IMG/VR virus record: IMGVR_UViG_3300025162_000046
Coordinates: 9,816 to 73,815 of that record
Length of the DNA stretch: 64,000 nucleotides
Strand: one strand, 5' to 3'
Source: a virus
Part shown: piece after piece, positions 1 to 64,000 of the stretch
Position numbering within the stretch: the stretch's first letter is position 1
Layout of the letters: every line of letters begins with the position of its first letter
Made by a program: the position numbers and the translations under genes
The notes under the pieces: generated by a model
Told to the model about the DNA's origin: nothing
Databases searched by the model: none
Seen by the model: only the letters and a program-made list of their open reading frames with translations

Positions 1-189
1 ATGTCTGGCGACGCTGATCCTGTTTTCATTGTCAGATATGATAGTGAAAGAGATAGCCTGATAGGCGGAATCAAGTTTGTCAACGCACGGGCGATGATTG
101 TTCCGGAGGCATACACTTCGGGCCGGAATGTCATAAATATTCTCGAAGCAAGCCAGTCAATTGAGCCCGGACTAATTAGGATGAGGTAA
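1..189 (+). CDS. Hypothetical protein, probably the 3' end of a gene entering the window
   Basis: Frame open from base 1 to TAA at 187-189; no recognisable motif. Confidence 0.5.
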   Translation: MSGDADPVFIVRYDSERDSLIGGIKFVNARAMIVPEAYTSGRNVINILEASQSIEPGLIRMR

Positions 190-191
190 CT

Positions 192-1607
192 ATGTCATAC
201 GAAAATAGTTGGTTGTATAAAAACGCGCGGTTAGAAGAATCGTGTCCAAATGGTCGTATAGTAGCGTTTAACCCTACTCGTAGTCCTCTACTTCGACATC
301 AGGTGGAAGCAATTGCCAAGGAACTCGATTACGATTTTGCTATTTATGAAAATATCCGAACTGATTATAAAATACTTGAAGCCGCGTATGTTGCGTATAA
401 AGATGGCTACGATGACTTTTTAATTCTTACAGAAACCAATGACCTTGGTCGAACTGAGCGTCTCATTCGAGAGCAATTTGATTTTACTAACATACAGGCG
501 TTTTCCGAAGTGGTTGAGGGCCCCCATGCTACGAGCCAGTTCCATGAGGCTCGTATCAACGCAGAGCCGCTTAGAGAAGGCGCAGCCGCCGCCCTCGCCC
601 TCGCTCCCGTTGTAGCTCCGGGAACTGCTCTATTGTTAGTCGGCGCGCTTAATGCTAATCCACCAGTCAAAGGCACGGGGCAACTAATTCAAGAGATTTT
701 AGACCTGGAGAAGAATGCCCGGGCACTGGTCCAAACTTATCTTCCTAAGTTTACTTCTTGGGACGGGAGAACAGTATATGTGCGAATCTATATGCGACCA
801 GGAGAGTTGACAAATGGATTGGGTTCTGGCACGAGAGTTAATCTTTTAGCAGACAGCGATAACTATTTTGGATTATACGACGCTCACGGCGTTGGTGCTT
901 TTAAAGTGTCTCCTCCTTTATCGGGGGAACCCGGGGGAATTTGGATTCCCGGGGATCATAGATCCGGGCCCATAACAAAAATAAATTCTTTTACTAATTC
1001 GCTCGGCATTGGCGACAAGATTATATTCGCTCCCTCTGATCAAGTCACCAGTGTTCAAGATGAATTTAAGATTCCTACAGTGGTGCCCTTGACCACAAGC
1101 GTTCCTGATGGGCAAAGATCGGATCTGATCGCCACTATGGTAGCGCTCAGTAATGATTACTCCATCGAAAGTATGGCCACAAAAAAACCAAACCCCACAA
1201 CAGCTTCTAAGATATCTAATGGGGACTATTTCATGTTTCAAATGCTCAATATTAGCTTAAAAACAAAGGGCAGAGCGATAGAGACAGAACATAGTGTCAC
1301 TGATAGAATGAATAAAGGTAGCAAGGGATACTTTGAGGGTATTTGGGAATCTCTTTCCCCCGGAGATAGAGCATGGCTGACAGATCTTGGGGAAGGCACA
1401 GGAATTGGGGATATTATCTCTGTCGTAAATAGTGTAAGAAAAACAACCAAGGCCGCTTTGGGTCTTGGCGATAAAAGTGAAGAGCAGAAAAAAAAGAACT
1501 TGGAAAAACAGAAAGAAATAACTGAAAAACTTGGATTCGATATGGCTGAGGTTCTGAATGATCCGAGGTATAAGCAGCTTAAAAGTGCATTTGACTTAAC
1601 TGATTAG
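192..1607 (+). CDS. Hypothetical protein, possibly virion-internal
   Basis: 471 aa; GAGG RBS and ACTAATTAG (171-179) upstream; LxE sites (RLEE, PLRE) followed by an Ala-rich hydrophobic stretch. Confidence 0.7.
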   Translation: MSYENSWLYKNARLEESCPNGRIVAFNPTRSPLLRHQVEAIAKELDYDFAIYENIRTDYKILEAAYVAYKDGYDDFLILTETNDLGRTERLIREQFDFTNIQAFSEVVEGPHATSQFHEARINAEPLREGAAAALALAPVVAPGTALLLVGALNANPPVKGTGQLIQEILDLEKNARALVQTYLPKFTSWDGRTVYVRIYMRPGELTNGLGSGTRVNLLADSDNYFGLYDAHGVGAFKVSPPLSGEPGGIWIPGDHRSGPITKINSFTNSLGIGDKIIFAPSDQVTSVQDEFKIPTVVPLTTSVPDGQRSDLIATMVALSNDYSIESMATKKPNPTTASKISNGDYFMFQMLNISLKTKGRAIETEHSVTDRMNKGSKGYFEGIWESLSPGDRAWLTDLGEGTGIGDIISVVNSVRKTTKAALGLGDKSEEQKKKNLEKQKEITEKLGFDMAEVLNDPRYKQLKSAFDLTD

Positions 1608-2267
1608 ACAAAGCCTATTACGAATTTCAAGAAGAAGCAAGTCAAGGGCCTGTTCTTCCTTCGGCTCCAATCCAATAAACTGTTTGAAAAGAGTAGTGGA
1701 CTGCCGGATTTTAGATTTACGAAGTGTGAGCAATAGATACAATCGCGCTGACAATGATAATCGATAGGAATCAACAGCACCGTCAAACTCCATAAGAATC
1801 GTCCTAATATTTTTTGCTAAATCTTCTAATCTGGACTCATCCATCTCCACAGTGAATTGGGCGCCTAAAGGATGAAGATGCATTTTATCTTGCAAATCCC
1901 CCAATTCCGTTTTATTGCCAGAGTCATCTCCAACGATCGCGTTCAAAGAAAGGTGCGCCTCTTCTTCCCAATTTCCATATAGAGATTCAAGAACTTTCCA
2001 TCTTAATAGCCCGCCGAAAGAATGCTCGATGCGAAATCCGGGTTGGCTATATCTCGCCATGATTTTAATGGCTGAATCGGTAGCGACCGCGAGAACATGC
2101 TCCGGATCTAAATACACCTTACCCTTATTTACTTTGAGGGTGAGCGAGCGAGCATATTTGATCATTATTTCAAACATGCTCTTCCAAGCCTCGGGGCTTT
2201 TTGTTGCGAGGTATTCTTCTTGCAGGTCTGTGAGAATTATTTCTGTTTCCGGCTTATTTTTTGCCAT
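1596..2267 (-). CDS. Hypothetical protein with a sigma-70 region-2-like N-terminus
   Basis: 223 aa; SPEAWKSMFEIMIKYARSL...VLAVATDSAIKIMARY...SFGGLLRWKVLESL resembles sigma region 2; no clear region 4. Confidence 0.45.
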   Translation of the reverse strand: MAKNKPETEIILTDLQEEYLATKSPEAWKSMFEIMIKYARSLTLKVNKGKVYLDPEHVLAVATDSAIKIMARYSQPGFRIEHSFGGLLRWKVLESLYGNWEEEAHLSLNAIVGDDSGNKTELGDLQDKMHLHPLGAQFTVEMDESRLEDLAKNIRTILMEFDGAVDSYRLSLSARLYLLLTLRKSKIRQSTTLFKQFIGLEPKEEQALDLLLLEIRNRLCLIS

Positions 2268-2430
2268 TGATTTTTAATCTCTCCGTTATTTGATCTACTG
2301 CAATATCCTTATTAAATAAACTATCCGGTTGTATCTCAACGATTATTCGCGGGTCTGTGAACAATAAAGAGTAGTCTATTTTCATTTCATTCACAGCACT
2401 TTGTTTCACAAGAACACGCGCGATCTTCAT
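2254..2430 (-). CDS. Small hypothetical protein (58 aa), not in the ORF track
   Basis: Manual translation MKIARVLVKQSAVNEMKIDYSLLFTDPRIIVEIQPDSLFNKDIAVDQITERLKINGKK*; fills the gap between co-oriented genes and overlaps the next start. Confidence 0.55.
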   Translation of the reverse strand: MKIARVLVKQSAVNEMKIDYSLLFTDPRIIVEIQPDSLFNKDIAVDQITERLKINGKK

Positions 2431-2439
2431 TCACAAAAC

Positions 2440-3654
2440 CTAACTATCATTCAGTTTAGCCAAGGTCGCATTATAAATTTCATTCCCTTGGATATCCGTA
2501 TATAGAAGTTCAATTCCTGCGCCATGGTCAATATCCGTATCGAGTTCATTGAATCTGAGAAGCAAAGTGCCTGTGTCCGCCATACGATTCAGCAGTATCC
2601 TTAATGAGTCACTGATGAGCGTAAAGGAAGCCTCAGTGACTTTTAGATTTCCGTCAAAGGTCTCGACAGCGAGCTCTTTCTCAACCTCAGTGGAGGGGTG
2701 CTTATACGACAATATCATTCTTTGACCTAAGGTTGCGTCGTTTGTCCAGGTGAATGTGATGGGCTTCCATACCGAGGCCTCAAAGAGACCTGAGAAGAAG
2801 TCGATTGCTTCTGCCATGCGCGAAGGCTTTACCGCTATGGTTTGTACCTGAGCGCTATCCGGAGCGATGAGTTCCAAATCAGCTTGGCTCGGAATAGTGA
2901 TGGTACAAGGATCGATAGCGAGTATAGCCCAGAAAGTTGGGTCAGGAGAAATCCAGCGAATCAAATTTTTATCCTTAGACAGGGTGAAGGTGCTGGCCTC
3001 CACTACGGCGAAGTCAATGAATCCTAAAATGAACTTATGAAGTAATCGGGATTCTCCGACAGGCAACACTGAGTTCCACACACTTGCCTTCATCCCTACC
3101 ACTACGGTTCTATCCGCATACACGAGCTTATCTTGAAATAGGGCGATGGAGTTATTCTTATTGACGGTTCCCATATAAGTGGTGGCGATATGGGAAAAGT
3201 CGAGGAATGCTTGATTTGCCTCAAAAGATTCACCACCGGTGAATTGGGGCTCGCGATCAGTGTAAAAGGTAAGCAGGGAGGTGATTTCAGGAGCATCTGC
3301 CTCATAAAAAACGACACTAAATGTTATCTTATCGTTAGTGGCGTCTGAGGTCATCAACATAGATGGCGGGGTAGTATTGATATTGAGTTTAAGGGGCATT
3401 GTTGAACCAATTTTCTTGGATGCACTGAGGAACTTGTTGATATCAATAGAAAAGTGTACAACATCGGGGCAGGCAGTTTCGAGGATTAAGGCAAGAGAGA
3501 CAACCGACTTATTCCCTTTGAAATAAAGAGTTAGCATATCGTCTTTGATGATCCCGTAAGTTTTTACAAATGAAGTCATCAAGTATGAAAACATCTTGGA
3601 GTATCGAGAGAGTTTCTCGATGCTTGTCTGGGGTATTGCGATAGCGATCTTCAT
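2440..3654 (-). CDS. Putative DNA polymerase sliding clamp (beta-clamp-like)
   Basis: About 404 aa from ATG 3654 with AGGAGA RBS; size, alternating beta/alpha pattern (FSIDINKFLSASKKI; IAVKPSRMAEAIDF; FTLISDSLRILL) and replication context. Confidence 0.45.
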   Translation of the reverse strand: MKIAIAIPQTSIEKLSRYSKMFSYLMTSFVKTYGIIKDDMLTLYFKGNKSVVSLALILETACPDVVHFSIDINKFLSASKKIGSTMPLKLNINTTPPSMLMTSDATNDKITFSVVFYEADAPEITSLLTFYTDREPQFTGGESFEANQAFLDFSHIATTYMGTVNKNNSIALFQDKLVYADRTVVVGMKASVWNSVLPVGESRLLHKFILGFIDFAVVEASTFTLSKDKNLIRWISPDPTFWAILAIDPCTITIPSQADLELIAPDSAQVQTIAVKPSRMAEAIDFFSGLFEASVWKPITFTWTNDATLGQRMILSYKHPSTEVEKELAVETFDGNLKVTEASFTLISDSLRILLNRMADTGTLLLRFNELDTDIDHGAGIELLYTDIQGNEIYNATLAKLNDS

Positions 3655-3785
3655 ATTCTCTCCTGTGGGGGTGACATTCTTCTCATAGTCATATACAATA
3701 TACACAGCAATTCTAAAAATCTTCAATTAGTAATTTGATATCTGATGAGGCAATTAGATATAATTCTTAGACACAAGGAGGCTTC

Positions 3786-4460
3786 ATGGTTAAGGGAGAA
3801 TCGGGGTACATTGGAATGTCTGATAGTGAATTGGTCAAAAGGATCAAGGCCAGTCAAGACGAGAGGCAGATCAAGGATATGACACACGCCTTGTATATCC
3901 GGTATATGAATTTCATTCACAAGCATTGGCACGCATTATCTCGGCAACTTAACACCTCTCATTTGGTGAGAGACATCAAAGAAGACTTTTACAGTGAAAG
4001 CTTTGTATCCTTTTCAAAAGCATTGGCGGCGATTGACACCACAAAAATCAAAGATAATAAATGGAAATTTCTCGGGTACTTTGGTTTCTATCTTTCTAAC
4101 CAGCGCAACTCTTCCGCAAAGAAAATCATAAAAAAGTATCAAGCCGAAACTCCTATTGAAATACCGGAAGCGTCCGGTGAGCGCACCATTTATCTTTCGG
4201 ATATTTCAGAAAAAGGATCGGTGTCTTCCGCGGAGGACACTTTTATGAAGGAAGATCAGCGCAAGCAATTCTGGTCAGGCCTCAGTTATTGTAAGGATAG
4301 CCTTTGGAACGACACAGAAAAGCAAATCTTCGAGATGAGAGAGAAAGGAAATTCTATCAAAGCTATTTGTAATCAATTACAGATGAGTCAATGGAAGTGT
4401 AAAAAGATTCTTGGATGTATGAAAGAACAATTCAAGGAGGCTGCTGGAATCGCCAGTTAA
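3786..4460 (+). CDS. Sigma-70 family RNA polymerase sigma factor
   Basis: SDSELVKRIK start; region 2 (EDFYSESFVSFSKAL...KFLGYFGFYL); region 4 HTH (NDTEKQIFEMREKGNSIKAICNQLQMS); AAGGAGG RBS. Confidence 0.75.
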   Translation: MVKGESGYIGMSDSELVKRIKASQDERQIKDMTHALYIRYMNFIHKHWHALSRQLNTSHLVRDIKEDFYSESFVSFSKALAAIDTTKIKDNKWKFLGYFGFYLSNQRNSSAKKIIKKYQAETPIEIPEASGERTIYLSDISEKGSVSSAEDTFMKEDQRKQFWSGLSYCKDSLWNDTEKQIFEMREKGNSIKAICNQLQMSQWKCKKILGCMKEQFKEAAGIAS

Positions 4461-4846
4461 GAATCTCCATCGAGGTGATTCATCAATTTCTGCCATTGAC
4501 ACCCAGCGACGCGGGACCACCACTCTTGCCTCTCTTCATAAGTGATGGGGTCACCCGTCACTGGGTGTTTCATGTTATCTAAGTTCCCATGAGAATAACG
4601 GTTCATCAATATCACATTATTAGGGTCATACATGAGATCCGGATAAATCGAAACCGGAAAGATGTGACAGTTATCTAATTTCTCCAATTGAATACGGGGC
4701 GCCTTCCTTTTAAGGAGGAGAGCCTCTTTTACTGTGAGCACTCTTAGTAATCTATCTTGGTGCTTGTCCCGAGCTTTGATCTTTTCTTTTAATTGCTGCC
4801 ATTGGCTATCATTTTTATCCCGTCGCAACGCTATCGCCCTCTTCAT
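4457..4846 (-). CDS. HNH-like endonuclease
   Basis: WQQLKEKIKARD...LDNCHIFPVSIYPDLMYDPNNVILMNRYSHGNLD. Confidence 0.6.
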   Translation of the reverse strand: MKRAIALRRDKNDSQWQQLKEKIKARDKHQDRLLRVLTVKEALLLKRKAPRIQLEKLDNCHIFPVSIYPDLMYDPNNVILMNRYSHGNLDNMKHPVTGDPITYEERQEWWSRVAGCQWQKLMNHLDGDS

Positions 4847-5399
4847 CCTTCAGGGTTATGGCATTTAAGAGTGTTGCGTTTTTAGAAAAATAATCCCAGC
4901 TACTCTCCAAAGTAAATTTTCCCGCGCGATAGTTCTTCAAAAAGAAAATTGAACTTTTATTCAACTTCCAACGGAATTGGTTATTTGTTGCTTCATCAAC
5001 TAAAATAAATATATCGCGCCATACAATCACCCTATCAATGCGCCACATCCGCTGAGTGGTTTCTTTGCGGGTGGAGGGCAATTTATCAGGCTCTACTCCG
5101 TCCTCAAGAAGCTTGGCTTGCTCTTCGGGAGTGAGGGGAATTTCAACAACGATGCTTTCTATCATTCGAGGGTAATGGTTTACCACTAACACCTCTTTGA
5201 TTTCGTGGATGAAGGATTTGACTGGCTTTGTGAAGTCCCATTCAAAATCATACTTCTTGCCGGTGTTAGCGTGAATTATCGTGACGCCGGAATCTGCAGT
5301 GACGAAGGAAAGTAGCACAGGGGATTTTTCCGCGAAGTTCGAAAGTTTTTTAATAAACTCTGCTTTGTATCTTTCGCTGTCGATCTTAGTATGTAGCAT
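4815..5399 (-). CDS. Hypothetical protein
   Basis: 194 aa, AAGGAG RBS. Confidence 0.7.
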   Translation of the reverse strand: MLHTKIDSERYKAEFIKKLSNFAEKSPVLLSFVTADSGVTIIHANTGKKYDFEWDFTKPVKSFIHEIKEVLVVNHYPRMIESIVVEIPLTPEEQAKLLEDGVEPDKLPSTRKETTQRMWRIDRVIVWRDIFILVDEATNNQFRWKLNKSSIFFLKNYRAGKFTLESSWDYFSKNATLLNAITLKDEEGDSVATG

Positions 5400-5431
5400 G
5401 TTTGCTCCTTCATTTTAGTTAGTGTTTGTAA

Positions 5432-5956
5432 TTATAGTAAACGCTCATCCGTTGGTTCTTTTGGGGAGGGAGGAACCTGAGGGAAAGTGTCCCAAACCAG
5501 ATCGTTTATCGGGTGAGGCATACACTGATCTACTCCCTCAACCGCGGGCCGTGGTAAAGAACCAAGATAAGGTAACAGGGCCGTAGCGAAAATATAGCAA
5601 GCGTCCGCCGTGGCTTCGAAGTAGGTATCTTCAAAGAATTCTTCTACGGACGCGTCCTTTTCTCTCATGTATTCTTCTAAATCTGAGGTGTCCACATTAT
5701 CAGGGAGGTTTTCAGTTAACCCCTTGCGACATATGTTTACTATTCTATCTGTATATATGTTGCTTAGTCTCATAGCTTCTTTAAATACGGCTTTATGGAT
5801 TGCCTTGCCAGCGACCTCCCCCATTCTCGTAAATTCAGCTGAGAGTTTTTCCGCAATCTGTTCTCCGTAACGAGGGTTTGTTGTAAGGAACCTCTCGACA
5901 TTCGTTGGAGGAGTATCAAAATCCCCCGTGTCACCCAGATCGCGATAATCACTCAT
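5432..5956 (-). CDS. Hypothetical acidic protein with N-terminal DLGDTGDF motif
   Basis: 174 aa; motif shared with ORFs at 52214 and 54970. Confidence 0.7.
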   Translation of the reverse strand: MSDYRDLGDTGDFDTPPTNVERFLTTNPRYGEQIAEKLSAEFTRMGEVAGKAIHKAVFKEAMRLSNIYTDRIVNICRKGLTENLPDNVDTSDLEEYMREKDASVEEFFEDTYFEATADACYIFATALLPYLGSLPRPAVEGVDQCMPHPINDLVWDTFPQVPPSPKEPTDERLL

Positions 5957-5959
5957 AGT

Positions 5960-6268
5960 TTAGTCCTTCTTATCTTTATTCTCTTGTTCTTCTTCTTCAA
6001 TGAAGTGTTCATCGATTGCTTCAATGATAGCATAGAAATCTTCATCAGAAGCTTTGAGCTTTTTTTGTTTGAATTTCTTGAAGCGCATGTAAGCCTCGTG
6101 AACATATTTCTTGGCTACTTCTGATTCCTCCGCGTAACCCTCAATGCGTTCCTTGACGCTATCCATTATTACCTTTATTTGTGCCTTGAGTTCACCTGCG
6201 GCTTCCTCATCTTCATAGGCGGCTGAAAATTCATTTATGAGCTCGGTTTTATTTATCATTGCACTCAT
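5960..6268 (-). CDS. Small helical protein, possibly a T4 DsbA-like dsDNA-binding protein
   Basis: ATG 6268 with AGGAGG RBS; coiled-coil ELKAQIKVIMDSVKERIEGYAEE and acidic tail; family call tentative. Confidence 0.4.
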   Translation of the reverse strand: MSAMINKTELINEFSAAYEDEEAAGELKAQIKVIMDSVKERIEGYAEESEVAKKYVHEAYMRFKKFKQKKLKASDEDFYAIIEAIDEHFIEEEEQENKDKKD

Positions 6269-6309
6269 TTGTAACCTCCTGTATTCTGTGCTTATGAGAT
6301 TCACTCATT

Positions 6310-6564
6310 TTACGCCGTGTCTCTTCCATAACATTTCCACAATATCAAGTGTGCGATAAAATGCTCGCGAGGAATGAGATATATCAGATTTTCTAAAGTA
6401 TCCTGACCTCCTAAACTTCGAGGGAGTATATGGTGCCTTTCGAACCCCCTCTTACGAACTGTTAGTGCTGTTGGTGCCCTATCTAATCCTCGGGTCTGAA
6501 TGAGTTTGAAATACCGAGTGAAGTGAGGCTCGAATCCCGATGGCAACAAATCAAGGTTTCTCAT
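6310..6564 (-). pseudogene. Truncated HNH homing endonuclease (nuclease domain only)
   Basis: GFERHHILPRSLGGQDTLENLIYLIPREHFIAHLILWKCYG, then a stop where a DNA-binding tail normally follows. Confidence 0.65.
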
Positions 6565-6571
6565 CTTTCAA

Positions 6572-7621
6572 TTAGTAGAAAATCAGAGTCAAAGAGGATT
6601 TCAATTGTCGGCCCCAACCACGATGGCGTAGGGCCTCTACTGTGGTGTGTAACTTTGTAGGCACATCACCTATATCCTTAATTCCCAAATTAGGAATTTC
6701 AAGTATCTCGAAAGGCTTACCTAAGTGTTCTTTCAGGTGGCCCATAGATTTCTTTCCCGCTTCATCATTATCCGGAATCATAACAATACGACTGAACTGT
6801 TTGAGCAACCAAATCTGTCTTTCAGAGATGCCGGCGCCGAAAGTGGCGGTGCTATTAGCAAAGAAAGGATCTGTCCTAAGCACAGCGAGTTTGGTCAAGC
6901 CTTCAACTACATATAGAGGATCCTCCCGCTTGAGAATATCTACATCATAAATTGTTTGGACGGTTGAGTCTTTAGGATAGAGGACTTTATGTGTTTGTTT
7001 TCCTGTAGTATCACGGCCTTCAATAGCAAGCAACTTACTACCTTCATAAATAGGAATGGTGAGTCTTTTGTTGAAGGTAGTTCCATTAATATTGCCGTGA
7101 TCCATAAACCCCATAGCCATCGATTTCGCTATTTCAAAGGGGATTCCACGACGACGGAGATAACGAATCGATTCCGGATGCTTTGCGGCAGGGACTATCT
7201 CACCTCTTACTTGAATATCGATATCTTTGTCAATGACGCTATAGTCCGGCGTCACATAATTAGAAGGATCGAATGAGAAGGATGTGAACTCATCATTCAC
7301 TATGTCAAAATCTTTATAGAAAGATCTACTGGTAATCCTATAGTATAGAGAAGCGAGGGATCCTTGCGCTTGGCAACTAAAACAATGATAAACGAACTTT
7401 TCGGGGGCGATGAACATGGAGGGGGTTTTATCAATATGAAAGGGGCACGCGACCTGCCACTCATCGGAGTTATCGAGATTGTGTGTTTTTAGTTTTAGGT
7501 TGAGCGCGCGAACAACCTGCTCAGCAAGTTGCCGCTTTCTGATAGGATCATTCATTGCTTGGCGTTGCTCATCCATCTTAGAACTCCTTGACGGCGGAGC
7601 AAAACGAAAGGCAGTTGGCAT
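6572..7621 (-). CDS. dnaG: DNA primase (CHC2 zinc finger plus TOPRIM)
   Basis: CPFHIDKTPSM...YHCFSC; VVEG and PDNDEAG TOPRIM motifs; KDIGD. Confidence 0.9.
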   Translation of the reverse strand: MPTAFRFAPPSRSSKMDEQRQAMNDPIRKRQLAEQVVRALNLKLKTHNLDNSDEWQVACPFHIDKTPSMFIAPEKFVYHCFSCQAQGSLASLYYRITSRSFYKDFDIVNDEFTSFSFDPSNYVTPDYSVIDKDIDIQVRGEIVPAAKHPESIRYLRRRGIPFEIAKSMAMGFMDHGNINGTTFNKRLTIPIYEGSKLLAIEGRDTTGKQTHKVLYPKDSTVQTIYDVDILKREDPLYVVEGLTKLAVLRTDPFFANSTATFGAGISERQIWLLKQFSRIVMIPDNDEAGKKSMGHLKEHLGKPFEILEIPNLGIKDIGDVPTKLHTTVEALRHRGWGRQLKSSLTLIFY

Positions 7622-7655
7622 ATTAGCCTCCGATGCGTGATTCTAATATACGCTC

Positions 7656-8159
7656 TCACTTTTTAATCTTTACAGAGATTGAAGATAAATCGATATCGTC
7701 ATCATCACCCGTATTCCTTTCAAATGGATTTTTTCCTACAGGGATGTTTACATTGATGGGAGTATACGCAAGATTCTCAGCAGGGTTGAGGGGGTTTTGT
7801 TCAGGCTGTGTTTCCTTTCGAAGTGCCTTTTGAATTTGACCTTGGATTGTTTTTAGATCATCTGAGCCCTTCATAGCAATTCGAGAAATTCTCATCTTTT
7901 CTCTATCATACAGCCAAAAAGTTCCATAAGTAGAAAGAGCCTCGTGTATTTGGGGTAGAATATCATATCCTGCGAGAGTGATAATAAGATCTAAGAATTT
8001 ATCGTGGGTCATCATTCGTCGATGCTCATCACCATCCGGGTAAATAAACACTTTTTCCCTACTGGGGTCGGAATAGAGAACCAAGAAAAAGAAATTTTGG
8101 ATCGGAGGGGACATTACATATAGGCTGTCAGGGGGCAAAGGAGATACAAATTCTTCCAT
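7656..8159 (-). CDS. Hypothetical protein
   Basis: 167 aa; GAGGAG RBS; ACTAATTA on the minus strand at 8206-8213. Confidence 0.7.
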   Translation of the reverse strand: MEEFVSPLPPDSLYVMSPPIQNFFFLVLYSDPSREKVFIYPDGDEHRRMMTHDKFLDLIITLAGYDILPQIHEALSTYGTFWLYDREKMRISRIAMKGSDDLKTIQGQIQKALRKETQPEQNPLNPAENLAYTPINVNIPVGKNPFERNTGDDDDIDLSSISVKIKK

Positions 8160-8228
8160 GTGGTTACTCCTCAGGGGCGATTCGTAATATTTGTATATTT
8201 ATAAGTAATTAGTATTATTATATACACC

Positions 8229-8276
8229 CTGAGAACCTTAGGAACTGAGAACCTCAGGATCTACAATCTCTACAAT
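8229..8276. repeat. Tandem 15-bp repeats plus 8-bp repeats in the divergent intergenic region before polA
   Basis: CTGAGAACCTTAGGA (8229-8243), CTGAGAACCTCAGGA (8245-8259); TCTACAAT at 8260 and 8269. Confidence 0.7.
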
Positions 8277-8333
8277 TTTAACTCTTATCTTAAAGAGGCG
8301 AACTTATACTATCATAAACAATAGGAGTCAAAA

Positions 8334-10406
8334 ATGGCATTTGCGTTTGGGGGCCTAAATGTGGCCTCAACAAAGAAAAGCCTTGCGGCAGAACTGATTC
8401 AAGATATTGTTCAAATCGAACACACCTCCGATAAAGGCCCCTATATTCTTGTGCTGCTTGATGAGTTCTACTACCCCGACAAATTAAAGAAGATCTCTAT
8501 CTTTCTTGAACGCAACGGAATACGGAATTATCGAGCGGTCAACGCGTTGAATTGTATCATTCCTAAAGAAGACCTTAAAGGAGAACTTTCTCGATTCTAT
8601 CGGATCAATCAATCCAAGTGGCGACAATACGCCGACGGCGCAAAAGGGGTTATCGCGGTTGGGGCCGCCCTCTATGCTATCAATCAAAGCGCGGACTTGA
8701 TGACCTTTGCTTTTTATGATATTATGTTTAACAAGCCCTACTTCTGGTCCCCCGATGCGGGCACTTGGGTATTTCCTATTGATACCTTCCAAGACATCTT
8801 CGCCCCTATTCAGCAACAGCACGGTGATAGCCATATGGAAAATCCAGGCCCTGTTAATACTTACAAAACACATTTTGCGGAGTATCAGTTCAAGCAGATC
8901 ACCTCTCTCCGCCTCCACCCCATAGTAGCCGAGAAACCCATTCTTATTAAGATAGAAAGCGTAGAAGCATTCAAAGAATTTGCCAAGCAGCACATGAATG
9001 AAGAAATACTAAGCACCGATCTTGAAACCTCAGGTCTTGATTTTATGAAATGTCGTATTGGGTGTATCACCTTTTCATTTGATGGAAAGACTGGTTATTT
9101 TGTCCCTTGGAAATTCGTAGACAAGCCTCTTCTCGATCGGATGTTCACCACTGCCAAAATAGTCGTCGGGGCCAATTTTAAATTCGATGTTAGATTCCTC
9201 TGGCACAATGGAATCCCGGCCGCTCGAGTTGATGAGGACACCGTTCAGATGGGGCATCTCATGAATGAGCAGCGCCTCAACGGCTTGAAGCCTTCTGCGT
9301 ATTACTACACCCCATTTGGAGGGTATGATAGAGAACTTGATCGCTACCGAGAGAAAACCGGCATAGATGATTTCACTCTTATTCCTGAGCACATTCTATT
9401 TCCCTATGCTACGATGGATGCGATTGTCACCTATCTCGTATATGTGGCCCTATTGGAACAGATGCGCTATGTCGACAAGACAATGCCTAATGAGAAAGAT
9501 CCTTCGTGGACAATAGAAAGATACTACCGAGAGATCATGATGCCTGCGGTCAACGCCTTCGCGGAAATAGAATATCGGGGAGTCTATGTCAATCGCGAAC
9601 TTCTCGCTCAATCACGACTCGCAATGCAAGTTGAGATTCAAGAGATTGAAAATGAACTCGCCGCGAAATGGAATGTGGGAGGGAATTTTGATTTCAATAG
9701 CGCGAATCAGTTGGGCAAACTTTTTGAGCGCTTGGGCTTTGAAGAACTCGGCAGGGCAAAGAATGGTGATTACAAAACTTCGGATGCTAGCCTTGAACGC
9801 TGGGCTAAAAGAGGCCATCCTGAGATTTCTCGGCTTCAAAGACTACGCACGCTCAATACTCTATTGAAAACCTTTATCAGCAAAGATGAAGAGTCGGAGA
9901 AAGGGTGGGAGAGTTATGTCAGACAGCATGAAGATGGTAGTTGGAGAATGCATCCTACCTTCAATGTCATGCGCACTGAATCGGGCCGCTGTAAATCAGA
10001 CTCCCCTAACATGCAGAATGTTCCGGCAGGGCATGGTGCTAACGGAGACTTGGCCTCCTTAGTAAAAAAATGTATAACTACTCCTGACCCCGAGGAATAC
10101 TATCTCAGCACTCTGGATTACGCATCGCTTCAAATGCGTCTTGCTGCAATCGACACTAATTTAAACGACGGCGGCAGGGATAAAAACCTTTACAACATCT
10201 ATCTCGATCCTAAAATGGGTGGGGATATGCATAGTCGCACAGGCTTCGGCGTATTTGCAGAAGGCCGAGATTTCGATTTAGAAATAATAGAAATTGAAGA
10301 AGACGGAAAACCCTCGAAGACCTTTTTCGGGGGGGAGTTCGTCAAGACTAAGAATAGAGGGGAGATACAAGCAAGAAACCTATCACCTTCTGATGTTTTA
10401 TTTTAA
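8334..10406 (+). CDS. polA: Family A DNA polymerase, N-terminal part (3'-5' exonuclease, thumb, motif A); split gene
   Basis: ExoI DLETSG, ExoII ANFKFD, ExoIII YATMDA, TESGRCKSDSPNMQN, motif A DYASLQMR, DMHSRT; motifs B and C absent; ends in a Hint-like tail. Confidence 0.9.
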   Translation: MAFAFGGLNVASTKKSLAAELIQDIVQIEHTSDKGPYILVLLDEFYYPDKLKKISIFLERNGIRNYRAVNALNCIIPKEDLKGELSRFYRINQSKWRQYADGAKGVIAVGAALYAINQSADLMTFAFYDIMFNKPYFWSPDAGTWVFPIDTFQDIFAPIQQQHGDSHMENPGPVNTYKTHFAEYQFKQITSLRLHPIVAEKPILIKIESVEAFKEFAKQHMNEEILSTDLETSGLDFMKCRIGCITFSFDGKTGYFVPWKFVDKPLLDRMFTTAKIVVGANFKFDVRFLWHNGIPAARVDEDTVQMGHLMNEQRLNGLKPSAYYYTPFGGYDRELDRYREKTGIDDFTLIPEHILFPYATMDAIVTYLVYVALLEQMRYVDKTMPNEKDPSWTIERYYREIMMPAVNAFAEIEYRGVYVNRELLAQSRLAMQVEIQEIENELAAKWNVGGNFDFNSANQLGKLFERLGFEELGRAKNGDYKTSDASLERWAKRGHPEISRLQRLRTLNTLLKTFISKDEESEKGWESYVRQHEDGSWRMHPTFNVMRTESGRCKSDSPNMQNVPAGHGANGDLASLVKKCITTPDPEEYYLSTLDYASLQMRLAAIDTNLNDGGRDKNLYNIYLDPKMGGDMHSRTGFGVFAEGRDFDLEIIEIEEDGKPSKTFFGGEFVKTKNRGEIQARNLSPSDVLF

Positions 10407-10418
10407 GGGGGCTCTTCA

Positions 10419-10814
10419 ATGCCGGTGAATGGAGTTTACAAGATACTGATTGTTGACGATAGCGTATCTATCGTAACTCTAATACAACAAATTTTTAGCC
10501 GAAGACCTCAATTCTCAACCATCGTCGCCTATGATGCAGAAACGGCTATTACCCTTATTGGCTTAGAAGATCCAGATGTTGTTCTGTTGGATTTAAGTCT
10601 TCCTCAGATAGACGGGATTAAGGCATGTCGCCAAATCAAAAAGGCGCACCCATTGTTACCAATTCTTGTTATCACAGGAGAACTAGGACGCTTTTCTAGT
10701 GAGCAGGCTCATGAGGCCGGCGCTGACGATTTTATTTCCAAGCCCTTTAATAACGAGCAACTCGTATCGCATGTCAAACATTATTTACATCTAACATCAC
10801 TTAATGTAACTTAG
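10419..10814 (+). CDS. Single-domain response regulator (CheY-like receiver)
   Basis: ILIVDD, VLLDLSLPQIDG (phosphoacceptor Asp), ILVITG, GADDFISKPF. Confidence 0.92.
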   Translation: MPVNGVYKILIVDDSVSIVTLIQQIFSRRPQFSTIVAYDAETAITLIGLEDPDVVLLDLSLPQIDGIKACRQIKKAHPLLPILVITGELGRFSSEQAHEAGADDFISKPFNNEQLVSHVKHYLHLTSLNVT

Positions 10815-11296
10815 ACAGCGAGACTTTTCAGAGTAGAAGATCCGTAAATTCCTCCGCCTACATCATCTATTTGCTGTGATAGAAACATAGAGATCTGATC
10901 GATAGTATTAGATGCCCCGGATGTCAAAGTTACGATGCCTTCAAGTGTTCGACGGACCTGATTATAAATCAATTGTTTCTGACCTTCAAGATCATTGATC
11001 ACTTCCCCCATTTCTTGTAATTGCTTGGAGTCCGTTTGCATCTTATCCGGAGAGAATGTCGGAGCGGTCGGCGTTATGCCAGGGAATGTCATCGGCGATG
11101 GATGGAAATCGTTATTCGCAGAATATTGTTTGACTATTTCAACATACTTCTGTTTCATTTGAATGAGATCGAGACCCACGCCCTCATATTGCTGCATAAG
11201 TTGTGAGAGCGTTTGGACATAGGCATTTTGATCCTGGAATTTGGTTTTAATATCCTGTGTAAGATTGCTTATGATTTGTTGCGAGCGCTGATCCAT
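10811..11296 (-). CDS. Hypothetical Gln-rich coiled-coil protein
   Basis: 161 aa; start overlaps the stop of the upstream gene; GGAG RBS. Confidence 0.7.
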   Translation of the reverse strand: MDQRSQQIISNLTQDIKTKFQDQNAYVQTLSQLMQQYEGVGLDLIQMKQKYVEIVKQYSANNDFHPSPMTFPGITPTAPTFSPDKMQTDSKQLQEMGEVINDLEGQKQLIYNQVRRTLEGIVTLTSGASNTIDQISMFLSQQIDDVGGGIYGSSTLKSLAV

Positions 11297-12024
11297 TATT
11301 CGTCTCCTATCTTTATAGCATTAGGCCCCGGTTTTCCCGACTCACAGTGAGGGCACACATCACCAAGATAAGGCTCATAGCACAAAGGACATAACTTGGC
11401 TTTTGGATTTTCAAATAACTCGTCCTCTGATAGCATATCTTCCGCTGACATTTCAACAAGAGAAATTCGTGTTCCTCGGGGATATCTGACGCCTTCAATC
11501 ATTTCGGGCTGTTGAAGAACGATCTCACCCGGCTGAGGTGGCTGGGCGCTAGATTGATCAATTGGTCCCACTACTGACGGCTCCATTTGAGAATAGACTT
11601 GTTGGTGACGGGGGAACTCAGAAGCCGGCTGTTCAAGAGATTCGAGATGAACATCAGACGCTGATTCTATTTTTGACAGGTCTTTTTTGTGATACTCTGT
11701 GTTTGTTTTGTTGGCATCAGTGCTGGGTGGTGTATGCGAGTTATTGGGATCATTGCGCGTTCCGGGGTCATTGAACATATAAAAATCCCCATAGATAGAG
11801 GCAAGCGGATGTTCGTTAGCCTGAGAAGTATCGTTTAAGTCCCCGCGAATATCAGTAACATTACCAGGAATACCATCATAGCCGTCTTGTTTAAGGTCGT
11901 CATCACCGCCTCCATCAAACCCAAAATTGAAGTCATACATATTATGATCTTTGGGTGGCTGGAACCCCGTATCAGTGAAAAACTGGGCTATGGTGTTTTC
12001 TCGCACGCGTTTCATCAAGGGCAC
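11296..12024 (-). CDS. Hypothetical acidic protein with C-terminal zinc ribbon, possibly virion-internal
   Basis: CPLC...CPHC; several xxE sites; ACTAATTAG on the minus strand at 12061-12069. Confidence 0.65.
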   Translation of the reverse strand: MPLMKRVRENTIAQFFTDTGFQPPKDHNMYDFNFGFDGGGDDDLKQDGYDGIPGNVTDIRGDLNDTSQANEHPLASIYGDFYMFNDPGTRNDPNNSHTPPSTDANKTNTEYHKKDLSKIESASDVHLESLEQPASEFPRHQQVYSQMEPSVVGPIDQSSAQPPQPGEIVLQQPEMIEGVRYPRGTRISLVEMSAEDMLSEDELFENPKAKLCPLCYEPYLGDVCPHCESGKPGPNAIKIGDE

Positions 12025-12080
12025 CTCTTATATTACAAAGGAAGAAGATTCATTATACACCTAATTAGTGGAAAGGAGTA

Positions 12081-12422
12081 ATGCCTGTGCAAGAATTGGA
12101 CAAAGCATTTGTGGCTAAGAACAAAAAGGCGCTTCTTGAAGAGATAGCAATCCAGTTATCTCGCGCAAGAGAGATGATTGATAACGCCTCCGTAAATAGT
12201 GAGGCCATTGCGGGCGCTTTTGCGGGAGTATGTTCTTGCGTAGGAAGTATTGATGGTTTTTTCAAGCAGTATATGCTCCTTCGCAAAGGAGAAATCACTC
12301 AACAACGAATGATAGGTTTTGGGGCGTTTGATGATGATGACACAGAATTCGGCCCCGAAGATGAGAGTGATAGCGAGCAAAAAGACCTCGCGCCAGCAAA
12401 GAAAAAGAGTCCAAAAAAGTGA
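12081..12422 (+). CDS. Hypothetical protein
   Basis: 113 aa, AAGGAG RBS. Confidence 0.7.
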   Translation: MPVQELDKAFVAKNKKALLEEIAIQLSRAREMIDNASVNSEAIAGAFAGVCSCVGSIDGFFKQYMLLRKGEITQQRMIGFGAFDDDDTEFGPEDESDSEQKDLAPAKKKSPKK

Positions 12423-12462
12423 AAAGACTACTAACTAGGTTCCTAGGAGGAACAGCACAGAT

Positions 12463-13584
12463 ATGATTTTCCACCAAAATATTTCCCGCGATTTATTCTC
12501 CCAAAAGTATATGATAAACGGGGAAACCACCCCGGATCAGGTATTCCACGATATAGCAGTAGAAATCTCTCGACCCGAAAAACCCGGAATTCGCCTTAGA
12601 GTTCAAAATGAGTTTGAGTCGATTATGACCGAGGGTTACTTTATTCCTGGCGGCCGAATTTTGGCTAACGCACGCACTTACGGGCATCTAAAATCGCGAA
12701 ACTATAATAATTGCTTTACTATTAACATTGAAGATAACATGGAAGGCATCTATATGTCCGTGTATGAAGATGCCATGATCAGCCGTATGGGTGGTGGAGT
12801 GGGGTTCAATGTATCTAAATTGAGACCCAAGGGAAGCAAAACTACCAATGGCGGCGAAGCATCAGGCCCCGTCTCTTTCCTTCGTGTGTTCGACGCATCC
12901 GCCAAAACCATAAGCAGCGGTGGGGCACGGCGCTCAGCGCATATTGCTCTTCTGGATATTTCTCACCCGGACATCGAAGAGTTCATTACCGTCAAGCAAG
13001 GGGACAAAGATAAAAAACTTTCTCAATTCAACATCTCTGTAATCATCACCGATGCTTTTATGAAGGCGGTGAGTGAAGATGCTGATTGGGATTTGGTATT
13101 CGAAGGAAAAGTTTACAGAACTCTAAAAGCCCGAAAATTATACGAGACACTCGCTAAGAATGCCTATGAGCACAACGACCCGGGCGTTTTCTTTGTTGAC
13201 ACCGTTCAACGAGATAATAATGCTTGGTGGGCATTTGTTATGGATGCGTGTAATCCCTGCGTCGCAGGAGCGACTCAGGTAGAATTCAGAATCGGAGACA
13301 GTCCCCCTCACAGTATCGCCATACAGGACCTAGCAGAAATCTACAAGGGGCTAAAATCTGGTCAGTACATCTACGTAAAGTCCTACGATGAGAAGACCCA
13401 ACAAGTTGTTTGGAAGATGTTGCAAGGAGCAAACCTCACTAAGAAGGACACTGAGCTGCTTCAGATCACCGATACAGAAACTGGGAAGGTTATTCGCTGC
13501 ACCCCGGATCATAAGATTCTTACGAAGCGAGGTTGGGTCGAGGCTCAGGCTCTCGAGGCTGATGACCAGATTATCCAGGCGTAA
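12463..13584 (+). CDS. nrdJ: Class II (B12-dependent) ribonucleotide reductase N-part fused to split intein N-fragment
   Basis: FIPGGRIL, NNCF, GGGVG, ASGPVSF, GGARRSA, FNISV, DPGVFF, ACNP, then intein Cys1 at 13258 (CVAGATQV...IRCTPDHKILTKRGWVEAQAL) and a stop. Confidence 0.93.
   Translation: MIFHQNISRDLFSQKYMINGETTPDQVFHDIAVEISRPEKPGIRLRVQNEFESIMTEGYFIPGGRILANARTYGHLKSRNYNNCFTINIEDNMEGIYMSVYEDAMISRMGGGVGFNVSKLRPKGSKTTNGGEASGPVSFLRVFDASAKTISSGGARRSAHIALLDISHPDIEEFITVKQGDKDKKLSQFNISVIITDAFMKAVSEDADWDLVFEGKVYRTLKARKLYETLAKNAYEHNDPGVFFVDTVQRDNNAWWAFVMDACNPCVAGATQVEFRIGDSPPHSIAIQDLAEIYKGLKSGQYIYVKSYDEKTQQVVWKMLQGANLTKKDTELLQITDTETGKVIRCTPDHKILTKRGWVEAQALEADDQIIQA
13258..13581 (+). mobile_element. 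Split intein N-fragment (108 aa) in NrdJ
   Basis: Block A CVAGATQV, block B CTPDH; ends at the canonical split point ADDQII. Confidence 0.9.
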
Positions 13585-13841
13585 GCAACATCAACTCACA
13601 GAGATCAAGGGCTGCATCGAGAGAGGTATCCTCGGATCTAGCTTTCAGGAGATATCAATCGAAGCTCCAAAAGATGTGTGAGACTATTATGAACCGGCAA
13701 GCAATAGGCTTTCCAGAATTAATAAGAGATATAGATAGGATAGTGAAAGAAGAAAAGGAGAGAGGCTTGATACCAAGAACGTTTGGATTGAGTAGACAGT
13801 CCATAGATAAATATAGAGTACGGGAGGTATTCGAGTGTTAA
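13566..13841 (+). pseudogene. Probable homing endonuclease remnant between the intein halves
   Basis: About 92-codon open frame (...RRYQSKLQKMCETIMNRQAIGFPELIRDIDRIVKEEKERGLIPRTFGLSRQSIDKYRVREVFEC*) whose stop overlaps the IntC start, as at the sbcC locus; no catalytic motif visible. Confidence 0.4.
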
Positions 13842-13936
13842 CCATTGAGAAGGTTCGTAATGAAGATGTGTACGATCTATCCGTCGAAGGAACTCATAAT
13901 TTCTTCGGCAATGGAATGGTTGTACATAACTGTGGT
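13835..13936 (+). CDS. nrdJ: Exon 1 of the nrdJ C-part: split intein C-fragment (32 aa) plus Cys-Gly extein
   Basis: GGGAGG RBS then GTG 13835: (M)LTIEKVRNEDVYDLSVEGTHNFFGNGMVVHN|CG; frame differs from IntN; in-frame TAG at 13814. Confidence 0.88.
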
Positions 13937-14171
13937 GGAATTTAGCGCCTCAGTATAATCACAGGGTGAATTGCTGGAAAGCTAAGCGGAAGTAAGCTAA
14001 TCAGCAGCCAAGCGCGGTAGGGATACCGCGAAGGTTCAGAGACTAACAGCCGAGTCCAGATCGGACAGTAATGCTGACACGAGCGCCCTGCTCACGAAAG
14101 TGATGAAGATATAGTCCGATACTCCAGTGAAAATTGGAGAGCTATGATAAAGAGCATAGCAATAACAGATG
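13937..14171 (+). ncRNA. Group I self-splicing intron (235 nt, no ORF) in nrdJ
   Basis: 5' exon ends in U, intron ends in G; core elements AATTGCTGGAAA (P), AATCAGCAGCC (Q), GTTCAGAGACTAA (R), AAGATATAGTCC (S); P3 CAGGGTG/CGCCCTG; P10 GGAATTT pairs with exon AAATTCC; removal restores C-G-E-I-P. Confidence 0.93.
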
Positions 14172-15638
14172 GAAATTCCCATGCCCGCATATAGCCTCTG
14201 TTGCCTCGGTGCACTCAATCTAACAAAATTCATAATAGATCCCTTCACACCTGTTGCGCGTTTTCATTTTCAAAAAATGGCAGAGATTGTGAAGACCGCC
14301 GTCAGGCTATTAGATAATACGCTTGACGCAACACAATACCCTCTTGAACGCATAGAGACTTTCTCAAAACAATGGCGCCGCATTGGTCTTGGTTTTACTG
14401 GCCTAGGTGATGCGCTTGCTATGCTTGGAATGAAGTATGGAGATGAGAGCAGTGTCGCGTTTTGCGAGATCTTTGGTCGTTCTCTTCGTGATGCTTCCTA
14501 TCGAGCATCGGTTGAACTGGCGAAAGAGAAAGGTATGGCTCCTGGGCTTAAATCCGGCTTCTTCAAAAACAAACCTGATCCGCGCCTTACCTTAGGCGAC
14601 TTCATTACCAAGATGCCGTTCGATCTTAGGAGAGATATTGGCAAATATGGCCTTCGCAACATAGGACTCAATACCGCAGCACCAACCGGCACCATCTCTT
14701 TAACCGTTGGAAACAATTGCTCATCGGGGATTGAGCCGATCTTTGAGTATCAATTTACCCGTAATATTCGCACCGGAACCGGAGATGAGACGAAGCCCGA
14801 GATAGTGCGTGACTACGCTTGTCTTATTTGGGAACAAAACCATCCCGGCGAGCCGCTTCCCACTTACTTTGTTACTGCGTTGGAGTTGGAGCCTCGCAAG
14901 GCGATTGATATCCAGGCGGCAATTCAAAAATATATAGATCATAGCATCTCAAAAACTTTTAATTTCGATGGTAAAAAATTGGGGTTTGAGGAATATAAAG
15001 ATCTATTTACTTATGGTTATAAATCGGGCTTGAAGGGATATACTAGTTTTAATATTTCTGGTAGTATGAAAGGTGTTCTTGAATCAAGAGCACAGCCTAG
15101 TGAAGATAAACTAGATTCCTTTGTTCTTAGATCTAATGCTCCTAAACGCCCGAATGAACTGCCGTGCGACATACACTATGTCCATGCTAACGGGCAGGAC
15201 TTTATTGTTCTCGCTGGCCTACTCAACGGATCGATTTATGAGATTTTCGTTGATGAGCAGAATGGCCATGATTTCGGTTCTCTCAAATCCGGCAAGATCA
15301 TCAAAAAAGGAAAAGGAGAGTATTCTCTCATAGACCCCGAAGGAAAAATGTTGGTTGAAGGGCTATCAAAAAACTTCAATGGAACTTGGGGGTCTCTTGC
15401 GAGGATGATTTCTATGTCGTTGCGACACGGAGTTCCCCTCCAATTTATCATTGACCAGTTACAGCGCTCAAAAGAATTCTTGGGGTTTGAGAAGGCGGTA
15501 TCTCGCGTGCTCAAACACTATATGAAAGAAGGCGAGGTATATGAATCGAAGGATAAATGTTCAAAATGTGGTGGTAAGCTAATATTCCAAGAAGGCTGTT
15601 ATGTTTGTAAATCGTGCGGCAATTCGGCCTGTACTTAG
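14172..15638 (+). CDS. nrdJ: Exon 2 of the nrdJ C-part
   Basis: EIPMPAYSLCCLGALNL, RRIGLGFTG, TAAPTGTIS, SSGIEP, IDHSISKT, TSCPD-like segment and C-terminal CSKC...EGCYVCKSCG. Confidence 0.92.
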   Translation, partial: EIPMPAYSLCCLGALNLTKFIIDPFTPVARFHFQKMAEIVKTAVRLLDNTLDATQYPLERIETFSKQWRRIGLGFTGLGDALAMLGMKYGDESSVAFCEIFGRSLRDASYRASVELAKEKGMAPGLKSGFFKNKPDPRLTLGDFITKMPFDLRRDIGKYGLRNIGLNTAAPTGTISLTVGNNCSSGIEPIFEYQFTRNIRTGTGDETKPEIVRDYACLIWEQNHPGEPLPTYFVTALELEPRKAIDIQAAIQKYIDHSISKTFNFDGKKLGFEEYKDLFTYGYKSGLKGYTSFNISGSMKGVLESRAQPSEDKLDSFVLRSNAPKRPNELPCDIHYVHANGQDFIVLAGLLNGSIYEIFVDEQNGHDFGSLKSGKIIKKGKGEYSLIDPEGKMLVEGLSKNFNGTWGSLARMISMSLRHGVPLQFIIDQLQRSKEFLGFEKAVSRVLKHYMKEGEVYESKDKCSKCGGKLIFQEGCYVCKSCGNSACT

Positions 15639-15775
15639 ACCCCCGCACTCACCTAACTGCCCGAGAGATTTGGGATTATGATGAGAGAAGAATCAAAGAA
15701 TTAGAAGTCTTAGGGTATCAAGTTCAAATTGTTTGGGAATGTGAGAGACCCAAACCCAGCCGAACGACTAATTAG
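15638..15775 (+). pseudogene. C-terminal remnant of a Vsr/DUF559-like endonuclease
   Basis: Manual translation DPRTHLTAREIWDYDERRIKELEVLGYQVQIVWECERPKPSRTTN*; no start codon. Confidence 0.75.
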
Positions 15776-15789
15776 CAAGAGGGGCTAAC

Positions 15790-16209
15790 ATGCGGGAATC
15801 TGAACAATTTGATGACCTCACTACCACAGATGAGGATATGCCTTCTCCTGAAACCACCTCAATGACTCTCGAAGATTACTTTGCCGGTGAGGATCCTGAG
15901 TTCAAACCCATTCTTCCCAAGGATGACGGCGTAGGCCAACTCCTACACGATAATATTGAAAATGATCTTGTGGAAGCGGATAGGCCTAGAATGGATGACA
16001 GGGAGAACACTTGCCCTCGTTGTGGAAGCGAAGAAATAGACTATGATGATGGCGCAGGCAACCCAAAATGTTATACGATAGAATCTCCTAAAAAATACCG
16101 CGGGGAACTTGTTGCGGAAGAGGATGTTCTTTTTGAGGAGAGCACCAAAAACACTGAGAACACGTATTCATTTTACGGAGTAGATAGTTATTTATTGCCA
16201 AAAGGCTAA
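15790..16209 (+). CDS. Hypothetical acidic protein
   Basis: 139 aa; CPRC; ACTAATTAG upstream. Confidence 0.65.
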   Translation: MRESEQFDDLTTTDEDMPSPETTSMTLEDYFAGEDPEFKPILPKDDGVGQLLHDNIENDLVEADRPRMDDRENTCPRCGSEEIDYDDGAGNPKCYTIESPKKYRGELVAEEDVLFEESTKNTENTYSFYGVDSYLLPKG

Positions 16210-16220
16210 TCTCTTTTCTA

Positions 16221-16250
16221 AAAGCCCCGGACACATTCTGGGGCTTTCTT
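16221..16250 (+). terminator. Rho-independent terminator
   Basis: AAAGCCCCGGA-loop-TCTGGGGCTTT followed by a T-rich run. Confidence 0.7.
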
Positions 16251-16285
16251 TATGTTAGAAGGTATATTAATGGTGGAGGTCCTGT

Positions 16286-16678
16286 ATGGAAATCGTATCT
16301 ATAATCCTTCGCTTGAAAAATCAAGAAATCAAAGTCACTGTCGAGGAGGCGAAAGAACTCCTCGGCCAACTCTCCTCAGTTTTCGAGGGTGAGAAACCCC
16401 TCATTCAAAAAGAGTTCGTAGGAATTCCATACGGAATTCCGTATCCAGTTTACTCTCCACCCGCCTACCCGAAGCCGTGGTGGGAACCCATTGTCGTTTA
16501 TAGCAACGGAGACACTGGCAATATCAGTTGGAAAGATAATACCCGTTTAATTACTAGTGGAACAACTGGTGAGATGCTTGATTCCATCACGTATCAAGAG
16601 AATATGTCTTGGTCCACAGGTGCTGCGTTTCCTCAAAGGTCAGAGGAGATGCGAGGAACAAACACAATTAGCATTTAA
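16286..16678 (+). CDS. Hypothetical protein
   Basis: 130 aa, GGAGG RBS, Pro/Tyr-rich middle. Confidence 0.7.
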   Translation: MEIVSIILRLKNQEIKVTVEEAKELLGQLSSVFEGEKPLIQKEFVGIPYGIPYPVYSPPAYPKPWWEPIVVYSNGDTGNISWKDNTRLITSGTTGEMLDSITYQENMSWSTGAAFPQRSEEMRGTNTISI

Positions 16679-16697
16679 GTTTAAAAGAGGAGAGGGA

Positions 16698-17036
16698 ATG
16701 GAAATTTCAGATGCCCAGTTTAAGGAGAGCGTCTATGATTATGATGCCGGAGAAATCCGAGCATCGCGGCCTGTGTTAGTCGATTTGTTTACGGACTGGT
16801 GCCAGAATTGTAAATCGTTTTTGCCGACTTTGGAAAAAGCGGCGCAGAAGTTCGAAGGTATGATCGATGTTGTGAAAGTCAATATCACAAAATCCGACGC
16901 GCTTACCCGCGCAATGGATATTCAAGGTGTTCCCACTCTTCTTTTTTTACGACCGGAGACTAAGAGTAAACAAACTATGGTCGGTGCCGCTTCCAGCGCT
17001 TCGGTGGAAAAAGCCATTACAGAGTATCTTTTATAA
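16698..17036 (+). CDS. trxA: Thioredoxin
   Basis: VLVDLFTDWCQNCK, IQGVPTL; ATG 16698 after GAGGAGAGGG. Confidence 0.85.
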   Translation: MEISDAQFKESVYDYDAGEIRASRPVLVDLFTDWCQNCKSFLPTLEKAAQKFEGMIDVVKVNITKSDALTRAMDIQGVPTLLFLRPETKSKQTMVGAASSASVEKAITEYLL

Positions 17037-17049
17037 GGAGGAAAGCCAT

Positions 17050-17211
17050 ATGGCAGACACGAATAATAAACCTAAGCCCACCCTAAATGGGGAGCCGGTA
17101 ACACAAGAGCAACTTCGAGAGGAAAAAGAAAAGTTGCCGAACAATGAAAGGATTGTCGAAGTAGCAGACAAACCGAATGAGTTTCGTAAAGTCCATCGTA
17201 TCCAAGGATAA
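17050..17211 (+). CDS. Small hypothetical protein
   Basis: AAGGAGG RBS, ATG 17050 MADTNNKPKPTLNG... Confidence 0.65.
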   Translation: MADTNNKPKPTLNGEPVTQEQLREEKEKLPNNERIVEVADKPNEFRKVHRIQG

Positions 17212-17214
17212 CTG

Positions 17215-18168
17215 ATGAGATATAATTTCATCTTGATTGATACTCTAAATCTGCTTTGGAAACTACGCGAAAAGAATGAACAAGTCTCGCTATTATCGTC
17301 GAAGTATGTTTATCGAGGCCTTGCTGCTAAGTATCTCGAAACTATCAAGAGCCTCAGTGATAACTATCTCGTAGAGGACGGCACATTTTTCCTTTTGTTC
17401 GACAATCCCACAAGTCGCTTAGACTTACAAAAGTCATTTTATTTTGCATCTCGCAAGCATATCTACCCGAAGTATAAAGAGCAACGCGCGAAAGAATGTA
17501 AAGAGTTTTACAATACTCTCGATTTGATTCGCTATTATTATCTCACTAATACTTCGGAGTATGCTTGCATTCAAGTCCAAAACCTTGAAGCAGATGATTT
17601 AGTCAAACCTGTGCTTACTAATTACTGCGCGCCCGATTCACGAGTGCTAATGGTCACTAACGATTATGATTGGACGAGGTATCTATCAGCGCAGGTAGAT
17701 TGGATGCCTAATCTTGAAGCCGAGCCGGAAACAATAACAGTATTCACTGAAAAGATGGGGTTCATTCCCACCGAGAGTTCTGTAATTATGTATAAGAGTT
17801 TATTCGGTGATCCGAGCGATAACATCCCCCAGATTATTGTTAAGAACAATAAAACTTACACAGAGTTTCTTGATTTCCTACGGGCAACACCCACCCTCAA
17901 CCCTGAGACCTTGATTGATAGGGGGCACAATACAGCCACCGCTGTCGCATCCCCAATTTTAACAGCCATCAAGTTAAATGAACGCCAGTATCGAATCAAT
18001 ATCCAATTGACCTCAACGATCCCCGTCTCAGAAAAACATCTCAAAGCGGTTACTTGTCGGGGGCGAAATTCTTCCGTTATTACAGAGGCAGTGGAAGTTG
18101 CTCTGGGGATCAGAAAAGAAAAGAAGGAATTCGTATTCGGCCAACTGAAAAGTCCTAAAACTTCCTAG
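17215..18168 (+). CDS. 5'-3' exonuclease/flap endonuclease (T4 RNase H-like)
   Basis: ILIDT, RKHIYPKYKEQR, LEADD, TNDYD, LFGDPSDNIP. Confidence 0.88.
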   Translation: MRYNFILIDTLNLLWKLREKNEQVSLLSSKYVYRGLAAKYLETIKSLSDNYLVEDGTFFLLFDNPTSRLDLQKSFYFASRKHIYPKYKEQRAKECKEFYNTLDLIRYYYLTNTSEYACIQVQNLEADDLVKPVLTNYCAPDSRVLMVTNDYDWTRYLSAQVDWMPNLEAEPETITVFTEKMGFIPTESSVIMYKSLFGDPSDNIPQIIVKNNKTYTEFLDFLRATPTLNPETLIDRGHNTATAVASPILTAIKLNERQYRINIQLTSTIPVSEKHLKAVTCRGRNSSVITEAVEVALGIRKEKKEFVFGQLKSPKTS

Positions 18169-18180
18169 TATATTAGAATT

Positions 18181-19197
18181 ATGGCCTTACACATTTTTGG
18201 AGATATACATTTTAGTTCCTTACAGCCCTGGAGGCTTTCGTTAGGGGACGCATTTTTGGATTGGTTTATGGCTTATCAGCCGGGCCCGCGAGAGCAAAAT
18301 TCCTTTCTTTGCTTAGGAGATTACACTGATAGCGCGGTTTTACCGGGTGAAGAGGTAGCGCAACTTAAAAGATTTATCGATATCGCAAAAGGTAAATTCA
18401 AACAGATCTATTTACTCACTGGAAATCATGATTTAAAACTTTATAAAAATAAGCCTCAATTATCTTTTGAGTTCCTCAAATATGAAGAAGGGGTGATAAT
18501 TCTGCGAGAACCTGCCGAAGTGCTTGATATAGAAGGAATACGCATCCTTTCTCTCCCCCATTATAACTATCGCACGGATATTCCTTCTATGTGGGAGCAC
18601 TACGGAAATTTGCCTAAGGTTATTAGAGACCAACATTTCGATTTAGTTTGCGGCCACTTTTCGGACACATCAGCACAACTGTTTGACCATACGATTGACA
18701 TATCTTATCTTAAAACAAATTATATTGTGCTCGGACATCAGCATATCCGAGCATCATCTCATTACACTGGCTCATTGTTCCCCTGCAAGATAAGCGAGAA
18801 TAATAGCCCTACGCCTCGTGCGATCTGGATTTTTGAAAAGAAAGATAACAAGGTAATCAAATGCGAGATTCCTTTACCTAAGTTTGGAGAATACCGCGTT
18901 GCGGAGTATCCTAAGCCACTACCCAAGACAGATGCTCAAATTACCATCTGGACCATATTAGGCTGTGAATCTGAGAAAATAGCCGCGGCTTTATATGGCG
19001 ATATTTTTATCCGAGGCATCGCCGCGAACTTCATTAAAAAGAATAACAACATCATTGCATCAGATGACACCTTCGTGCTGGGAGATCCTACAACAGTCTT
19101 CAACGAATGGATCAAAACCGCAAAAACCCCAGTAAGTCGTTCTGTCGCCGCTCTCGTTCGAAAAATGCTCGCTCCTTCGGCCCCTCCTACTAATTAG
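18181..19197 (+). CDS. sbcD: SbcD/Mre11-like nuclease (T4 gp47-like)
   Basis: GDIH, LGD, GNHD, GH, LGHQH metallophosphoesterase motifs. Confidence 0.85.
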   Translation: MALHIFGDIHFSSLQPWRLSLGDAFLDWFMAYQPGPREQNSFLCLGDYTDSAVLPGEEVAQLKRFIDIAKGKFKQIYLLTGNHDLKLYKNKPQLSFEFLKYEEGVIILREPAEVLDIEGIRILSLPHYNYRTDIPSMWEHYGNLPKVIRDQHFDLVCGHFSDTSAQLFDHTIDISYLKTNYIVLGHQHIRASSHYTGSLFPCKISENNSPTPRAIWIFEKKDNKVIKCEIPLPKFGEYRVAEYPKPLPKTDAQITIWTILGCESEKIAAALYGDIFIRGIAANFIKKNNNIIASDDTFVLGDPTTVFNEWIKTAKTPVSRSVAALVRKMLAPSAPPTN

Positions 19198-19198
19198 G

Positions 19199-20485
19199 AT
19201 GGCCCGAGAATTTGAACAACAACGCTTTTTTAGTACAGATCAGTGGCAAAATGTTTTCTATGCCGCACAAATCCCGCTTGAATATTACTTAGCGGATGTT
19301 CTCACTCTCGCAGATCTCTCCCGTATACAATGGTCCTCAGACGCATATGCTTTTCGTCGTAGGTTTGAACTTGCTGACGCTACGAATGGTGGGGCCTTTG
19401 ACGATATACAACCATCCTCTCTCAATCTCCCCTTCGTAAATTATTGGTACGAGAATGGCAAGTTCTGGGAGCCTGATGATCGGCCCTTTGCCGTAAACTC
19501 CCAGCAAATTCTCAAAGGACAGTGGGAAGAAGGTATGCCCGCAAGGCTATATGCTATTGCGGTAAAAACCCCCATCATAGGAACAGTTTATTACAGCACG
19601 GATATAGACGCGCGCATAGCCTACGAAAGACTGCTTTGGGAAAGACAACCAAAAGGACCAATCCAATTAAGCACTTCTATAAAGTGGAAGGGCGTTGATC
19701 TTGCGATCCCCGTCTTCATTACTTTTGAAAGTGTCAATTTCAATCCTAAATTCAATGAGACCGATTGGCTAAAAGCCCAGCGCATGTTCCCTATGCAATT
19801 CGTGATGAGCCTTCGCACTTACGCAATCTATTATCCACAGCAAACCCCCATCGTCACTCTTCATCCCGACCGACCTATGCCTCCTTATAGCACAGGGACT
19901 CGTGGGGAAGGCCCGGGCGGTGATGATTCCGTATACATTACAGAATCCGTCTTACTCAACTTTGCCGCTAAAAAACAATGGGGCACTTTGGATGATTCCG
20001 AGGGCATCATTGATATGAGTATAGTAGAAGATACTACCCCGCCCGGCGCAGCCACAGACCTGACAGATAGCGCCGGCAATCCTATTCAATACGAATCTCA
20101 AACAATCAATAACGCGGTGGTTGATATCGCAACCGGGTACTTCACTGCCTCGACCGATGTCTTTGTCAATGAATGCTCTATCATTACTATTGGTCAAAAC
20201 ACTTTCACGGTAAAATGGGTGGTCCGTCACGCGGAGTTACAATACTTGTCAGATGTCACTATTTATGTGCCGGGGCAAGTGCCTATAAAAATCACAGATC
20301 AACGCATCCGCCAACAAGTAATTTCTGGGCTATACCCTAATTCAGAGTATCATGTGATCGTGTTATTTCATTCAACTAACGGCAGTGCTAAGGACTTCCA
20401 TCTTACGGCCACTACCGCAAACGATCCGGCTAATCCTGTTCCGTTGAAGAAGCGCCGCGGAAAATTGAAGGGTATGGAATTTTAG
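19199..20485 (+). CDS. Putative tail terminator/neck protein with C-terminal FN3-like domain
   Basis: Just before the sheath gene; IPVFITFESVNF segment reminiscent of T4 gp15; ISGLYPNSEYHVIV FN3 signature. Confidence 0.5.
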   Translation: MAREFEQQRFFSTDQWQNVFYAAQIPLEYYLADVLTLADLSRIQWSSDAYAFRRRFELADATNGGAFDDIQPSSLNLPFVNYWYENGKFWEPDDRPFAVNSQQILKGQWEEGMPARLYAIAVKTPIIGTVYYSTDIDARIAYERLLWERQPKGPIQLSTSIKWKGVDLAIPVFITFESVNFNPKFNETDWLKAQRMFPMQFVMSLRTYAIYYPQQTPIVTLHPDRPMPPYSTGTRGEGPGGDDSVYITESVLLNFAAKKQWGTLDDSEGIIDMSIVEDTTPPGAATDLTDSAGNPIQYESQTINNAVVDIATGYFTASTDVFVNECSIITIGQNTFTVKWVVRHAELQYLSDVTIYVPGQVPIKITDQRIRQQVISGLYPNSEYHVIVLFHSTNGSAKDFHLTATTANDPANPVPLKKRRGKLKGMEF

Positions 20486-20523
20486 GGATAACTAAACAAC
20501 TTATATTAGAATCGAGGTATTGT

Positions 20524-21297
20524 ATGTTTGGAATTATCTATAAGGCTACTTGTGTGGCAAATGGTAAAGTCTATGTGGGGCAAACTATTGTTTCTTTACA
20601 AAGTAGACAAAGAGATCATTTTTATGAGGCAGCCAGAGGTGAAGATTCTTACTTTTGTCGGGCGCTTCGTAAATATGGTAAAGACTATTTCGTGTGGGAA
20701 CAAATAGATGGTGCTGAAACTATAGAAGAGTTGAATCAAAAAGAAATCTACTGGATTGCGTTTTATAGATGTTTTGAAGATCCTGCCAAAGGATACAATA
20801 GTGACTCCGGTGGAAAAAATGCTAAATCGTCAGAAGAAACTAAAAAGAAAATTGGAGACGCCCTACGGGGTAAGAAAAAGAATATAACTCCGGAGGGTTT
20901 TCTTAAAAAACAAGAAGTATGTAGAAATCGAGTTTGGTCACAAGAATCAAAAGATAAACTTTCTATAGCCCGCATAGGACAAAAATCCTCCTCCGAAACT
21001 ATAGAAAAAATTAAAAAGGCTAATACAGGTAAAACTCGATCGCCTGAAGCCAAACAACATTATGTTGAAAGATGGACTGAGGAAGAACGGCAAAAAAGAA
21101 GAGAAAAGTATACGGGAGAAAATAATCCTAACTATGGAAAACATTTATCAAAAGAATCTCGACTAAGTATAAGTGAAAAGGCTAAGGCCCGTGGTGGCCG
21201 CACTCAGACAGATGAAGAAAGAAAGAAGAGATCTGATAGTATTCGTGCTTGGCACGCTAAGAGAAAACAACTTCTTTTAGAGCAAAGCACTAATTAG
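20524..21297 (+). CDS. Free-standing GIY-YIG homing endonuclease with NUMOD3-type repeats
   Basis: GIIYKATCVANGKVYVGQT, KGYN, repeated SEETKKKIG-type units. Confidence 0.9.
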   Translation: MFGIIYKATCVANGKVYVGQTIVSLQSRQRDHFYEAARGEDSYFCRALRKYGKDYFVWEQIDGAETIEELNQKEIYWIAFYRCFEDPAKGYNSDSGGKNAKSSEETKKKIGDALRGKKKNITPEGFLKKQEVCRNRVWSQESKDKLSIARIGQKSSSETIEKIKKANTGKTRSPEAKQHYVERWTEEERQKRREKYTGENNPNYGKHLSKESRLSISEKAKARGGRTQTDEERKKRSDSIRAWHAKRKQLLLEQSTN

Positions 21298-21323
21298 AGA
21301 GCAGGAACCTGATTTAGTGATCA

Positions 21324-23972
21324 GTGGAGGGTAAAATTATCGATAGCTTCAGACTCATTTTCGTCGACATAGATCAGTCATACAACATTCCCGTAGCAGA
21401 CAGCGCTATTCAGGGTTACATGGTCTGCCGAGCGCCTAAGGGCTCGACTGAGGCAGTATACTTCTCGAAAGGCTCCACCAATCAAATTCACGCTATGCTG
21501 GGCATACCAACTGCGGATTGGCCGGATATTCAGGATGCGTTGGATCTCAATGCTTCGTATGGCTTGTGGATCTCTGCACCCCCGGGATCGAGCGCGGATT
21601 ACCCCTCCTACTTTGGTGGAGTCTATCTTACTAAGCATGGGCTTTTCCCCTTCTATAAAATAACCGATCGCGCCGTGCCAAACTTCCAAGTTCTGGTAAA
21701 TCCGGAAAGCGAAGACTTTGAATTCGTTCATGCCGGGGAAGCGAGCTCAACCATATCTCCAATGGAAGGATTTGGAAATCCTTCAGGATTTGATGAGATT
21801 CAAATTAATGATATCCCTCCAGCAATTCTTAGCTCCATGGTCGGTTTAAGTTTCAACTTCTGGGGAAATAGTGGTGCGCCCTCTGCGTATAGCGGTGCGG
21901 CTTCCTATCAACTCGTTCTAGAGGGGAATAGCCTCAAGGTTGAGAATCCTGATGGCGCCGGCACTATGATGTCTATTGGTTCACTTAGCAACGGGACATT
22001 AACTCTTACCGGCACGAATACTTCCGGCTCATCTTCTTTCATGTACTTTGATTTCGAACAACTTGTAAGCTCTGCTCCTTACAAATCAACAGGCGGTGAT
22101 TGGCTCTCCGACCCTGATCACGCAACCTACCTTACTCTGGTTCACACGGCGCTTTTGAACTCTCTCCAATGGATCGTTGATGTCACTGACACTACCTATA
22201 TGACCATCTCCCAGAAAACACAAACGGAGAAAGAGACATTCATTACCCTAAGTGATATTGGTTACGATGCTTATGCTTATGATTATGCTCTTGATGCGTA
22301 TAAGGATGAGCCTTATCCTGCCACGTATACCCCCGGCACAGGGGGCCCGTATTATCCAACGCCGGCAGATGTTGAAAATGCGAACGGTCTATATGTACAA
22401 TTTTTTACAACACAAGGGGCCCCTTCGGTTAAATGCGTCAACGGTATCTACCAATCTACAGGCGCGGGAACTCCTCCAGTAAACGTCACTATGAATTATC
22501 GTAATAAGTTTGTTCGTATTACAAACGCAGGCATTCGGCGCACAACTACAGGAGTTCTAAGAACTCCTCCCAGGGACACTATAGAAACCTCGGCCTATAT
22601 CGACCAGATTTACTACGTCTCGTCATCTGGCACCTTACAACTGGTCAAGACAGCAGCGCACCCGGAAGGTATAGCCAATCCAAGATATGCGCCAAACTTC
22701 AATCAGGTCACGTTCTCCGTAGTAGAAGATGTATACCCGGGCGACGCAACTTCTGGTGGAACTTTCACGGGCTCATTAAGTCAAACAGGCACAGATGGTT
22801 ACGGCGGGAACATTTATTACCCGAATGTGCTTCCTGAAAACGCTCTCTCTGATGTTGATGTGGCTGTTTATAGGACATTCGATAATGACCTCAATGGCTC
22901 GGGATTCTTCGACCTTCTGACAGGGTATAAAGTAATAGATACCCGCATTTTCGACGCCACCACACAAAATAGCACCAATCAACAGTTGCCAGCATCGATC
23001 ACCACAGGCTCGTTTGGAATGCCAACAGTGATAGGTCAGCGCCATGTAACCGGCATAGTCAATAGCCTGATAGCCTCTGGTTCAACGGGAGGGGTTGTCG
23101 ATGTTCGTTTCACCCCTCTTCTTATTGACGGGTGGACAGAAGCAGCGAAGGGCCAGTATGAGGTTTGCCGCGTATTTGCTGAGCCAACAGGAACAGAATC
23201 TCTCAAGGAGGATCTGTATAACCTTCGTCTGAATACCCATAAGGTTTCCACGTTCGTTTCTCCGAGAATCATCAGTGTTTCCGAAGCAAATGACCCTTCC
23301 AGTACTGTAATAACAGGTCGCTTGACAGGAACAGTTCAACTCGTCAATCAAGCACTGCGCAGTGATACTTATACCGGCGCTAAGTATTGGACGAATTTGG
23401 TTGGAGCATACGCAGCCGAACTTCTTTACATCATGGATGGTAAACTTGGTGGCTGGGCTCCAATGTGGACAAGCATCGCGGGATACGGTGGACAATTACC
23501 TGTCTCTGTCAACAAGATGAAATATGAGTTTACTCAGGCTCAACTCGAAGCCTTCGATACTATCGGTCTTAACCCGATCACGATGGACCCGACCTACGGT
23601 CTGATGGTAGTTAGCCAGAAGACAACGCAGGATCCGGATAATCTCAGTGACTGGTCGTATCTCGGTCACTCAATGGCTTTCGACCTCTTCAAGAGAGAAG
23701 TCCGAGACAATGTCATGGTGCCTCAGATCGGAAAGCCGAATGATAGTTACTACCAAGCAATGCGTCAACGCCAAGTTGAAGCCCTTCTCAATCGCCGAAC
23801 GGGCGGAGCAGAGCCAATTTGGGCCGCAGGCAAAGTGGAAGTCGCCAATGTCAATACTTCGGATGTCAAGGCACAACGCAAATTCGCTATTCGCGTTACC
23901 GTAAAGGTCAATGTTTTCTCAGAGTATGTCGAGCTCACTTTTGTCAATGTGGCAGCCACGACTCAGATTTAA
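21324..23972 (+). CDS. Contractile tail sheath protein
   Basis: 882 aa; C-terminal sheath domain (GLNPI...GLMVVSQKT...NTSDVKAQRKFAIRVTVKVNVFSEYVELTF); start codon uncertain. Confidence 0.85.
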   Translation: MEGKIIDSFRLIFVDIDQSYNIPVADSAIQGYMVCRAPKGSTEAVYFSKGSTNQIHAMLGIPTADWPDIQDALDLNASYGLWISAPPGSSADYPSYFGGVYLTKHGLFPFYKITDRAVPNFQVLVNPESEDFEFVHAGEASSTISPMEGFGNPSGFDEIQINDIPPAILSSMVGLSFNFWGNSGAPSAYSGAASYQLVLEGNSLKVENPDGAGTMMSIGSLSNGTLTLTGTNTSGSSSFMYFDFEQLVSSAPYKSTGGDWLSDPDHATYLTLVHTALLNSLQWIVDVTDTTYMTISQKTQTEKETFITLSDIGYDAYAYDYALDAYKDEPYPATYTPGTGGPYYPTPADVENANGLYVQFFTTQGAPSVKCVNGIYQSTGAGTPPVNVTMNYRNKFVRITNAGIRRTTTGVLRTPPRDTIETSAYIDQIYYVSSSGTLQLVKTAAHPEGIANPRYAPNFNQVTFSVVEDVYPGDATSGGTFTGSLSQTGTDGYGGNIYYPNVLPENALSDVDVAVYRTFDNDLNGSGFFDLLTGYKVIDTRIFDATTQNSTNQQLPASITTGSFGMPTVIGQRHVTGIVNSLIASGSTGGVVDVRFTPLLIDGWTEAAKGQYEVCRVFAEPTGTESLKEDLYNLRLNTHKVSTFVSPRIISVSEANDPSSTVITGRLTGTVQLVNQALRSDTYTGAKYWTNLVGAYAAELLYIMDGKLGGWAPMWTSIAGYGGQLPVSVNKMKYEFTQAQLEAFDTIGLNPITMDPTYGLMVVSQKTTQDPDNLSDWSYLGHSMAFDLFKREVRDNVMVPQIGKPNDSYYQAMRQRQVEALLNRRTGGAEPIWAAGKVEVANVNTSDVKAQRKFAIRVTVKVNVFSEYVELTFVNVAATTQI

Positions 23973-23993
23973 CGAACCAATACTTACAAATCT

Positions 23994-24030
23994 AACCTCC
24001 ACTAATTATATTAGTTAGTGGAGGTTTTTT
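23994..24030 (+). terminator. Hairpin/terminator containing the late-promoter motif and the endonuclease RBS
   Basis: AACCTCCACTAA (23994-24005) / TTAGTGGAGGTT (24015-24026), a perfect 12-bp stem followed by T run. Confidence 0.8.
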
Positions 24031-25257
24031 ATGGACCATTATATTTATGTTTATCTTGATCCCCGAGAGTCTGGGCAATATGTTTATGGAAATTTGCAAT
24101 TTGATTATGAACCTTTCTATGTAGGAAAGGGTAAAGAAGATAGAGACACCCAGCATCTTCGAGATTTGTTTCACCTGGGGGGCCGAAAAAATACTTGCAA
24201 AGATAATAAATTAAAGGCAATAATACAACAAGGAAAAGCCCCTATTATTCTCCGATTAATAGAGAATCTGACAGATGATGAGGCCTGCGCGAAAGAAATA
24301 GAGATGATAGCATTAATAGGGCGGTCATGTGAAAAAACAGGCCCACTTACGAATTTACACAAGGGGGGCACAGGGGGATCTCAGCCGGAAGAGATTCGGA
24401 AACAAACGGGGCTCAAAATATCTCAGCGCTGGGCCGAAGGAGCCTACAAGAATAAAGTAGAAACTCCAATGACCGACGAACAAAAAGAAAAGATTCGTCA
24501 AGCGCATTTAGGGATGAAAGAAGATCCCGAGATTACTAAAAAAAGAGTCGCTGCTCGCGCGGGGTATAAGCACTCCGAAGAAACGAAACAGCACATTCGG
24601 GAAGGACAAAAAGTAGAACTTGCTAAACGTAATACAAAACAAAGTTGGGAAAACCCGGAGATTAGGAAAAAAAGATTAGAGGGAATCAAGGATAGCTGGG
24701 AAAAGAAAAAGGGCATCAAACGTCTATGGATAAACAATGGAGAGCAGAGTGGGTGTTATGAAGAACAGAACGCTAAAAAACTTCTTGAGCAAGGATGGAT
24801 CAAGGGTCGATTACCCGTATTTTCACTACTACAAGGCCGTATACCCTCCGAAAAAACAAAACAAAAAATGAGAGAGACTGCGGCTCAACCCGAGAAAAAA
24901 GCAAAAAGGATAGAAAATTCTAAAAAGAATTGGGAATCGGAAGAATACAGAAAGCAACGATTGCAAACTCTACAAGAAACTTGCGCCACTCGCACTCTTC
25001 GAAAAAAAGTTTGGATACATACCGCAGAAGAAACGATTATGGTATATCAGGATGAGTTAGATAATTACCTAAATGAGGGGTATCAAGAAGGCCGCGGAGA
25101 GTCACTAAAAAAACGAGGCAGACAAGGAAAATCTTATTGGGTAAACAATGGAACTGAATCCAAAATGCTGCGAGAAGATAAAGCATTAGAACTCCTTGAA
25201 CAAGATTGGGTTAAAGGTCGTCTATCGATCAAGAAAGACAAAAAATGGGCCCACTAA
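24031..25257 (+). CDS. GIY-YIG-type homing endonuclease with NUMOD3 and repeated W(I/V)NNG units
   Basis: YIYVYLDPR...PFYVGKG...GPLTNL; HSEETK; three W(I/V)xx repeats. Confidence 0.85.
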   Translation: MDHYIYVYLDPRESGQYVYGNLQFDYEPFYVGKGKEDRDTQHLRDLFHLGGRKNTCKDNKLKAIIQQGKAPIILRLIENLTDDEACAKEIEMIALIGRSCEKTGPLTNLHKGGTGGSQPEEIRKQTGLKISQRWAEGAYKNKVETPMTDEQKEKIRQAHLGMKEDPEITKKRVAARAGYKHSEETKQHIREGQKVELAKRNTKQSWENPEIRKKRLEGIKDSWEKKKGIKRLWINNGEQSGCYEEQNAKKLLEQGWIKGRLPVFSLLQGRIPSEKTKQKMRETAAQPEKKAKRIENSKKNWESEEYRKQRLQTLQETCATRTLRKKVWIHTAEETIMVYQDELDNYLNEGYQEGRGESLKKRGRQGKSYWVNNGTESKMLREDKALELLEQDWVKGRLSIKKDKKWAH

Positions 25258-25302
25258 TTATATAATGATCCGCGAGGACTTCGCGATACAAGGAGAATAA
25301 GC

Positions 25303-26064
25303 ATGGCAAATCTTGCTTCAAATCAGGTAACAGCACTATTAGGCCTTGGTGCTGATGCTATGGATAATATGTTCGATATCGAGATCACCCCTCCGGCAGG
25401 TCTCACCACTTTTCAAGGTCTAGGTACCGGAAGGGCCGGTATACTTAGTGCCGCTGACCCAGGATTCCAAAACAATCTTACTATTCGCGCGGAAGGATTT
25501 GAACCCCCTTCGCTAAGCGTGAAAACTTATAAGGTAGGATACAAGGCGGTCAATATCGATCGTCCTTCTACAAAAATAGAAGGTGAGAGAGAATTTAAAA
25601 TCACCTTCCGTCTTGATGCTAATTATCGCGCGTATCGTTTCCTCAGTGCTTGGAAATCTCTTATTATGCAGCAATCCACTGGCTATGTGACTAACGCTTT
25701 ATGGGGAGACGGCGGCGATGAAGCTGGTCTTACACTTCCCATACCTGCAATCAATACAGTTTTTGGCCAAGTAATAGTATCCGCCCTTGCACGACCAATC
25801 TATCAAGATGGGGGATCTCCTTTCTCCGCACAGGGCGTTGATGCTGGTAAGTTTACTGATGGGACGTTATCGACATCCGCCGCTGCTTCTACAATGCCCG
25901 GTGCGATGGATAAGACTACGTGGCAATTTAATCACGTTTGGCTTGCTAAACTTGAGGAGCCAAAATATAAGACAGATGGCGGAGAAGCACTCAAGATCTC
26001 CGCGACCTTTAAATTCGGAGAATTCGGAGATCCCGTTTATCTACAATACGGTAACTTAGGATAA
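25303..26064 (+). CDS. Tail tube protein
   Basis: Follows sheath; NMFDIEI...EFKITFRLDANYRAYRFLSAWK...WQFNHVW...ISATFKF tube-like pattern. Confidence 0.7.
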   Translation: MANLASNQVTALLGLGADAMDNMFDIEITPPAGLTTFQGLGTGRAGILSAADPGFQNNLTIRAEGFEPPSLSVKTYKVGYKAVNIDRPSTKIEGEREFKITFRLDANYRAYRFLSAWKSLIMQQSTGYVTNALWGDGGDEAGLTLPIPAINTVFGQVIVSALARPIYQDGGSPFSAQGVDAGKFTDGTLSTSAAASTMPGAMDKTTWQFNHVWLAKLEEPKYKTDGGEALKISATFKFGEFGDPVYLQYGNLG

Positions 26065-26088
26065 TAAATTCCTGGGGAAGTGAGATCC

Positions 26089-26973
26089 ATGGCTGAACTT
26101 AATTCTCAAATATCCGCCCTGCTCTCTGCGGGCGCGGATGCTATGGACAACTTATTCGATGTAAGCATAGATCTCCCTCCCGCCCTAACCTCTCTCATAC
26201 CTGGGGGAATGCCCGGCGGGCGAGTCCCATTTACTCTTCGGTGTATGGGATTTACCCCTCCTAAGTTCACTTTAAAAACCTACGACGCACCTTATAAAAC
26301 AATGAAGGTAAAACGCGCCGGCGGGAAAATTGAAGGAGAGCGTTCTTTTCAATTACAATTTCGCCTCGATGCCTATTATACGGTATATCGTCTTCTTCTT
26401 GCGTGGCGCAGCGCCCAAATGCAAGCCTCCTCTGGGTTTGCTTCTAACGCTGTGGATACTTATGATGGAAATAATAACTCCTTTTTAGGATCAATATTCG
26501 TCTCTGCGGCAGATAGCCCTGTCGCTCAGCAACTAGGAAAAGGGTATGATGCGGAAGGAGTTTCCCGAGGAGAAATCAGCGCTCAAACCGCCGCCCAAGG
26601 AGTATCCGTTGGCCTCGGCTGGGTCTTTCAAGACGCTTGGATTATGGATATGGAAAATCCAAAATTTACAACTGGTGCCGGAGAGATTCAACTTATTTCT
26701 GTTACTTTTGGATTTGGAAACTACATAGATTCACAAGCATATGATTTCACATACGGAGAATCAAAGACATATCAAAATATGATTCCCGACACGACAGGGG
26801 TCTCACTTCAAGCCTCAATAAATGCCGGTATAGCAGCAGCCTCGGCAGCCAATGCGGCGACTGGACTCGCAAGACTACAAGCGGCACAAGGTGGTGGTAA
26901 TACTGGGGCCTCTTCAGCAAGCATGGCTGCCGATAAGGCCGCCGCAGCCGCTGCTAATAAAGCACGACTCTAA
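26089..26973 (+). CDS. Tail tube paralog
   Basis: Clear similarity to the previous gene (GADAMDNLFD, KIEGERSF, FRLDAYY); Ala-rich tail. Confidence 0.7.
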   Translation: MAELNSQISALLSAGADAMDNLFDVSIDLPPALTSLIPGGMPGGRVPFTLRCMGFTPPKFTLKTYDAPYKTMKVKRAGGKIEGERSFQLQFRLDAYYTVYRLLLAWRSAQMQASSGFASNAVDTYDGNNNSFLGSIFVSAADSPVAQQLGKGYDAEGVSRGEISAQTAAQGVSVGLGWVFQDAWIMDMENPKFTTGAGEIQLISVTFGFGNYIDSQAYDFTYGESKTYQNMIPDTTGVSLQASINAGIAAASAANAATGLARLQAAQGGGNTGASSASMAADKAAAAAANKARL

Positions 26974-27001
26974 CGCTAGTTTTTACAAGATCATTCCCAA
27001 C

Positions 27002-27010
27002 ACTAATTAG
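27002..27010 (+). promoter_or_regulatory. Representative copy of the ACTAATT(A/G) putative late promoter (about 21 copies; see findings)
   Basis: Recurs in sense orientation just upstream of structural and other genes. Confidence 0.75.
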
Positions 27011-27012
27011 AT

Positions 27013-27627
27013 ATGTCAACGTTATCTACTGGTCTACAAATACAGCAAAAAATACCGGGCTTCATGCCCAATCTCTTTGAGGTTTCTATCTTTGGCGAAG
27101 ATGGATCTGGCAATTCCAGTTTTCCTTTTACAGAATATTACACTGGTGCCGACGCGAGCAAGTCCTCACAATATTATTGCACCGCCTACGAGTTGCCGGC
27201 CCCCGCGCTTGGTTTTAAACGAGACCCTCTTAGTAAAAAATTCTACGCGGAAAAATATACTATTCCCGAAACAGTGAGTATTACCTGGCAAGAAAATCAA
27301 GAATTACAAGTTTGGAAATATCATCAAGATTGGCTTCGCTGCTTTTATAATAGGGAGACAGATCAATTTATTAGCGGCTCAAGCGGCAAGAAAAGAAATG
27401 CGCATATCACTATTCAAAGATATAACTCAAATCAAACAGATTTCTTAAGTACAGATTTAATAAATACATATACAATCAAATTAGCCGGGCTTATTCCCCA
27501 AAGTCTTCCTCCCCTACGAGGGGACTGGAATCAAGATGCTAGTAATTCGATGGGGCTTGCTATAAAATACTACGTGGATTATGTGGCTATACTTGATCCC
27601 ACCGATACCTTCACGGGGGCCCAATAA
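27013..27627 (+). CDS. Tube-like/baseplate tube initiator protein
   Basis: PNLFEVSI...VSITWQEN...VWKYHQDW...IKLAGLIP tube-fold pattern. Confidence 0.55.
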   Translation: MSTLSTGLQIQQKIPGFMPNLFEVSIFGEDGSGNSSFPFTEYYTGADASKSSQYYCTAYELPAPALGFKRDPLSKKFYAEKYTIPETVSITWQENQELQVWKYHQDWLRCFYNRETDQFISGSSGKKRNAHITIQRYNSNQTDFLSTDLINTYTIKLAGLIPQSLPPLRGDWNQDASNSMGLAIKYYVDYVAILDPTDTFTGAQ

Positions 27628-28055
27628 TGTCATCAATCATACAACGCAACATACAACAACTCGGACAAAAATTCCTCAAGAATAACAATTACTTGGACAT
27701 AGATTATCGTGGGTTTGTCAGTGAGTCTCATGATCCAACAATAGAATCAGGCCAAGTATTAATCAATGATCTTAAAATTTGGATTCAATCTACTAAGGGC
27801 GATTATTATCGGCGGTTTTCGATGGGTGGATTCTTCGACACTATTCAACAATACCCGCTTAATAATGAGGGAGCGATTTCTCTTTCTAGCGCGCTTAAAT
27901 CAGCCATCTCCGCTAATTTTTCAACCATTACAATTTTAACTCTTCAAGTAACCCCTAATTATCAAAATCGCGCCTGGGTGTTACAACTAGTAGTTAGGGA
28001 TAACATCACGGGAGCCATCGCTCCGGTTACAACTTCAGTTCAGTCGACTACCTAA
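27627..28055 (+). CDS. Baseplate wedge protein (gp25-like)
   Basis: 142 aa; LINDLKIWIQSTKGDYYRRFSMGG; position before the wedge gene. Confidence 0.6.
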   Translation: MSSIIQRNIQQLGQKFLKNNNYLDIDYRGFVSESHDPTIESGQVLINDLKIWIQSTKGDYYRRFSMGGFFDTIQQYPLNNEGAISLSSALKSAISANFSTITILTLQVTPNYQNRAWVLQLVVRDNITGAIAPVTTSVQSTT

Positions 28056-28159
28056 ACTATATTACTCTAATTTCCGGAAGTTCACTAATGGCACTAATTG
28101 TATATCAGGTGTATCATAAAGACCCCTTATATAATTAATGGGAACTTTTGGGGGATGGC

Positions 28160-30763
28160 ATGGCCAAGCGATTTGATTCAGAATCAATATTCAATAGATT
28201 GATGAGCCGAATGGAGGTTAATCTCAATTGGGCTATTCTATCTCAAAATGGTGTCATTGCCGCCATGATGGATGCTTTTGCAGATAGACTATCTGAAATT
28301 TCTCGTTATGCAGAGTACTTGTTAGCAGAAAAAAAGTGGACTACGGCTCAGAACATCTCATCTCTCAATACCCAAGCTGGGCTAACCGGATACAAGTCTC
28401 ATAGAATGAGATCTGCAATATCTTACGTGATTGTTTCCCATACGGATCAAAATGGCACCAATCGACTAGCTAATTATGGCCGCACGTTTTTTAATTTAAG
28501 TGATAGGTCGAATTTTGACAATATTACAGAGGACCCCGACCCCCAAAGCCTTCTCCGATCCCAAGCTTTAGTTCCTTGGACATATGATACTCCTTACATA
28601 ATTCCGCGAGGCACCCGCTTTATCTCTTCTAATGGTGTGGAGTTTATCTCTATTCAAGCATTAGCATCTCGAACTTTAAAAGAGCCATATGATGTTATTG
28701 TAAATAGTTCTTCTCGTTACTCCGCCTTTCTTAATGCCGGGGGGTGGGAAGGTATTAAATATCTCAAGATCCCTGTGATCCAAGGTAAAGTTAAAACTTC
28801 AACCTTGGGTACTGCGGCAGGCACCCGATTCGAGTCGATGATACTTTCTCTCACTAACTGCGAAGATGCCTCAAACAATATTTCGAAGGATTTTTTAGTA
28901 GTAAAAGTAAATCCAACCCCCCTCTCGCCAGAAAATGCTCAACAATGGATTCAAATTCCCAATATTTTGCTTGCTGGCCCTCTTGACAAAGTTTTTGAAG
29001 TTACGAATATGCCAAATTACTCGGGTGTAATTTTTAAATTTGGGGATGGAATCACGGGCCAGAAATTAAGTGCTAACTCTACCGTCACAGTATCTTATCT
29101 TGAAACTGCCGGCGCTGCGGGGAATATAGATAAAAAATATCAAGTGACTTCGATAGCATTTCCTATAGGGACTCAAATGATAGATCCGCGAACAAATACG
29201 GTATCTAATTTTCTTAGCGTAACAAACGAAGCTTCTATTCTCGGGGGCAGAGACCCTGACTCACAAGAGGATATTCGAACCAACGCTCCGCTAGACTACT
29301 TAGAATACTACGCGATAGCAACAACGGCTGCATACGAAAAGCAAATTTTACAATACGCTCAAATTGGTCTGGACAAAGTAAAAGTATTTGCGGGAAATGC
29401 CACAAATCTCCTAACTTTGATTGGGGACATTGCAGGATCTAATAGAGGCCCTCTTGTGACCGGGGTTTCTCAATCTGTTTTATATGTTACGGCTATTTCT
29501 TCAACGGGAGAAGTTATTGAAAACGCGCAAGACGCGTTTGTAACCCCAGTAACTCAAGCCATTGGAAACCTAAAAGCCCCATCTGATACTTTAGTGTATG
29601 TAGACCCTTCTCTCATTCAATTAAGATTAAATACTACGGTTTACTCGGACGCCACCAATCGATCAGATCAAGATGTTATTAACGCAGAGTCTGCTGCGCT
29701 GCAAGCGGCATATTCCATTTTTAATGTGGATTTCAACACCCCATTTTATAATTCCGAATATGTAGCATTAACCCAGTCATTCCCATTTGTTAAGTTCACA
29801 GACACATTTATAGAGGCCATAGCTGATACCCCGTTGGCCCTCGATAATATTACTTTTCCTCTCGCATCACTATCCTCTCTAGGAAATAACACGCCGCCTG
29901 GCGGGGATACGGCATACCCTATTCTATATAAAATAGGGTTCACCTTTAATCCTATTTTTGGGAGCAATTCTTATGCATTAGGTTTTGCAAATTATAAGCA
30001 AAATTCACCATATTTGTTGCGTATTGATTTACAGTTTATCAATAATCCGATTGCCGCGGCATCATTAAATAGAACTTTCTTTTTATTTGATGATCGCGCA
30101 TTGTATAATCCAACATATTTAGGGGCCCCTTTACAAGATGCTATTTCAATTAATGACGCTAAGTATCTTAATCTAGATGGTAGCCCCGTAATTACTAATG
30201 GAGCCGTATATTCAGATTGGGTAAGGCCCGAGGAAACCTTTGAGAATTATAATCGCGCGGCGAGGGTTGCTCAATACTCATATATTTCCAATATTACAGA
30301 CGTTTCCTTTATGGCGGGTTCTCGAGATTTTACCAAAGGTCCTTTCGAAATTCGCCCGTATTATGTAGATAATACCGGGAGCAACACAATATTCACTGCG
30401 GCAGATGTTACTTGGCCCGCGGGAACGCTCGACCCACGAGTTATGCTTCCTGGTGATGTCCAGTGTTATAGAAAAGACTGGAGATATATTGATTATTTAG
30501 ATATAAATTTTTTAGAGAATTACGACATGGCGAGTTCAGATATATTTGCCACGGGGTCTTTGGTAATTCCTGGAAATTATTTTGGATTTTCTAGCGCAGT
30601 TACCGAAAATAAAGAACAGTTTGTCGGCGCACTTAATAATTTTGTTTCTATAAAAGCGTATGCTCGTCCGTTACTTACGGATCTCGAACCACAAAATTGG
30701 AATGAGATTATTTTTGTTTCTAATGAAGATATTAAAGTAGAACGTTTAAAAACGGCGATATAA
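28160..30763 (+). CDS. Baseplate wedge protein (T4 gp6/baseplate J-like)
   Basis: TTAQNISSL, IPRGTRF, IFKFGDGITG, YLETAGAAGN, GGRDPDSQEDIRTNAP. Confidence 0.8.
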   Translation: MAKRFDSESIFNRLMSRMEVNLNWAILSQNGVIAAMMDAFADRLSEISRYAEYLLAEKKWTTAQNISSLNTQAGLTGYKSHRMRSAISYVIVSHTDQNGTNRLANYGRTFFNLSDRSNFDNITEDPDPQSLLRSQALVPWTYDTPYIIPRGTRFISSNGVEFISIQALASRTLKEPYDVIVNSSSRYSAFLNAGGWEGIKYLKIPVIQGKVKTSTLGTAAGTRFESMILSLTNCEDASNNISKDFLVVKVNPTPLSPENAQQWIQIPNILLAGPLDKVFEVTNMPNYSGVIFKFGDGITGQKLSANSTVTVSYLETAGAAGNIDKKYQVTSIAFPIGTQMIDPRTNTVSNFLSVTNEASILGGRDPDSQEDIRTNAPLDYLEYYAIATTAAYEKQILQYAQIGLDKVKVFAGNATNLLTLIGDIAGSNRGPLVTGVSQSVLYVTAISSTGEVIENAQDAFVTPVTQAIGNLKAPSDTLVYVDPSLIQLRLNTTVYSDATNRSDQDVINAESAALQAAYSIFNVDFNTPFYNSEYVALTQSFPFVKFTDTFIEAIADTPLALDNITFPLASLSSLGNNTPPGGDTAYPILYKIGFTFNPIFGSNSYALGFANYKQNSPYLLRIDLQFINNPIAAASLNRTFFLFDDRALYNPTYLGAPLQDAISINDAKYLNLDGSPVITNGAVYSDWVRPEETFENYNRAARVAQYSYISNITDVSFMAGSRDFTKGPFEIRPYYVDNTGSNTIFTAADVTWPAGTLDPRVMLPGDVQCYRKDWRYIDYLDINFLENYDMASSDIFATGSLVIPGNYFGFSSAVTENKEQFVGALNNFVSIKAYARPLLTDLEPQNWNEIIFVSNEDIKVERLKTAI

Positions 30764-30777
30764 GAAAGAGGTAAGGG

Positions 30778-33700
30778 ATGTCGGATATTATATCAGTCAT
30801 GGGTGCTAGCGCGGCCTACACTTCAGACACAGAATTTACTCTCGTAAAAAGGGTACAATTAACTAATGAAGTACCTTCCTCATCTTTAGCCGCACTATTA
30901 CCCACAGGACTACGAAATGATTTTTGGAAATATTTTGTAGGATCAACTAAAACAGAGCACGAAATACCCACCATCTCCACAGGGGGTACCATTGATACTC
31001 AAGTTATGAAAATAGTCAATGGGGTAGTTTCCTCAGATTATGGCCCCCCGGCAATTGCTGGCACTACTTATTCTTCTTTAGATATTGAAGGAGTAATTCA
31101 ACCTGAATTAGACCTTTTTCTTCATGAGTTATATCGGTATCTAGATCATTTATATCCGGATCATCCCGATTACTCACTCTTGCTTACCCCCATAGAACTT
31201 AACGATGCTTTTTTCGCCGCCGCTGCAATTATTGGGTATACCCCTGATTACCGATTTCTAGGAATTTGGTCTCAATCTATTACTGGAGCCACCCTTACTC
31301 AAGAGGAACTGAAATGGAAGATTCGAGATCTTCGATCCGCGGCGTATCGACGTAAATTCAATGGATCCTACAGTGGATATAAAAGTATTTTTTCTTCTAT
31401 GTATCGCCACGGGTCTGTGTATGCTACGGGCACGTATATCCCGAAAACAATTATTAATTCTCTTGATGTTACCAGTAAGAACTTTTTTAGAATGTTCAGG
31501 CTTATTGATTTTTTAGGCGTCAACGATTCCATTTACAAGGAATCAACAGAGGCCGCTTTTAACGGAATTATAGACCCTTCTGATCTATATTCCATTTATG
31601 AAATTACTCCTCAGTTATTATCTAATGACATATCCGTTCTCTCTAAAATTTCTTTTGGGGCCTTCATTGCTGACACGGATCAGATACTAATTCCTACCGC
31701 TTCTGCGGGGATTACGGTGCAATCTAAATCGACAGTCCCTTATTATTATGATTCTAATTATATTTTACATCGAATTGGGCTATCAGGTCGCGGCTTAGCA
31801 AGTTCCCGCAAGTACACTATCACTCATAGAGGGGTGAGACAAACAGACCAAATCACTCTTTCTCCTCGGCCTTTTGGTATTTTAGGCTCCTTTTCTTTAC
31901 CAGCATCCGTAGCGCTAAAGATGTATCCTAAGGATACTTTAGCGATGACGCCCATCGCAGCAATATCTTTTGGCGAAGATACTCTTATTATTGATGATCT
32001 CATTCAAGATTCCTATGTTACAACAACAGGTTATAGTCAAGCAGATGTTGCGAGAATCATAGAAACCGCTCCTGGTGTAATTACGATTTTTACTAATCCG
32101 GCATCGGCACCAATTATTACTCAGCCGCCAGCAACAGATATATTATCCTTTGGGTTTAATATTCAAATCACTCAATATATAAATACAGAAATTACTCATT
32201 CTTATGTATTTCTTGAAGGCTTAGTTACCTACGTTCTTGGGACAGGCACGGCTCTTTCCAGCGCTTCGCTCAAAATTCTTTGCGTACCAGAGATCAATCC
32301 AATTACGGGGGAAACAAACAATCGTGATCTTTTTATAAATGCCGTAGGATACCCCACAATTGCTGTGGGCAATTATGTGGACATTTGTGCGTATAACATA
32401 ATAACTTCTACCTGGGATGTTATTTCTAATACATATGGATGGATCGATTCTATTGATTATGGGAGTGTAATAACTAATGAAATGACGCGTTTCGGGGTTA
32501 CCTTAGGATCCCCAGCAACTTTTACCCCGGATGATTTTTTGCCTTGGGAGCAAAGAGCTTCTTCTTCTTTTGTTGCGAGCACCAATTCTTTTGTCAACGG
32601 CACAATTCCAGGAACTATTTTATCTGACTCGCCAACTGAGATCGCTGTGTTCGAAGGGAATTCGGAATCCTTGAGAGCAGAGTCTTTAACGGCTGGAGAT
32701 TCTATTTATGGCCCTGGGTTACAAGTTGGCACTATCGTTGTAAGCTCCACCGCTCGCTCGATTATAATTTCACCCGCCGCAATTCAATTCGGATCTTTTA
32801 CTTATACTGTTACTATGAAGCATAATACAGGTGCGATTTCTTCACCAAAAATCTTTGATTTTAAAAAAGATTTATTCACCCAGTACCCAACACTAACTTC
32901 TTCTGCGTTTGATTTTCTCTGGCCCTCATCAACTTGGCCAGAAGTTAGCCAAGGGTATCTTGAAGGCGTGATAGACACATCCCTATACTCATATCCCGCT
33001 GGCCTCCCCTCTGGTATTACTTTACCGGCTAATGTATATATAGATCGCAATGTAGTCCTTGATTTATCTCTCGATAGACCCTTGTATCATCCAAATACCT
33101 TAGGATTAACAGGAGGTGCAGGCCAATACCTCTGTTTATGTGACACCCCCTGGTTAGACTATTTGGAATTTTTTGCTAATCAATCCAAGAGAGCAACAGA
33201 GCAAGTATATGTCGGCGCGCAGATCAATCTTACAACAGATACTTCTGGATTATATACTATCATTCCTGGCATGAGTTATACGGATCCCGCAATTCAAGCC
33301 AAATTCACAATAATACCCCAGAATTATAATCCTAACCCCCAACCAGCATATATTCAGTTAGGGGTCGGCGGCGAATTGAAATCGCAATTATTTGTATCAA
33401 TTGATTCTTTAATTCGTCCTTCTATTTTCGGGTCTGCTTTTTACGATCAATCAGGAAGAGATGAAACGGTGGGAGAAACTCGCCGAAGCACGTATTTCTC
33501 TAAAGGAAGTAATGTAGCTTCTGGCTTTGCAAATATTGCTACTAGTTTACAACTGGAAGCCCCTGTTTTTGAAACGCCAGTTGGAGAATATGAAAATATA
33601 AGTGGCCCAGCAGCAACCGATAGCCAAGGATTTGCGACATATACAAGCGGTCTAACAGACCCTGATAATCCTACTAATTCCTATCACGTTATTCATTCGA

Positions 33701-36700
33701 TAGTGTATCCTCAGCGTTTTCAGGATATTTCAATAAATCTAGGATCGGGGAGTTCCTTAATTATCAATCCACCGGCCATGATAGAGCTTCAGCGCTTACC
33801 AGCCCCCTGGGCCTATCGAGGTAATTGGTCCCCCACACCTGCACCAACCTCCATAGAAACCCAACCCATAACTTTAGTACCAAATTGGCCATCCGGAACT
33901 ACCTATGCTAATAAAAATTATTTTATTATACAAGAGACAGCGACTATTGGGGCCCTCTCTTTCATAAAAGGGGACTGGATTGTATGGGACGGAGCTCAAT
34001 GGGTAAATAAAATATGGTCATTGCAGGGATCCTTAAAAATCGATCATTCTGGAAATATATCTCTCCCAGATATCTCTGCTCTCAGCACTCTTGCTGGCAT
34101 CTTTCCTTATTATATTGTTATAGAAGAAGGGCGCATCCTCGAACTCGGAGATGTACATATAGGAGATTGGGTAATTGCTGCCGAAGGAACTCCTTCAAAC
34201 CCCACGTGGATATTGTCCACAGGACAAAGTTATGATGCTCTGCGCAATACAGTTTATTCAGATACATTATCTGCTTCAGATTATTCTGAAATTACTCAGA
34301 ATATTATAAAAATTCTTGGCGATACCGTTTTTAAGTATCAACTTCCTCGAAAATTTCTCGCTCCGGGTTCCTGCAACTTACGATTTCTAATTAAACCTAG
34401 TTATAATGCTATAGATAAATCCGGGGCATTTTATAATTTTACTGCGGCGGCCCTTCTCTATGATACTGCAGAAGAGTCTTTTTATGTGCAAGACACATCT
34501 TTAGATTCTTTATTGATTTATTTTCAGGAAGGATCAAGCATAGAAACTGATTTTTTTAATACGGTTAACTCCGACGGGACTCAAACACAATTTAATGTCA
34601 AGTCCTCTGTAGAACCTATTAAACATTATGTTCAGTTTCGTGAACCTCAATACTTTAAAAATCTCGGCACTGTGATTGGATCTGTTAGTGCAGAATTTCC
34701 AAAGCAGCTTTCTCTTATCTCAGGGTTTGATTTCCCAATTTCTCAGATTTCACCAACGGATATTATGATATCTGGGTCACAAATCAAACTTCGAAATAAT
34801 TATTCATCAGTATTCGAAAATACCTTTTTTACTCACTATGTTACTTTACAAGGTATGCTATCTACTTCTGACATCACGAATCATACTCTGGTCCCTGTAA
34901 CAGGAACAGGGACCGATTCTACCTTTCTTGCAGAATTTTCTTCAGCAGCATCACATCTTACAATAGGAGATCAAGTATTAATCACTGAGCCAGCGGTGGC
35001 TCGGCAATATGATGCAACATACGAAACACGCTATTATAAAAATTTACTTGCAATAGCGGGTACTGTTTCTCAAAGTGATCCTACTACGTTGCTTCCGATT
35101 GGAAACGGGTCTGAGGATCTAGCTTCTTTTGCAGCGGCGATGAATCTAATAAGCACAGGGGATAGTACTTATGGTATTTTTATTCTTGGCGGCTCCTCTT
35201 TTTCCACAGGAGCGCATCAATTGCCTTTTACCGGGGCACTCTCGGCTGCCTGCAATCGCAGCGCGCCCTTACTTTGGATTGTAGGCGGCGTAGGCGGTCA
35301 ATTAGCAAAATCTTCCGACGGGTCAACTTGGACTCCCATTTCTTTCTCGACCTGGGGGGTTGGAAATATTCGAAAAGTATATTTCACGATTACATCCTCA
35401 GGCATGGGCCAGTGGAGAATAGTTGGTGATAATGGTAAATGCGCCTGGTCTCAGGATAACGGAGTCAGCTGGTTTATGGATGCAATCCCCGGCTGGGGAA
35501 CCACTCGCATTAATGATATCAGTTACATGAATGATACGTGGGTAATCGTGGGAGATAGTGGGAAACTCGCTTATCTTAATGCGGAGCTCGCCGGCGCCAC
35601 AGTCTGGACTATTCCCAGCAGTTCGGGCTTCGGCGCAACTACGATCCGGACAGTATCAAGCGGCAATAATACTTGGATGACAGGTGGTGGGGATACTTCA
35701 GGCCCTGGAATTCTTTCTATATCTATGGATTCAGGTGTCACTTGGAATTCTGCCCCCATGAATAGTACCACCTGGGGAGATAATTATATTACCTCCATCC
35801 TGTGTAACAATGAAGCGGCTAACCGTACTTGGGTAGTGGCGGGGATAAACGGCAGGATCGCTTATTCTGTGGACGATGGTGTGAATTGGGCATCGTGCGC
35901 TGCGCTCCCCACCAATTGGAGCTCTGCAAATATAAATAATATTTCTTACGGATATGGAGTATGGACTATTGTTGGAGATCAGGGGCGAATAGCGACCTCA
36001 ATCGACGGCATAACCTGGGTAATGAGTACTGCCCCCTCAACATTAAGTACAACTAACTTGAGGGCGGCCGCCCACGGTGCTAGTTTAATAAATGGTATAG
36101 AAGACCTGATCGTGGGAGATTCTAATCTCATAGCATATTCCAGTAGCCTCAATTTATCACAAGGGTCCCGAACAGTTCAAGGAACTTTCTCGGGCAGCTC
36201 CTCTATTAGTTTTAATTCAGATATCGTATCCTGGGTCTCAGGGGATCCCTTGATAAAAACAGTGTTGATCACATTATATACTAAGTTATCCGTTGAGTGT
36301 GAGTTAATCGGAATACCTTTAACTCGAATTCCCCTATTTTCTTTAGGAGATCAGTTAGTATTGCCTGTGGCAGTTGTTACTTCTTCGTATTCTCAAGCCA
36401 ATAGGGTTTATTACCCCAGCACTGACCCCGCGGTTCACGTCGGATACCCAGCATATGCAGAAGACTCTTCTCTTTATTACACGGATTCTAATAATCAACC
36501 AATTCTTTATGTAAATTCAAATAATGATAAACTATATCTCTGTGATGTTGCCGGAAATTACGTAAATTCGGTTTACTCTACACTCCCTATTTCTTCTTTC
36601 ATGATGTATTCCACCAACTATGGGATTCAATTCAACGATACTCGCCAATTTTCCTATACGCCAAAATACCCCACTTATGCAGATTGGCTCGCGGGCAGTG

Positions 36701-38424
36701 GTCGATTAATTTTAAGACCCTCTGTAGCAATATCAAACATCATTATTTCGGTGTCCTCTTCATCCATTGTGTTTCGTGATGCACTCGCCCTCCCCTCAGG
36801 GAATAATATTCTTATATTGACTATCATGCCTACGGTCATCACCGGGACCGTCACTACGGCCTCCCTACCCGCTTACGAGTTTTCTTCAATACCCCCTCCT
36901 TCAGTTCCTTACGCGATCAATAATAACGCAACGGGTATTTATATTCCAGATGGAGGATATGGAACTTGGATAGGGTATAGTTCTATTACAGATTATCTTC
37001 CTTGGATTGAGGACACTGCGGCATTCCACACTAACCCGTTAGTGAATATGAACGGAACTCCTGTGTATCTTTGTAATGCCGACGGAACTTTTAGAACAAC
37101 CACTAGCGGAGACCTTATTCCAATGCAGGCCCCCGAATATTTTACTTTCCAAGAACTTATTACTAACCTTGGTCGAGAAATTGATGTAGGGGGGTGCAAA
37201 GGAAAATGGACGCCAATCGCTACAGGATCTCCAGCAGTCCCCGTTTATCCTGACTCCGCGGAGCTCTCAATTAATGATTATTTTCTTATTACACAAACAG
37301 TCGCCATTAGTACCTTTACTTTCACTCAAGGAGATTGGTTAGTTTGGGATGGAGCACAATGGACTGACGCCCCCCCAACAAACCCTGTTGTAACTAAAGT
37401 AGATATAGCCAACAATACTATTTATTTTTCTAAATCTCTTTCCTCTACTTCAAAATATCTTCGTCTCCATATGCTCACAATTGCTTCCTTTGAACCTATG
37501 ACAACAGATCTCAATAGCCCTCTTAGAATTTATAGCCTATTACAAACGCAGTTAAACAAGTATACTCCAGATAGGGTGTATTACGCAACAAGCGCCTACC
37601 CCCCATATAGTTCCCGTCCTGATTTATATCTCAATAATGCGTTCATTAATTCAAATGATGCGGTAGTGTATTATTGTGACGCGAACGGCAATTACGTAGA
37701 TGAAACTCTCACAACAAATACAGCGAGCCCAACTAGCCGATATCAGCCCCCAATGCCTAAGTACAAATTTTGTCAAGATTGGTATAAGGAAGAACAATAT
37801 TTAGAGGGGCAGGAAAATAATCCATACTGGCAATTTATAATAATTAAAGATGTTTTTGATTCTGATTCTAATACCTGGTCTCAAAAAGCAACCGTAAATC
37901 GCAAAAACAAAAGTGCCACGGGAACTCAGCTAGTATTCCAGGAAATTACCGATGGGTCTAACTACTTAACAGTACAAAAAGGATTGGAACATACTTCAAC
38001 ATTCACCTCTTTTTCTGTAAGCGCCGCTCCATATATTGATTATATCAAGGGTATCATTACTCTATTGATCGTGGTGAACCCTACATATTCCCGGCCGGCA
38101 GCAGAAATAGAAACGGACTTCGAGCAATATGGTATTAAATTCATCTCAAATATAGAAATGACTAATATTTCTTCAACAACAGAAATCATTCATTCTTTAA
38201 TTAATAGTACGCTCACCACAGATTATCAGGTTAACACCACCCAAAATTTTGCGAATGCACAAGATAAAAAAAGTTCAATTGTAGCTATTACTGAAATGGG
38301 GGTCTTCAATACCGATGACACTATGATCGCCTACGCCACCTTCCCTCCAATTATCTACAATAGCGCGAAACACCACCTTTCGTTGAACTTGTTTATTAAA
38401 CAAGGGCAGTTCTCATCAGTATAG
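30778..38424 (+). CDS. Very large baseplate/tail fibre protein (2548 aa) with Asp-box beta-propeller
   Basis: N-terminal gpI-like RRKFNGS; GDW(I/L)VWDGAQW repeats; multiple SxDGxxW Asp-boxes; C-terminal ITEMGVFNTDDTMIAYATFPP. Confidence 0.75.
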   Translation: MSDIISVMGASAAYTSDTEFTLVKRVQLTNEVPSSSLAALLPTGLRNDFWKYFVGSTKTEHEIPTISTGGTIDTQVMKIVNGVVSSDYGPPAIAGTTYSSLDIEGVIQPELDLFLHELYRYLDHLYPDHPDYSLLLTPIELNDAFFAAAAIIGYTPDYRFLGIWSQSITGATLTQEELKWKIRDLRSAAYRRKFNGSYSGYKSIFSSMYRHGSVYATGTYIPKTIINSLDVTSKNFFRMFRLIDFLGVNDSIYKESTEAAFNGIIDPSDLYSIYEITPQLLSNDISVLSKISFGAFIADTDQILIPTASAGITVQSKSTVPYYYDSNYILHRIGLSGRGLASSRKYTITHRGVRQTDQITLSPRPFGILGSFSLPASVALKMYPKDTLAMTPIAAISFGEDTLIIDDLIQDSYVTTTGYSQADVARIIETAPGVITIFTNPASAPIITQPPATDILSFGFNIQITQYINTEITHSYVFLEGLVTYVLGTGTALSSASLKILCVPEINPITGETNNRDLFINAVGYPTIAVGNYVDICAYNIITSTWDVISNTYGWIDSIDYGSVITNEMTRFGVTLGSPATFTPDDFLPWEQRASSSFVASTNSFVNGTIPGTILSDSPTEIAVFEGNSESLRAESLTAGDSIYGPGLQVGTIVVSSTARSIIISPAAIQFGSFTYTVTMKHNTGAISSPKIFDFKKDLFTQYPTLTSSAFDFLWPSSTWPEVSQGYLEGVIDTSLYSYPAGLPSGITLPANVYIDRNVVLDLSLDRPLYHPNTLGLTGGAGQYLCLCDTPWLDYLEFFANQSKRATEQVYVGAQINLTTDTSGLYTIIPGMSYTDPAIQAKFTIIPQNYNPNPQPAYIQLGVGGELKSQLFVSIDSLIRPSIFGSAFYDQSGRDETVGETRRSTYFSKGSNVASGFANIATSLQLEAPVFETPVGEYENISGPAATDSQGFATYTSGLTDPDNPTNSYHVIHSIVYPQRFQDISINLGSGSSLIINPPAMIELQRLPAPWAYRGNWSPTPAPTSIETQPITLVPNWPSGTTYANKNYFIIQETATIGALSFIKGDWIVWDGAQWVNKIWSLQGSLKIDHSGNISLPDISALSTLAGIFPYYIVIEEGRILELGDVHIGDWVIAAEGTPSNPTWILSTGQSYDALRNTVYSDTLSASDYSEITQNIIKILGDTVFKYQLPRKFLAPGSCNLRFLIKPSYNAIDKSGAFYNFTAAALLYDTAEESFYVQDTSLDSLLIYFQEGSSIETDFFNTVNSDGTQTQFNVKSSVEPIKHYVQFREPQYFKNLGTVIGSVSAEFPKQLSLISGFDFPISQISPTDIMISGSQIKLRNNYSSVFENTFFTHYVTLQGMLSTSDITNHTLVPVTGTGTDSTFLAEFSSAASHLTIGDQVLITEPAVARQYDATYETRYYKNLLAIAGTVSQSDPTTLLPIGNGSEDLASFAAAMNLISTGDSTYGIFILGGSSFSTGAHQLPFTGALSAACNRSAPLLWIVGGVGGQLAKSSDGSTWTPISFSTWGVGNIRKVYFTITSSGMGQWRIVGDNGKCAWSQDNGVSWFMDAIPGWGTTRINDISYMNDTWVIVGDSGKLAYLNAELAGATVWTIPSSSGFGATTIRTVSSGNNTWMTGGGDTSGPGILSISMDSGVTWNSAPMNSTTWGDNYITSILCNNEAANRTWVVAGINGRIAYSVDDGVNWASCAALPTNWSSANINNISYGYGVWTIVGDQGRIATSIDGITWVMSTAPSTLSTTNLRAAAHGASLINGIEDLIVGDSNLIAYSSSLNLSQGSRTVQGTFSGSSSISFNSDIVSWVSGDPLIKTVLITLYTKLSVECELIGIPLTRIPLFSLGDQLVLPVAVVTSSYSQANRVYYPSTDPAVHVGYPAYAEDSSLYYTDSNNQPILYVNSNNDKLYLCDVAGNYVNSVYSTLPISSFMMYSTNYGIQFNDTRQFSYTPKYPTYADWLAGSGRLILRPSVAISNIIISVSSSSIVFRDALALPSGNNILILTIMPTVITGTVTTASLPAYEFSSIPPPSVPYAINNNATGIYIPDGGYGTWIGYSSITDYLPWIEDTAAFHTNPLVNMNGTPVYLCNADGTFRTTTSGDLIPMQAPEYFTFQELITNLGREIDVGGCKGKWTPIATGSPAVPVYPDSAELSINDYFLITQTVAISTFTFTQGDWLVWDGAQWTDAPPTNPVVTKVDIANNTIYFSKSLSSTSKYLRLHMLTIASFEPMTTDLNSPLRIYSLLQTQLNKYTPDRVYYATSAYPPYSSRPDLYLNNAFINSNDAVVYYCDANGNYVDETLTTNTASPTSRYQPPMPKYKFCQDWYKEEQYLEGQENNPYWQFIIIKDVFDSDSNTWSQKATVNRKNKSATGTQLVFQEITDGSNYLTVQKGLEHTSTFTSFSVSAAPYIDYIKGIITLLIVVNPTYSRPAAEIETDFEQYGIKFISNIEMTNISSTTEIIHSLINSTLTTDYQVNTTQNFANAQDKKSSIVAITEMGVFNTDDTMIAYATFPPIIYNSAKHHLSLNLFIKQGQFSSV

Positions 38425-38450
38425 AGACTAATTAGAAAGGAGACTTCCGC

Positions 38451-40277
38451 ATGGCAAATCCGATTCAAAAGGCTCCGTGGAAAATATCGTTCGCCCCCAC
38501 TGGTAATGGCCCCTATGCAGTTAAAGTAAGGTTATATGATCTGCTTTTTAATTCAGAGACAGATGTTGCTTGGTATCTTACTGATGGCGCCGGGTTGAAT
38601 CTCCCCCACGATATTATTTTGTTCGACCCTTCAATTTACTCTTCTTCAGGCGGTGGTTCGATATCTCCTCCGGCATTAAGAAACTCTAGACAAAGCCATG
38701 GTTTTTTTCTGACAAAAGTCACGTATGATGCACGTGCAACTTCCACCTGGGTGCCTGATGTATCCTATGCAGCGATACCAGATTCATCTGATGCCCACTA
38801 TAATCAGCAGGGATATTACATTCACGACTCTTCAGCCGCCCTACCTCCCTTAGAAGTAGATTATACGACTATTGCTAACATGACATATTATGATACGTCA
38901 TTAAACTCCACCGTATTCACGGATCTCTTAGACCCCTCGGCGCCCTACGAAACATCAACGAATCCTTACATGTGTTATGTTTCAAGCGTCACTTTAGGCA
39001 TCTCAGGGCTATCTGCAGCCTCATCATCCGCGCTGATCCTCAGTAGTCCTGATTTAGCTCTGCAGGCGACTATTCCCGGATCTTCTTTACAACCATACAC
39101 CCGTATTTGTATGCGAGCAGATATTACTAATTCCGAAATAGTCTCCATACTTCAGTTTTTTACTCGATACGGAATTAATAATGACAACTCCTCGATCCTA
39201 ACCACCCAAGTGCCGGATCTTATTGATCCTACAAAAAACACGCATCTTTTAGACATAGAAATTTGGGTTCGTTGTTCTTTCTTTGCAGATTATATTACTC
39301 CTTCTCCCTTCGAGCAGGATTTAACTACGGGGTCTCAAGTCGCTCACGAGAATCTTATTATTGGTCAAGGAGACTTCTCCCGGTTCACCCGAGAGATCAA
39401 CCCTAATGAAATTATCCCCTATCTCCCCGCAACTCCCCCTCGAAACGACATAACAGGAATAACGCTAGTTGCTGACGCAGGCCTCTTTCCAATCCCTTCT
39501 GTGACGGGCGCCTATAATAGCGCCACCACGGTATCAAATATCCCTGTTGGTTGGGTAAACCCCGAATTACAAAGCGGCGCCATCACAGGAGGCTTAGTAG
39601 CCGTTCCTCTCAAGGGTAACGCATATGTGAGCGGTCGCATTTTCTCCCCGACAATTGATGAGCTTTGGATCTATATCAAAAAACTTGTTGATGGCCAGGG
39701 CACCGGGGCAGTATCCTCTACTTTAACAGAGCCAACAATAAGCCTGCCGGGCGGCCATATTGGCGACCCTATTTCTGCCGACGGCACATCATATGTTGCA
39801 GCGCCTTCGAGTATTTCTTACTCTGTAGACACAACAATACAATCTATAATCAATGCAATTCTTCCTAACAGCTACGCGAATTATGTTCCGATTTCTAATC
39901 CCACACCACGAACTAACCCGTATTCTTTACGAGAGCTAGAATCTATTGTTGATAATCTGCAATATAATTCACGAACAGCCGTGGGCTTCTTTGCTGCAAA
40001 TGCGGTAAGCACCGGCAATATAAATACAAGCATTGGAACAGTATATCAACTACATGCTAATTATACTCCAGAATCCCCCAGCGCCTGGCACTGGTCTGTA
40101 GCTAACACCTATAATGCGGCGGAAAGCGCTATTAATTACGGTGCGGCGCTTCCACAGGCAACAAATTATGATAGGGCGGCTGACTTCATCGCCGGGGACT
40201 CCTATCTATCAGCAGATGGAAAGTGGCATTATTTATTTGATCATGTGCGAATTCCGGTTCTTGCAGAAACTTACTAA
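38451..40277 (+). CDS. Virion structural protein (tail/baseplate)
   Basis: 608 aa Ser/Thr/Pro-rich; in the tail cluster; ACTAATTAG upstream. Confidence 0.6.
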   Translation: MANPIQKAPWKISFAPTGNGPYAVKVRLYDLLFNSETDVAWYLTDGAGLNLPHDIILFDPSIYSSSGGGSISPPALRNSRQSHGFFLTKVTYDARATSTWVPDVSYAAIPDSSDAHYNQQGYYIHDSSAALPPLEVDYTTIANMTYYDTSLNSTVFTDLLDPSAPYETSTNPYMCYVSSVTLGISGLSAASSSALILSSPDLALQATIPGSSLQPYTRICMRADITNSEIVSILQFFTRYGINNDNSSILTTQVPDLIDPTKNTHLLDIEIWVRCSFFADYITPSPFEQDLTTGSQVAHENLIIGQGDFSRFTREINPNEIIPYLPATPPRNDITGITLVADAGLFPIPSVTGAYNSATTVSNIPVGWVNPELQSGAITGGLVAVPLKGNAYVSGRIFSPTIDELWIYIKKLVDGQGTGAVSSTLTEPTISLPGGHIGDPISADGTSYVAAPSSISYSVDTTIQSIINAILPNSYANYVPISNPTPRTNPYSLRELESIVDNLQYNSRTAVGFFAANAVSTGNINTSIGTVYQLHANYTPESPSAWHWSVANTYNAAESAINYGAALPQATNYDRAADFIAGDSYLSADGKWHYLFDHVRIPVLAETY

Positions 40278-40293
40278 TTGATAAGAGGGTATA

Positions 40294-43122
40294 ATGTCAG
40301 CACATAATGAAGGATTAACATGGTTTGCTAGGCGAACGGGCCAATTTCGTTACTCTGTCAACGGCCATGATCAGTGGCTCCAGCCCCTCAGTATCTATAC
40401 CGCTGGCGAAGATGTCAAACGAGGCCAACCTGTCTCTATAGTTGTTCATGCTGATACTCAGGATGCTATTTTACAATCTTATGGCATAGTAACTGCGACT
40501 CAAACAGGCAATGACAATGTAGTCGTTCTTACTCGCTCAGATCGTCACACCTATTCAATCGGCTTTGCAATGGAATCTGTTATCGCGGGTGAGACTATTC
40601 ATGTGTTAGAAAGCGGCCGGCTTTGTTATTTGGCAACAAATAGTGCAACGGAATATTGGCCGGGTATTTTCACCGACGCGTCGCGCGGACTTATGGTATA
40701 TGCAGGCCCCGCCGCAGGATCTTTTACCTTCAGTTCTGTTGAGGCGGTCACGGGAGGCCGCAATCTAATTCAATTAGGATCTATTTCTAATACGATAATC
40801 TCAGGGGCGAATCTTACTGAAGTAGATATTGAAGTATCAATCACCGGTGATGGTCGCGGGCCTATCGATAACACCCAGTTTGAAATGGTGACAGGCGAGG
40901 TGATTGATTATACCGGCTCCCCCCCTTACAACTTCCCCCCTCTATGCGCTATTTCAGATGGAACCGTAGGTATCGCAGGAACCGCTATTCTTGCCGATAG
41001 TAGATTTAGGAACAAATCGAATGTAATTGGCTTTATGCTTAACGCATCGCAAGTAGCCCCCTTCCCAATTGGTTCTAATTGCATCTTTCTTCGTAAAGGC
41101 AGATTGAATGTTTCTGGCGCCGTTAATGCTCTTATTCCCGGCGCCCGTTATTATTTAGCTAATGATGGCCAAATCACTACCTCAAGTGGATCAGTAGTTT
41201 ATCCTAATGCATTGGTAGAGGTGGGGACTGCGGTGTCCGCCACGGAACTCATTGTTGATATTAGTTTACCTCTCCTTGGAGTTTCTGACTATCCATTAGG
41301 AACACTCCGGCCTCTAACCGGTGACAATACCGTCTCTGGTTATTTGGTTTGCGATGGTATTCTCCAACATTTAATTATTGACTATGTAGAATTTTACAAC
41401 TGGGCGCTAACTCAACCGCTAAATTCCGTTATCACTATTGTTGGTGCTGCCCCCGGACATTTCATAGTGGCCGAACAAATCAACCCGGCGTCGTCACTTC
41501 CCTTCCAGATCGTGGCCTATACCCCCAGTTACGAACCTCTATCCACTATCACAGATTATCGACGAGAAACAGGCACAACATCTATCACAGGCACTCTCAC
41601 GATGGACCTCACTCCCTTCACTATCAGCGGCCCTCAAAACAGTATAGGATTGGCCCTCGACCAATTTCTTCCTGAACTATTTATAGATATTGGTGGGATC
41701 TCGACAAAAGTTTCGGCGGATTCATGGACACTCTCAGGGACTATTCTCACCGGAACAGTAGCCGCCCACACTAACGCGGCATACATCTTAGTTGTTTATC
41801 GACCGGAGGCCCTTGCTAGATATCAAGAAGCAACAAATATCCTGAGTGTAGTTAATACCTCCAGTGGCTACGCCATTAACTCAACCGCCATGATAGATCG
41901 ACTTCAAAACGACGGAATAGCAGAAACACTTATCTTAGGCAGTAATGTTTCAGGATCCATTGTAAGAATTTTAGGTAATGTGCAATTCGGGGATAGTAGT
42001 GCGTTGGATGGTTTGACTATTGAAGGTCAGATTGTTGTCAAAACGGATGGGGGTGTGCAAACCCTTTCTATTGATAATGCAACGGGGCTCATAACCGCAG
42101 TAAACACCGCCCAAAATTATCCGTCCGCTGATGGCCATCTTGTTAATAAAGCATATTCCGATTTACATGGAATACATACAACAGTAGCTATCGGTGGATC
42201 AATCGTTAATGGGTCTTTTACTAATACAGCAACAGTTCATGGTATTTCAATGGGGGCAACTGGCGGGTTTGATGCAGATATGATTGATGAGCGCCATGTG
42301 GGTGGCTATGGCTGGAGATCCGACTCAGTGCCGACGGCCTCAAGCGGAGTTCCTGTGGCCAGATCAGCCTGGGTTCCTGAAATCACTTCCACCGGTGTGG
42401 CCGAATTGGGTAGTCAAGTCAATTTTTACTTGACTTCATTTGTCGCAAAACCGGCAGTGGGGCTTATAGCAACATCTTTAATAATCAAAGGGACTACCTC
42501 TGGCAACCCCTCGTATGCTCCCACTAATCCTTACCTGCAAATACTTAATAATGGTTCAAGTCTACTACAAGCCGTTCAAATTGGTAATCCTATTGCCGGC
42601 AACGCAGTAAATTTAATTTCTGTTAATAATTCACTTCTAGTTACTAGTGACAGCACCCCCAACGCAGCCCCTGTATCGTGGGCCACGATCAAAGCAGCGG
42701 CATTCCAGACAGTATCTACTATTCAAGCAAAGAAAAAAGTCATTCCTTTTACAAAATCAGGCCTTGAAATTATTAAAGAGACAGAAATAGTTCAGTATGA
42801 GCTTAAAACCGAAGACAGGCTACGAGTAGGTTTCATAGCGGAATGGACTGATGAACTTTTAGCAGGAAAGAATCATGATGAGAATGATCTTGGCACTACT
42901 CTTGGAGTAGCGCTTAAAGCCATTCAAGAACTCGCTGCGCTTGGTGAAGAATTGCAGAAAGATAATAAAAAACTACAGCAGGAGATTGAGGTTTTAAAAG
43001 AGACAGCTATTCAACAGCTCAAAGATGATAAGGAACTGTTGAAAGAAGAGATCGAAGTCTTAAAAACAGCGGCTATTAAAGCTAAACTTCCTGTTATGAT
43101 TGTTCCTCTTGATCTCACTTAA
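40294..43122 (+). CDS. Tail fibre with C-terminal intramolecular chaperone (peptidase S74-like)
   Basis: FQTVSTIQAKKKV...VGFIAE...ALKAIQEL plus coiled coil; collar-like GYLVCDG. Confidence 0.75.
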   Translation: MSAHNEGLTWFARRTGQFRYSVNGHDQWLQPLSIYTAGEDVKRGQPVSIVVHADTQDAILQSYGIVTATQTGNDNVVVLTRSDRHTYSIGFAMESVIAGETIHVLESGRLCYLATNSATEYWPGIFTDASRGLMVYAGPAAGSFTFSSVEAVTGGRNLIQLGSISNTIISGANLTEVDIEVSITGDGRGPIDNTQFEMVTGEVIDYTGSPPYNFPPLCAISDGTVGIAGTAILADSRFRNKSNVIGFMLNASQVAPFPIGSNCIFLRKGRLNVSGAVNALIPGARYYLANDGQITTSSGSVVYPNALVEVGTAVSATELIVDISLPLLGVSDYPLGTLRPLTGDNTVSGYLVCDGILQHLIIDYVEFYNWALTQPLNSVITIVGAAPGHFIVAEQINPASSLPFQIVAYTPSYEPLSTITDYRRETGTTSITGTLTMDLTPFTISGPQNSIGLALDQFLPELFIDIGGISTKVSADSWTLSGTILTGTVAAHTNAAYILVVYRPEALARYQEATNILSVVNTSSGYAINSTAMIDRLQNDGIAETLILGSNVSGSIVRILGNVQFGDSSALDGLTIEGQIVVKTDGGVQTLSIDNATGLITAVNTAQNYPSADGHLVNKAYSDLHGIHTTVAIGGSIVNGSFTNTATVHGISMGATGGFDADMIDERHVGGYGWRSDSVPTASSGVPVARSAWVPEITSTGVAELGSQVNFYLTSFVAKPAVGLIATSLIIKGTTSGNPSYAPTNPYLQILNNGSSLLQAVQIGNPIAGNAVNLISVNNSLLVTSDSTPNAAPVSWATIKAAAFQTVSTIQAKKKVIPFTKSGLEIIKETEIVQYELKTEDRLRVGFIAEWTDELLAGKNHDENDLGTTLGVALKAIQELAALGEELQKDNKKLQQEIEVLKETAIQQLKDDKELLKEEIEVLKTAAIKAKLPVMIVPLDLT

Positions 43123-43628
43123 GACTTTTTAACCTTATCATCGACAACTTCTGTGATAGCCGCTAATGCATTATTCCCGTGCATAGCTTCGAGGATCTGA
43201 TTTAACTGGACAATTCCTTGCAACACATCTTTGCTGGCTTTTTTGAAAACTTTTTCATCCGTGTATGAGGAAGACCCCGGTAATTGATGCGTCTCTATTT
43301 CAGCATGGACTTTTGCAGCCTGTATCCCCATGATCGGATTAATAATCGTAGACATGGCGCCTGTATTTCCACCCTGAACTTGGGTATAAAAATCCATCAA
43401 TTGTTTTACATTCGCCTCACCCAACCGGACAAGAATCGCCTCTTTAATTTCCGATTCAAAGTCTCTATTATCCTGAACATGCCTAAAGCTATCTCTGACG
43501 AATTCAGTCAAGGAAGACTCAATAGAGGAGACAGGGTCATCAATCCTAACAGCAGTGACAGCGGCAGACTCTTGCCCCATAGAATCGCTTAGTTGATTAA
43601 GCATTTGCATCGAAGTTCCTTCATTCAT
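43119..43628 (-). CDS. Hypothetical protein
   Basis: 169 aa, helical. Confidence 0.65.
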   Translation of the reverse strand: MNEGTSMQMLNQLSDSMGQESAAVTAVRIDDPVSSIESSLTEFVRDSFRHVQDNRDFESEIKEAILVRLGEANVKQLMDFYTQVQGGNTGAMSTIINPIMGIQAAKVHAEIETHQLPGSSSYTDEKVFKKASKDVLQGIVQLNQILEAMHGNNALAAITEVVDDKVKKS

Positions 43629-44058
43629 AATTGCCTGCTCCGTGCAATCGCATTTTCATACGATCCGCAATATACTTGAGAAAGGATTGATACTGTTGCA
43701 TTCTGATCCCGTATTTGATTGTGGGAAGTTCTGAGTCGCCGATCAACTCTTTAATTTCCGTCCACTCTTTGCCTTCAATATTTTTATAATAATAGCATAT
43801 AGCAAGTTGGATTGTATCTTTGAAATCTTCTTTGCGCGGGAAAATAATTGTTTTTCCGTCGAGTAGCTGTAAAAGATCCGTGAATCTATCCAACCCCAAA
43901 AGGTCATAAACTTCCACTAAAGATAATAGTGCTTCATTCTTTTCTGCATTCTTGAAAAGATGTAGACGGATAATATCTTCAATTATTTTCTTTGATTGAT
44001 CTGTCTTGATTGTTTCCTGCACCTTCTGTTGAAATACAGACTTGGGGGTCTTATACAT
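43621..44058 (-). CDS. Putative Mor/C-like transcription regulator
   Basis: LVEVYDLLGLDRFTDLLQLLDGKTIIFPRKED resembles the Mor dimerisation segment. Confidence 0.45.
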   Translation of the reverse strand: MYKTPKSVFQQKVQETIKTDQSKKIIEDIIRLHLFKNAEKNEALLSLVEVYDLLGLDRFTDLLQLLDGKTIIFPRKEDFKDTIQLAICYYYKNIEGKEWTEIKELIGDSELPTIKYGIRMQQYQSFLKYIADRMKMRLHGAGNYE

Positions 44059-44130
44059 GTTTTATGTCTCCTCGTAATTAGTGGCGCATTAAAAATCCAA
44101 AGGTATACTAATTATCTTAGAGGGTAAATT

Positions 44131-44742
44131 ATGACAGACACACAGCATTTTATGGTCTCAATAGATGAAGGAAATTCGCAAGGCGTTTATTGCGCATATT
44201 GCGGAGAAAAAATAATTCCCTCCAAAGATGATTTAGGGGGGTATAGTTTTCAGTGCTCCTGTAATGACGCATTAAGCGAGCAGCGCCTATACCAGATGAA
44301 GGCAGATGTAGAAAAAGAACTTGGAGCATTTCTTCAAGAGAAAACTACCTCAATGCAAATCAACGAAATCCGCACGCGCATCGTTATTTACGAGCAGCAT
44401 ACACATGGATTGAAAATAAAATTACAAGAATTGATGAATAGAGAAGCAGGAGTTGTTCCTGAGGAAGGAGTCTCTACCCTGGTAGTAAAACTCCCTGAGC
44501 CAGAGGAAGTTCCTATGGAACTTTTTGATGAAGTGTTTGTAGGGCCCGAGGACGAGAGCAATCTCGCTCAGGCTGACCTTCATGTTTCCTCGAATTTTTC
44601 TATCCCTGAAGAAATACCAGAAGGAGAAGAGCTATCAGAAGAGGCATTTGAAGAAATTGTTCTCCCCGCTGAAGAGTTACCCATTATTGAAGAATCTGTT
44701 CCTTTTGCTGAGGAATTTGAAGAAGAAGAGGGTATACTATAA
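44131..44742 (+). CDS. Hypothetical protein with zinc ribbon and acidic tail
   Basis: CAYCG...CSC; Glu-rich C-terminus. Confidence 0.7.
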   Translation: MTDTQHFMVSIDEGNSQGVYCAYCGEKIIPSKDDLGGYSFQCSCNDALSEQRLYQMKADVEKELGAFLQEKTTSMQINEIRTRIVIYEQHTHGLKIKLQELMNREAGVVPEEGVSTLVVKLPEPEEVPMELFDEVFVGPEDESNLAQADLHVSSNFSIPEEIPEGEELSEEAFEEIVLPAEELPIIEESVPFAEEFEEEEGIL

Positions 44743-44780
44743 ACAGGATATCATTGACCCCGATGTCCTCTCTCCTCCTT

Positions 44781-44806
44781 AAACCCAGCTAACCACTGGG
44801 TTTTTT
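44781..44806 (+). terminator. Rho-independent terminator
   Basis: AAACCCAG-loop-CTGGGTTTTTT. Confidence 0.7.
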
Positions 44807-44849
44807 ATGCGCGAATGATTTTCTGCGGTGTATATTTATCAAGAGAGGA

Positions 44850-45128
44850 GTGTATATGGAACTCAACTTATCTATTACTGAGATTGATAATGGGTATCTG
44901 GTTCATACGGGAGGATCAACCTTCCAGTCCCTCGCTGCAACGAATCGCGCGTTTGTCGGCTCTAAGGATAATCCAACAGTCGCAGAGGAGTTCTTGCAAT
45001 TCGTCAGCGAGGAAATCCTGTTCAAACTAATGGGCCGCTCTAAGCACTTTGGAGGGAATATACACGGGCGAGTCAAAGTAGAAGTCTCGTTCACCGAAGA
45101 TCCTGACAACCCGGTCGAAATGCACTAA
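44850..45128 (+). CDS. Hypothetical protein
   Basis: About 90 aa, GAGGAG RBS (ATG probably 44856). Confidence 0.65.
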   Translation: MYMELNLSITEIDNGYLVHTGGSTFQSLAATNRAFVGSKDNPTVAEEFLQFVSEEILFKLMGRSKHFGGNIHGRVKVEVSFTEDPDNPVEMH

Positions 45129-45163
45129 AAGAATTGTTATATTAGACTCACGAAGGAGAGATA

Positions 45164-46816
45164 ATGTCTAAAGATATGTTATATGGAGAGGACGCAAGAA
45201 AAAAGCTGATGTCGGGAATTACCAAACTTTCAGAAGCCGTTTCAACTACTTTAGGACCTCGCGGTCGCAATGTTATTATCACGCGCCAATTCGGTTCGCC
45301 CCTTATTACTAAGGATGGCGTGACGGTAGCAAAGGAAATCGATCTTAAAGATCCCTATGAAAATATGGGCGCACAGCTTATTAAAGAAGCCGCGACCAGA
45401 ACAAATACCCAAGCAGGTGATGGGACCACTACAGCAACTGTGCTCGCATATGCCATTGCTAAAGAAGGCATAAAAATGGTAGCGACGGGGTATGATCCTA
45501 TCTCTATCAAGAGAGGTATCGATGAAGGCGTGAGAGTCGCACTTGCCGCACTCGACAATATCAAACGAGATGTCAAAACCAAAGAAGACATTCTCAACAT
45601 AGCCACAATCTCCGCGAATGGAGATACTGAAGTGGGTCAGCAAATCGCCGATGCCATGGAGCATGTTGGTAATGATGGCGTCGTGACGGTTGAAGAATCC
45701 CGCACCATGAATACCTATGTGGATTATGTAGAAGGCATGCAACTTGACCGTGGATATATGTCGCCGTATTTTGCTACGGATGAGCATATGAATTGCACTC
45801 TCGAAGCGCCCTACATTCTTGTAACTAATAAGACCATTTCCAATCTTCAAAGCATAGTTCCTCTACTCACAATGCTTCAGCGAGCAGATAGACCTTTGCT
45901 CATCATTGCGGATAATGTTGAGGGTTCGGCTATGCAAGCCCTTATTATCAATAGTATGAAGGGCGTTCTCAAATCCTGCGCTATTCGAAGTCCCGGGTAT
46001 GGTGAACATCGATTTGAATTCCTTAAGGATATTGCAATTCTCACTGGCGCTACTTATGTCGATGAAGGGGCGGGAATGGAGTTTGCAACTCTCTCCCTGG
46101 AAAGCCTTGGTCAGGCGGGTAAAGTAAAAATCACAGCGCAGAGCACTACTATTATCGAGGGCGCAGGAACACCAGAGGCGCTGGCAGGTCGAGTAGATCA
46201 GCTTCGTATGCTTCTTAATGAATCATCGTCCGATTATGAGAAAGAGAAGTATCAAGAGCGTATCGCTAAACTCGCTGGTGGCGTAGCTATTATCAATGTC
46301 GGAGCAAACTCCGAAGTTGAGATGAAAGAGAAGAAGCACAGAGTTGAAGACGCTCTCTCAGCTACTCGCGCCGCTCTTGAAGAAGGTATTGTTCCTGGCG
46401 GTGGACTGTCCCTCGTCTACGCAGCAACACAAATGAACAATCTGAAAGCCCCTCAGGGATGGACAGAGGCTCATGCCGCTGGTTATCGAATCGTGCAAAA
46501 AGCCCTCGAAGAACCGATGCGCAAGATAGCGGATAACGCCGGGGTAAGCGGTGATGTTGTTGTTGGTAAGGTTCTTGAAACTTTCGAAGCAAATAACACG
46601 CTTCTTAAAAAAATTGATTCTTACTATCAGGGGTATAACGCAGCCTCGGGCGAATGGGTTGACATGTATGTGGCGGGAGTCATCGACCCTGTCAAAGTCA
46701 CACGGTCAGCATTGCAGAACGCGGGCTCGGTAGCAGGAATGCTCTTGACTACTGAGTGTGCTATTGTAGATCTTCCTGAGCCGCAGCAGCCAATGCCCCA
46801 GATGCCAGAGATGTAA
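45164..46816 (+). CDS. groEL: Chaperonin GroEL
   Basis: TTLGPRGRNV, ITKDGVTVAKEI, AGDGTTTATVLA, EGMQLDRGY, GIVPGGG, GVIDPVKVTRSAL. Confidence 0.97.
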   Translation: MSKDMLYGEDARKKLMSGITKLSEAVSTTLGPRGRNVIITRQFGSPLITKDGVTVAKEIDLKDPYENMGAQLIKEAATRTNTQAGDGTTTATVLAYAIAKEGIKMVATGYDPISIKRGIDEGVRVALAALDNIKRDVKTKEDILNIATISANGDTEVGQQIADAMEHVGNDGVVTVEESRTMNTYVDYVEGMQLDRGYMSPYFATDEHMNCTLEAPYILVTNKTISNLQSIVPLLTMLQRADRPLLIIADNVEGSAMQALIINSMKGVLKSCAIRSPGYGEHRFEFLKDIAILTGATYVDEGAGMEFATLSLESLGQAGKVKITAQSTTIIEGAGTPEALAGRVDQLRMLLNESSSDYEKEKYQERIAKLAGGVAIINVGANSEVEMKEKKHRVEDALSATRAALEEGIVPGGGLSLVYAATQMNNLKAPQGWTEAHAAGYRIVQKALEEPMRKIADNAGVSGDVVVGKVLETFEANNTLLKKIDSYYQGYNAASGEWVDMYVAGVIDPVKVTRSALQNAGSVAGMLLTTECAIVDLPEPQQPMPQMPEM

Positions 46817-46829
46817 TAAGGGAGAGATT

Positions 46830-47096
46830 ATGGCTCGTCAAGCAAAACTGCATATAGTATACCAAGCAAGAGTAACCCCTATTCTAAAATGGCCGCATCG
46901 AAAAATAGTAGTCAATTTTGATTCCCAATTGGTATTTCCTACTTTTGAACTTGCGGAGAAATTCGCTCCATATTATGTTCGACAATTGATCGAGATTGGT
47001 GTGCTGAATATCAATGACAAGTATGAAGTTGGGGTTATTCAACTTAATGTTTTTGATGGTGCTATCGACGCCAATGGAGTGGAGGCTGCATCATGA
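46830..47096 (+). CDS. Hypothetical protein
   Basis: 88 aa, GGAGAG RBS. Confidence 0.65.
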   Translation: MARQAKLHIVYQARVTPILKWPHRKIVVNFDSQLVFPTFELAEKFAPYYVRQLIEIGVLNINDKYEVGVIQLNVFDGAIDANGVEAAS

Positions 47097-47509
47097 GTGA
47101 CGACGGAGTGCATGTTGATTATACCACCATTATGAATAGCGCCACAATAGATTTTCCTTCAATGTATGAAGTAGTAATTGGTAGGTTTTTCGATGAAAAG
47201 GTAGGAGAAAAAACTCATCCGATGACGGATGAGTTGTGTGAGAAGCTCAAAGCCAAAAGAGATTTTGGATTGAAAAAATATGGCGAGCACTCTTTTCAAA
47301 GCTCATTTCAAAATGCAATGACTTCTCCCGTGCTTGACCATCTTGAAGAAGAGTTGCTTGATTCTATTAACTATCTCTTGCATATTAAATTTCAATTACT
47401 TTTTATGTCGACAACTTCGACATTCCCCGACGCCGCTCTTGGCCAGATAATGGCTACATATAGCCAACTCAAATTTCTTAAAAAAACCCTTGAAAATCCA
47501 GGTGCCTAA
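47093..47509 (+). CDS. Hypothetical protein, possibly an all-alpha NTP pyrophosphatase-like fold
   Basis: KRDFGLKKYG...LDHLEEELLDSINYL. Confidence 0.45.
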   Translation: MSDDGVHVDYTTIMNSATIDFPSMYEVVIGRFFDEKVGEKTHPMTDELCEKLKAKRDFGLKKYGEHSFQSSFQNAMTSPVLDHLEEELLDSINYLLHIKFQLLFMSTTSTFPDAALGQIMATYSQLKFLKKTLENPGA

Positions 47510-47799
47510 TGGGTTTGATAACTTATCCTCTTAGATTTTTCAATGCCTCAGAACCCGCTCAGATGATCATGCAATCTAACCCCGGGTCCGTCTTGGATGC
47601 AACGATGCCGCCAGGATTGCTTATGCCTCTGTGTGTGGCGTGTAATACGGGCGAGGGAATTCTTCGCGAGGAAAAGGAAGCTCTCTTCAGGTATCGTTGT
47701 GTTATCTGCGGGTTTGAAACTGATTGGGGTGATCGGGATATGGTTGCTCAACAATGGGCCAATTGCAACGATCCAAATATTCCGACTAATTTAATATGA
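47509..47799 (+). CDS. Zinc-ribbon protein (Lar-like)
   Basis: CVAC...RCVICG...QQWAN. Confidence 0.5.
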   Translation: MGLITYPLRFFNASEPAQMIMQSNPGSVLDATMPPGLLMPLCVACNTGEGILREEKEALFRYRCVICGFETDWGDRDMVAQQWANCNDPNIPTNLI

Positions 47800-48056
47800 C
47801 AACACTATTCTCACCCGGGGACATTGTATTTGTGCCTAATATGTGTTCTCTATACTCTATGTCATACTACGGAGAGCATAAGAAAGAAGGCCTGGGATGT
47901 CCTTGCAAATGGGTGCATGCAAAAGCAAAAGTAACACATTTACACGGCAACTTCGCTCATGTGGTCGATCTGACAAATGTGGATCATAAGACAGCCTTTT
48001 ATCATCTCGATCTCACTTTAGTGCAGCGAGCAGGAGCAGAAGATGGACAAGATTGA
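47796..48056 (+). CDS. Hypothetical protein
   Basis: 86 aa, translationally coupled on both sides. Confidence 0.6.
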   Translation: MTTLFSPGDIVFVPNMCSLYSMSYYGEHKKEGLGCPCKWVHAKAKVTHLHGNFAHVVDLTNVDHKTAFYHLDLTLVQRAGAEDGQD

Positions 48057-48570
48057 AAAGGAATTATCAATAGGAACGATCATAACAGACGGACAATACA
48101 TTCTTGCTTGTCGACCCTACGGCCGTAAGGATAAGGAGCATTCGTTCGACTTGCCTAAAGGCAGGTGGGAGGAGGGAGAAACCTACATTGAAACCGCTGT
48201 TCGAGAATGTAAAGAAGAAACGGGGTTTGATCTGTGGCCTGACCATCTTATCGCTCTTGGCAGGTTTGAGTATATACCTACTAAGGACTTGTATCTCTTT
48301 CTTGTGGCCCTCGATTTTATGCCTGAGCATAGCACTTTGAAGTGTCCCTCGAAATTCGAAGTAGACGGGAAGCAAGTCCCCGAAGTAATAGGATATAAGA
48401 ATGTTCCGATCACAGAGTTACATTGGTTTTTTAGATCAATGGAACCTGTCATCAAAGCGGCTCTTGAAAATTTCGATAAACGAATTGAAGAGGACCCTGA
48501 GGCGCAGGTGGCGCTCCCCGAAAAAAATTCACAAGAAGAAATAGAAAACCGAAAACAGCCGGTATATTAG
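48043..48570 (+). CDS. Nudix hydrolase
   Basis: Nudix box PKGRWEEGETYIETAVRECKEETG. Confidence 0.92.
   Translation: MDKIEKELSIGTIITDGQYILACRPYGRKDKEHSFDLPKGRWEEGETYIETAVRECKEETGFDLWPDHLIALGRFEYIPTKDLYLFLVALDFMPEHSTLKCPSKFEVDGKQVPEVIGYKNVPITELHWFFRSMEPVIKAALENFDKRIEEDPEAQVALPEKNSQEEIENRKQPVY
48563..48570 (+). promoter_or_regulatory. Representative copy of the TATATTAG putative early/middle promoter element
   Basis: Recurs upstream of primase, sbcD, groEL, sbcC, the DnaC-like gene and two endonucleases. Confidence 0.55.
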
Positions 48571-48577
48571 TTATAAT

Positions 48578-49003
48578 ATGATTACTCTAAACAGTTTGAC
48601 TATCAAAAACTTTATCTGCGTTGAGTCCGCCGATTTCGATTTTATCAACAACTATATCACAGTTTTCTTTGGGGCGAATGGTAGCGGCAAATGCATCGAA
48701 GGCTCTACAAGAATCAAAACCAAACAATTCGGGGAACTCCCAATTAAAGAACTTTTTAAGAAATTGGAAGTTTCACCTTCTGTTAAAATGGCTCTTCCCA
48801 AAGAAGGACTTGAAGTTTGGACTGATGAGGGGTGGAAATCCATTGAGGCATTCTGGATCACCCCGCCCGAGCCTTTGTGGGAACTGGAATTAGATGATGG
48901 TATAGTTCTGCGAGCCAGTGCAGACCATCGTGTAATGACGCAGCGCGGCTGGGTGAAGCTAAAGGATCTCCAGGAATCAGATGAGATTCTGCGGGAAGAA
49001 TGA
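48578..49003 (+). CDS. sbcC: SbcC/Rad50 (gp46-like) N-terminal 38 aa fused to split intein N-fragment
   Basis: LTIKNF...GANGSGK, then Cys1 at 48692 (CIEGSTRI...RASADHRVMTQRGWVKLKDL) and a stop. Confidence 0.9.
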   Translation: MITLNSLTIKNFICVESADFDFINNYITVFFGANGSGKCIEGSTRIKTKQFGELPIKELFKKLEVSPSVKMALPKEGLEVWTDEGWKSIEAFWITPPEPLWELELDDGIVLRASADHRVMTQRGWVKLKDLQESDEILREE

Positions 49004-49048
49004 CAATCTATCCGGATACTCCCTACTAATTAATTCAGGGGATTTATC

Positions 49049-50155
49049 ATGGATTTACAAACTCTTGCAAAAAATCTTTATGGTGAGGATTATTCTTTAT
49101 GGCAACTCGGTTCGTTGAGGCGACAACTACAAAAAAAGAAAATAACCGAAGTTGATATTACTTGGAGAGAAGAAGAAAATGGTTTCGGCGCTTGGGATAT
49201 GATTCATGGTATCCCTTTATCTTGTAATACTTATTGGCATAGCTATGCTTGCACTTCTTGTGGTAAAAAAATTATTGATATAGATCGAAATCATAAACGC
49301 CGGGCTAATCCTACCCTTTGCGGGCATTGCAGCAAATCAAAAACTTTAACAGAAGTGAATCGAAATTCCAATAAAGTAAAAAACGCAGAGATTTTTGCTG
49401 ACCCTCTTCTAGGCTCTATTCGGAAAGAAAAACTAAGAGAAAATAGGATTCGAATAAACCAAACTGTGATGGCAGATTTTATTCGAAACTTGTCGCCGGA
49501 GAGAAAAGAACAAATAGCCATTCAGAAGAAACAAACTTGGGGGGCTCGTCCAGTAGAGGAAAAAAAGGAAATCAATAAAACTCGCAATGGCTATCTTTAT
49601 AAAAGTGAAAAGGAGATACAAGAACGAGTACAAAGAGGGGTAGAGACTAAGAAAAAAAACTTAGCTAAACTGTCCTCGGAAGAGATCCGACAAAAAACCT
49701 TAGAGAGGGTGGCAAAAATGAAAGCTACCATTCGATCTAAACCTAAAGACCTGAGGTTTAATCACCCTGAGCGTAGATATGTAAAGGGGAAGCAAGGTGA
49801 GGTAGGGGGTGTTTATTTTCAATCATCTTACGAAGAAGCCGTATTACAGTTTTGTTGCATGAAAATGTATAAGATACAAAGAGGGCCGGCACTTGAATAC
49901 TATAATCCAATAGGAAAAAGTATTTCTCTTTATTTTGTGGACTTTTTGATAAACGATACTCTTTTAGTAGAGATAAAAAGTAATTATACTTGGGATCAAA
50001 ATATAGAAATCAATAAGGCGAAAGAAAGATGCGCTCAGTCGTATGCACAAGAACAAGGGTTGACCTATCTGACGCTTATATTATCCAAGGAGGATATCAA
50101 GGATGTCAACAAGATTCTCGAAAATACGTTCAATAAAGAATTTAGAGAGAACTGA
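49049..50155 (+). CDS. Free-standing endonuclease (zinc ribbon plus C-terminal TnsA-like PD-(D/E)XK) between split intein halves
   Basis: CTSC...CGHC; FQSSYE...YFVDFLINDTLLVEIKS. Confidence 0.8.
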   Translation: MDLQTLAKNLYGEDYSLWQLGSLRRQLQKKKITEVDITWREEENGFGAWDMIHGIPLSCNTYWHSYACTSCGKKIIDIDRNHKRRANPTLCGHCSKSKTLTEVNRNSNKVKNAEIFADPLLGSIRKEKLRENRIRINQTVMADFIRNLSPERKEQIAIQKKQTWGARPVEEKKEINKTRNGYLYKSEKEIQERVQRGVETKKKNLAKLSSEEIRQKTLERVAKMKATIRSKPKDLRFNHPERRYVKGKQGEVGGVYFQSSYEEAVLQFCCMKMYKIQRGPALEYYNPIGKSISLYFVDFLINDTLLVEIKSNYTWDQNIEINKAKERCAQSYAQEQGLTYLTLILSKEDIKDVNKILENTFNKEFREN

Positions 50156-52172
50156 AAATTGCTATGATATTCAGGTCGCAGATATTCAGCGGTACTTCTC
50201 TAATGGAATTGTAAGCCATAATTCTAGTATTTTTGAGGCCATCGCCTTATGCTGGACAGAGCGCAGGAGAGGCGACTCCTATAAGGATTTCATCAAGCAC
50301 GGGACTGATTCTGCAGAGATTCACCTTGTTGCCAGTATTCACGGCGAACCCATTCAATTCGATGTGGAGATTCGTGATAAGAAAGGGGCGACTCCTTTTC
50401 AACGAACTATCACTTATAAAAAAGAGAAGTATGTAAATTCAGAGTGCACTACGCTTCTCACCTCCTTCGATATTGATTATCTCCAACACATTATGTTCTC
50501 TATGCAAGGTGAGAATAACATTACTGATCTCAAACCCTCCGAAAGAACTAAACTTCTCAAGCGTATTTTCAATTTCGAGTTTGAATCTCAATTGAGCCAA
50601 CTTGATAAATTGGTTGAACAAGAAGAACAGAACAGCCTCGTGCTCAAAACTCGCGTTGATGTTTTATCTCATATGAAATTTGAATATGAGCAAGCGGAGC
50701 AAACCCTTACTCTCGACAAGCGCAGCGAAATAGAAAATCGCATTACCGAGATCGATGAAATCATAAGAGTGCAAGAACAAAATCAACTTCTTCAATCCGA
50801 AACTTCTCATCGACTCGAAAGTCTCCGCGCCCAAGGTCAAGCTGCGTCAGCACGCAAGCATTCTATCGAAAAAGATATCAGTGACCTTAATAGTTCGTAT
50901 ACTCGACTACTCGGGGATAAGAATCGACATAGTCAAGCATTACTTACTCTCCCCGATTCCGTGAAACTCGAAGAAGAAATCAAAGAGAAAACCGCGGCAA
51001 TTGAATCGTTCAAGATTCTCGTGGAGCAAAATCGTCTTCTTATTCAAGAGAAGGAAAACAATCTCGGATCTCGTCAAAGCCGTATCCTTGAACTTAGGAA
51101 TCACATCGTAGCACATAAGCAAGGCATTTGTCCTCAGTGTGGGCAAGACACTCATCCTGAAACCGTTCCTGAACTTGAGACCTCTTTGGAATCAGTTGAA
51201 CAATTGTATGAGGAGCTCCTCTCACAAAAAATGATGCTTGAGACCGCTGAGAAAGGTGCCGAGAGAAACATCTCCACCTATCAGGCGGCAATACCTAATC
51301 TTAGAGAAAAAATCAAATCGTCTGCGGATATGAAAATCCAGTTTGAGAGCATTTTCAAAACCATCGAAGAAAGCACCCAGCAAACAAACGGAACCATTGA
51401 AATTCGAAAATCCACTTTGTTGGAAGTCGAGAATCAGATCAAAGAACTCGAACAGCAAATTGAAGAGATCTCTCCTAAATTGGTTCGAATGATTCCTACC
51501 ACATCTCTTCTCAGTGAGAAGAGTGGGTTAGCTAATCAGGTTCAGAGGCATCTTGCTGTCATCGCTCGCAACGAAGTAATTGAGCGTAAAAATATAGAGA
51601 TGAAACAAAAAGAAGAAGGGAACAAACAACTACTGATAGACCTCAACCGGCAACAAAACGATTTGCTGCTATCGACGAATAATTATAAAGACGCGAAGCG
51701 CATATTGGAAGTAGACCTACCCAATTATATCATTGTCAAAGCGTGCTCAAAACTTGAAAAACATATCAATCATTTTATCTCTGAGGTCAAGGAAGGGATG
51801 GTAGTTAGGCTATTCCAAGCGCGCTCGGGAGTTGAATTTTTCTATTCCCCAGTAGGAGAAGTAGCAAATTCTGAAGATTGGACCTCTACAAAAATGGCAT
51901 CGGGATTTGAACGGGAATTGCTATCAGCCGCGTGGAGAGTAGCGTTAGCAAGGGCTTATAATCTACACGCGCTTATGCTTGATGAGGTGGATAGCGCGGC
52001 TAACACCTTCTCATCTGAAAAAATGTTTAGAGAGATCGCTAATCTCACCGGCTTTGAGCAGCTCTTCATAGTGAGTCACAAGCCTGAAGTAGTCGATATT
52101 TTATTACAGGAAAATGAGAGAGTGACCGCGTATTTCGTCCAAGATGGTATCTTTACTCGTCAAGAATACTAA
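50103..52172 (+). CDS. sbcC: Split intein C-fragment (40 aa) fused to SbcC/Rad50 C-part
   Basis: AGGAGG RBS; KIRSIK...CYDIQV...YFSNGIVSHN|SSIFEAI; coiled coils, CPQC hook, ASGFE signature, LMLDEVD, IVSH. Confidence 0.92.
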   Translation: MSTRFSKIRSIKNLERTENCYDIQVADIQRYFSNGIVSHNSSIFEAIALCWTERRRGDSYKDFIKHGTDSAEIHLVASIHGEPIQFDVEIRDKKGATPFQRTITYKKEKYVNSECTTLLTSFDIDYLQHIMFSMQGENNITDLKPSERTKLLKRIFNFEFESQLSQLDKLVEQEEQNSLVLKTRVDVLSHMKFEYEQAEQTLTLDKRSEIENRITEIDEIIRVQEQNQLLQSETSHRLESLRAQGQAASARKHSIEKDISDLNSSYTRLLGDKNRHSQALLTLPDSVKLEEEIKEKTAAIESFKILVEQNRLLIQEKENNLGSRQSRILELRNHIVAHKQGICPQCGQDTHPETVPELETSLESVEQLYEELLSQKMMLETAEKGAERNISTYQAAIPNLREKIKSSADMKIQFESIFKTIEESTQQTNGTIEIRKSTLLEVENQIKELEQQIEEISPKLVRMIPTTSLLSEKSGLANQVQRHLAVIARNEVIERKNIEMKQKEEGNKQLLIDLNRQQNDLLLSTNNYKDAKRILEVDLPNYIIVKACSKLEKHINHFISEVKEGMVVRLFQARSGVEFFYSPVGEVANSEDWTSTKMASGFERELLSAAWRVALARAYNLHALMLDEVDSAANTFSSEKMFREIANLTGFEQLFIVSHKPEVVDILLQENERVTAYFVQDGIFTRQEY

Positions 52173-52213
52173 TTATATAGGATTATTAGTCTCTCAAGGA
52201 GAAGAAGGTGCCT

Positions 52214-54973
52214 ATGAAACTCGAAGAAGGACGCAAGTCTAACATTCTGAAAACCTTGTCCCAACTGCATGCCTACCTGAAGCGTTATCAGGACCTTGAT
52301 AAAACAGAAGCCCATTTTGAACAGCGCCTCGAAGATGCGGGCTGCACTGATATGTTTGCGGCAATCGACGATGTTCTCGATATTGTCGAAACAGGCAAGG
52401 CCGCAGATAAGGCTCGGCTGCTCAATAAAGTATATAAGCAATACTTCCCTAAAACCGCCAAAAAAGATCCTGCTTCTGATGAAGAACTCGAAGCCGCAAT
52501 AGGTGAAGAAGAAGAAGAAGAAGAGGCTGGCGAAGTGGAAGGCACTCCTCAAATGGCAACTTATGCTGATCTTGGTGGGCAAGGCGCTGAGGGAAAGACT
52601 TTGGGAGATATCCGCAAGTCCGATCAAGCATATATGAGCGGCGGCGATGATGAAGATTGGGGTGAGGAAGACGATGAATCGGACATAGATGCTACTAACG
52701 CTCGTAAAAGAGAGTCTCGTATGTCTGATCTTGATCTTGCGCAACGAGAAGAGATGTATGGCCCTGGCGGCGATCCTGACGATGCCGATAGAAATATGAC
52801 CTATAATGGTGGTGAGGGGATTGGCTTATCGGGGGAAGAATTAGACAATGAGTATTTCGGCACCGAGCCCGAGGAACCAATATTTGACCCGGATGAAGAA
52901 AACTTAGACGCGGATTGGATGAAGGAATCTGTTTTACGCGAGGCTTATGTAGAACCCGATGGATCGACAATGCCATTAGATGATTCAGAAGATCAGATTG
53001 ATGATCAAGATTATGAAGAAGAAGAATCTCAATACTCTATTGAGGATCTTGAACCGGGTATGATTGTTAATTGTGGCGCTTATGGTGATGGAATTATTGT
53101 TTGCTCTATTCACGATGAGCATCGATTCTGGGGCACTGATGATATTGAAGATTACAAAAAGAATGGTCCAGATGCTTCCGGTTGGTATTTCGATGTTGGA
53201 GACATAGAGGATATTGTTGGCAATGCGAACGATGATGACGATGACGACGATTGGGAAGATCAGGCGGAGCGTCGAGAGATGGATTCTACTTTTGGTACCT
53301 TCAAAGATGGCCTTTCTGACCCTGACGAGAGCTCTGACTATTGGAAAGAACACGAGGATACTGAAATAGAAGAAACAATCAAAGCAGCAGAAAATCGCGC
53401 CGAACAACTTCGAGAAGGAGGCCCTATGCAAGGGCCCGCTCTTGGTTCTACTCCAAGACCGAAAGATCCTAAGGATAAAATTGACTGGCCCGTAGAAATG
53501 TCGGATGAGGAAGAACACGAATATGATGATTATGAAGCAGAAATGAACGAGGGTAAGCAGCGCCGCCCTTTTGACGAAGGGTCCGATACTGGGTGGGGTG
53601 ATGCAACTCCTGAAACAGAGGAGTATGATGATCTCGGCGAGACGGACGACTTCGAAACCCCAGAGCGCTCTCTTGGCGGCACTCGTCACCCCGAAGGCAT
53701 TATGGGGACTATGAATGATGAAGTCTTCGAATACATCGATGATATAAAATCAGTCGATCCCGAAATTTCTGATGAAGAAATTATCGATGAGATCATAAAA
53801 GAATTTTCGGGCTCCGAACATCGAATGCAACGCGACAAGGCTTCTGATATTCTCTCTGATTACGAAGCAGAAAATAACCCCACAAATGAAGAAGCCACCT
53901 CAGGGCAAATCGAAGATGAGTATGCCGACTTAGCAATAGATGGCGTTCCCGACTCTGAGATTATCGAAAGACTTATTCATAAATACAAACTCACCCGTCA
54001 CGAACTTGAAATGATGCTCGGTGAGGAGAGAGAAGCGGGCTTTGATTCGTATGAGTCTAATGAAGATGAAGATATAGATGACACCGAGCAAGAATTTGAA
54101 GATGATAACGAACTCAATGAAAGCATTGATGACCTTGGTGATGTGGGGGATTTCCCCAGACCAAAAGCCCAAGATCTGGAATTTGAATCGGAAGAAGACT
54201 TTGAAGCATTTCACGATGCAAAGGACTGGCTACAAGGTAGAGGCTTTTCCGTCGGACAAATGTGTAGAGATGCCCCCATAGGATTTAAAGAAGGTGACTG
54301 GGCGATTGCAAAATGGTTTAATCTTGAAATGAAGGATAAAGCCCAACTCGATGGGTATATCATCGGGGATAAGCGACACGGCCCTATTAAGATCAAATTT
54401 GGAAACGCAGCGAGAGCGACAGAGGATCTTATCAATGAGGTGCCTGAAAGGTCAGAAAAAAAACCAAAAAGCAAAGTTTTGAAGTTACGAGGCTTCCCTG
54501 AGGCTAAGGCGATTCTTCCTGATGATTTTAAAGCCACAGCCCTTAGAATTTACAAACAACTCGCAGCAGGAAGAAGTGAAGATTCTGTTATCAGTAATCT
54601 TATTGATAAGGGGTATACGGATAAAGAAGTCGATAAGGTTTTTGATTACTTAGCATTTAAAAATCCTCTTGCTGAATCAATGCCCGGGCCATCAGATCAA
54701 CACGCAGGGCAGCCCACTCAGCCACCAGCAGCCGCGCCCCCTACTCCATATGATACTACTTCCAGTGATTTAACCTCGTCACCAGACTCTACAACAGAAA
54801 CCCTACCAACTACTCCTACCGCCGCAGATACATCTACTACTCCACCATCAGGGAATCCTATTGCGGCCGCGCCACAATCTAAGGAGATGACAGATTTTTT
54901 ACAAACCTTGGATAAGGCAGGGCCTGACGGATTAGAGTCCTTGACCAAATTGATGACTGCGATGGAAAAATGA
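52214..54973 (+). CDS. Very acidic modular protein, putative internal head polyprotein
   Basis: About 920 aa, D/E-rich linkers, many (L/M)xE sites, two DDLG(D/E)xxDF motifs; ACTAATTAT upstream. Confidence 0.7.
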   Translation: MKLEEGRKSNILKTLSQLHAYLKRYQDLDKTEAHFEQRLEDAGCTDMFAAIDDVLDIVETGKAADKARLLNKVYKQYFPKTAKKDPASDEELEAAIGEEEEEEEAGEVEGTPQMATYADLGGQGAEGKTLGDIRKSDQAYMSGGDDEDWGEEDDESDIDATNARKRESRMSDLDLAQREEMYGPGGDPDDADRNMTYNGGEGIGLSGEELDNEYFGTEPEEPIFDPDEENLDADWMKESVLREAYVEPDGSTMPLDDSEDQIDDQDYEEEESQYSIEDLEPGMIVNCGAYGDGIIVCSIHDEHRFWGTDDIEDYKKNGPDASGWYFDVGDIEDIVGNANDDDDDDDWEDQAERREMDSTFGTFKDGLSDPDESSDYWKEHEDTEIEETIKAAENRAEQLREGGPMQGPALGSTPRPKDPKDKIDWPVEMSDEEEHEYDDYEAEMNEGKQRRPFDEGSDTGWGDATPETEEYDDLGETDDFETPERSLGGTRHPEGIMGTMNDEVFEYIDDIKSVDPEISDEEIIDEIIKEFSGSEHRMQRDKASDILSDYEAENNPTNEEATSGQIEDEYADLAIDGVPDSEIIERLIHKYKLTRHELEMMLGEEREAGFDSYESNEDEDIDDTEQEFEDDNELNESIDDLGDVGDFPRPKAQDLEFESEEDFEAFHDAKDWLQGRGFSVGQMCRDAPIGFKEGDWAIAKWFNLEMKDKAQLDGYIIGDKRHGPIKIKFGNAARATEDLINEVPERSEKKPKSKVLKLRGFPEAKAILPDDFKATALRIYKQLAAGRSEDSVISNLIDKGYTDKEVDKVFDYLAFKNPLAESMPGPSDQHAGQPTQPPAAAPPTPYDTTSSDLTSSPDSTTETLPTTPTAADTSTTPPSGNPIAAAPQSKEMTDFLQTLDKAGPDGLESLTKLMTAMEK

Positions 54974-55245
54974 AATTAGATAAGTTTTTTGAATCTCTCG
55001 ACGATTTAGGCGATGTGGGTGATTTTGAAGCGCCTCCTCTCATACCGGCTCAGTGTGCAAAAGAATGGCTCGACTTGTGGCATCGAGCCAACCACCTAAG
55101 TGTCAGGGGCTGTCTTAATCGTATCGCCCAAAAATACAAGGTGTCGGCACCTGTGCTGGCCCGTGAGATACTTCACGACCCCGATTGCGCCAAGGATGTG
55201 GCGGAATGGTCTGTGATCAAAGATACCCTGACATCTTTAGAATAA
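54970..55245 (+). CDS. Hypothetical protein with DDLGDVGDF motif
   Basis: MKLDKFFESLDDLGDVGDFEAPP; ATGA-coupled to the previous gene. Confidence 0.7.
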   Translation: MKLDKFFESLDDLGDVGDFEAPPLIPAQCAKEWLDLWHRANHLSVRGCLNRIAQKYKVSAPVLAREILHDPDCAKDVAEWSVIKDTLTSLE

Positions 55246-55363
55246 TTTGCTACTAATTATAAGTCGCAACGCGACCGATGCATAGTCATCATTATATTAT
55301 TGAATAAGCAAGCATAGCTTGCCAAAAATAAACAGCGTCATAGTACGCAAAAAGGAGACACCT

Positions 55364-56710
55364 ATGGGTGTAAACGACGAGGATTTCTTATCTTACGCGA
55401 CCGATTTCGAGAAACAAGAGACAGAGAGAAACTCCCACCGCGGAGGAACGGGTTTCGAGCGCACGTTTGAAACCCTGAAATGGTCAGGACTTGAACCCAA
55501 CAAGATGAAAATCATCAGGGTTCTGGGCGGCATTCCTAATTCCGCAAGCGCGGACAATTTCACATCACGAATAGTTCAGGTCGGATGGCTCAAAAGCGAT
55601 GTAGGCAAGTCCTTCCGGTGCGTTCTCCCTCTTCGCGAGGATAACCCCGAGAATCTTATGTGGCGCGTGATTGGTCGCGTCAATGAAGTGGCTTACATCA
55701 ATCGCAAGAGAATCTATGTGAATGAAGAGAAGCACAAGGACATCTTCGACATCGTCAATTACAACGGCCTCGCCGATGACGACAAGCGAAGGAAGTTCGA
55801 CAAGGGCTGGACCGGCCGTCAAGCGATTGTGATGAATATCATTGATCGCGAGCAGATGGATTGGCACAGAGAGAACAAGCACTCTATGCTTCTCTCTCGT
55901 AATGTCCATTTCTCCGCAGATGGCACTCGCGAGTATGATGATGAGGGCGTTCCTATCTACGGATTCTACGACGCTATCGTCAAGAGTCTCTTCAAGAATT
56001 ACGGCAACTGGGAAGGTTACGACATTGGTCTTGTTCGTCTTGGAACAACGCAGCAGCCTTATCGCATCGTCAATGCCACGGCTTACGCAGCCGCAAAGCT
56101 TCCCGAAGTTCCTAAGGACCTCCTCCCTATCGTTTCTGCCAATGCGGGTCTCACCGAAGAGGAAGCCGGGTGGGAGCGCTACGATCTCAAAAAGCTTTAT
56201 AGCCCTTCAACCTACACAAAGCTTTACAACAATCTCAAAGTCGCCTTCCAGAGAATTGACGCCACTCTCGGCACCAAGTTCACTGGCGAGCTTGAATTTG
56301 AGGTAGAGAAGGAAAAGAAGGAGCGCGCTGAGCGAGCCGCAGAGACTGGTGAGTCAGGCGCTATCATTTCTGGTGGAACCGTATCGGCCACCTCGGGTCA
56401 GCCCACCAGCATCACCCTCGCTCCGGTCGTGAGCACACCGACCGCTGCACCAACTCGCGCTCGCGTAGCCCCGGCAGCCAAAGTCACTCTTACCGCAGAC
56501 AAGATCTCAGCTCTCAAAGGCTGGGAGAGTCTCACCGCGGAGCAGCAAGGAATCATCACAGATGTGACGATCGACAAGAGCGGCAAGGTAGCGGACATCA
56601 AGTATGATACTGAGGAAGGCGTTCTGGCCTGCCCACAATGTCGGATACCGGGGCCGGAGTCCTGGACGCGATGCCCTGCGTGTAATACGGATTTTTCTGC
56701 TGCGCAGTAA
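55364..56710 (+). CDS. Putative single-stranded DNA-binding protein (gp32-like) with C-terminal zinc ribbon
   Basis: AAGGAG RBS; KIIRVLG...IVMNIIDR...GYDIGL pattern; C-ending codon bias suggesting high expression; CPQC...CPAC. Confidence 0.6.
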   Translation: MGVNDEDFLSYATDFEKQETERNSHRGGTGFERTFETLKWSGLEPNKMKIIRVLGGIPNSASADNFTSRIVQVGWLKSDVGKSFRCVLPLREDNPENLMWRVIGRVNEVAYINRKRIYVNEEKHKDIFDIVNYNGLADDDKRRKFDKGWTGRQAIVMNIIDREQMDWHRENKHSMLLSRNVHFSADGTREYDDEGVPIYGFYDAIVKSLFKNYGNWEGYDIGLVRLGTTQQPYRIVNATAYAAAKLPEVPKDLLPIVSANAGLTEEEAGWERYDLKKLYSPSTYTKLYNNLKVAFQRIDATLGTKFTGELEFEVEKEKKERAERAAETGESGAIISGGTVSATSGQPTSITLAPVVSTPTAAPTRARVAPAAKVTLTADKISALKGWESLTAEQQGIITDVTIDKSGKVADIKYDTEEGVLACPQCRIPGPESWTRCPACNTDFSAAQ

Positions 56711-56726
56711 TCTCTGACGCATTCAT

Positions 56727-56760
56727 AAAGGGGAGGGAGATAATCTCTCCCCTTTTTATT
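56727..56760 (+). terminator. Rho-independent terminator
   Basis: AAAGGGGAGGGAGA-TAA-TCTCTCCCCTTTTT. Confidence 0.7.
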
Positions 56761-56769
56761 GGAGGTCTG

Positions 56770-57069
56770 ATGGATGAAGAAATAGAGTGTGCGATCTGTA
56801 ATCGTAAAGGCCCAAAAAATCTGATGGAGGAGCATCACCTCCTGCCTGGCAAGCACCGACGAACTAAAACCGGCAGGCAGGATGGCACCATAATATGTTG
56901 TAAGGACTGTGGGGATCAGATTCATCTTATGTTCACCAATCAACAGTTACGGCGAGACTATACCACATTACAATCACTCCGCGCAGCGATGACCGAATAT
57001 TGCGAATGGGTGTATGATAGACCATTGAGCAGTAAAGTAAATATGAAAAGAAAAAAGCGGAAGTTATAG
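56770..57069 (+). CDS. Small HNH protein
   Basis: CAIC...EEHHLLP...CKDCGDQIH. Confidence 0.75.
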   Translation: MDEEIECAICNRKGPKNLMEEHHLLPGKHRRTKTGRQDGTIICCKDCGDQIHLMFTNQQLRRDYTTLQSLRAAMTEYCEWVYDRPLSSKVNMKRKKRKL

Positions 57070-57086
57070 GTATATTAGGAGAACTA

Positions 57087-57854
57087 ATGACTCAATTTAC
57101 CCCTTGCCGTAATTGTGCGGCAAAACTTGGACCACAAAAAGGCTTTTATTTTGTCAAATATAAAGGCACACAACAAAAAGGTGTGGTGGAGTGCGAATGC
57201 CATAAGCAATTCGTCCAGCGAGAACTCCTCCAATACAAAGCCGCAGCATCGAATATCTGGCCCCAAGCATTCGATTACAACATAGATACGGATTATGTGG
57301 GAACTAAATCAATCAAAGAAATTCAGCGCCTGAAAAAATATGTATATGAGTTTTCTAATTATAAAAATGTGATGGTGTATATACACGGACCAAACGGCAC
57401 GCAGAAATCTACGCTCGCGCATTGGATCGGAGCAAATGTTTTACATCAGGGATACTCGGTAAAATATCTTCTTATGCAATCCCTTCTGATGACTATTTCT
57501 GGGTTTGAAAAGGATGAAGTCCGTCAGCAAGAGAAACAAGCAGAGATAGAAAAATTGAAGAGCGTTGATCTGCTTATTGTGGACGAAGCTTGGAATACCT
57601 CTGCTGTTACCCTGTATAAATCGGGATATCAGCTGCCATTTTTAACCCAGTTTCTCAAAGAAAGATTTGAGGTTGCAAGGAAGGGGATTGTTTTTATAAG
57701 CAATGTATCTCCGGAATCAATCGCTAAAATTTTCGAAAATCCCCTGCAAAATTTAATAGCAAGGAGCGTAGTAAGAACTACTTTGAAACTCGAAGATAAT
57801 TATATGCAGACGCGAACAGATTTTAATCCAAATTCTTTATTCGACGAGGAATAA
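57087..57854 (+). CDS. DnaC/IstB-like helicase loader ATPase
   Basis: N-terminal CxxC/CEC; Walker A variant GPNGTQKS; Walker B LLIVDE. Confidence 0.75.
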   Translation: MTQFTPCRNCAAKLGPQKGFYFVKYKGTQQKGVVECECHKQFVQRELLQYKAAASNIWPQAFDYNIDTDYVGTKSIKEIQRLKKYVYEFSNYKNVMVYIHGPNGTQKSTLAHWIGANVLHQGYSVKYLLMQSLLMTISGFEKDEVRQQEKQAEIEKLKSVDLLIVDEAWNTSAVTLYKSGYQLPFLTQFLKERFEVARKGIVFISNVSPESIAKIFENPLQNLIARSVVRTTLKLEDNYMQTRTDFNPNSLFDEE

Positions 57855-57858
57855 CCTG

Positions 57859-58668
57859 ATGAGTAATCCATACACATACCAAGTCACGCATCTTTCTGAA
57901 AGACGAAAATATATTGGAGTCAGGTTGAATAACAAACTTCCCGCGAGAGAAGACCTTGGAAAACTATATTTTACTTCTTCAAAACATAAAATATTTCGAC
58001 AAGAAGCTCAAGAATATCCGGAACATTTTTTTTGGGAAGTTTTAGAAGAATTTGATAATAGGAAAGAAGCTATCGAAGCTGAAAGAAAGCTTTTAGAATC
58101 TATTCCTACTGATCAACGCGCTCTGTACTATAATAAATGCTTTCACACGGGAGGCACTCTTTTTATTGACAAATCAGGGGATAAAAATCCCCGATTCGGT
58201 CGCAGCCTTCGAGTAGCTTTAATTCAAAAATACGGGGAAGAAGAAGGATCAAGAAGATTCACGGAGGCTATGCAAAAAAGCGGGGCTAAGAGAAAAGGTA
58301 AAAAGTTCACGGCGGAACACTCTTCAAAAATAGCCCAAGCAAGTAGTTGGTATATGTCCTCCCAGGAAAATAAAGAAAGAATAAGTAAAATGTGGAAAGG
58401 TAAAAAAAGATCCGAAGAAACGAAACATAAAAATAGTGAATCTCATAAAGGTCTTCCTGCTACAAAGGGGGCTTGGAGTAAAGGGCATATACCTTGGAAT
58501 AAAGGGGAACATCATTCTGAGGAGACTCATCAAAAAATGAAAGAGGCGGCTGCAAAAAGAAAAGAGAGAGGAGACTATAGAGGTCATCCAGCAACAAAAG
58601 AGAGCATTCAAAAAATGCTTGACTCCCGTCGTAAAAATAGATTAGCGAGGAAAAATAATGAACAATGA
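57859..58668 (+). CDS. GIY-YIG (Seg-like) homing endonuclease with NUMOD3 repeats
   Basis: YTYQVT...KYIGVR...YFTSS...YYNK; RSEETK, PWNKG, HSEETH. Confidence 0.85.
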   Translation: MSNPYTYQVTHLSERRKYIGVRLNNKLPAREDLGKLYFTSSKHKIFRQEAQEYPEHFFWEVLEEFDNRKEAIEAERKLLESIPTDQRALYYNKCFHTGGTLFIDKSGDKNPRFGRSLRVALIQKYGEEEGSRRFTEAMQKSGAKRKGKKFTAEHSSKIAQASSWYMSSQENKERISKMWKGKKRSEETKHKNSESHKGLPATKGAWSKGHIPWNKGEHHSEETHQKMKEAAAKRKERGDYRGHPATKESIQKMLDSRRKNRLARKNNEQ

Positions 58669-60133
58669 ACAAGATTATCCGAGCAACGCTGATTATTACG
58701 ATTCCCGCGGGAGAAAAAAAGCAATAAAAGGAGGAGAGCAAGCGGTGATCGCAGCTGAATACCGGCTGCTCAACGCCGTTATTCATACTCCGGATTATCT
58801 AAATGATAGTCGTGTTCACGAAGGACTATTCCCCCACGAAGTAGCGAAATCTATTTTCCGAGCCATTTGTGATCTGAATGTAGAAGAGATTCCGATTACC
58901 GAAGCGAGTCTATTCCAACGCGGCAACGAAGTGGATTTCAATGTTACGACGGAAGTTATCAATCAAGTCTTCTCTGTTGCTGATGGCGCTGAGAAACTCG
59001 ATGACATAGTCAAGACTCTTGGTAAGCAAAAACGCAAAATGGATATCATTGAAAAACTCAATGAGGTTGTTCGCGTCGCAAATGCAAAAGGAGAACTTGA
59101 CCTAATCGATCTATCGGCTAAATTGTATGATGTGGAGGAAATACTTTCGGGAACTTATGATAAGCAAATAATGCAGGATTTCGATACTTGGTTTGAAAAG
59201 TATTTACTCGATATTGATCAGCGCTTGCTCGGCAAGAAATATTCCTACGGTGATGCATTGCTTGATGAAGCATTAGTGAAGGGCGCATACCCCGGGGCTA
59301 TCACCACCATAGCAGGATCCACAGGACAAGGTAAATCTGCGTATGTATTGAATCTGGTGAATCAAATGGTCAACACCGGCGTTCCTTGTATTTATATTTC
59401 CCTTGAAATGTCCGGGGTGGATACTATGGATCGTTTAATCTCATTACGCAGAGATATCCCCACCAAAGCGTTATATGATGTTGAGGCGTTGCCGGACATC
59501 AAGAAGCAAGTGGAAGAAGAGCGACAGAAATTAGCAGCAAACAAGTTATTCTATTTCGTAGAAGACCCGAGTATGTCGTTAGGACAAATCAACGCGTTGA
59601 TCAAAGAATTCAAACAGCGCACGCATTCTGAGTATGTGTTGGTTGCTATCGATCTTGTCACTCAGTTACAAGACTTCACTAAACTCGCAAGTGGAATGAA
59701 TCTGGCTAACACTTATGAGATGGCGATGAATAAACAAAACATCATAGCCAAGGCGCAGAATTGTCATTTCATTGATGTGGTCCAATTCAATCGCGAGGCT
59801 GATAATGTTCGTATTACTGCGTTTGAAGATTTGGATGACCCCGCGCTCAGACCTATGTTGAACAATATCAAAAATGCTCAGGCTATCGCAGAGCGTTCAA
59901 GAGCAGTCTTGGGATTGTTCAGGCCAAAGTATTATGCGGATCGATATTTGAGTGATGCGGACGAAGTCGAATATATGAAAGATGTTTTGGAAGTGCAAGT
60001 ATTAAAGCAGTCAAATGGTGTCACTCCAAAACTCAAATATCTATATGAGGGTGAGATATTCCGAATTTCGCCCTTAGTAGAAGATCCGAATGATCCTGCG
60101 GTTACTTCAAGCGAGGATAAATTGCAATACTGA
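58658..60133 (+). CDS. dnaB: Replicative DNA helicase (DnaB family)
   Basis: AGSTGQGKS, YISLEMS, VAIDLV, VQFNRE. Confidence 0.9.
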   Translation: MNNEQDYPSNADYYDSRGRKKAIKGGEQAVIAAEYRLLNAVIHTPDYLNDSRVHEGLFPHEVAKSIFRAICDLNVEEIPITEASLFQRGNEVDFNVTTEVINQVFSVADGAEKLDDIVKTLGKQKRKMDIIEKLNEVVRVANAKGELDLIDLSAKLYDVEEILSGTYDKQIMQDFDTWFEKYLLDIDQRLLGKKYSYGDALLDEALVKGAYPGAITTIAGSTGQGKSAYVLNLVNQMVNTGVPCIYISLEMSGVDTMDRLISLRRDIPTKALYDVEALPDIKKQVEEERQKLAANKLFYFVEDPSMSLGQINALIKEFKQRTHSEYVLVAIDLVTQLQDFTKLASGMNLANTYEMAMNKQNIIAKAQNCHFIDVVQFNREADNVRITAFEDLDDPALRPMLNNIKNAQAIAERSRAVLGLFRPKYYADRYLSDADEVEYMKDVLEVQVLKQSNGVTPKLKYLYEGEIFRISPLVEDPNDPAVTSSEDKLQY

Positions 60134-60196
60134 TAGTTGGGTATCAACTATCCCCGCGTTATGCCACTAATTAGTTCTGTAAGGGGGTATACCAAC

Positions 60197-61048
60197 ATGG
60201 AAAGTGGCATGACGATCACCCGACCAATACTTGCTGAGGCTCTTACTGCAAACGACTCACTTATTCCTCCACAACATAAGGCAGCTTATGATCGAGCGGA
60301 AGCAGAGTGGGGAGATACAGCAACAACCAACGCCGGTGAATACGCGGTCATAGCCGCGGCTCAGGCGGGGGAAGAGAGTGCCAAGTTATTCCTCTTACAA
60401 AAAGCCCTATCCAATGGCAGTATCCAAAAAACCCTATGGAAATTCCTCGGACCAAATACGAACTTTCAACGCATGCGTATTTCCCAAGGTGATACGGCTA
60501 TATATCGCTCTATTGTATCGGAGTCCCTTGAACAAATTCTTCTCAGATGGAATCTTGACACTACTACTACCAAAGAAGACTATTTTTCGAATTTCTTCTT
60601 CCAAGTTGCCTCTCGTATCAAAACGAATACCAGCCGGTATAACACTGAGCAAAATCGTGGCGGTATGAGCGGCAAAGTTATGAAAGGTGAGGAAGAACCG
60701 AATATCGGGTCTTATGAGGTCTATACGGATAAAGATAAAAACCATGTTGAATCTCATCACGATCCTTTTAGAGGCTCAGAAAACCTCGATGCTTGGCAGA
60801 CTTTTGTTGATGACCCAGAACTTGACGCAGGCAAGTCACCAACAATGCGAGAAGTGCTCAAACATGTTCTTAGCGCGGGAACTTTTGATACAAAAGCCGC
60901 AGGTCAAAAATTCGGCAAATCCCATGTCACTATCTATGGGAAATTAAGATCCATGAAGGGCGTTTTAGAGTCTCACGGCATTAATGATGCTGCTTTTATG
61001 GACTTAATGCAAACTCACGGGGCTAAGGGTCTATCAGAAACACTGTAA
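60197..61048 (+). CDS. Sigma-70-like protein
   Basis: VIAAAQAGEESAKLFL (region 1.2/2 start); FSNFFFQVASRIK; C-terminal HTH DTKAAGQKFGKSHVTIYGKL; ATG 60197 after AAGGGGG. Confidence 0.55.
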   Translation: MESGMTITRPILAEALTANDSLIPPQHKAAYDRAEAEWGDTATTNAGEYAVIAAAQAGEESAKLFLLQKALSNGSIQKTLWKFLGPNTNFQRMRISQGDTAIYRSIVSESLEQILLRWNLDTTTTKEDYFSNFFFQVASRIKTNTSRYNTEQNRGGMSGKVMKGEEEPNIGSYEVYTDKDKNHVESHHDPFRGSENLDAWQTFVDDPELDAGKSPTMREVLKHVLSAGTFDTKAAGQKFGKSHVTIYGKLRSMKGVLESHGINDAAFMDLMQTHGAKGLSETL

Positions 61049-61068
61049 ATTCCTATTTCTCCTCCTTT

Positions 61069-61099
61069 GAAACCTCTGAATTTTCAGAGGTTTCTTTTT
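61069..61099 (+). terminator. Rho-independent terminator
   Basis: GAAACCTCTGAA-TT-TTCAGAGGTTTC followed by TTTTT. Confidence 0.75.
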
Positions 61100-61127
61100 G
61101 CACTAATTAGATAGCGGAGGATTATAC

Positions 61128-62225
61128 ATGGCTAAGATTCTGGAAGACGGGGACAATCTTAATGATCAGATTGAACGCGTTGCAAATGTTGCACAGGAAG
61201 TAAAGACGGAGCATGAGGTCCCGTCTGGTTACATTTCAATTGAACTCTCGACACAAGGTCTTGTTGGTGCGCCTAAACTCTTTCATACTCGTAACTTTGA
61301 CACCGCGGATCTTATGAACCTCGCCCTCTCTGAGGATGAAGAACTACCCGAAAAGGTAGCAATGATGCTCGATAACCTGATTCTCGAAAAAGATGTTTCT
61401 GTAATGGATTTCCATGAGAAGGAAGTCGTTGAATTCCTTGTTCGTTTGTATCAGGCGTTTTATTCTAACACTCTCAAAGAAATTGATTTCCCGTGGAAAG
61501 ACGACGACATTGAATTTCTTAAAAAGCAATATGGTGGGGATACTGCGGTCGAATTCCAGACTCGATACTCAGACCTCAAACAAGGCAGGGAAAAGCCTAA
61601 GACGGATATCAACCTTGCGACGGTTGAGACTTACGATTTAGACTCGACTACTTTCAAAACAGATATTTTCCTTACGGAGAAGACCACGGGATTCAAAGCG
61701 GGATTTTCATTTCCCCGCTATGGTGATGTGGTTGTGCTTCGTAACTTCCTAATGCAAGAATTCCGCCAGAGAGACAAAGAATTCGCCAGCATGAAGGAAG
61801 TCTTGAAGTTCCGTGAGGATGCTAAGAAGCGGGTTAGGGAAGGCGAGGATATTGCTTTCAATCGCATCCCCAATATCCCAGAAGCGGAGCGAGAAAAATT
61901 CAAACAATATGAAACGGAGAAAGCCATTTTTACTATTGTGGCTATCAAAGCGTTGCACCTGATCAATTTTGAAGGGAATGATGTCTCCAAGTTATCTTTG
62001 AAAGAGAGAATGGAGCTCGCTCAGGATCCGCGACTTGACTATAAGATGTCAAAAGTGATGGATGAATTCTATAAGAAAATGCACATCTGCCTTAAAGAAC
62101 AAGTGAATATGAAAAACCCTTTAAAGGGGGTCGTAGAAGCGAGGGATTACTCATTTCGACTCGTGGATATACTTCAAGCCGTTAAGCTATACGAGCCTGA
62201 TGAATATAGCATTGACTTTGAGTAG
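61128..62225 (+). CDS. Baseplate hub/tail assembly chaperone (T4 gp26-like)
   Basis: IELSTQG...RNFDTADL...EFLVRL...FSFPRYGD; sits before the tape measure. Confidence 0.6.
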   Translation: MAKILEDGDNLNDQIERVANVAQEVKTEHEVPSGYISIELSTQGLVGAPKLFHTRNFDTADLMNLALSEDEELPEKVAMMLDNLILEKDVSVMDFHEKEVVEFLVRLYQAFYSNTLKEIDFPWKDDDIEFLKKQYGGDTAVEFQTRYSDLKQGREKPKTDINLATVETYDLDSTTFKTDIFLTEKTTGFKAGFSFPRYGDVVVLRNFLMQEFRQRDKEFASMKEVLKFREDAKKRVREGEDIAFNRIPNIPEAEREKFKQYETEKAIFTIVAIKALHLINFEGNDVSKLSLKERMELAQDPRLDYKMSKVMDEFYKKMHICLKEQVNMKNPLKGVVEARDYSFRLVDILQAVKLYEPDEYSIDFE

Positions 62226-62436
62226 ACATACTTCAAATAGTTTGACATCAATTCTTCCATTGCCGTTTCATTATGTGTTGGGATTATATAATACATTGGT
62301 GAAGGTAATGGAAGAAGAGAATAAGCAACAAAATGGCGGTGGAGATGGTGGAGCTGCTTCGGCGATGGGCGGATTTAAAATGCCAAGTTCTATGTCCTTT
62401 GCGGGGCCAAATGGAACATCATCTGTGAAGTTTTAG
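62200..62436 (+). CDS. gp51-like small hub assembly protein, or frameshift extension of the upstream gene
   Basis: SLTSILPLPFHYVLGLYNTLVKVMEEENKQQ; frame open from 62137; no clear RBS. Confidence 0.55.
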   Translation: MNIALTLSRHTSNSLTSILPLPFHYVLGLYNTLVKVMEEENKQQNGGGDGGAASAMGGFKMPSSMSFAGPNGTSSVKF

Positions 62437-62456
62437 GAAGTAAGGAGAGTTAGTCA

Positions 62457-64000
62457 ATGGCTGGTGACCCGAATCCCCTCGTGCCTCATACAGATAGCAA
62501 AGACGGGGTAACTCCATCCGTTAATACTCTCACCGAACAACAAAAAGATGTCTATGATCTTCTGCAAGGCCTGCTCGATGGTGGCGAAGGGGATGATGGA
62601 AGTCTTCGTTGGATGTTCGATGGGCTGCAAACAACTCTTGATGAAATCAGAGATGACTTTGAAGATAGTCTCCCCGGATCGGATCTCTTAGGAGGATCAG
62701 GCGCCGGTGGGGGAGGGAGTCTTTCTGGTAGCACCTCGGGTGGTGGCTTCCCCTCTAAACCTATTAAGGTCACGCCAAAAGAAAAGCCGACTATCGCAGA
62801 TATGATGCAATTACCTGTCGAGTTTTCAATGGGCTACTTGCTCATATATAATAAACTCGATGAAATGCAAAAAGGAAAAGTGGGAGGAGAAGAAGATAAA
62901 AAGAAAAAAAGCGGCGGTGGGATTGGAGGGTTTTTTAGCAATCTTCTGAAAGGTGCGGAAGGCATCGCCCTTATTGCTGTCGGGCTGATTGCTTTCGCAG
63001 GAGCAATGATTTTATTTCAATTTATTCAATGGGACCCCGCCTTAAAAGGATTAGTAGCCTTCGGCATATTTGTTGTAGCAATGGTGATTATAGCTAAAAC
63101 TCTCGGTGAAAATATGAAGGACTTTGAAACCTTCGCCAAAGGCGTTTTACTAATGACTGCGGGAATTATTTTATTCAATGTCGCTATTTGGATATCGGCT
63201 AAAATAGTTCCTTATTGGCCCGCGGCGCAGCAAACAATAATAGCCTTTGGTATTTTCGTAGGCCTAATGGTCATAGTCGCTGCTGTTCTTGGCAAGGAAT
63301 TAGCAAACTTCGAAAAATTTGCCTTAGGCGTTTTACTAATGACAGCGGCTATAATACTATTTGATATTGCAATAATAATAACAGCGTTAATTCAACCCTT
63401 TGTTCCTGGTGCTATGGAAGGGCTAAAACTTTTTGGATATTTTGTTGCTGGCGCGGCGGTTTTAGCCATTGTTTTAGGGACACTGATTGAGCCCTTTGTT
63501 TTGATGGCGGTAGCAATTATTCTTTTAGATGTCGCGCTACTTCTTTTTGCTTGGGTGATCAAAGAATATTCAAAATTATTGCCTCTGATACCTGCGGCCA
63601 CGGAGGCAATTAAACAATCAGGAATACTTCTCGCACAGATTGCAATCGTGGCCCTGTTGGCTATCCCCTTATTGGTTCCTATTGCGACTCTCGCTGCTGC
63701 TTTGCTTATTATCGCAGTATCTTTTCTTCTTTGGGGTGCTGCGCTCGCAGTAATGGCGGCTCTTACCCCTCTGTTTCCTCTTGCCAAGAAATCTATAGAG
63801 GACTCTCTTCAATTATTAGAGTCTATCGCTATAATGGCTGCCGCAAGCATAGTTCCGATAGCCGCATCTATTGTTTTTGGAGCCTCATTAATTGTAATTT
63901 CTGTTGGATTTATTTTATGGGGTGGGGCTCTTGCTATAATGGGGGCGGTATCTAAATTGGTCCCCCCTGCATTAACCGGGATATCTCAGTCACTCGTAAC
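62457..64000 (+). CDS. Tape measure protein, N-terminal part (runs off the window; absent from the ORF track)
   Basis: AAGGAGAG RBS, ATG 62457 MAGDPNPLVP...; open to the window end; long Ala/Leu/Ile-rich hydrophobic repeats (FAKGVLLMTAG / FALGVLLMTAA). Confidence 0.75.
   Translation, partial: MAGDPNPLVPHTDSKDGVTPSVNTLTEQQKDVYDLLQGLLDGGEGDDGSLRWMFDGLQTTLDEIRDDFEDSLPGSDLLGGSGAGGGGSLSGSTSGGGFPSKPIKVTPKEKPTIADMMQLPVEFSMGYLLIYNKLDEMQKGKVGGEEDKKKKSGGGIGGFFSNLLKGAEGIALIAVGLIAFAGAMILFQFIQWDPALKGLVAFGIFVVAMVIIAKTLGENMKDFETFAKGVLLMTAGIILFNVAIWISAKIVPYWPAAQQTIIAFGIFVGLMVIVAAVLGKELANFEKFALGVLLMTAAIILFDIAIIITALIQPFVPGAMEGLKLFGYFVAGAAVLAIVLGTLIEPFVLMAVAIILLDVALLLFAWVIKEYSKLLPLIPAATEAIKQSGILLAQIAIVALLAIPLLVPIATLAAALLIIAVSFLLWGAALAVMAALTPLFPLAKKSIEDSLQLLESIAIMAAASIVPIAASIVFGASLIVISVGFILWGGALAIMGAVSKLVPPALTGISQSLV

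Follow-up and report, generated by a model that had tools for sequence, protein, structure and literature searches.

A phage family-A DNA polymerase apparently made as two chains, with the gene break inside a splicing-dead split-intein relic

The gene at positions 8,334 to 10,406 of a 64,000-nt stretch of DNA from a large uncultured phage (the window, part of a 73,815-bp record) raises the question of how a DNA polymerase can end in the middle of its catalytic domain. The gene starts with an ATG at 8334 and encodes a 690-aa product. An exonuclease domain and palm motif A (D-Y-S-Q-I-E-L-R type; LDYASLQMRLAA at aa 594) place the product in family A. The PF00476 (DNA_pol_A) match (E 6.8e-22, aa 423–641) covers only positions 3–195 of the 381-position profile, in agreement with the first-pass annotation, in which the polymerase stopped after DMHSRTGFGVF, before motifs B and C. 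The tail beyond this helix is 47 aa long, GRDFDLEIIEIEEDGKPSKTFFGGEFVKTKNRGEIQARNLSPSDVLF. The features are as follows.

8334–10406, plus strand: predicted N-subunit gene of a split family-A DNA polymerase, 690 aa (ORF call; PF01612 and PF00476)
8334–8951, plus strand: N-terminal domain, aa 1–206, specific to this polymerase family (conserved, without a Pfam match)
8952–9464, plus strand: 3′–5′ exonuclease domain, aa 207–377 (PF01612, E 2.7e-8)
9018 and 9174, plus strand: exonuclease motifs DLETS and NFKFD, respectively (motif positions)
9600–10256, plus strand: thumb, palm motif A and first fingers helix, the last native polymerase sequence here (PF00476)
10113–10133, plus strand: motif A, LDYASLQ, aa 594 (motif position)
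10224–10256, plus strand: first fingers helix, DMHSRTGFGVF, aa 631–641 (motif position)
10263–10403, plus strand: Hint relic, N part, aa 644–690, acidic and splicing-dead (hhalign, PDB profile search, folds, no Cys or His)
10404–10406, plus strand: stop codon TAA (ORF call)

The N-terminal domain has a mean pairwise identity of 44% across the family and is confidently folded in the model of a relative (P0053). Neither motif B (R-x-x-x-K-x-x-x-F-x-x-x-Y-G, the O helix) nor motif C (H-D-E/S) is present in the ORF or in the 73.8-kb record. Likewise, no second PF00476 match was found in the window or in the whole record, bearing out the initial statement that the window holds no C-terminal half. 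The next gene in the window encodes a receiver-domain protein, and the N-gene has no adjoining C-gene or homing-endonuclease gene there. CheckV estimates the record to be 37% complete, placing ~63% of the phage genome outside it. Among GenBank phages, tblastn found no close relative, the best identity being ~27% with 0 matches covering 80% of the query.

A C-half missing from the 73.8-kb record would fit a pseudogene cut short, or an error of assembly or an artefactual frameshift, in a phage that uses another polymerase. The relatives make this reading very improbable. The same tail end is carried by 71 homologous clusters of ~690 aa, which stop at the same place with any of three codons (TAA, TGA or TAG), and the ORF is conserved over its full length. 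Furthermore, all six related phage records longer than 120 kb contain a separate gene with motifs B and C, while the present record covers just over a third of its genome. The shared end point and these C-genes together argue that the 690-aa ORF is not a pseudogene, and that the two-subunit enzyme proposed at the outset is a real two-gene enzyme, whose relatives encode motifs B and C separately. Every one of the 24 C-halves begins with MLKIxKxTVxRxIT and continues with native polymerase sequence. The first-pass annotation had predicted an ORF with motifs B and C behind a short Hint-like leader; such genes exist in the relatives, where the leader amounts to ~13 IntC-like residues, but not in the 73.8-kb record.

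The arrangement of the two genes varies among the relatives, whose complete genomes measure ~280–306 kb. In the complete 305.8-kb genome G004, which has terminal repeats, the N- and C-genes are on opposite strands, 208 kb from each other. The two genes of G007 are in permuted order, the C-gene coming first and stopping 12 nt before the N-gene, which a broken gene could not account for. In G005, an ORF for a SegE-like GIY-YIG endonuclease lies between the halves, and in L102 an IS200/IS605-type tnpA/tnpB pair (assigned by eye from translations) occupies that position. The C-gene for P0105 was called from an internal ATG and not from its TTG start. L102 also has a second break, in the exonuclease domain, with a 69-aa tail. 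This tail shows no significant similarity to IntN (hhalign P 0.47), none to PDB inteins, a weak likeness to the PolA tail (P 0.008), and no relatives in the protein database.

What, then, is the tail? Its likeness to the ends of the window's two genuine IntN fragments had been noted by eye, and profile comparison substantiates it. A profile of the tail aligned to the two IntN with an hhalign probability of 92% (P 6e-7, score 35.3), tail columns 14–46 corresponding to IntN positions 74–105 of 108; the match lies in the last 33 residues of the two fragments. By comparison, the best of 150 column shuffles scored 14.9 and the reversed tail 7.4. A further comparison used a tail HMM from which the window's own cluster had been left out. 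Among all 1,041 six-frame ORFs of the window it matched, besides the PolA tail, just the two ORFs that carry IntN, in each case at the extreme end (E 3.5e-4 and 4.9e-3; next E 2.5). In a profile search of 177,635 PDB sequences, the best match was the NrdJ-1 split intein, residues 84–106 (E 4.3e-4; next E >0.6). In addition, the alignments put the end of the tail level with those of three real IntN, so the claim that it stops at the same structural point as IntN is confirmed, this point being the canonical split-intein break. The description of the tail as half-intein-like needs narrowing: it is Hint-derived, but corresponds to only the second half of an IntN.

Pfam is silent here. The tail and 15 insert sequences gave no Hint family at E up to 5–10, as expected for single short diverged sequences, which are below the reach of Pfam, and when all six frames of the record were scanned with PF14890 at E up to 10, the only matches were the four real intein pieces. 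The suggested Hint profile search thus succeeded with NrdJ-1 and the IntN alignment and failed with the Pfam models. The tail profile also showed no similarity to the genuine IntN of a motif-B intein in relative G008 (hhalign P 0.08), suggesting that the tail resembles one intein lineage and not every IntN.

Structure prediction points in the same direction. The insert modelled alone (tail plus the C-gene head) has a pLDDT of 92.4. In a Foldseek search of 350,542 chains, the first 44 listed matches were inteins, hedgehog Hint domains or an intein-encoded homing endonuclease. In a second fold search of 48,161 chains, the best 26 rows contained nothing but inteins, hedgehog Hint and intein-like domains; among them, 4lx3 (Z 3.4) aligns over just 42 residues. 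The highest Z was 7.5; gp41-1, the fold match with the best identity (27%, Z 7.0), places model residues 1–61 on chain residues 39–104. Taken singly, these scores are middling (Foldseek E no better than 0.03; Z no higher than 7.5), and the case for a Hint fold lies in the near-uniform identity of the matches and the exact register, not in any one score. The resemblance covers the retained part only, which is one lobe of the fold (gp41-1 39–104). The models thus predict that the tail and the first strand of the C-gene together form one lobe of a Hint fold. The relic is also predicted to fold as a single domain in fused relatives: the model of fused P0053 (pLDDT 90.9) has a Klenow fold and is a complete Klenow-type enzyme, in which the insert (661–720) has a pLDDT of 93–96 and ends in a long strand (707–720) that corresponds exactly to the start of the split C-genes.

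These results bear on the reading that the tail is not intein-derived and is instead a small beta-rich insertion in the fingers (SH3-like or similar) with the gene cut at its edge. The silence of the Pfam Hint models, structural scores that all fall under the tool's safe range (Z under 8), and a pattern, G-x-h-x-A-x-x-L-x-x-x-D-x-L, that is a common beta-hairpin motif are what it would predict. It would leave unexplained why an unbiased PDB sequence search has a split intein as its top match, precisely where IntN ends, why both fold searches return almost only Hint proteins, and why the break falls at the canonical split site with the C-gene opening on a basic strand like that of IntC. Real split inteins and homing endonucleases also abound in the phage and its relatives. 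We regard a non-intein origin as unlikely.

The relic is unable to splice. The block A nucleophile is not present: the insert directly follows ...GVFAEGRDF, with ~40 N-terminal Hint residues missing and no Cys. Block B T-x-x-H is likewise not present, the aligned position reading F-F-G-G-E. The tail contains zero Cys and zero His, and the original observation that it has no Cys1/block A and no TxxH was correct. On the other side of the break, the C-genes of relatives have ~13 IntC-like residues and then native T-L-E-E-F, with no block F/G and no terminal His-Asn. With every splicing residue and the junction-bearing lobe of the Hint fold gone, the relic is, as judged from its sequence, catalytically dead. 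If the relic were a split intein of unusual form that remained active and ligated the halves, it could in principle use the conserved Thr/Ser after the relic as a +1 nucleophile, but this Thr/Ser is also found in insert-less relatives, and fused forms retain the module in the mature reading frame. Within this polymerase family, inteins occupy the exonuclease motif (P0071) or motif B (P0093, L065, G008), and an active-intein allele at exactly this site was not found in the family. The polymerase of G008 is in three pieces: junction 1 is a relic without the splicing residues, whereas junction 2 falls in motif B and is occupied by a canonical split intein, which has Cys1, an SWAH block B and ...THN before the +1 C. 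G008 thus offers an example of a working split intein in this very polymerase. Continued ligation at the present site is hardly credible.

Comparison with unsplit relatives suggests the order of events. More distant unsplit relatives read ...HSFTAQPIFCPEM directly into TLEEF..., with nothing between, so the module is an insertion. The same module is present in frame in five unsplit relatives. A tree of 74 N-parts (a quick LG+G4 search rooted on insert-less forms, with long outgroup branches) has only split forms among its basal insert-bearing lineages, and the five fused-with-insert forms are nested inside one 17-row subclade. An AU test on this group, which was named after the tree was seen, rejects placing the fused-with-insert forms with the outgroup (delta lnL 432, p 9e-81). 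The split state is thus probably ancestral in the insert-bearing clade, with the fused forms being re-fusions. We also considered an old fingers insertion that predates the split, as its occurrence in fused relatives might suggest; the insert-less relatives, the rooted tree and the AU test are against it. Homing could carry a split allele sideways, which would blur the polarity of split versus fused.

Does the relic do anything? In its conservation, the tail nearly equals the rest of the enzyme (45% mean pairwise identity versus 50% for the whole protein, over more than 40 diverged sequences). The net charge of the tails is −4.2 on average (n = 71) and that of the heads +4.2 (n = 29, range +2 to +7), while the head equivalents in the five fused forms are near neutral, at −3 to +3 (a manual count on the sequences). 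The same polarity, N-half negative and C-half positive, is described for the NrdJ-1, IMPDH-1, NrdA-2 and cyanobacterial DnaE split inteins (PMC2677866). As in naturally split inteins, the break falls at the endonuclease insertion site, which separates blocks N4 and C2, and the long strands are oppositely charged. Together, the fold model, the conservation of the relic and the complementary charges suggest that the relic most likely clips the two polymerase chains together, and we infer that the chains bind through it and that it matters for their assembly.

Alternatively, the relic is a tolerated scar that has no docking role and persists because precise deletion is not possible, the chains assembling via their native fingers/palm interface. 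This interface might suffice, as in other "genes in pieces", and split genes free of inteins work, e.g. phage Aeh1 NrdA and T4-like gp43, as cited in PMC2677866. The five unsplit relatives also show that the module is tolerated, and perhaps useful, without a need for docking. Against this stands the conservation of the tail: without selection, decay or shrinkage would be expected over a divergence spanning 35–85% identity. Moreover, old split lineages keep both the acidic tail and a strongly basic head, and it is the fused heads that are near neutral. A scar is thus a possible but doubtful account.

The reading that we favour, at roughly two chances in three, is that the gene encodes the N-subunit of a two-chain PolA, broken inside a split-intein relic that most likely joins the chains non-covalently. 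The N-subunit comprises the family-specific N-domain, the 3′–5′ exonuclease, the thumb, palm motif A and the first fingers helix, and a C-subunit of ~270–320 aa with the motif B O helix and motif C would be encoded in the ~63% of the genome outside the record. The break lies inside a relic of ~60 residues, left by a split intein of the type of NrdJ-1 and gp41-1 known from phage "fractured genes". Specifically, the N-gene retains the second half of IntN as its 47-aa acidic tail, and the C-gene only the first basic beta-strand of IntC, M-L-K-I-x-K-R-T-V-x-R-x-I, before passing directly into native polymerase, T-L-E-E-F...R-Q-x-A-K-x-x-N-F-G. The lost Hint lobe is the one with the splice junctions, and no peptide bond can form between the chains. 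The retained lobe has a long strand at either end of the relic, one per chain; judging from the split-intein literature, these would be the long antiparallel strands whose opposite charges drive association. Zipping together, the strands would bring the two fingers helices into register and allow fingers and palm to close into one active site. Historically, an insert-less polymerase may have been fractured once by an intein/homing-endonuclease element, with splicing lost or never present and the halves later drifting apart in the genome; in one subclade, adjacent halves would have re-fused, leaving the relic as an in-frame insert.

A broader proposal, which we hold to be evenly poised, is that phages carry a class of minimal, portable, splicing-dead split-Hint clasps of ~45 acidic plus ~13 basic residues, which let homing-endonuclease cassettes fracture essential genes non-lethally and are then kept by selection for docking. 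If so, one enzyme can carry dead clasps alongside split inteins that remain fully active, G008 being an example. An essential enzyme could then survive a selfish-DNA cut through its catalytic domain by keeping the association half of an intein and discarding its chemistry, and a natural, very small (~47 + 13 residue), charge-steered heterodimerisation pair would be a candidate orthogonal protein-assembly tag. The split also matters for annotation, as such N-genes resemble truncated pseudogenes and C-genes are given an internal ATG as their start. Viral diversity surveys based on PolA that rely on motif B residues would miss or mis-type these phages because motif B is on another gene.

Among known systems, the closest are the fractured genes of phage-like DNA, in which split inteins (NrdJ-1, gp41-1, IMPDH-1 and others) flank a free-standing homing-endonuclease gene (Dassa et al. 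2009, PMC2677866). The PolA locus resembles them in being a phage replication enzyme broken at the canonical endonuclease-insertion/split site of the Hint fold, in the opposite charges on the long strands (N negative, C positive), in the best sequence match of the tail (NrdJ-1) and the best-identity fold match (gp41-1), and in the GIY-YIG endonuclease gene that relative G005 still has between the halves. It differs in that the splicing residues and the whole junction-bearing lobe are missing, such that PolA would stay as two chains, and in that the PolA halves in this clade are no longer adjacent, lying up to 208 kb apart. The window itself contains a classical fractured rad50/sbcC-like gene. 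The phage has two active split inteins, one in RNR and the other in the Rad50/SbcC-like protein. An intein-less SbcD-like locus has 25-aa and 9-aa "inserted regions" beside its fracture, left uninterpreted in that study (PMC2677866), and these may be the same kind of thing as the PolA relic.

Other split enzymes share parts of this arrangement. In Aeh1 nrdA-a/mobE/nrdA-b and the T4-like split gp43 (PolB), free-standing homing endonucleases made the pieces (as cited in PMC2677866); as here, an essential replication enzyme became two non-covalent chains after invasion by a selfish element, but the text consulted mentions no intein-derived module for them, whereas the PolA break is straddled by a conserved 47 + 13 residue relic. 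T7-like cyanophage PolA (S-SBP1/S-TIP37 type) is likewise a family-A polymerase made from two genes (Czernecki et al. 2023, PMC10201439; PMC12695635). There the cut separates the exonuclease from the polymerase domain; here it lies inside the catalytic domain, between motifs A and B and within the Hint relic. The 2023 reclassification of PolA called the exo/pol split the first seen in the family (PMC10201439), so a split inside the polymerase domain is apparently new in print. Like the split inteins of cyanobacterial DnaE and Nanoarchaeum PolB, the PolA relic would connect polymerase halves that are encoded far apart through complementary intein halves; those inteins splice their hosts into one chain, which the PolA relic evidently cannot do. 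A literature search for natural non-splicing intein relics returned nothing relevant. Engineered splicing-dead split inteins serve as affinity or dimerisation tags, and the PolA relic would resemble them in keeping association without chemistry. The engineered versions are full-size, point-mutated and laboratory-made, whereas the PolA relic is natural and minimal and is missing half of the fold.

The PolA N-gene encodes the front part of a split family-A DNA polymerase. Its features and its downstream neighbour are as follows.

8334–10406, + strand: PolA N-gene, 690 aa (ORF call)
aa 207–377 of the product, + strand: 3′-5′ exonuclease domain (Pfam, PF01612)
aa 423–641, + strand: DNA_pol_A domain, first half only (Pfam, PF00476, profile positions 3–195 of 381)
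aa 594, + strand: motif A, LDYASLQ (sequence)
aa 631–641, + strand: DMHSRTGFGVF, the last native polymerase element (sequence)
10419–10814, + strand: stand-alone response-regulator receiver domain gene (PF00072, E 5.6e-28), 13 nt past the PolA stop codon

As the first-pass annotation had described, the polymerase stops past DMHSRTGFGVF and before motifs B and C, the PF00476 match being confined to the first half of the profile. The remainder is a tail of 47 aa, GRDFDLEIIEIEEDGKPSKTFFGGEFVKTKNRGEIQARNLSPSDVLF, which contains neither Cys nor His. That annotation had seen no C-terminal half in the window, and searching the entire 73,815-bp record, which is 37% complete by CheckV, in six frames for PF00476 likewise yields no second polymerase piece. 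Upstream, a primase of DnaG type and a small conserved ORF lie on the opposite strand, and no kinase or output domain lies near the receiver gene.

A protein search recovered ~75 clusters of roughly 690 aa, 35–84% identical to the query, that share the N-gene end point; 71 of them carry, past the DxHSxT helix, a tail of some 48 residues, and the tail ends at TAA, TGA or TAG. Each of the five larger related virus records looked at first, two of them with direct terminal repeats, encodes a separate ORF of 265–321 aa (the C-gene) that covers PolA profile positions of about 192–376 and contains RQxAKxxNF and HDS, and L102 is a sixth record with this arrangement. The C-half with motifs B and C, for which the first-pass annotation proposed a search, is therefore a separate gene in all six related records and is absent from the window's own record, which is incomplete. 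The C-halves start M-L-K-I-x-K-x-T-V-x-R-x-I-T-L-x-E-F in 24 of 24 aligned, so the break point is constant across the family. In the complete record G004 this N-terminus (MLKIT...) arises from a TTG start (L095 1207), while the gene-caller start is an internal ATG (P0105, 291 aa) that loses the head, the basic first ~13 residues. The common end point, the C-genes in relatives' records and the uniform C-half start exclude the N-gene being a pseudogene.

The two genes are arranged variously. In G004 (305.8 kb; N-half 53% identical to the window's) they lie 208 kb apart on opposite strands, and the distance is 40 kb in G006 and 83 kb in G008. In G007 the order is permuted, the C-gene (L098 1207–2091) stopping 12 nt upstream of the N-gene (L015, about 3001) on the same strand. 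A SegE-like GIY-YIG endonuclease ORF lies between the genes in G005; in L102 the interval holds one further ORF and two ORFs of 402 and 145 aa (7686–9328, −) that, read by eye, look like an IS200/IS605 tnpB/tnpA pair. Two more N/C pairs are each assigned to one contig of identical size (292,485 and 274,414 bp). Separately, the window's small ORF at 7656–8159 (−), beside the N-gene, has a by-eye look-alike beside the C-gene of G004 (L095 515–997, −), a likeness hinting that the N- and C-genes may have traded positions beside a neighbour that stayed put.

In five unsplit relatives (987–1048 aa), the tail continues in frame into IKITRISRLDEYREITEEEF... and motif B; the tail and the first strand of the C-gene product are therefore one unit of roughly 60 residues. 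More distant unsplit relatives (L028, L030, L037, P0087, P0090 and P0092) read ...HSFTAQPIFCPEM directly followed by TLEEFLSKKK..., with zero residues between, so the unit is an insertion. In AlphaFold2, the fused relative P0053 comes out as a complete enzyme of Klenow type (pLDDT 90.9). The insert (residues 661–720) is all-beta there, with pLDDT 93–96, and its final long strand (707–720) is exactly the starting sequence of the split C-genes.

The first-pass annotation had aligned the tail by eye with the ends of the window's two split-intein N-terminal halves (IntN) and proposed an origin from the intein/hedgehog (Hint) fold; profile comparison bears out both. Specifically, a tail profile of 36 sequences matches the alignment of the two IntN with hhalign (Prob 92%, P 6e-7, score 35.3), both ending in the same column, while the best of 150 column shuffles scores 14.9 and the reversed tail 7.4. 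With the window's own cluster left out of the tail HMM, a scan of all 1,041 six-frame window ORFs picks up, besides the PolA tail, just the ends of the two ORFs that bear an IntN (E 3.5e-4 and 4.9e-3); the next match has E 2.5. In an unbiased profile search covering all 177,635 distinct PDB sequences the NrdJ-1 split intein ranks first (E 4.3e-4; following matches E > 0.6), its residues 84–106, PVYTKNRGYVRADELTDDDELVV, aligning to the tail end. Pfam Hint models do not detect a Hint domain in the relic (tail plus head), and the tail profile shows no resemblance to a different intein lineage.

The insert modelled alone (pLDDT 92.4) gives the same picture. The first 44 listed Foldseek PDB matches are inteins, hedgehog Hint or an intein-encoded homing endonuclease (E 0.026–0.8, TM about 0.65), and the best 26 matches in a structural search against 48,161 chains are all inteins, hedgehog Hint or intein-like domains (Z 7.5–3.3), one of which, 4lx3, aligns over only 42 residues. 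There, gp41-1 (Z 7.0, 27% identity) places model residues 1–61 on chain residues 39–104, and NrdJ-1 aligns over residues 55–128. None of the individual scores is high; given the near-uniform identity of the matches, the exact register and the sequence match, common descent from a split intein is by far the best explanation. The relic matches IntN's second half together with the opening strand of the C-terminal half (IntC), the Hint-fold lobe on which the splice junctions do not lie.

The relic's sequence predicts that it cannot splice, as the first-pass annotation had held in finding neither Cys1/block A nor TxxH. The N-terminal nucleophile is absent, and the TxxH position reads FFGGE. The relatives' C-genes have about 13 IntC-like residues and then native polymerase, with no block F/G and no His-Asn, and the Thr/Ser after the relic is also present in insert-less relatives. 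G008 offers a natural control, its version of this polymerase being encoded in three pieces far apart: an N-piece (L033) ending with the relic's tail, devoid of splicing residues; a middle piece of 141 aa (L109 1501–1926, +) opening with the relic's basic head, MITIKKEKKNRPIT, followed by 22 native residues (…LRKNAKQ) and a canonical IntN (CFPVTANTEVLT…, SWAH); and a C-piece (L108) opening with a canonical IntC that ends …THN/CNFG, in motif B. Real and dead intein junctions thus lie about 25 residues apart in one polymerase.

The window's record also has two genuine split inteins, in ribonucleotide reductase (RNR) and in a rad50/sbcC-like gene.

13927–14139, + strand: group I intron (Rfam RF00028, 75.8 bits, E 1.9e-17), directly after the RNR IntC
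48578–52172, + strand: classical fractured rad50/sbcC-like gene

The RNR IntC ORF ends ...VVHN/CGGI* and RNR picks up again at 14169 with MEIPMPAYSLCCLGALNL; with the intron between, the RNR active-site loop needs both RNA splicing and protein trans-splicing. The fractured rad50/sbcC-like gene runs from Walker A and IntN (103 aa) through an ORF of 368 aa, which weakly matches a TnsA-like endonuclease (PF08722, E 2e-4), to IntC (...VSHN/SS) and the remaining ATPase.

The halves of natural split inteins are reported to come together by way of their two longest antiparallel strands, of opposite charge, and in NrdJ-1, IMPDH-1, NrdA-2 and cyanobacterial DnaE the N-part is negative and the C-part positive (PMC2677866). 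The relic has a long strand at both ends, one per chain, and keeps this polarity: tail charge averages −4.2 (n=71; the window's is −3 overall and −5 within its first 16 residues) and head charge +4.2 (range +2 to +7, n=29). Conservation of the tail is close to that of the full enzyme (mean pairwise identity 45% for the tail, 50% for the whole enzyme, 44% for the N-domain). We infer that the two chains dock through the relic: acidic tail and basic head would zip into a Hint lobe as modelled in the fused relative, which would put the first fingers helix beside the O helix and form a single active site from two chains. The observation is confirmed, and its interpretation is supported in every testable part, with docking a probable further step.

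An IQ-TREE quick search (LG+G4) on 74 N-parts, with three insert-less relatives as the root, gives a tree in which the basal lineages of the insert-bearing clade are all split; the five fused-with-insert forms sit among split forms within a single subclade of 17 rows. The tree requires at least 4 changes of state, and constraining the fused forms, a group named after the tree was seen, to the outgroup changes the log-likelihood by −432 units (AU p 9e-81). In the simplest history, an intein/endonuclease element would have fractured an insert-less polymerase, the splicing lobe would have been lost or never brought in, the halves scattered through the genome, and halves lying side by side joined again in one subclade; a conceivable alternative is that homing spread the split allele sideways.

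The polymerase family is a hot spot for events of this kind. L102 and P0139 have an extra, very recent break in the exonuclease domain, where a DUF7487 ORF separates the pieces and the head opens with MIKIIERV.

L102 4001–7632, + strand: second break, after KFDVKYLW, with a 69-aa extra tail, a 387-aa DUF7487 ORF and the C-piece head MIKIIERVEDTKDIW

This break is recent, since P0139 is almost identical to the unsplit P0061. Neither relatives of the 69-aa extra tail nor any likeness of it to inteins could be detected, and the DUF7487 ORF resembles by eye the TnsA-like ORF in the window's fractured rad50/sbcC-like gene. In P0192, P0215, P0197 and P0187, of the same polymerase superfamily, the cuts lie elsewhere again and the heads are MIKI/MIKS, those of P0192 and P0215 (MIKI…) just before motif A; these proteins carry contiguous beta-rich inserts at the motif A/B site.

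For PolB and NrdA, split "genes in pieces" are already known, and for PolA only a split between exo and pol domains has been reported, called the first in 2023 (PMC10201439; PMC12695635). Our literature searches turned up no publication that describes a natural intein relic, dead for splicing, as a clasp between subunits, and the pattern is apparently unpublished. At an intein-less SbcD-like locus, inserted regions of 25 aa and 9 aa beside the fracture were left uninterpreted (PMC2677866). Of the systems described so far, the "fractured gene" with its active split intein comes closest (PMC2677866), whereas the window's relic is, by its residues, unable to splice.

Follow-up and report, generated by a model that had tools for sequence, protein, structure and literature searches.

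How could a ribonucleotide reductase (RNR) gene whose five-residue catalytic loop is encoded in three separate pieces still give rise to an enzyme? This question is raised by nrdJ in a 64,000-nt stretch of viral DNA (hereafter the window, to which all positions refer). We give a probability of about 0.8 to the reading that the window carries a predicted working class II RNR gene colonized by a composite selfish cassette.

The carrier of nrdJ is a lake phage. Apart from this gene, no RNR barrel match turns up in the 73.8-kb source record, which is ~37% complete, so that a second RNR elsewhere in the genome is possible. Membership in the class II (B12-dependent) RNRs is indicated by the NCBIfam equivalog profile NrdJ_Z (TIGR02504), which is matched over its full length when the pieces are combined: the N-terminal piece covers positions 17–282 (225.6 bits) and exon 2 covers 284–596 (225.7 bits). 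Neither piece alone reaches the 399.95-bit cut-off, a consequence of the gene's fragmentation. In the N-extein, Pfam identifies Ribonuc_red_lgN and Ribonuc_red_lgC (profile 2–213), and amino-acid identity to the related loci L002 and L004 is 78%. Exon 2 begins EIPMPAYSLCC and carries a Cys-rich C-terminal tail. The initial annotation of the locus had described a loop in three pieces, and this held at each boundary, with N-P extending to 13257, C-G at 13931–36 and E-I-P (GAA ATT CCC) starting at 14172. The motif N-x-C-x-E, containing the Asn, the thiyl-radical Cys and the Glu, appears only after in silico splicing (NP + CG + E), and the resulting NPCGE is identical to the contiguous NPCGE of empty alleles. 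Misassembly does not account for the layout: Logan contigs from two separate studies (X2 and X5) span at least 12921–15800 with no gaps and 2–3 substitutions, and these independent assemblies agree on the IntN stop and the separate IntC start. A short ORF 3′ of nrdJ (15614–15772) has a non-significant match to a restriction-endonuclease family (E 0.064).

Features of the nrdJ locus in the window
Feature	Position	Strand	Basis
nrdJ N-extein, 265 aa, ends DACNP, provides the loop Asn	12463–13257	+	Pfam Ribonuc_red_lgN + lgC
IntN, 108 aa, starts CVAGAT, block B TPDH, stop TAA 13582–84	13258–13584	+	TIGR01445 intein_Nterm, E 1.8e-7
Putative 3′ remnant of free-standing homing-endonuclease gene, 84 open codons + stop	13587–13841	+	tblastn vs L002 ORF
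Shine-Dalgarno-like GGGAGG, 7 nt 5′ of the IntC GTG	13822–13827	+	Direct sequence reading
IntC, 32 aa, GTG start, blocks F + G, ends VVHN	13835–13930	+	TIGR01443 intein_Cterm, E 3.4e-11
TGT GGT = Cys+1 + Gly, last 6 nt of exon 1	13931–13936	+	U13936 = 5′ splice-site U
ORF-less group I intron, 235 nt, terminal G 14171	13937–14171	+	Rfam RF00028
nrdJ exon 2 (remaining C-extein), 488 aa, then stop	14172–15638	+	Pfam Ribonuc_red_lgC 219–521, TSCPD

Both halves of a split intein interrupt the gene. IntN (coding 13258–13581) has the NrdJ-1 split intein as its nearest solved structure (8UBS, E 1.2e-10), while IntC, which is also matched by Pfam Intein_splicing (E 1.8e-9), is read in a different frame. 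The separately started 32-aa IntC of the initial annotation, with its GTG at 13835, GGGAGG and shifted frame, is thus present in all respects. The residues of a split intein are complete (Cys1, T82-P-D-H85, ..NEDVYD..THNF.., VVHN and Cys+1), and they are invariant in the window and the relatives L002, L003 and L023, except that IntC of L003 ends in KN rather than HN. The same three relatives share the position of the IntN stop along with Cys1 and T82xxH85, and in each of them the halves are separate ORFs, IntN ending in a stop and IntC having its own ribosome-binding site and start. At the equivalent place L002 has AGGAGG followed by GTG, and IntC aligns over its full length to those of L002 and L003. 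A scan for promoters and terminators between the halves yielded nothing useful above shuffled expectation.

The intein junction is NP/C..N/CGE (slashes mark the splice points). Because the empty allele reads NPCGE, other registers are impossible; empty alleles encode the Cys-Gly pair as TGT or TGC followed by GGN. The inteins NrdJ-1 and NrdJ-2 are inserted one residue further C-terminal (PMC2677866). The window's intein therefore does not share their insertion point and is a sequence relative of theirs, but a different allele. The thiyl-radical Cys does serve as the intein +1 nucleophile, as initially proposed. This is not a special property of the locus: every intein inserted at this position shares it, and no other position in RNRs is occupied by inteins more often (PMC2677866).

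Covariance-model search confirmed the 235-nt group I intron of the initial annotation. RF00028 matches 13927–14139 with 75.8 bits (gathering score 50; E 1.9e-17 over the whole window; model positions 1–253), and the nrdJ introns of L002 and L023 score 71 and 76.3 bits. The internal guide, CGCCTCAG, lies at 13946–53. A U.G wobble pair (U13936.G13947) sits at the 5′ splice site in P1, and AAUUU (13939–43) pairs with exon AAAUU (14173–77) to form P10. The core is canonical; the U.G pair and the terminal G14171 are conserved in all three nrdJ introns, and the frame ligated in silico restores CGEIPMP. Compensatory pairs number 10 of 65 among the three nrdJ introns and 17 of 38 among nine family members, both counts coming from a small sample of related sequences, and the minimum free energy has a z-score of −3.8. 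Intron-bearing alleles read GGT + GAAATT, whereas the closest empty alleles (L004, L019 and L020) read GGC + GAGATT; GGT and GAAATT provide the U of the splice site and the partner for P10. Members of the intron family also occur in other genes with other guide sequences, and a search of viral contigs for the exact guide-sequence pattern matched only the contig of L002.

Based on these features, we propose the following route to the enzyme. Cistron 1 would yield the N-extein (265 aa) fused to IntN (108 aa), and cistron 2 would start at its own GTG with IntC (32 aa)-Cys-Gly, after which the RNA is broken by the 235-nt intron. In self-splicing, guanosine would attack after U13936 and the exons would be ligated after G14171, joining ..AAC TGT GGT to GAA ATT CCC.. 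and giving a predicted 522-aa IntC-CGEIPMP.. protein. IntN and IntC would then associate and trans-splice with Cys+1 as nucleophile to form a 755-aa NrdJ in which N-P-C-G-E is again one loop, with a predicted junction peptide of ..CNPCGEIPMPAY.. The loop Asn, Cys and Glu would thus come from three separate coding pieces. A need for both RNA cis-splicing and protein trans-splicing to rebuild one loop is well supported by the sequence data, as the empty site reads CNPCGEIPMP, the intein and intron features are intact and the layout is kept in three lineages. From such features we infer RNA splicing, trans-splicing and enzyme activity, as well as the activity and target of the endonuclease described below.

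The 250-nt spacer between the intein halves is, by homology, the 3′ remnant of a putative free-standing endonuclease gene that is intact in relatives, a finding that is new here. By tblastn it matches residues 249–327 of the 338-aa ORF of L002 (48% identity, E 3e-25), and its identity to the last 83 aa of the intact homologue P0004 (324 aa) is 66%. A deletion has removed the nuclease domain; what is left holds a 55-aa ATG ORF (13674–13841) that overlaps the IntC start by 7 nt. We also considered the spacer as a second intron whose removal would make the intein contiguous. This reading is ruled out by an Rfam search of the spacer that returned no match even at E ≤ 1, by the endonuclease-gene homology and by the spacer of only 27 nt in L003. 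The homologues in L002, P0003, P0004 and P0006 share the motif ..PDFFIYD..(x)..VEIKS. Searches against Pfam and PDB sequences gave no match for the endonuclease, and PHROG "endonuclease" families matched it weakly (E 1e-3 to 4e-5). Foldseek comparison of an AlphaFold model of the intact homologue gave weak but consistent matches (E 0.02–0.2, probability up to 1.0), led by TnsA (1T0F, E 0.023), the I-Bth0305I catalytic domain (3R3P, E 0.074), VRR-NUC and restriction enzymes; the model hints at a restriction-endonuclease-like (PD-(D/E)xK) fold.

The same intein and intron layout is present in two other phage lineages, with saturated synonymous sites between them and compensatory changes in the intron; this is a new observation. 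The known lineages with the full layout are thus three: the window, L002 (= L018), in which the 338-aa endonuclease ORF is intact, and L023. The relatives L004, L019, L020 and L021 lack both intein and intron, and their uninterrupted CNPCGEIPMP equals the predicted ligated product. L003, L005 and L022 have the split intein without the intron, and no allele with the intron but without the split intein occurs among those found. In L023, five elements occupy the same gene, including an extra LAGLIDADG intein at NP/C; a break of ~250 nt in its N-extein gave no match in an Rfam search. Across the 50 IMG/VR records with a related IntN that were surveyed, 30 further loci lying outside this set, no other intron adjoined the intein. 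In the one nearby case, an RNA polymerase gene, the inteins are contiguous and the intron is kilobases distant. A search for small IntC-only ORFs, used as a proxy for IntC followed by an intron, matched only the L002 protein itself.

Sequence comparisons support maintenance of the layout in the three lineages under purifying selection. Between the window and L002, synonymous sites are saturated, while dN is 0.20 in the N-extein, 0.28 in IntN and 0.18 in IntC, and the intron is 82–84% identical compared with 63–71% for the coding flanks. L002 and L023 present a different picture: their flanks are ~77% identical, but IntN reaches 83–98%, IntC 100% and the intron 96%, and exon 2 opens with 60 nt at 90–93% identity, after which identity decays. 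The high-identity tract is unbroken: it takes in IntN, IntC and the intron and extends into exon 2, and dS is 0.25 in IntN compared with 1.97 in the C-extein. Since the cassette and the ~60 nt of exon 2 next to it are 90–100% identical against ~77% in the flanks, the block moved as one unit, and the comparison shows its transfer between L002 and L023. Selection could account for part of the high intein and intron identity, but it cannot explain 100% identity at synonymous IntC sites. The demonstration of transfer covers the L002/L023 pair; the window's own copy stands outside it and has diverged from the other copies about as much as its flanks have.

The exon sequence beside the cassette bears marks of its own. 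L002 is 90% identical to its empty relative L004, yet identity drops to 60% in the 30 nt that open exon 2 and to 77% in the 30 nt that close the N-extein, and all three cassette alleles encode MPAY where the four closest empty alleles (L004 and L019–L021) encode MPPY. Block exchange together with flanking exon is the signature of endonuclease-driven homing with co-conversion. We propose that the locus originated as a "fractured gene" in the sense of Dassa et al. (2009), with split-intein halves flanking a free-standing endonuclease gene, and that a small endonuclease-less intron came to be genetically linked to it, 6 nt 3′ of the intein junction. In related phages, the block IntN-(endonuclease)-IntC-intron, with ~30–60 nt of flanking exon, would be exchanged as one unit. 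As the endonuclease is already decaying in the window, this copy is probably no longer mobile and probably persists since its precise loss is hard.

Endonuclease and intron may even be true partners in collaborative homing, a tentative possibility that we regard as rather doubtful. The endonuclease would then recognize mainly the CGEIPMP-coding DNA 3′ of the junction, which survives intein insertion, so that protection of the carrier genome from its own nuclease would come only from the intron, 6 nt downstream. The endonuclease loop of the intein, ~100 nt 5′ of the intron, would serve as a harmless landing place for the nuclease gene.

Could the two elements instead have arrived by coincidence, the intron and the split intein invading separately and becoming neighbors through a shared taste for one conserved stretch? 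Introns and inteins are known to favor conserved sites (PMC2814812), and NP/C is a hot spot that has received four different inteins in the NrdJ clade (the split one, the LAGLIDADG intein of L023, and those of L025 and L030). The split intein without an intron in L003/L005/L022 and the presence of the intron family in other genes under other guides also agree with separate invasion. Against it, the intron is always accompanied by the split intein among the alleles found, and the L002/L023 tract is unbroken from one into the other. Moreover, separate origin is compatible with later linkage, so this reading concerns origin only; as an account of the association we consider it unlikely. Inactivation of nrdJ by its parasites, with the enzyme no longer expressed, would fit the truncated endonuclease gene and has a published parallel in Campylobacter phages, whose RNR genes degenerate under intein load (PMC3653736). 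However, both exteins are free of stops and frameshifts, the splicing residues of both intein halves are all intact, the intron core is canonical with compensatory changes, and in all three lineages the exteins and intein halves have a dN much lower than their saturated dS; a decaying pseudogene is barely credible.

The initial annotation had favored a regulatory AND gate, in which guanosine-dependent intron splicing and trans-splicing together set the level of active RNR and IntC-CGGI acts as a titrating inhibitor that caps the N-half. Some of its premises stand. Both splicing steps are logically required, and unspliced RNA does encode IntC-CGGI-stop, with an in-frame TAG at 13943–45, three codons into the intron; the stop has the same position in L002 and L023 (CGEF-stop). 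By general intein chemistry, a four-residue C-extein bearing Cys+1 could in principle splice, and a predicted dead-end product, N-extein-CGGI, is chemically plausible. Nevertheless, the conservation of the early stop can be understood without regulation, since the stop lies in the P1 loop, on which P1/P10 pairing imposes a constraint. Close phage relatives manage with an unbroken gene or with no more than the split intein. For the T4 introns in td, nrdB and nrdD, a regulatory function has long been suggested but, to our knowledge, never established. The allelic series, the decaying endonuclease gene, the co-conversion tracts and the five elements in L023 are the behavior of selfish, mobile DNA and lend no support to a designed gate, and nothing suggests guanosine-dependent control of RNR level. 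We therefore regard the gate as very unlikely. The cassette looks like selfish DNA that moves between phages as a block and not like a purpose-built regulatory switch.

Parts of this arrangement are reminiscent of known systems, although we found no paper describing such a linkage of split intein and group I intron. The Trichodesmium RNR gene of Liu et al. 2003 reportedly holds four inteins and three group II introns. Introns and contiguous inteins are described for nrdE of Bacillus phage SPbeta (group I intron plus intein) and of Brochothrix phage A9 in the summary given by PMC3653736. As far as these accounts go, the three genes resemble nrdJ in that one RNR gene needs both RNA and protein splicing and the elements lie in conserved motifs. 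Their inteins, however, are contiguous and cis-splicing, and we found no description in these accounts of intron adjacency or joint movement, whereas the intein considered here is split, has the intron 6 nt away in the same five-residue loop and forms with it a block-transferred pair. Dassa, London, Stoddard, Schueler-Furman and Pietrokovski (2009) described the split inteins NrdA-1 to NrdA-7, NrdJ-1/2, gp41 and IMPDH, and fractured genes in which a free-standing endonuclease gene lies between the halves (PMC2677866). As in those genes, a stop codon, an endonuclease gene and a second start codon separate the intein halves of a phage-like DNA-metabolism gene; as in NrdA-1 to NrdA-7, the insertion is directly N-terminal to the thiyl-radical Cys; and IntN is a sequence relative of NrdJ-1. 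Their model predicts later loss of the endonuclease, which is the state of the window (PMC2677866). One difference is that the host is NrdJ but the site is of the NrdA type, NP/C. The endonuclease is not of the GIY-YIG family; its resemblance to the Vsr-like I-Bth0305I domain is weak and confined to the fold. The Dassa paper does not describe a co-travelling group I intron 6 nt 3′ of the junction; its intron passages concern endonuclease ORFs inside recA introns, not an intron adjoining an intein (PMC2677866). Collaborative homing of cyanophage psbA and F-CphI (Zeng et al. 2009; Bonocora and Shub 2009; both as cited in PMC2814812) likewise joins an ORF-less group I intron to a neighboring free-standing endonuclease gene inherited with it, but differs from nrdJ, where the endonuclease gene lies inside an intein, ~100 nt 5′ of the intron. 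In Aeromonas phage Aeh1, insertion of mobE splits NrdA into two polypeptides (PMC3045599). There too a homing endonuclease gene divides a phage RNR large subunit, but the Aeh1 halves have no intein and assemble non-covalently, whereas the complete intein halves in the window predict covalent ligation.

Both kinds of element, split inteins that harbor endonuclease genes and mobile group I introns, are textbook selfish DNA on their own; here the two are linked 6 nt apart within one catalytic loop, and the comparisons point to their spread as a single cassette. The alleles form a series of stages: empty, split intein only, intein with nuclease and intron, nuclease decaying, and five elements in one gene. 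Annotators should be aware that an essential gene of this kind will come out of ORF calling as two or three "fragments". The protein-engineering toolbox gains an NrdJ-1-related natural split intein with a Cys+1 junction. The locus offers a testable case of cooperation or hitch-hiking between RNA-level and protein-level parasites; if the endonuclease and the intron are indeed a collaborative-homing pair, they would define a three-part mobile element, consisting of intein halves, nuclease and intron, as a recurrent class.

Direct reading of the sequence bore out every coordinate of the initial annotation, which had placed a split intein and an intron within the NPCGE catalytic loop of the class II ribonucleotide reductase (RNR) gene nrdJ; Pfam, NCBIfam and Rfam support the same architecture. 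RNR domains and both intein halves were recognized by Pfam and NCBIfam. The first coding piece covers positions 17-282 of the NCBIfam profile NrdJ_Z and the last piece positions 284-596, indicating that only the Cys-Gly position is absent between them. IntN is a relative of NrdJ-1 (PDB 8UBS, E 1.2e-10).

Features of the interrupted nrdJ, from sequence reading (window coordinates)
Feature	Position	Details
nrdJ N-extein	12463-13257	ends ..DACNP
IntN, 108 aa	from 13258, in nrdJ frame	CVAGAT.., block B TPDH; then TAA 13582-84
Endonuclease-like spacer frame	13587-13838	84 open codons
IntC, 32 aa	GTG 13835	GGGAGG before start; ends VVHN
TGT GGT (Cys, Gly)	directly 3' of IntC	then in-frame GGA ATT TAG
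Exon 2 long frame	14172-15638	opens GAA ATT CCC ATG CCC (EIPMP..)

The source IMG/VR record, of which the window is bases 9816-73815, is 73.8 kb long, ~37% complete according to CheckV, and contains other intein-type elements. Near-identical DNA is present in lake-water and freshwater metagenomes from several studies. Assembly error had been raised as a possible source of the IntN stop and the frame change. Logan contigs from runs X2 and X5, which belong to different studies, cover the whole stretch from IntN through the stop, spacer and IntC to the intron with 0 gaps and 2-3 substitutions; X5 represents the second study and carries no flag as a possible source, the evidence being contigs rather than raw reads. 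The layout is not an assembly artefact.

The presence of the 235-nt intron was confirmed by the Rfam group I intron model, which matches 13927-14139 end to end (75.8 bits, E 1.9e-17 over the whole window) and is the sole Rfam match within the window. In P1, the exon C-UGUGGU and the first intron G pair with the guide CGCCUCAG (13946-53), placing U13936 in the canonical U.G wobble. A P10 pairing is possible between AAUUU at 13939-43 and exon-2 AAAUU, the conserved G at 14171 is the final intron base, and no other pair of splice sites preserves the frame. J6/7-P7 and J8/7 match the Rfam consensus exactly, and two additional hairpins arise from sequence inserted between P7 and P3', suggesting an IA-like subgroup. 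The predicted fold is more stable than every shuffled sequence (z = -3.8). In a comparison of the three nrdJ introns (that of the window and those of the related loci L002 and L023), 10 of the 65 predicted pairs have changed on both sides with pairing kept; once six relatives from other phage genes are included, 17 of 38 pairs are compensatory. The family recurs in at least 11 other IMG/VR contigs with 75-81% core identity and differing P1 sequences, and thus represents a widespread, small, ORF-less phage intron. In contigs L007-L017, mostly from sample 3300045988, such introns lie in other phage genes, with 75-81% core identity, a common hairpin loop GAUAAAGAG and differing guides.

The spacer between the intein halves appears from its homology to be a dead endonuclease gene. 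Its frame is 48% identical to residues 249-327 of the L002 ORF (E 3e-25) and 66% identical to the C-terminal 83 residues of the intact homologue P0004 (324 aa). Intact homologues have a ..PDFF..VEIK.. motif in common. Sequence-library searches with the putative endonuclease found little; Foldseek matches for an AlphaFold model of an intact homologue (pLDDT 72) were weak but mutually consistent, comprising TnsA, the catalytic domain of the homing endonuclease I-Bth0305I, VRR-NUC and restriction enzymes. L023 carries the same gene with a different-looking deletion and also retains its 3' end, the part that overlaps the start of IntC and its ribosome binding site.

An allelic series at the NP/CGE site was obtained by protein-guided scanning of IMG/VR and JGI/ENA metagenomes, with states assigned by tblastn and Rfam.

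Allelic states of nrdJ at NP/CGE (the slash marks the junction; L-numbers denote related loci)
State	Alleles	Organization
a	L004, L019, L020, L021, L027, L029	empty site, (C or x)-N-P-C-G-E-I-P..
a, more diverged	L028, L031, L033, L036	likewise uninterrupted
	L032	roughly contiguous
b	L003=L005=L022	same split intein alone, 27-nt spacer, without intron
c	L002=L018	split intein, intact 338-aa ORF, intron
d	window	split intein and intron; ORF a remnant only
e	L023	five interruptions in one nrdJ: (1) N-extein break; (2) contiguous LAGLIDADG intein directly before Cys1 of split IntN; (3) split intein with endonuclease remnant; (4) group I intron, 76.3 bits; (5) second split intein further downstream with own 343-aa endonuclease ORF
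f	L025, L030	other contiguous inteins, same junction

The empty alleles show CNPCGEIPMP, the product predicted here, to be the native sequence. Alleles with the intron carry GGT and GAAATT, the bases required for the splice-site U and P10, at positions where the closest empty relatives L004, L019 and L020 have GGC and GAGATT. Several further features were observed in these loci. The LAGLIDADG intein of L023 (L023:4501-10066, metagenome contig Ga0272446_1001614) starts SLRRG.. and ends ..ITGN; its position makes two tandem inteins at one junction, which would need to splice in sequence. The second split intein of L023 is inserted at ..DHSISK/T... At the N-extein break, following ..TDAFM at L023:5100-5390 and L034:824-991, the first piece continues for ~48 extra aa to a stop, after which come AGGAGG and a new ATG that opens a ~15-aa leader; neither an intein-sized domain nor an Rfam intron was found there, and the break may be of the genes-in-pieces kind known from Aeh1. 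At the NP/C junction, L025:5290-6252 and L030:5284-6336 hold two unrelated contiguous inteins with LAGLIDADG-type domains, that of L030 ending ..GQ in place of ..HN. The empty-site nrdJ of L004 changes frame midway through its C-terminal half (L004:5150-5340), giving two overlapping ORFs, which may reflect a sequencing error or a real frameshift.

Comparison of the two other intein-plus-intron lineages, L002 and L023, revealed ~77% identity across the 4 kb upstream and 67-78% for most of the C-extein. Values inside the cassette depart sharply from these: IntN is 83-98% identical (dS 0.25 versus 1.97 for the C-extein), IntC 100% and the intron 96%; identity is 90-93% over the initial 60 nt of exon 2 and decays beyond. 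Conversely, L002 and the empty allele L004 share ~90% identity in their flanks, which falls to 77% over the final 30 nt of the N-extein and to 60% over the opening 30 nt of exon 2. MPAY is found in all three cassette alleles and MPPY in the four closest empty ones (L004, L019-L021). This pattern is what homing with co-conversion would be expected to leave, and the extension of the 3' tract past the intron places the intron inside the transferred unit.

Divergence between the window and L002 bears on whether the interrupted nrdJ is a pseudogene. Synonymous sites are saturated (NG86 not computable), whereas dN values are 0.20 (N-extein), 0.28 (IntN), 0.18 (IntC) and 0.24 (C-extein); the endonuclease remnant reaches 0.40. 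Nucleotide identity is 82-84% in the intron and 63-71% in the coding flanks. The low dN at saturated synonymous sites, together with intron identity, suggests that function has been maintained in the ribozyme and the two intein halves throughout a long divergence, which argues against a pseudogene.

Based on these data, we propose a route to active NrdJ; that it needs two splicing chemistries is a strongly supported inference. Both cistrons would be transcribed, probably on one RNA; a scan between the intein halves found no convincing internal promoter or terminator. The N-extein-IntN protein would be translated, and intron self-splicing, with the predicted ligation junction ..AACTGTGGT/GAAATTCCC.., would extend the IntC-CG mini-ORF to encode IntC-CGEIPMP.. 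(522 aa). The intein halves would then associate and trans-splice to give a 755-aa NrdJ containing the junction-spanning peptide ..DACNPCGEIPMPAY... On unspliced RNA, ribosomes would halt at the third intron codon and set free IntC-CGGI, which, as the initial annotation proposed, could in principle consume N-halves, giving a predicted 269-aa N-extein-CGGI. This would be an unavoidable by-product of the layout rather than evidence for design. The initial annotation had viewed the arrangement as an AND gate, a reading that is not supported.

Two other sites in the window carry related features. A second fractured gene of the same phage, encoding an sbcC/Rad50-like ATPase split in Walker A, lies at 48578-52172; its IntN (ending ..ILREE) is followed by an ORF of 368 aa that bears the nuclease motif ..YFVDFLIND..LVEIKS in its C-terminal part, and the IntC overlaps this ORF (junction ..VSHN/SSIFEAI). 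No intron was found at this gene. A short ORF at 15614-15775 overlaps the nrdJ stop, and on visual inspection its tail, ..LGYQVQIVWECE, is similar to the C-terminal end of Vsr/DUF559-type endonucleases; Pfam returned only a non-significant REase_MTES_1575 match (E 0.064). A related contig from run X8 has 96 other bases in place of 15560-15765, marking a variable spot.

The nrdJ layout corresponds to that of the "fractured genes" of Dassa et al. 2009, in which NrdA split inteins occupy this very junction and those of NrdJ-1/2 lie one residue later, and for which later loss of the endonuclease gene was predicted (PMC2677866). Introns combined with contiguous inteins in one RNR gene are known, for example, in SPbeta nrdE and Brochothrix phage A9 (PMC3653736), and both kinds of element prefer conserved sites (PMC2814812). 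Full-text literature searches yielded no account of a group I intron that adjoins a split intein and is transferred with it, and a sample of 50 IMG/VR records contained no further introns adjoining related inteins. In an AT-rich 316-kb virus record (L130, G044:C1:133800-141200), an RNA polymerase beta-like gene contains at least three contiguous inteins, and a 58-bit group I intron match separates two coding pieces. The nrdJ locus is best read as a composite selfish cassette, built from known kinds of element, that was once mobile and whose nuclease is in decay.
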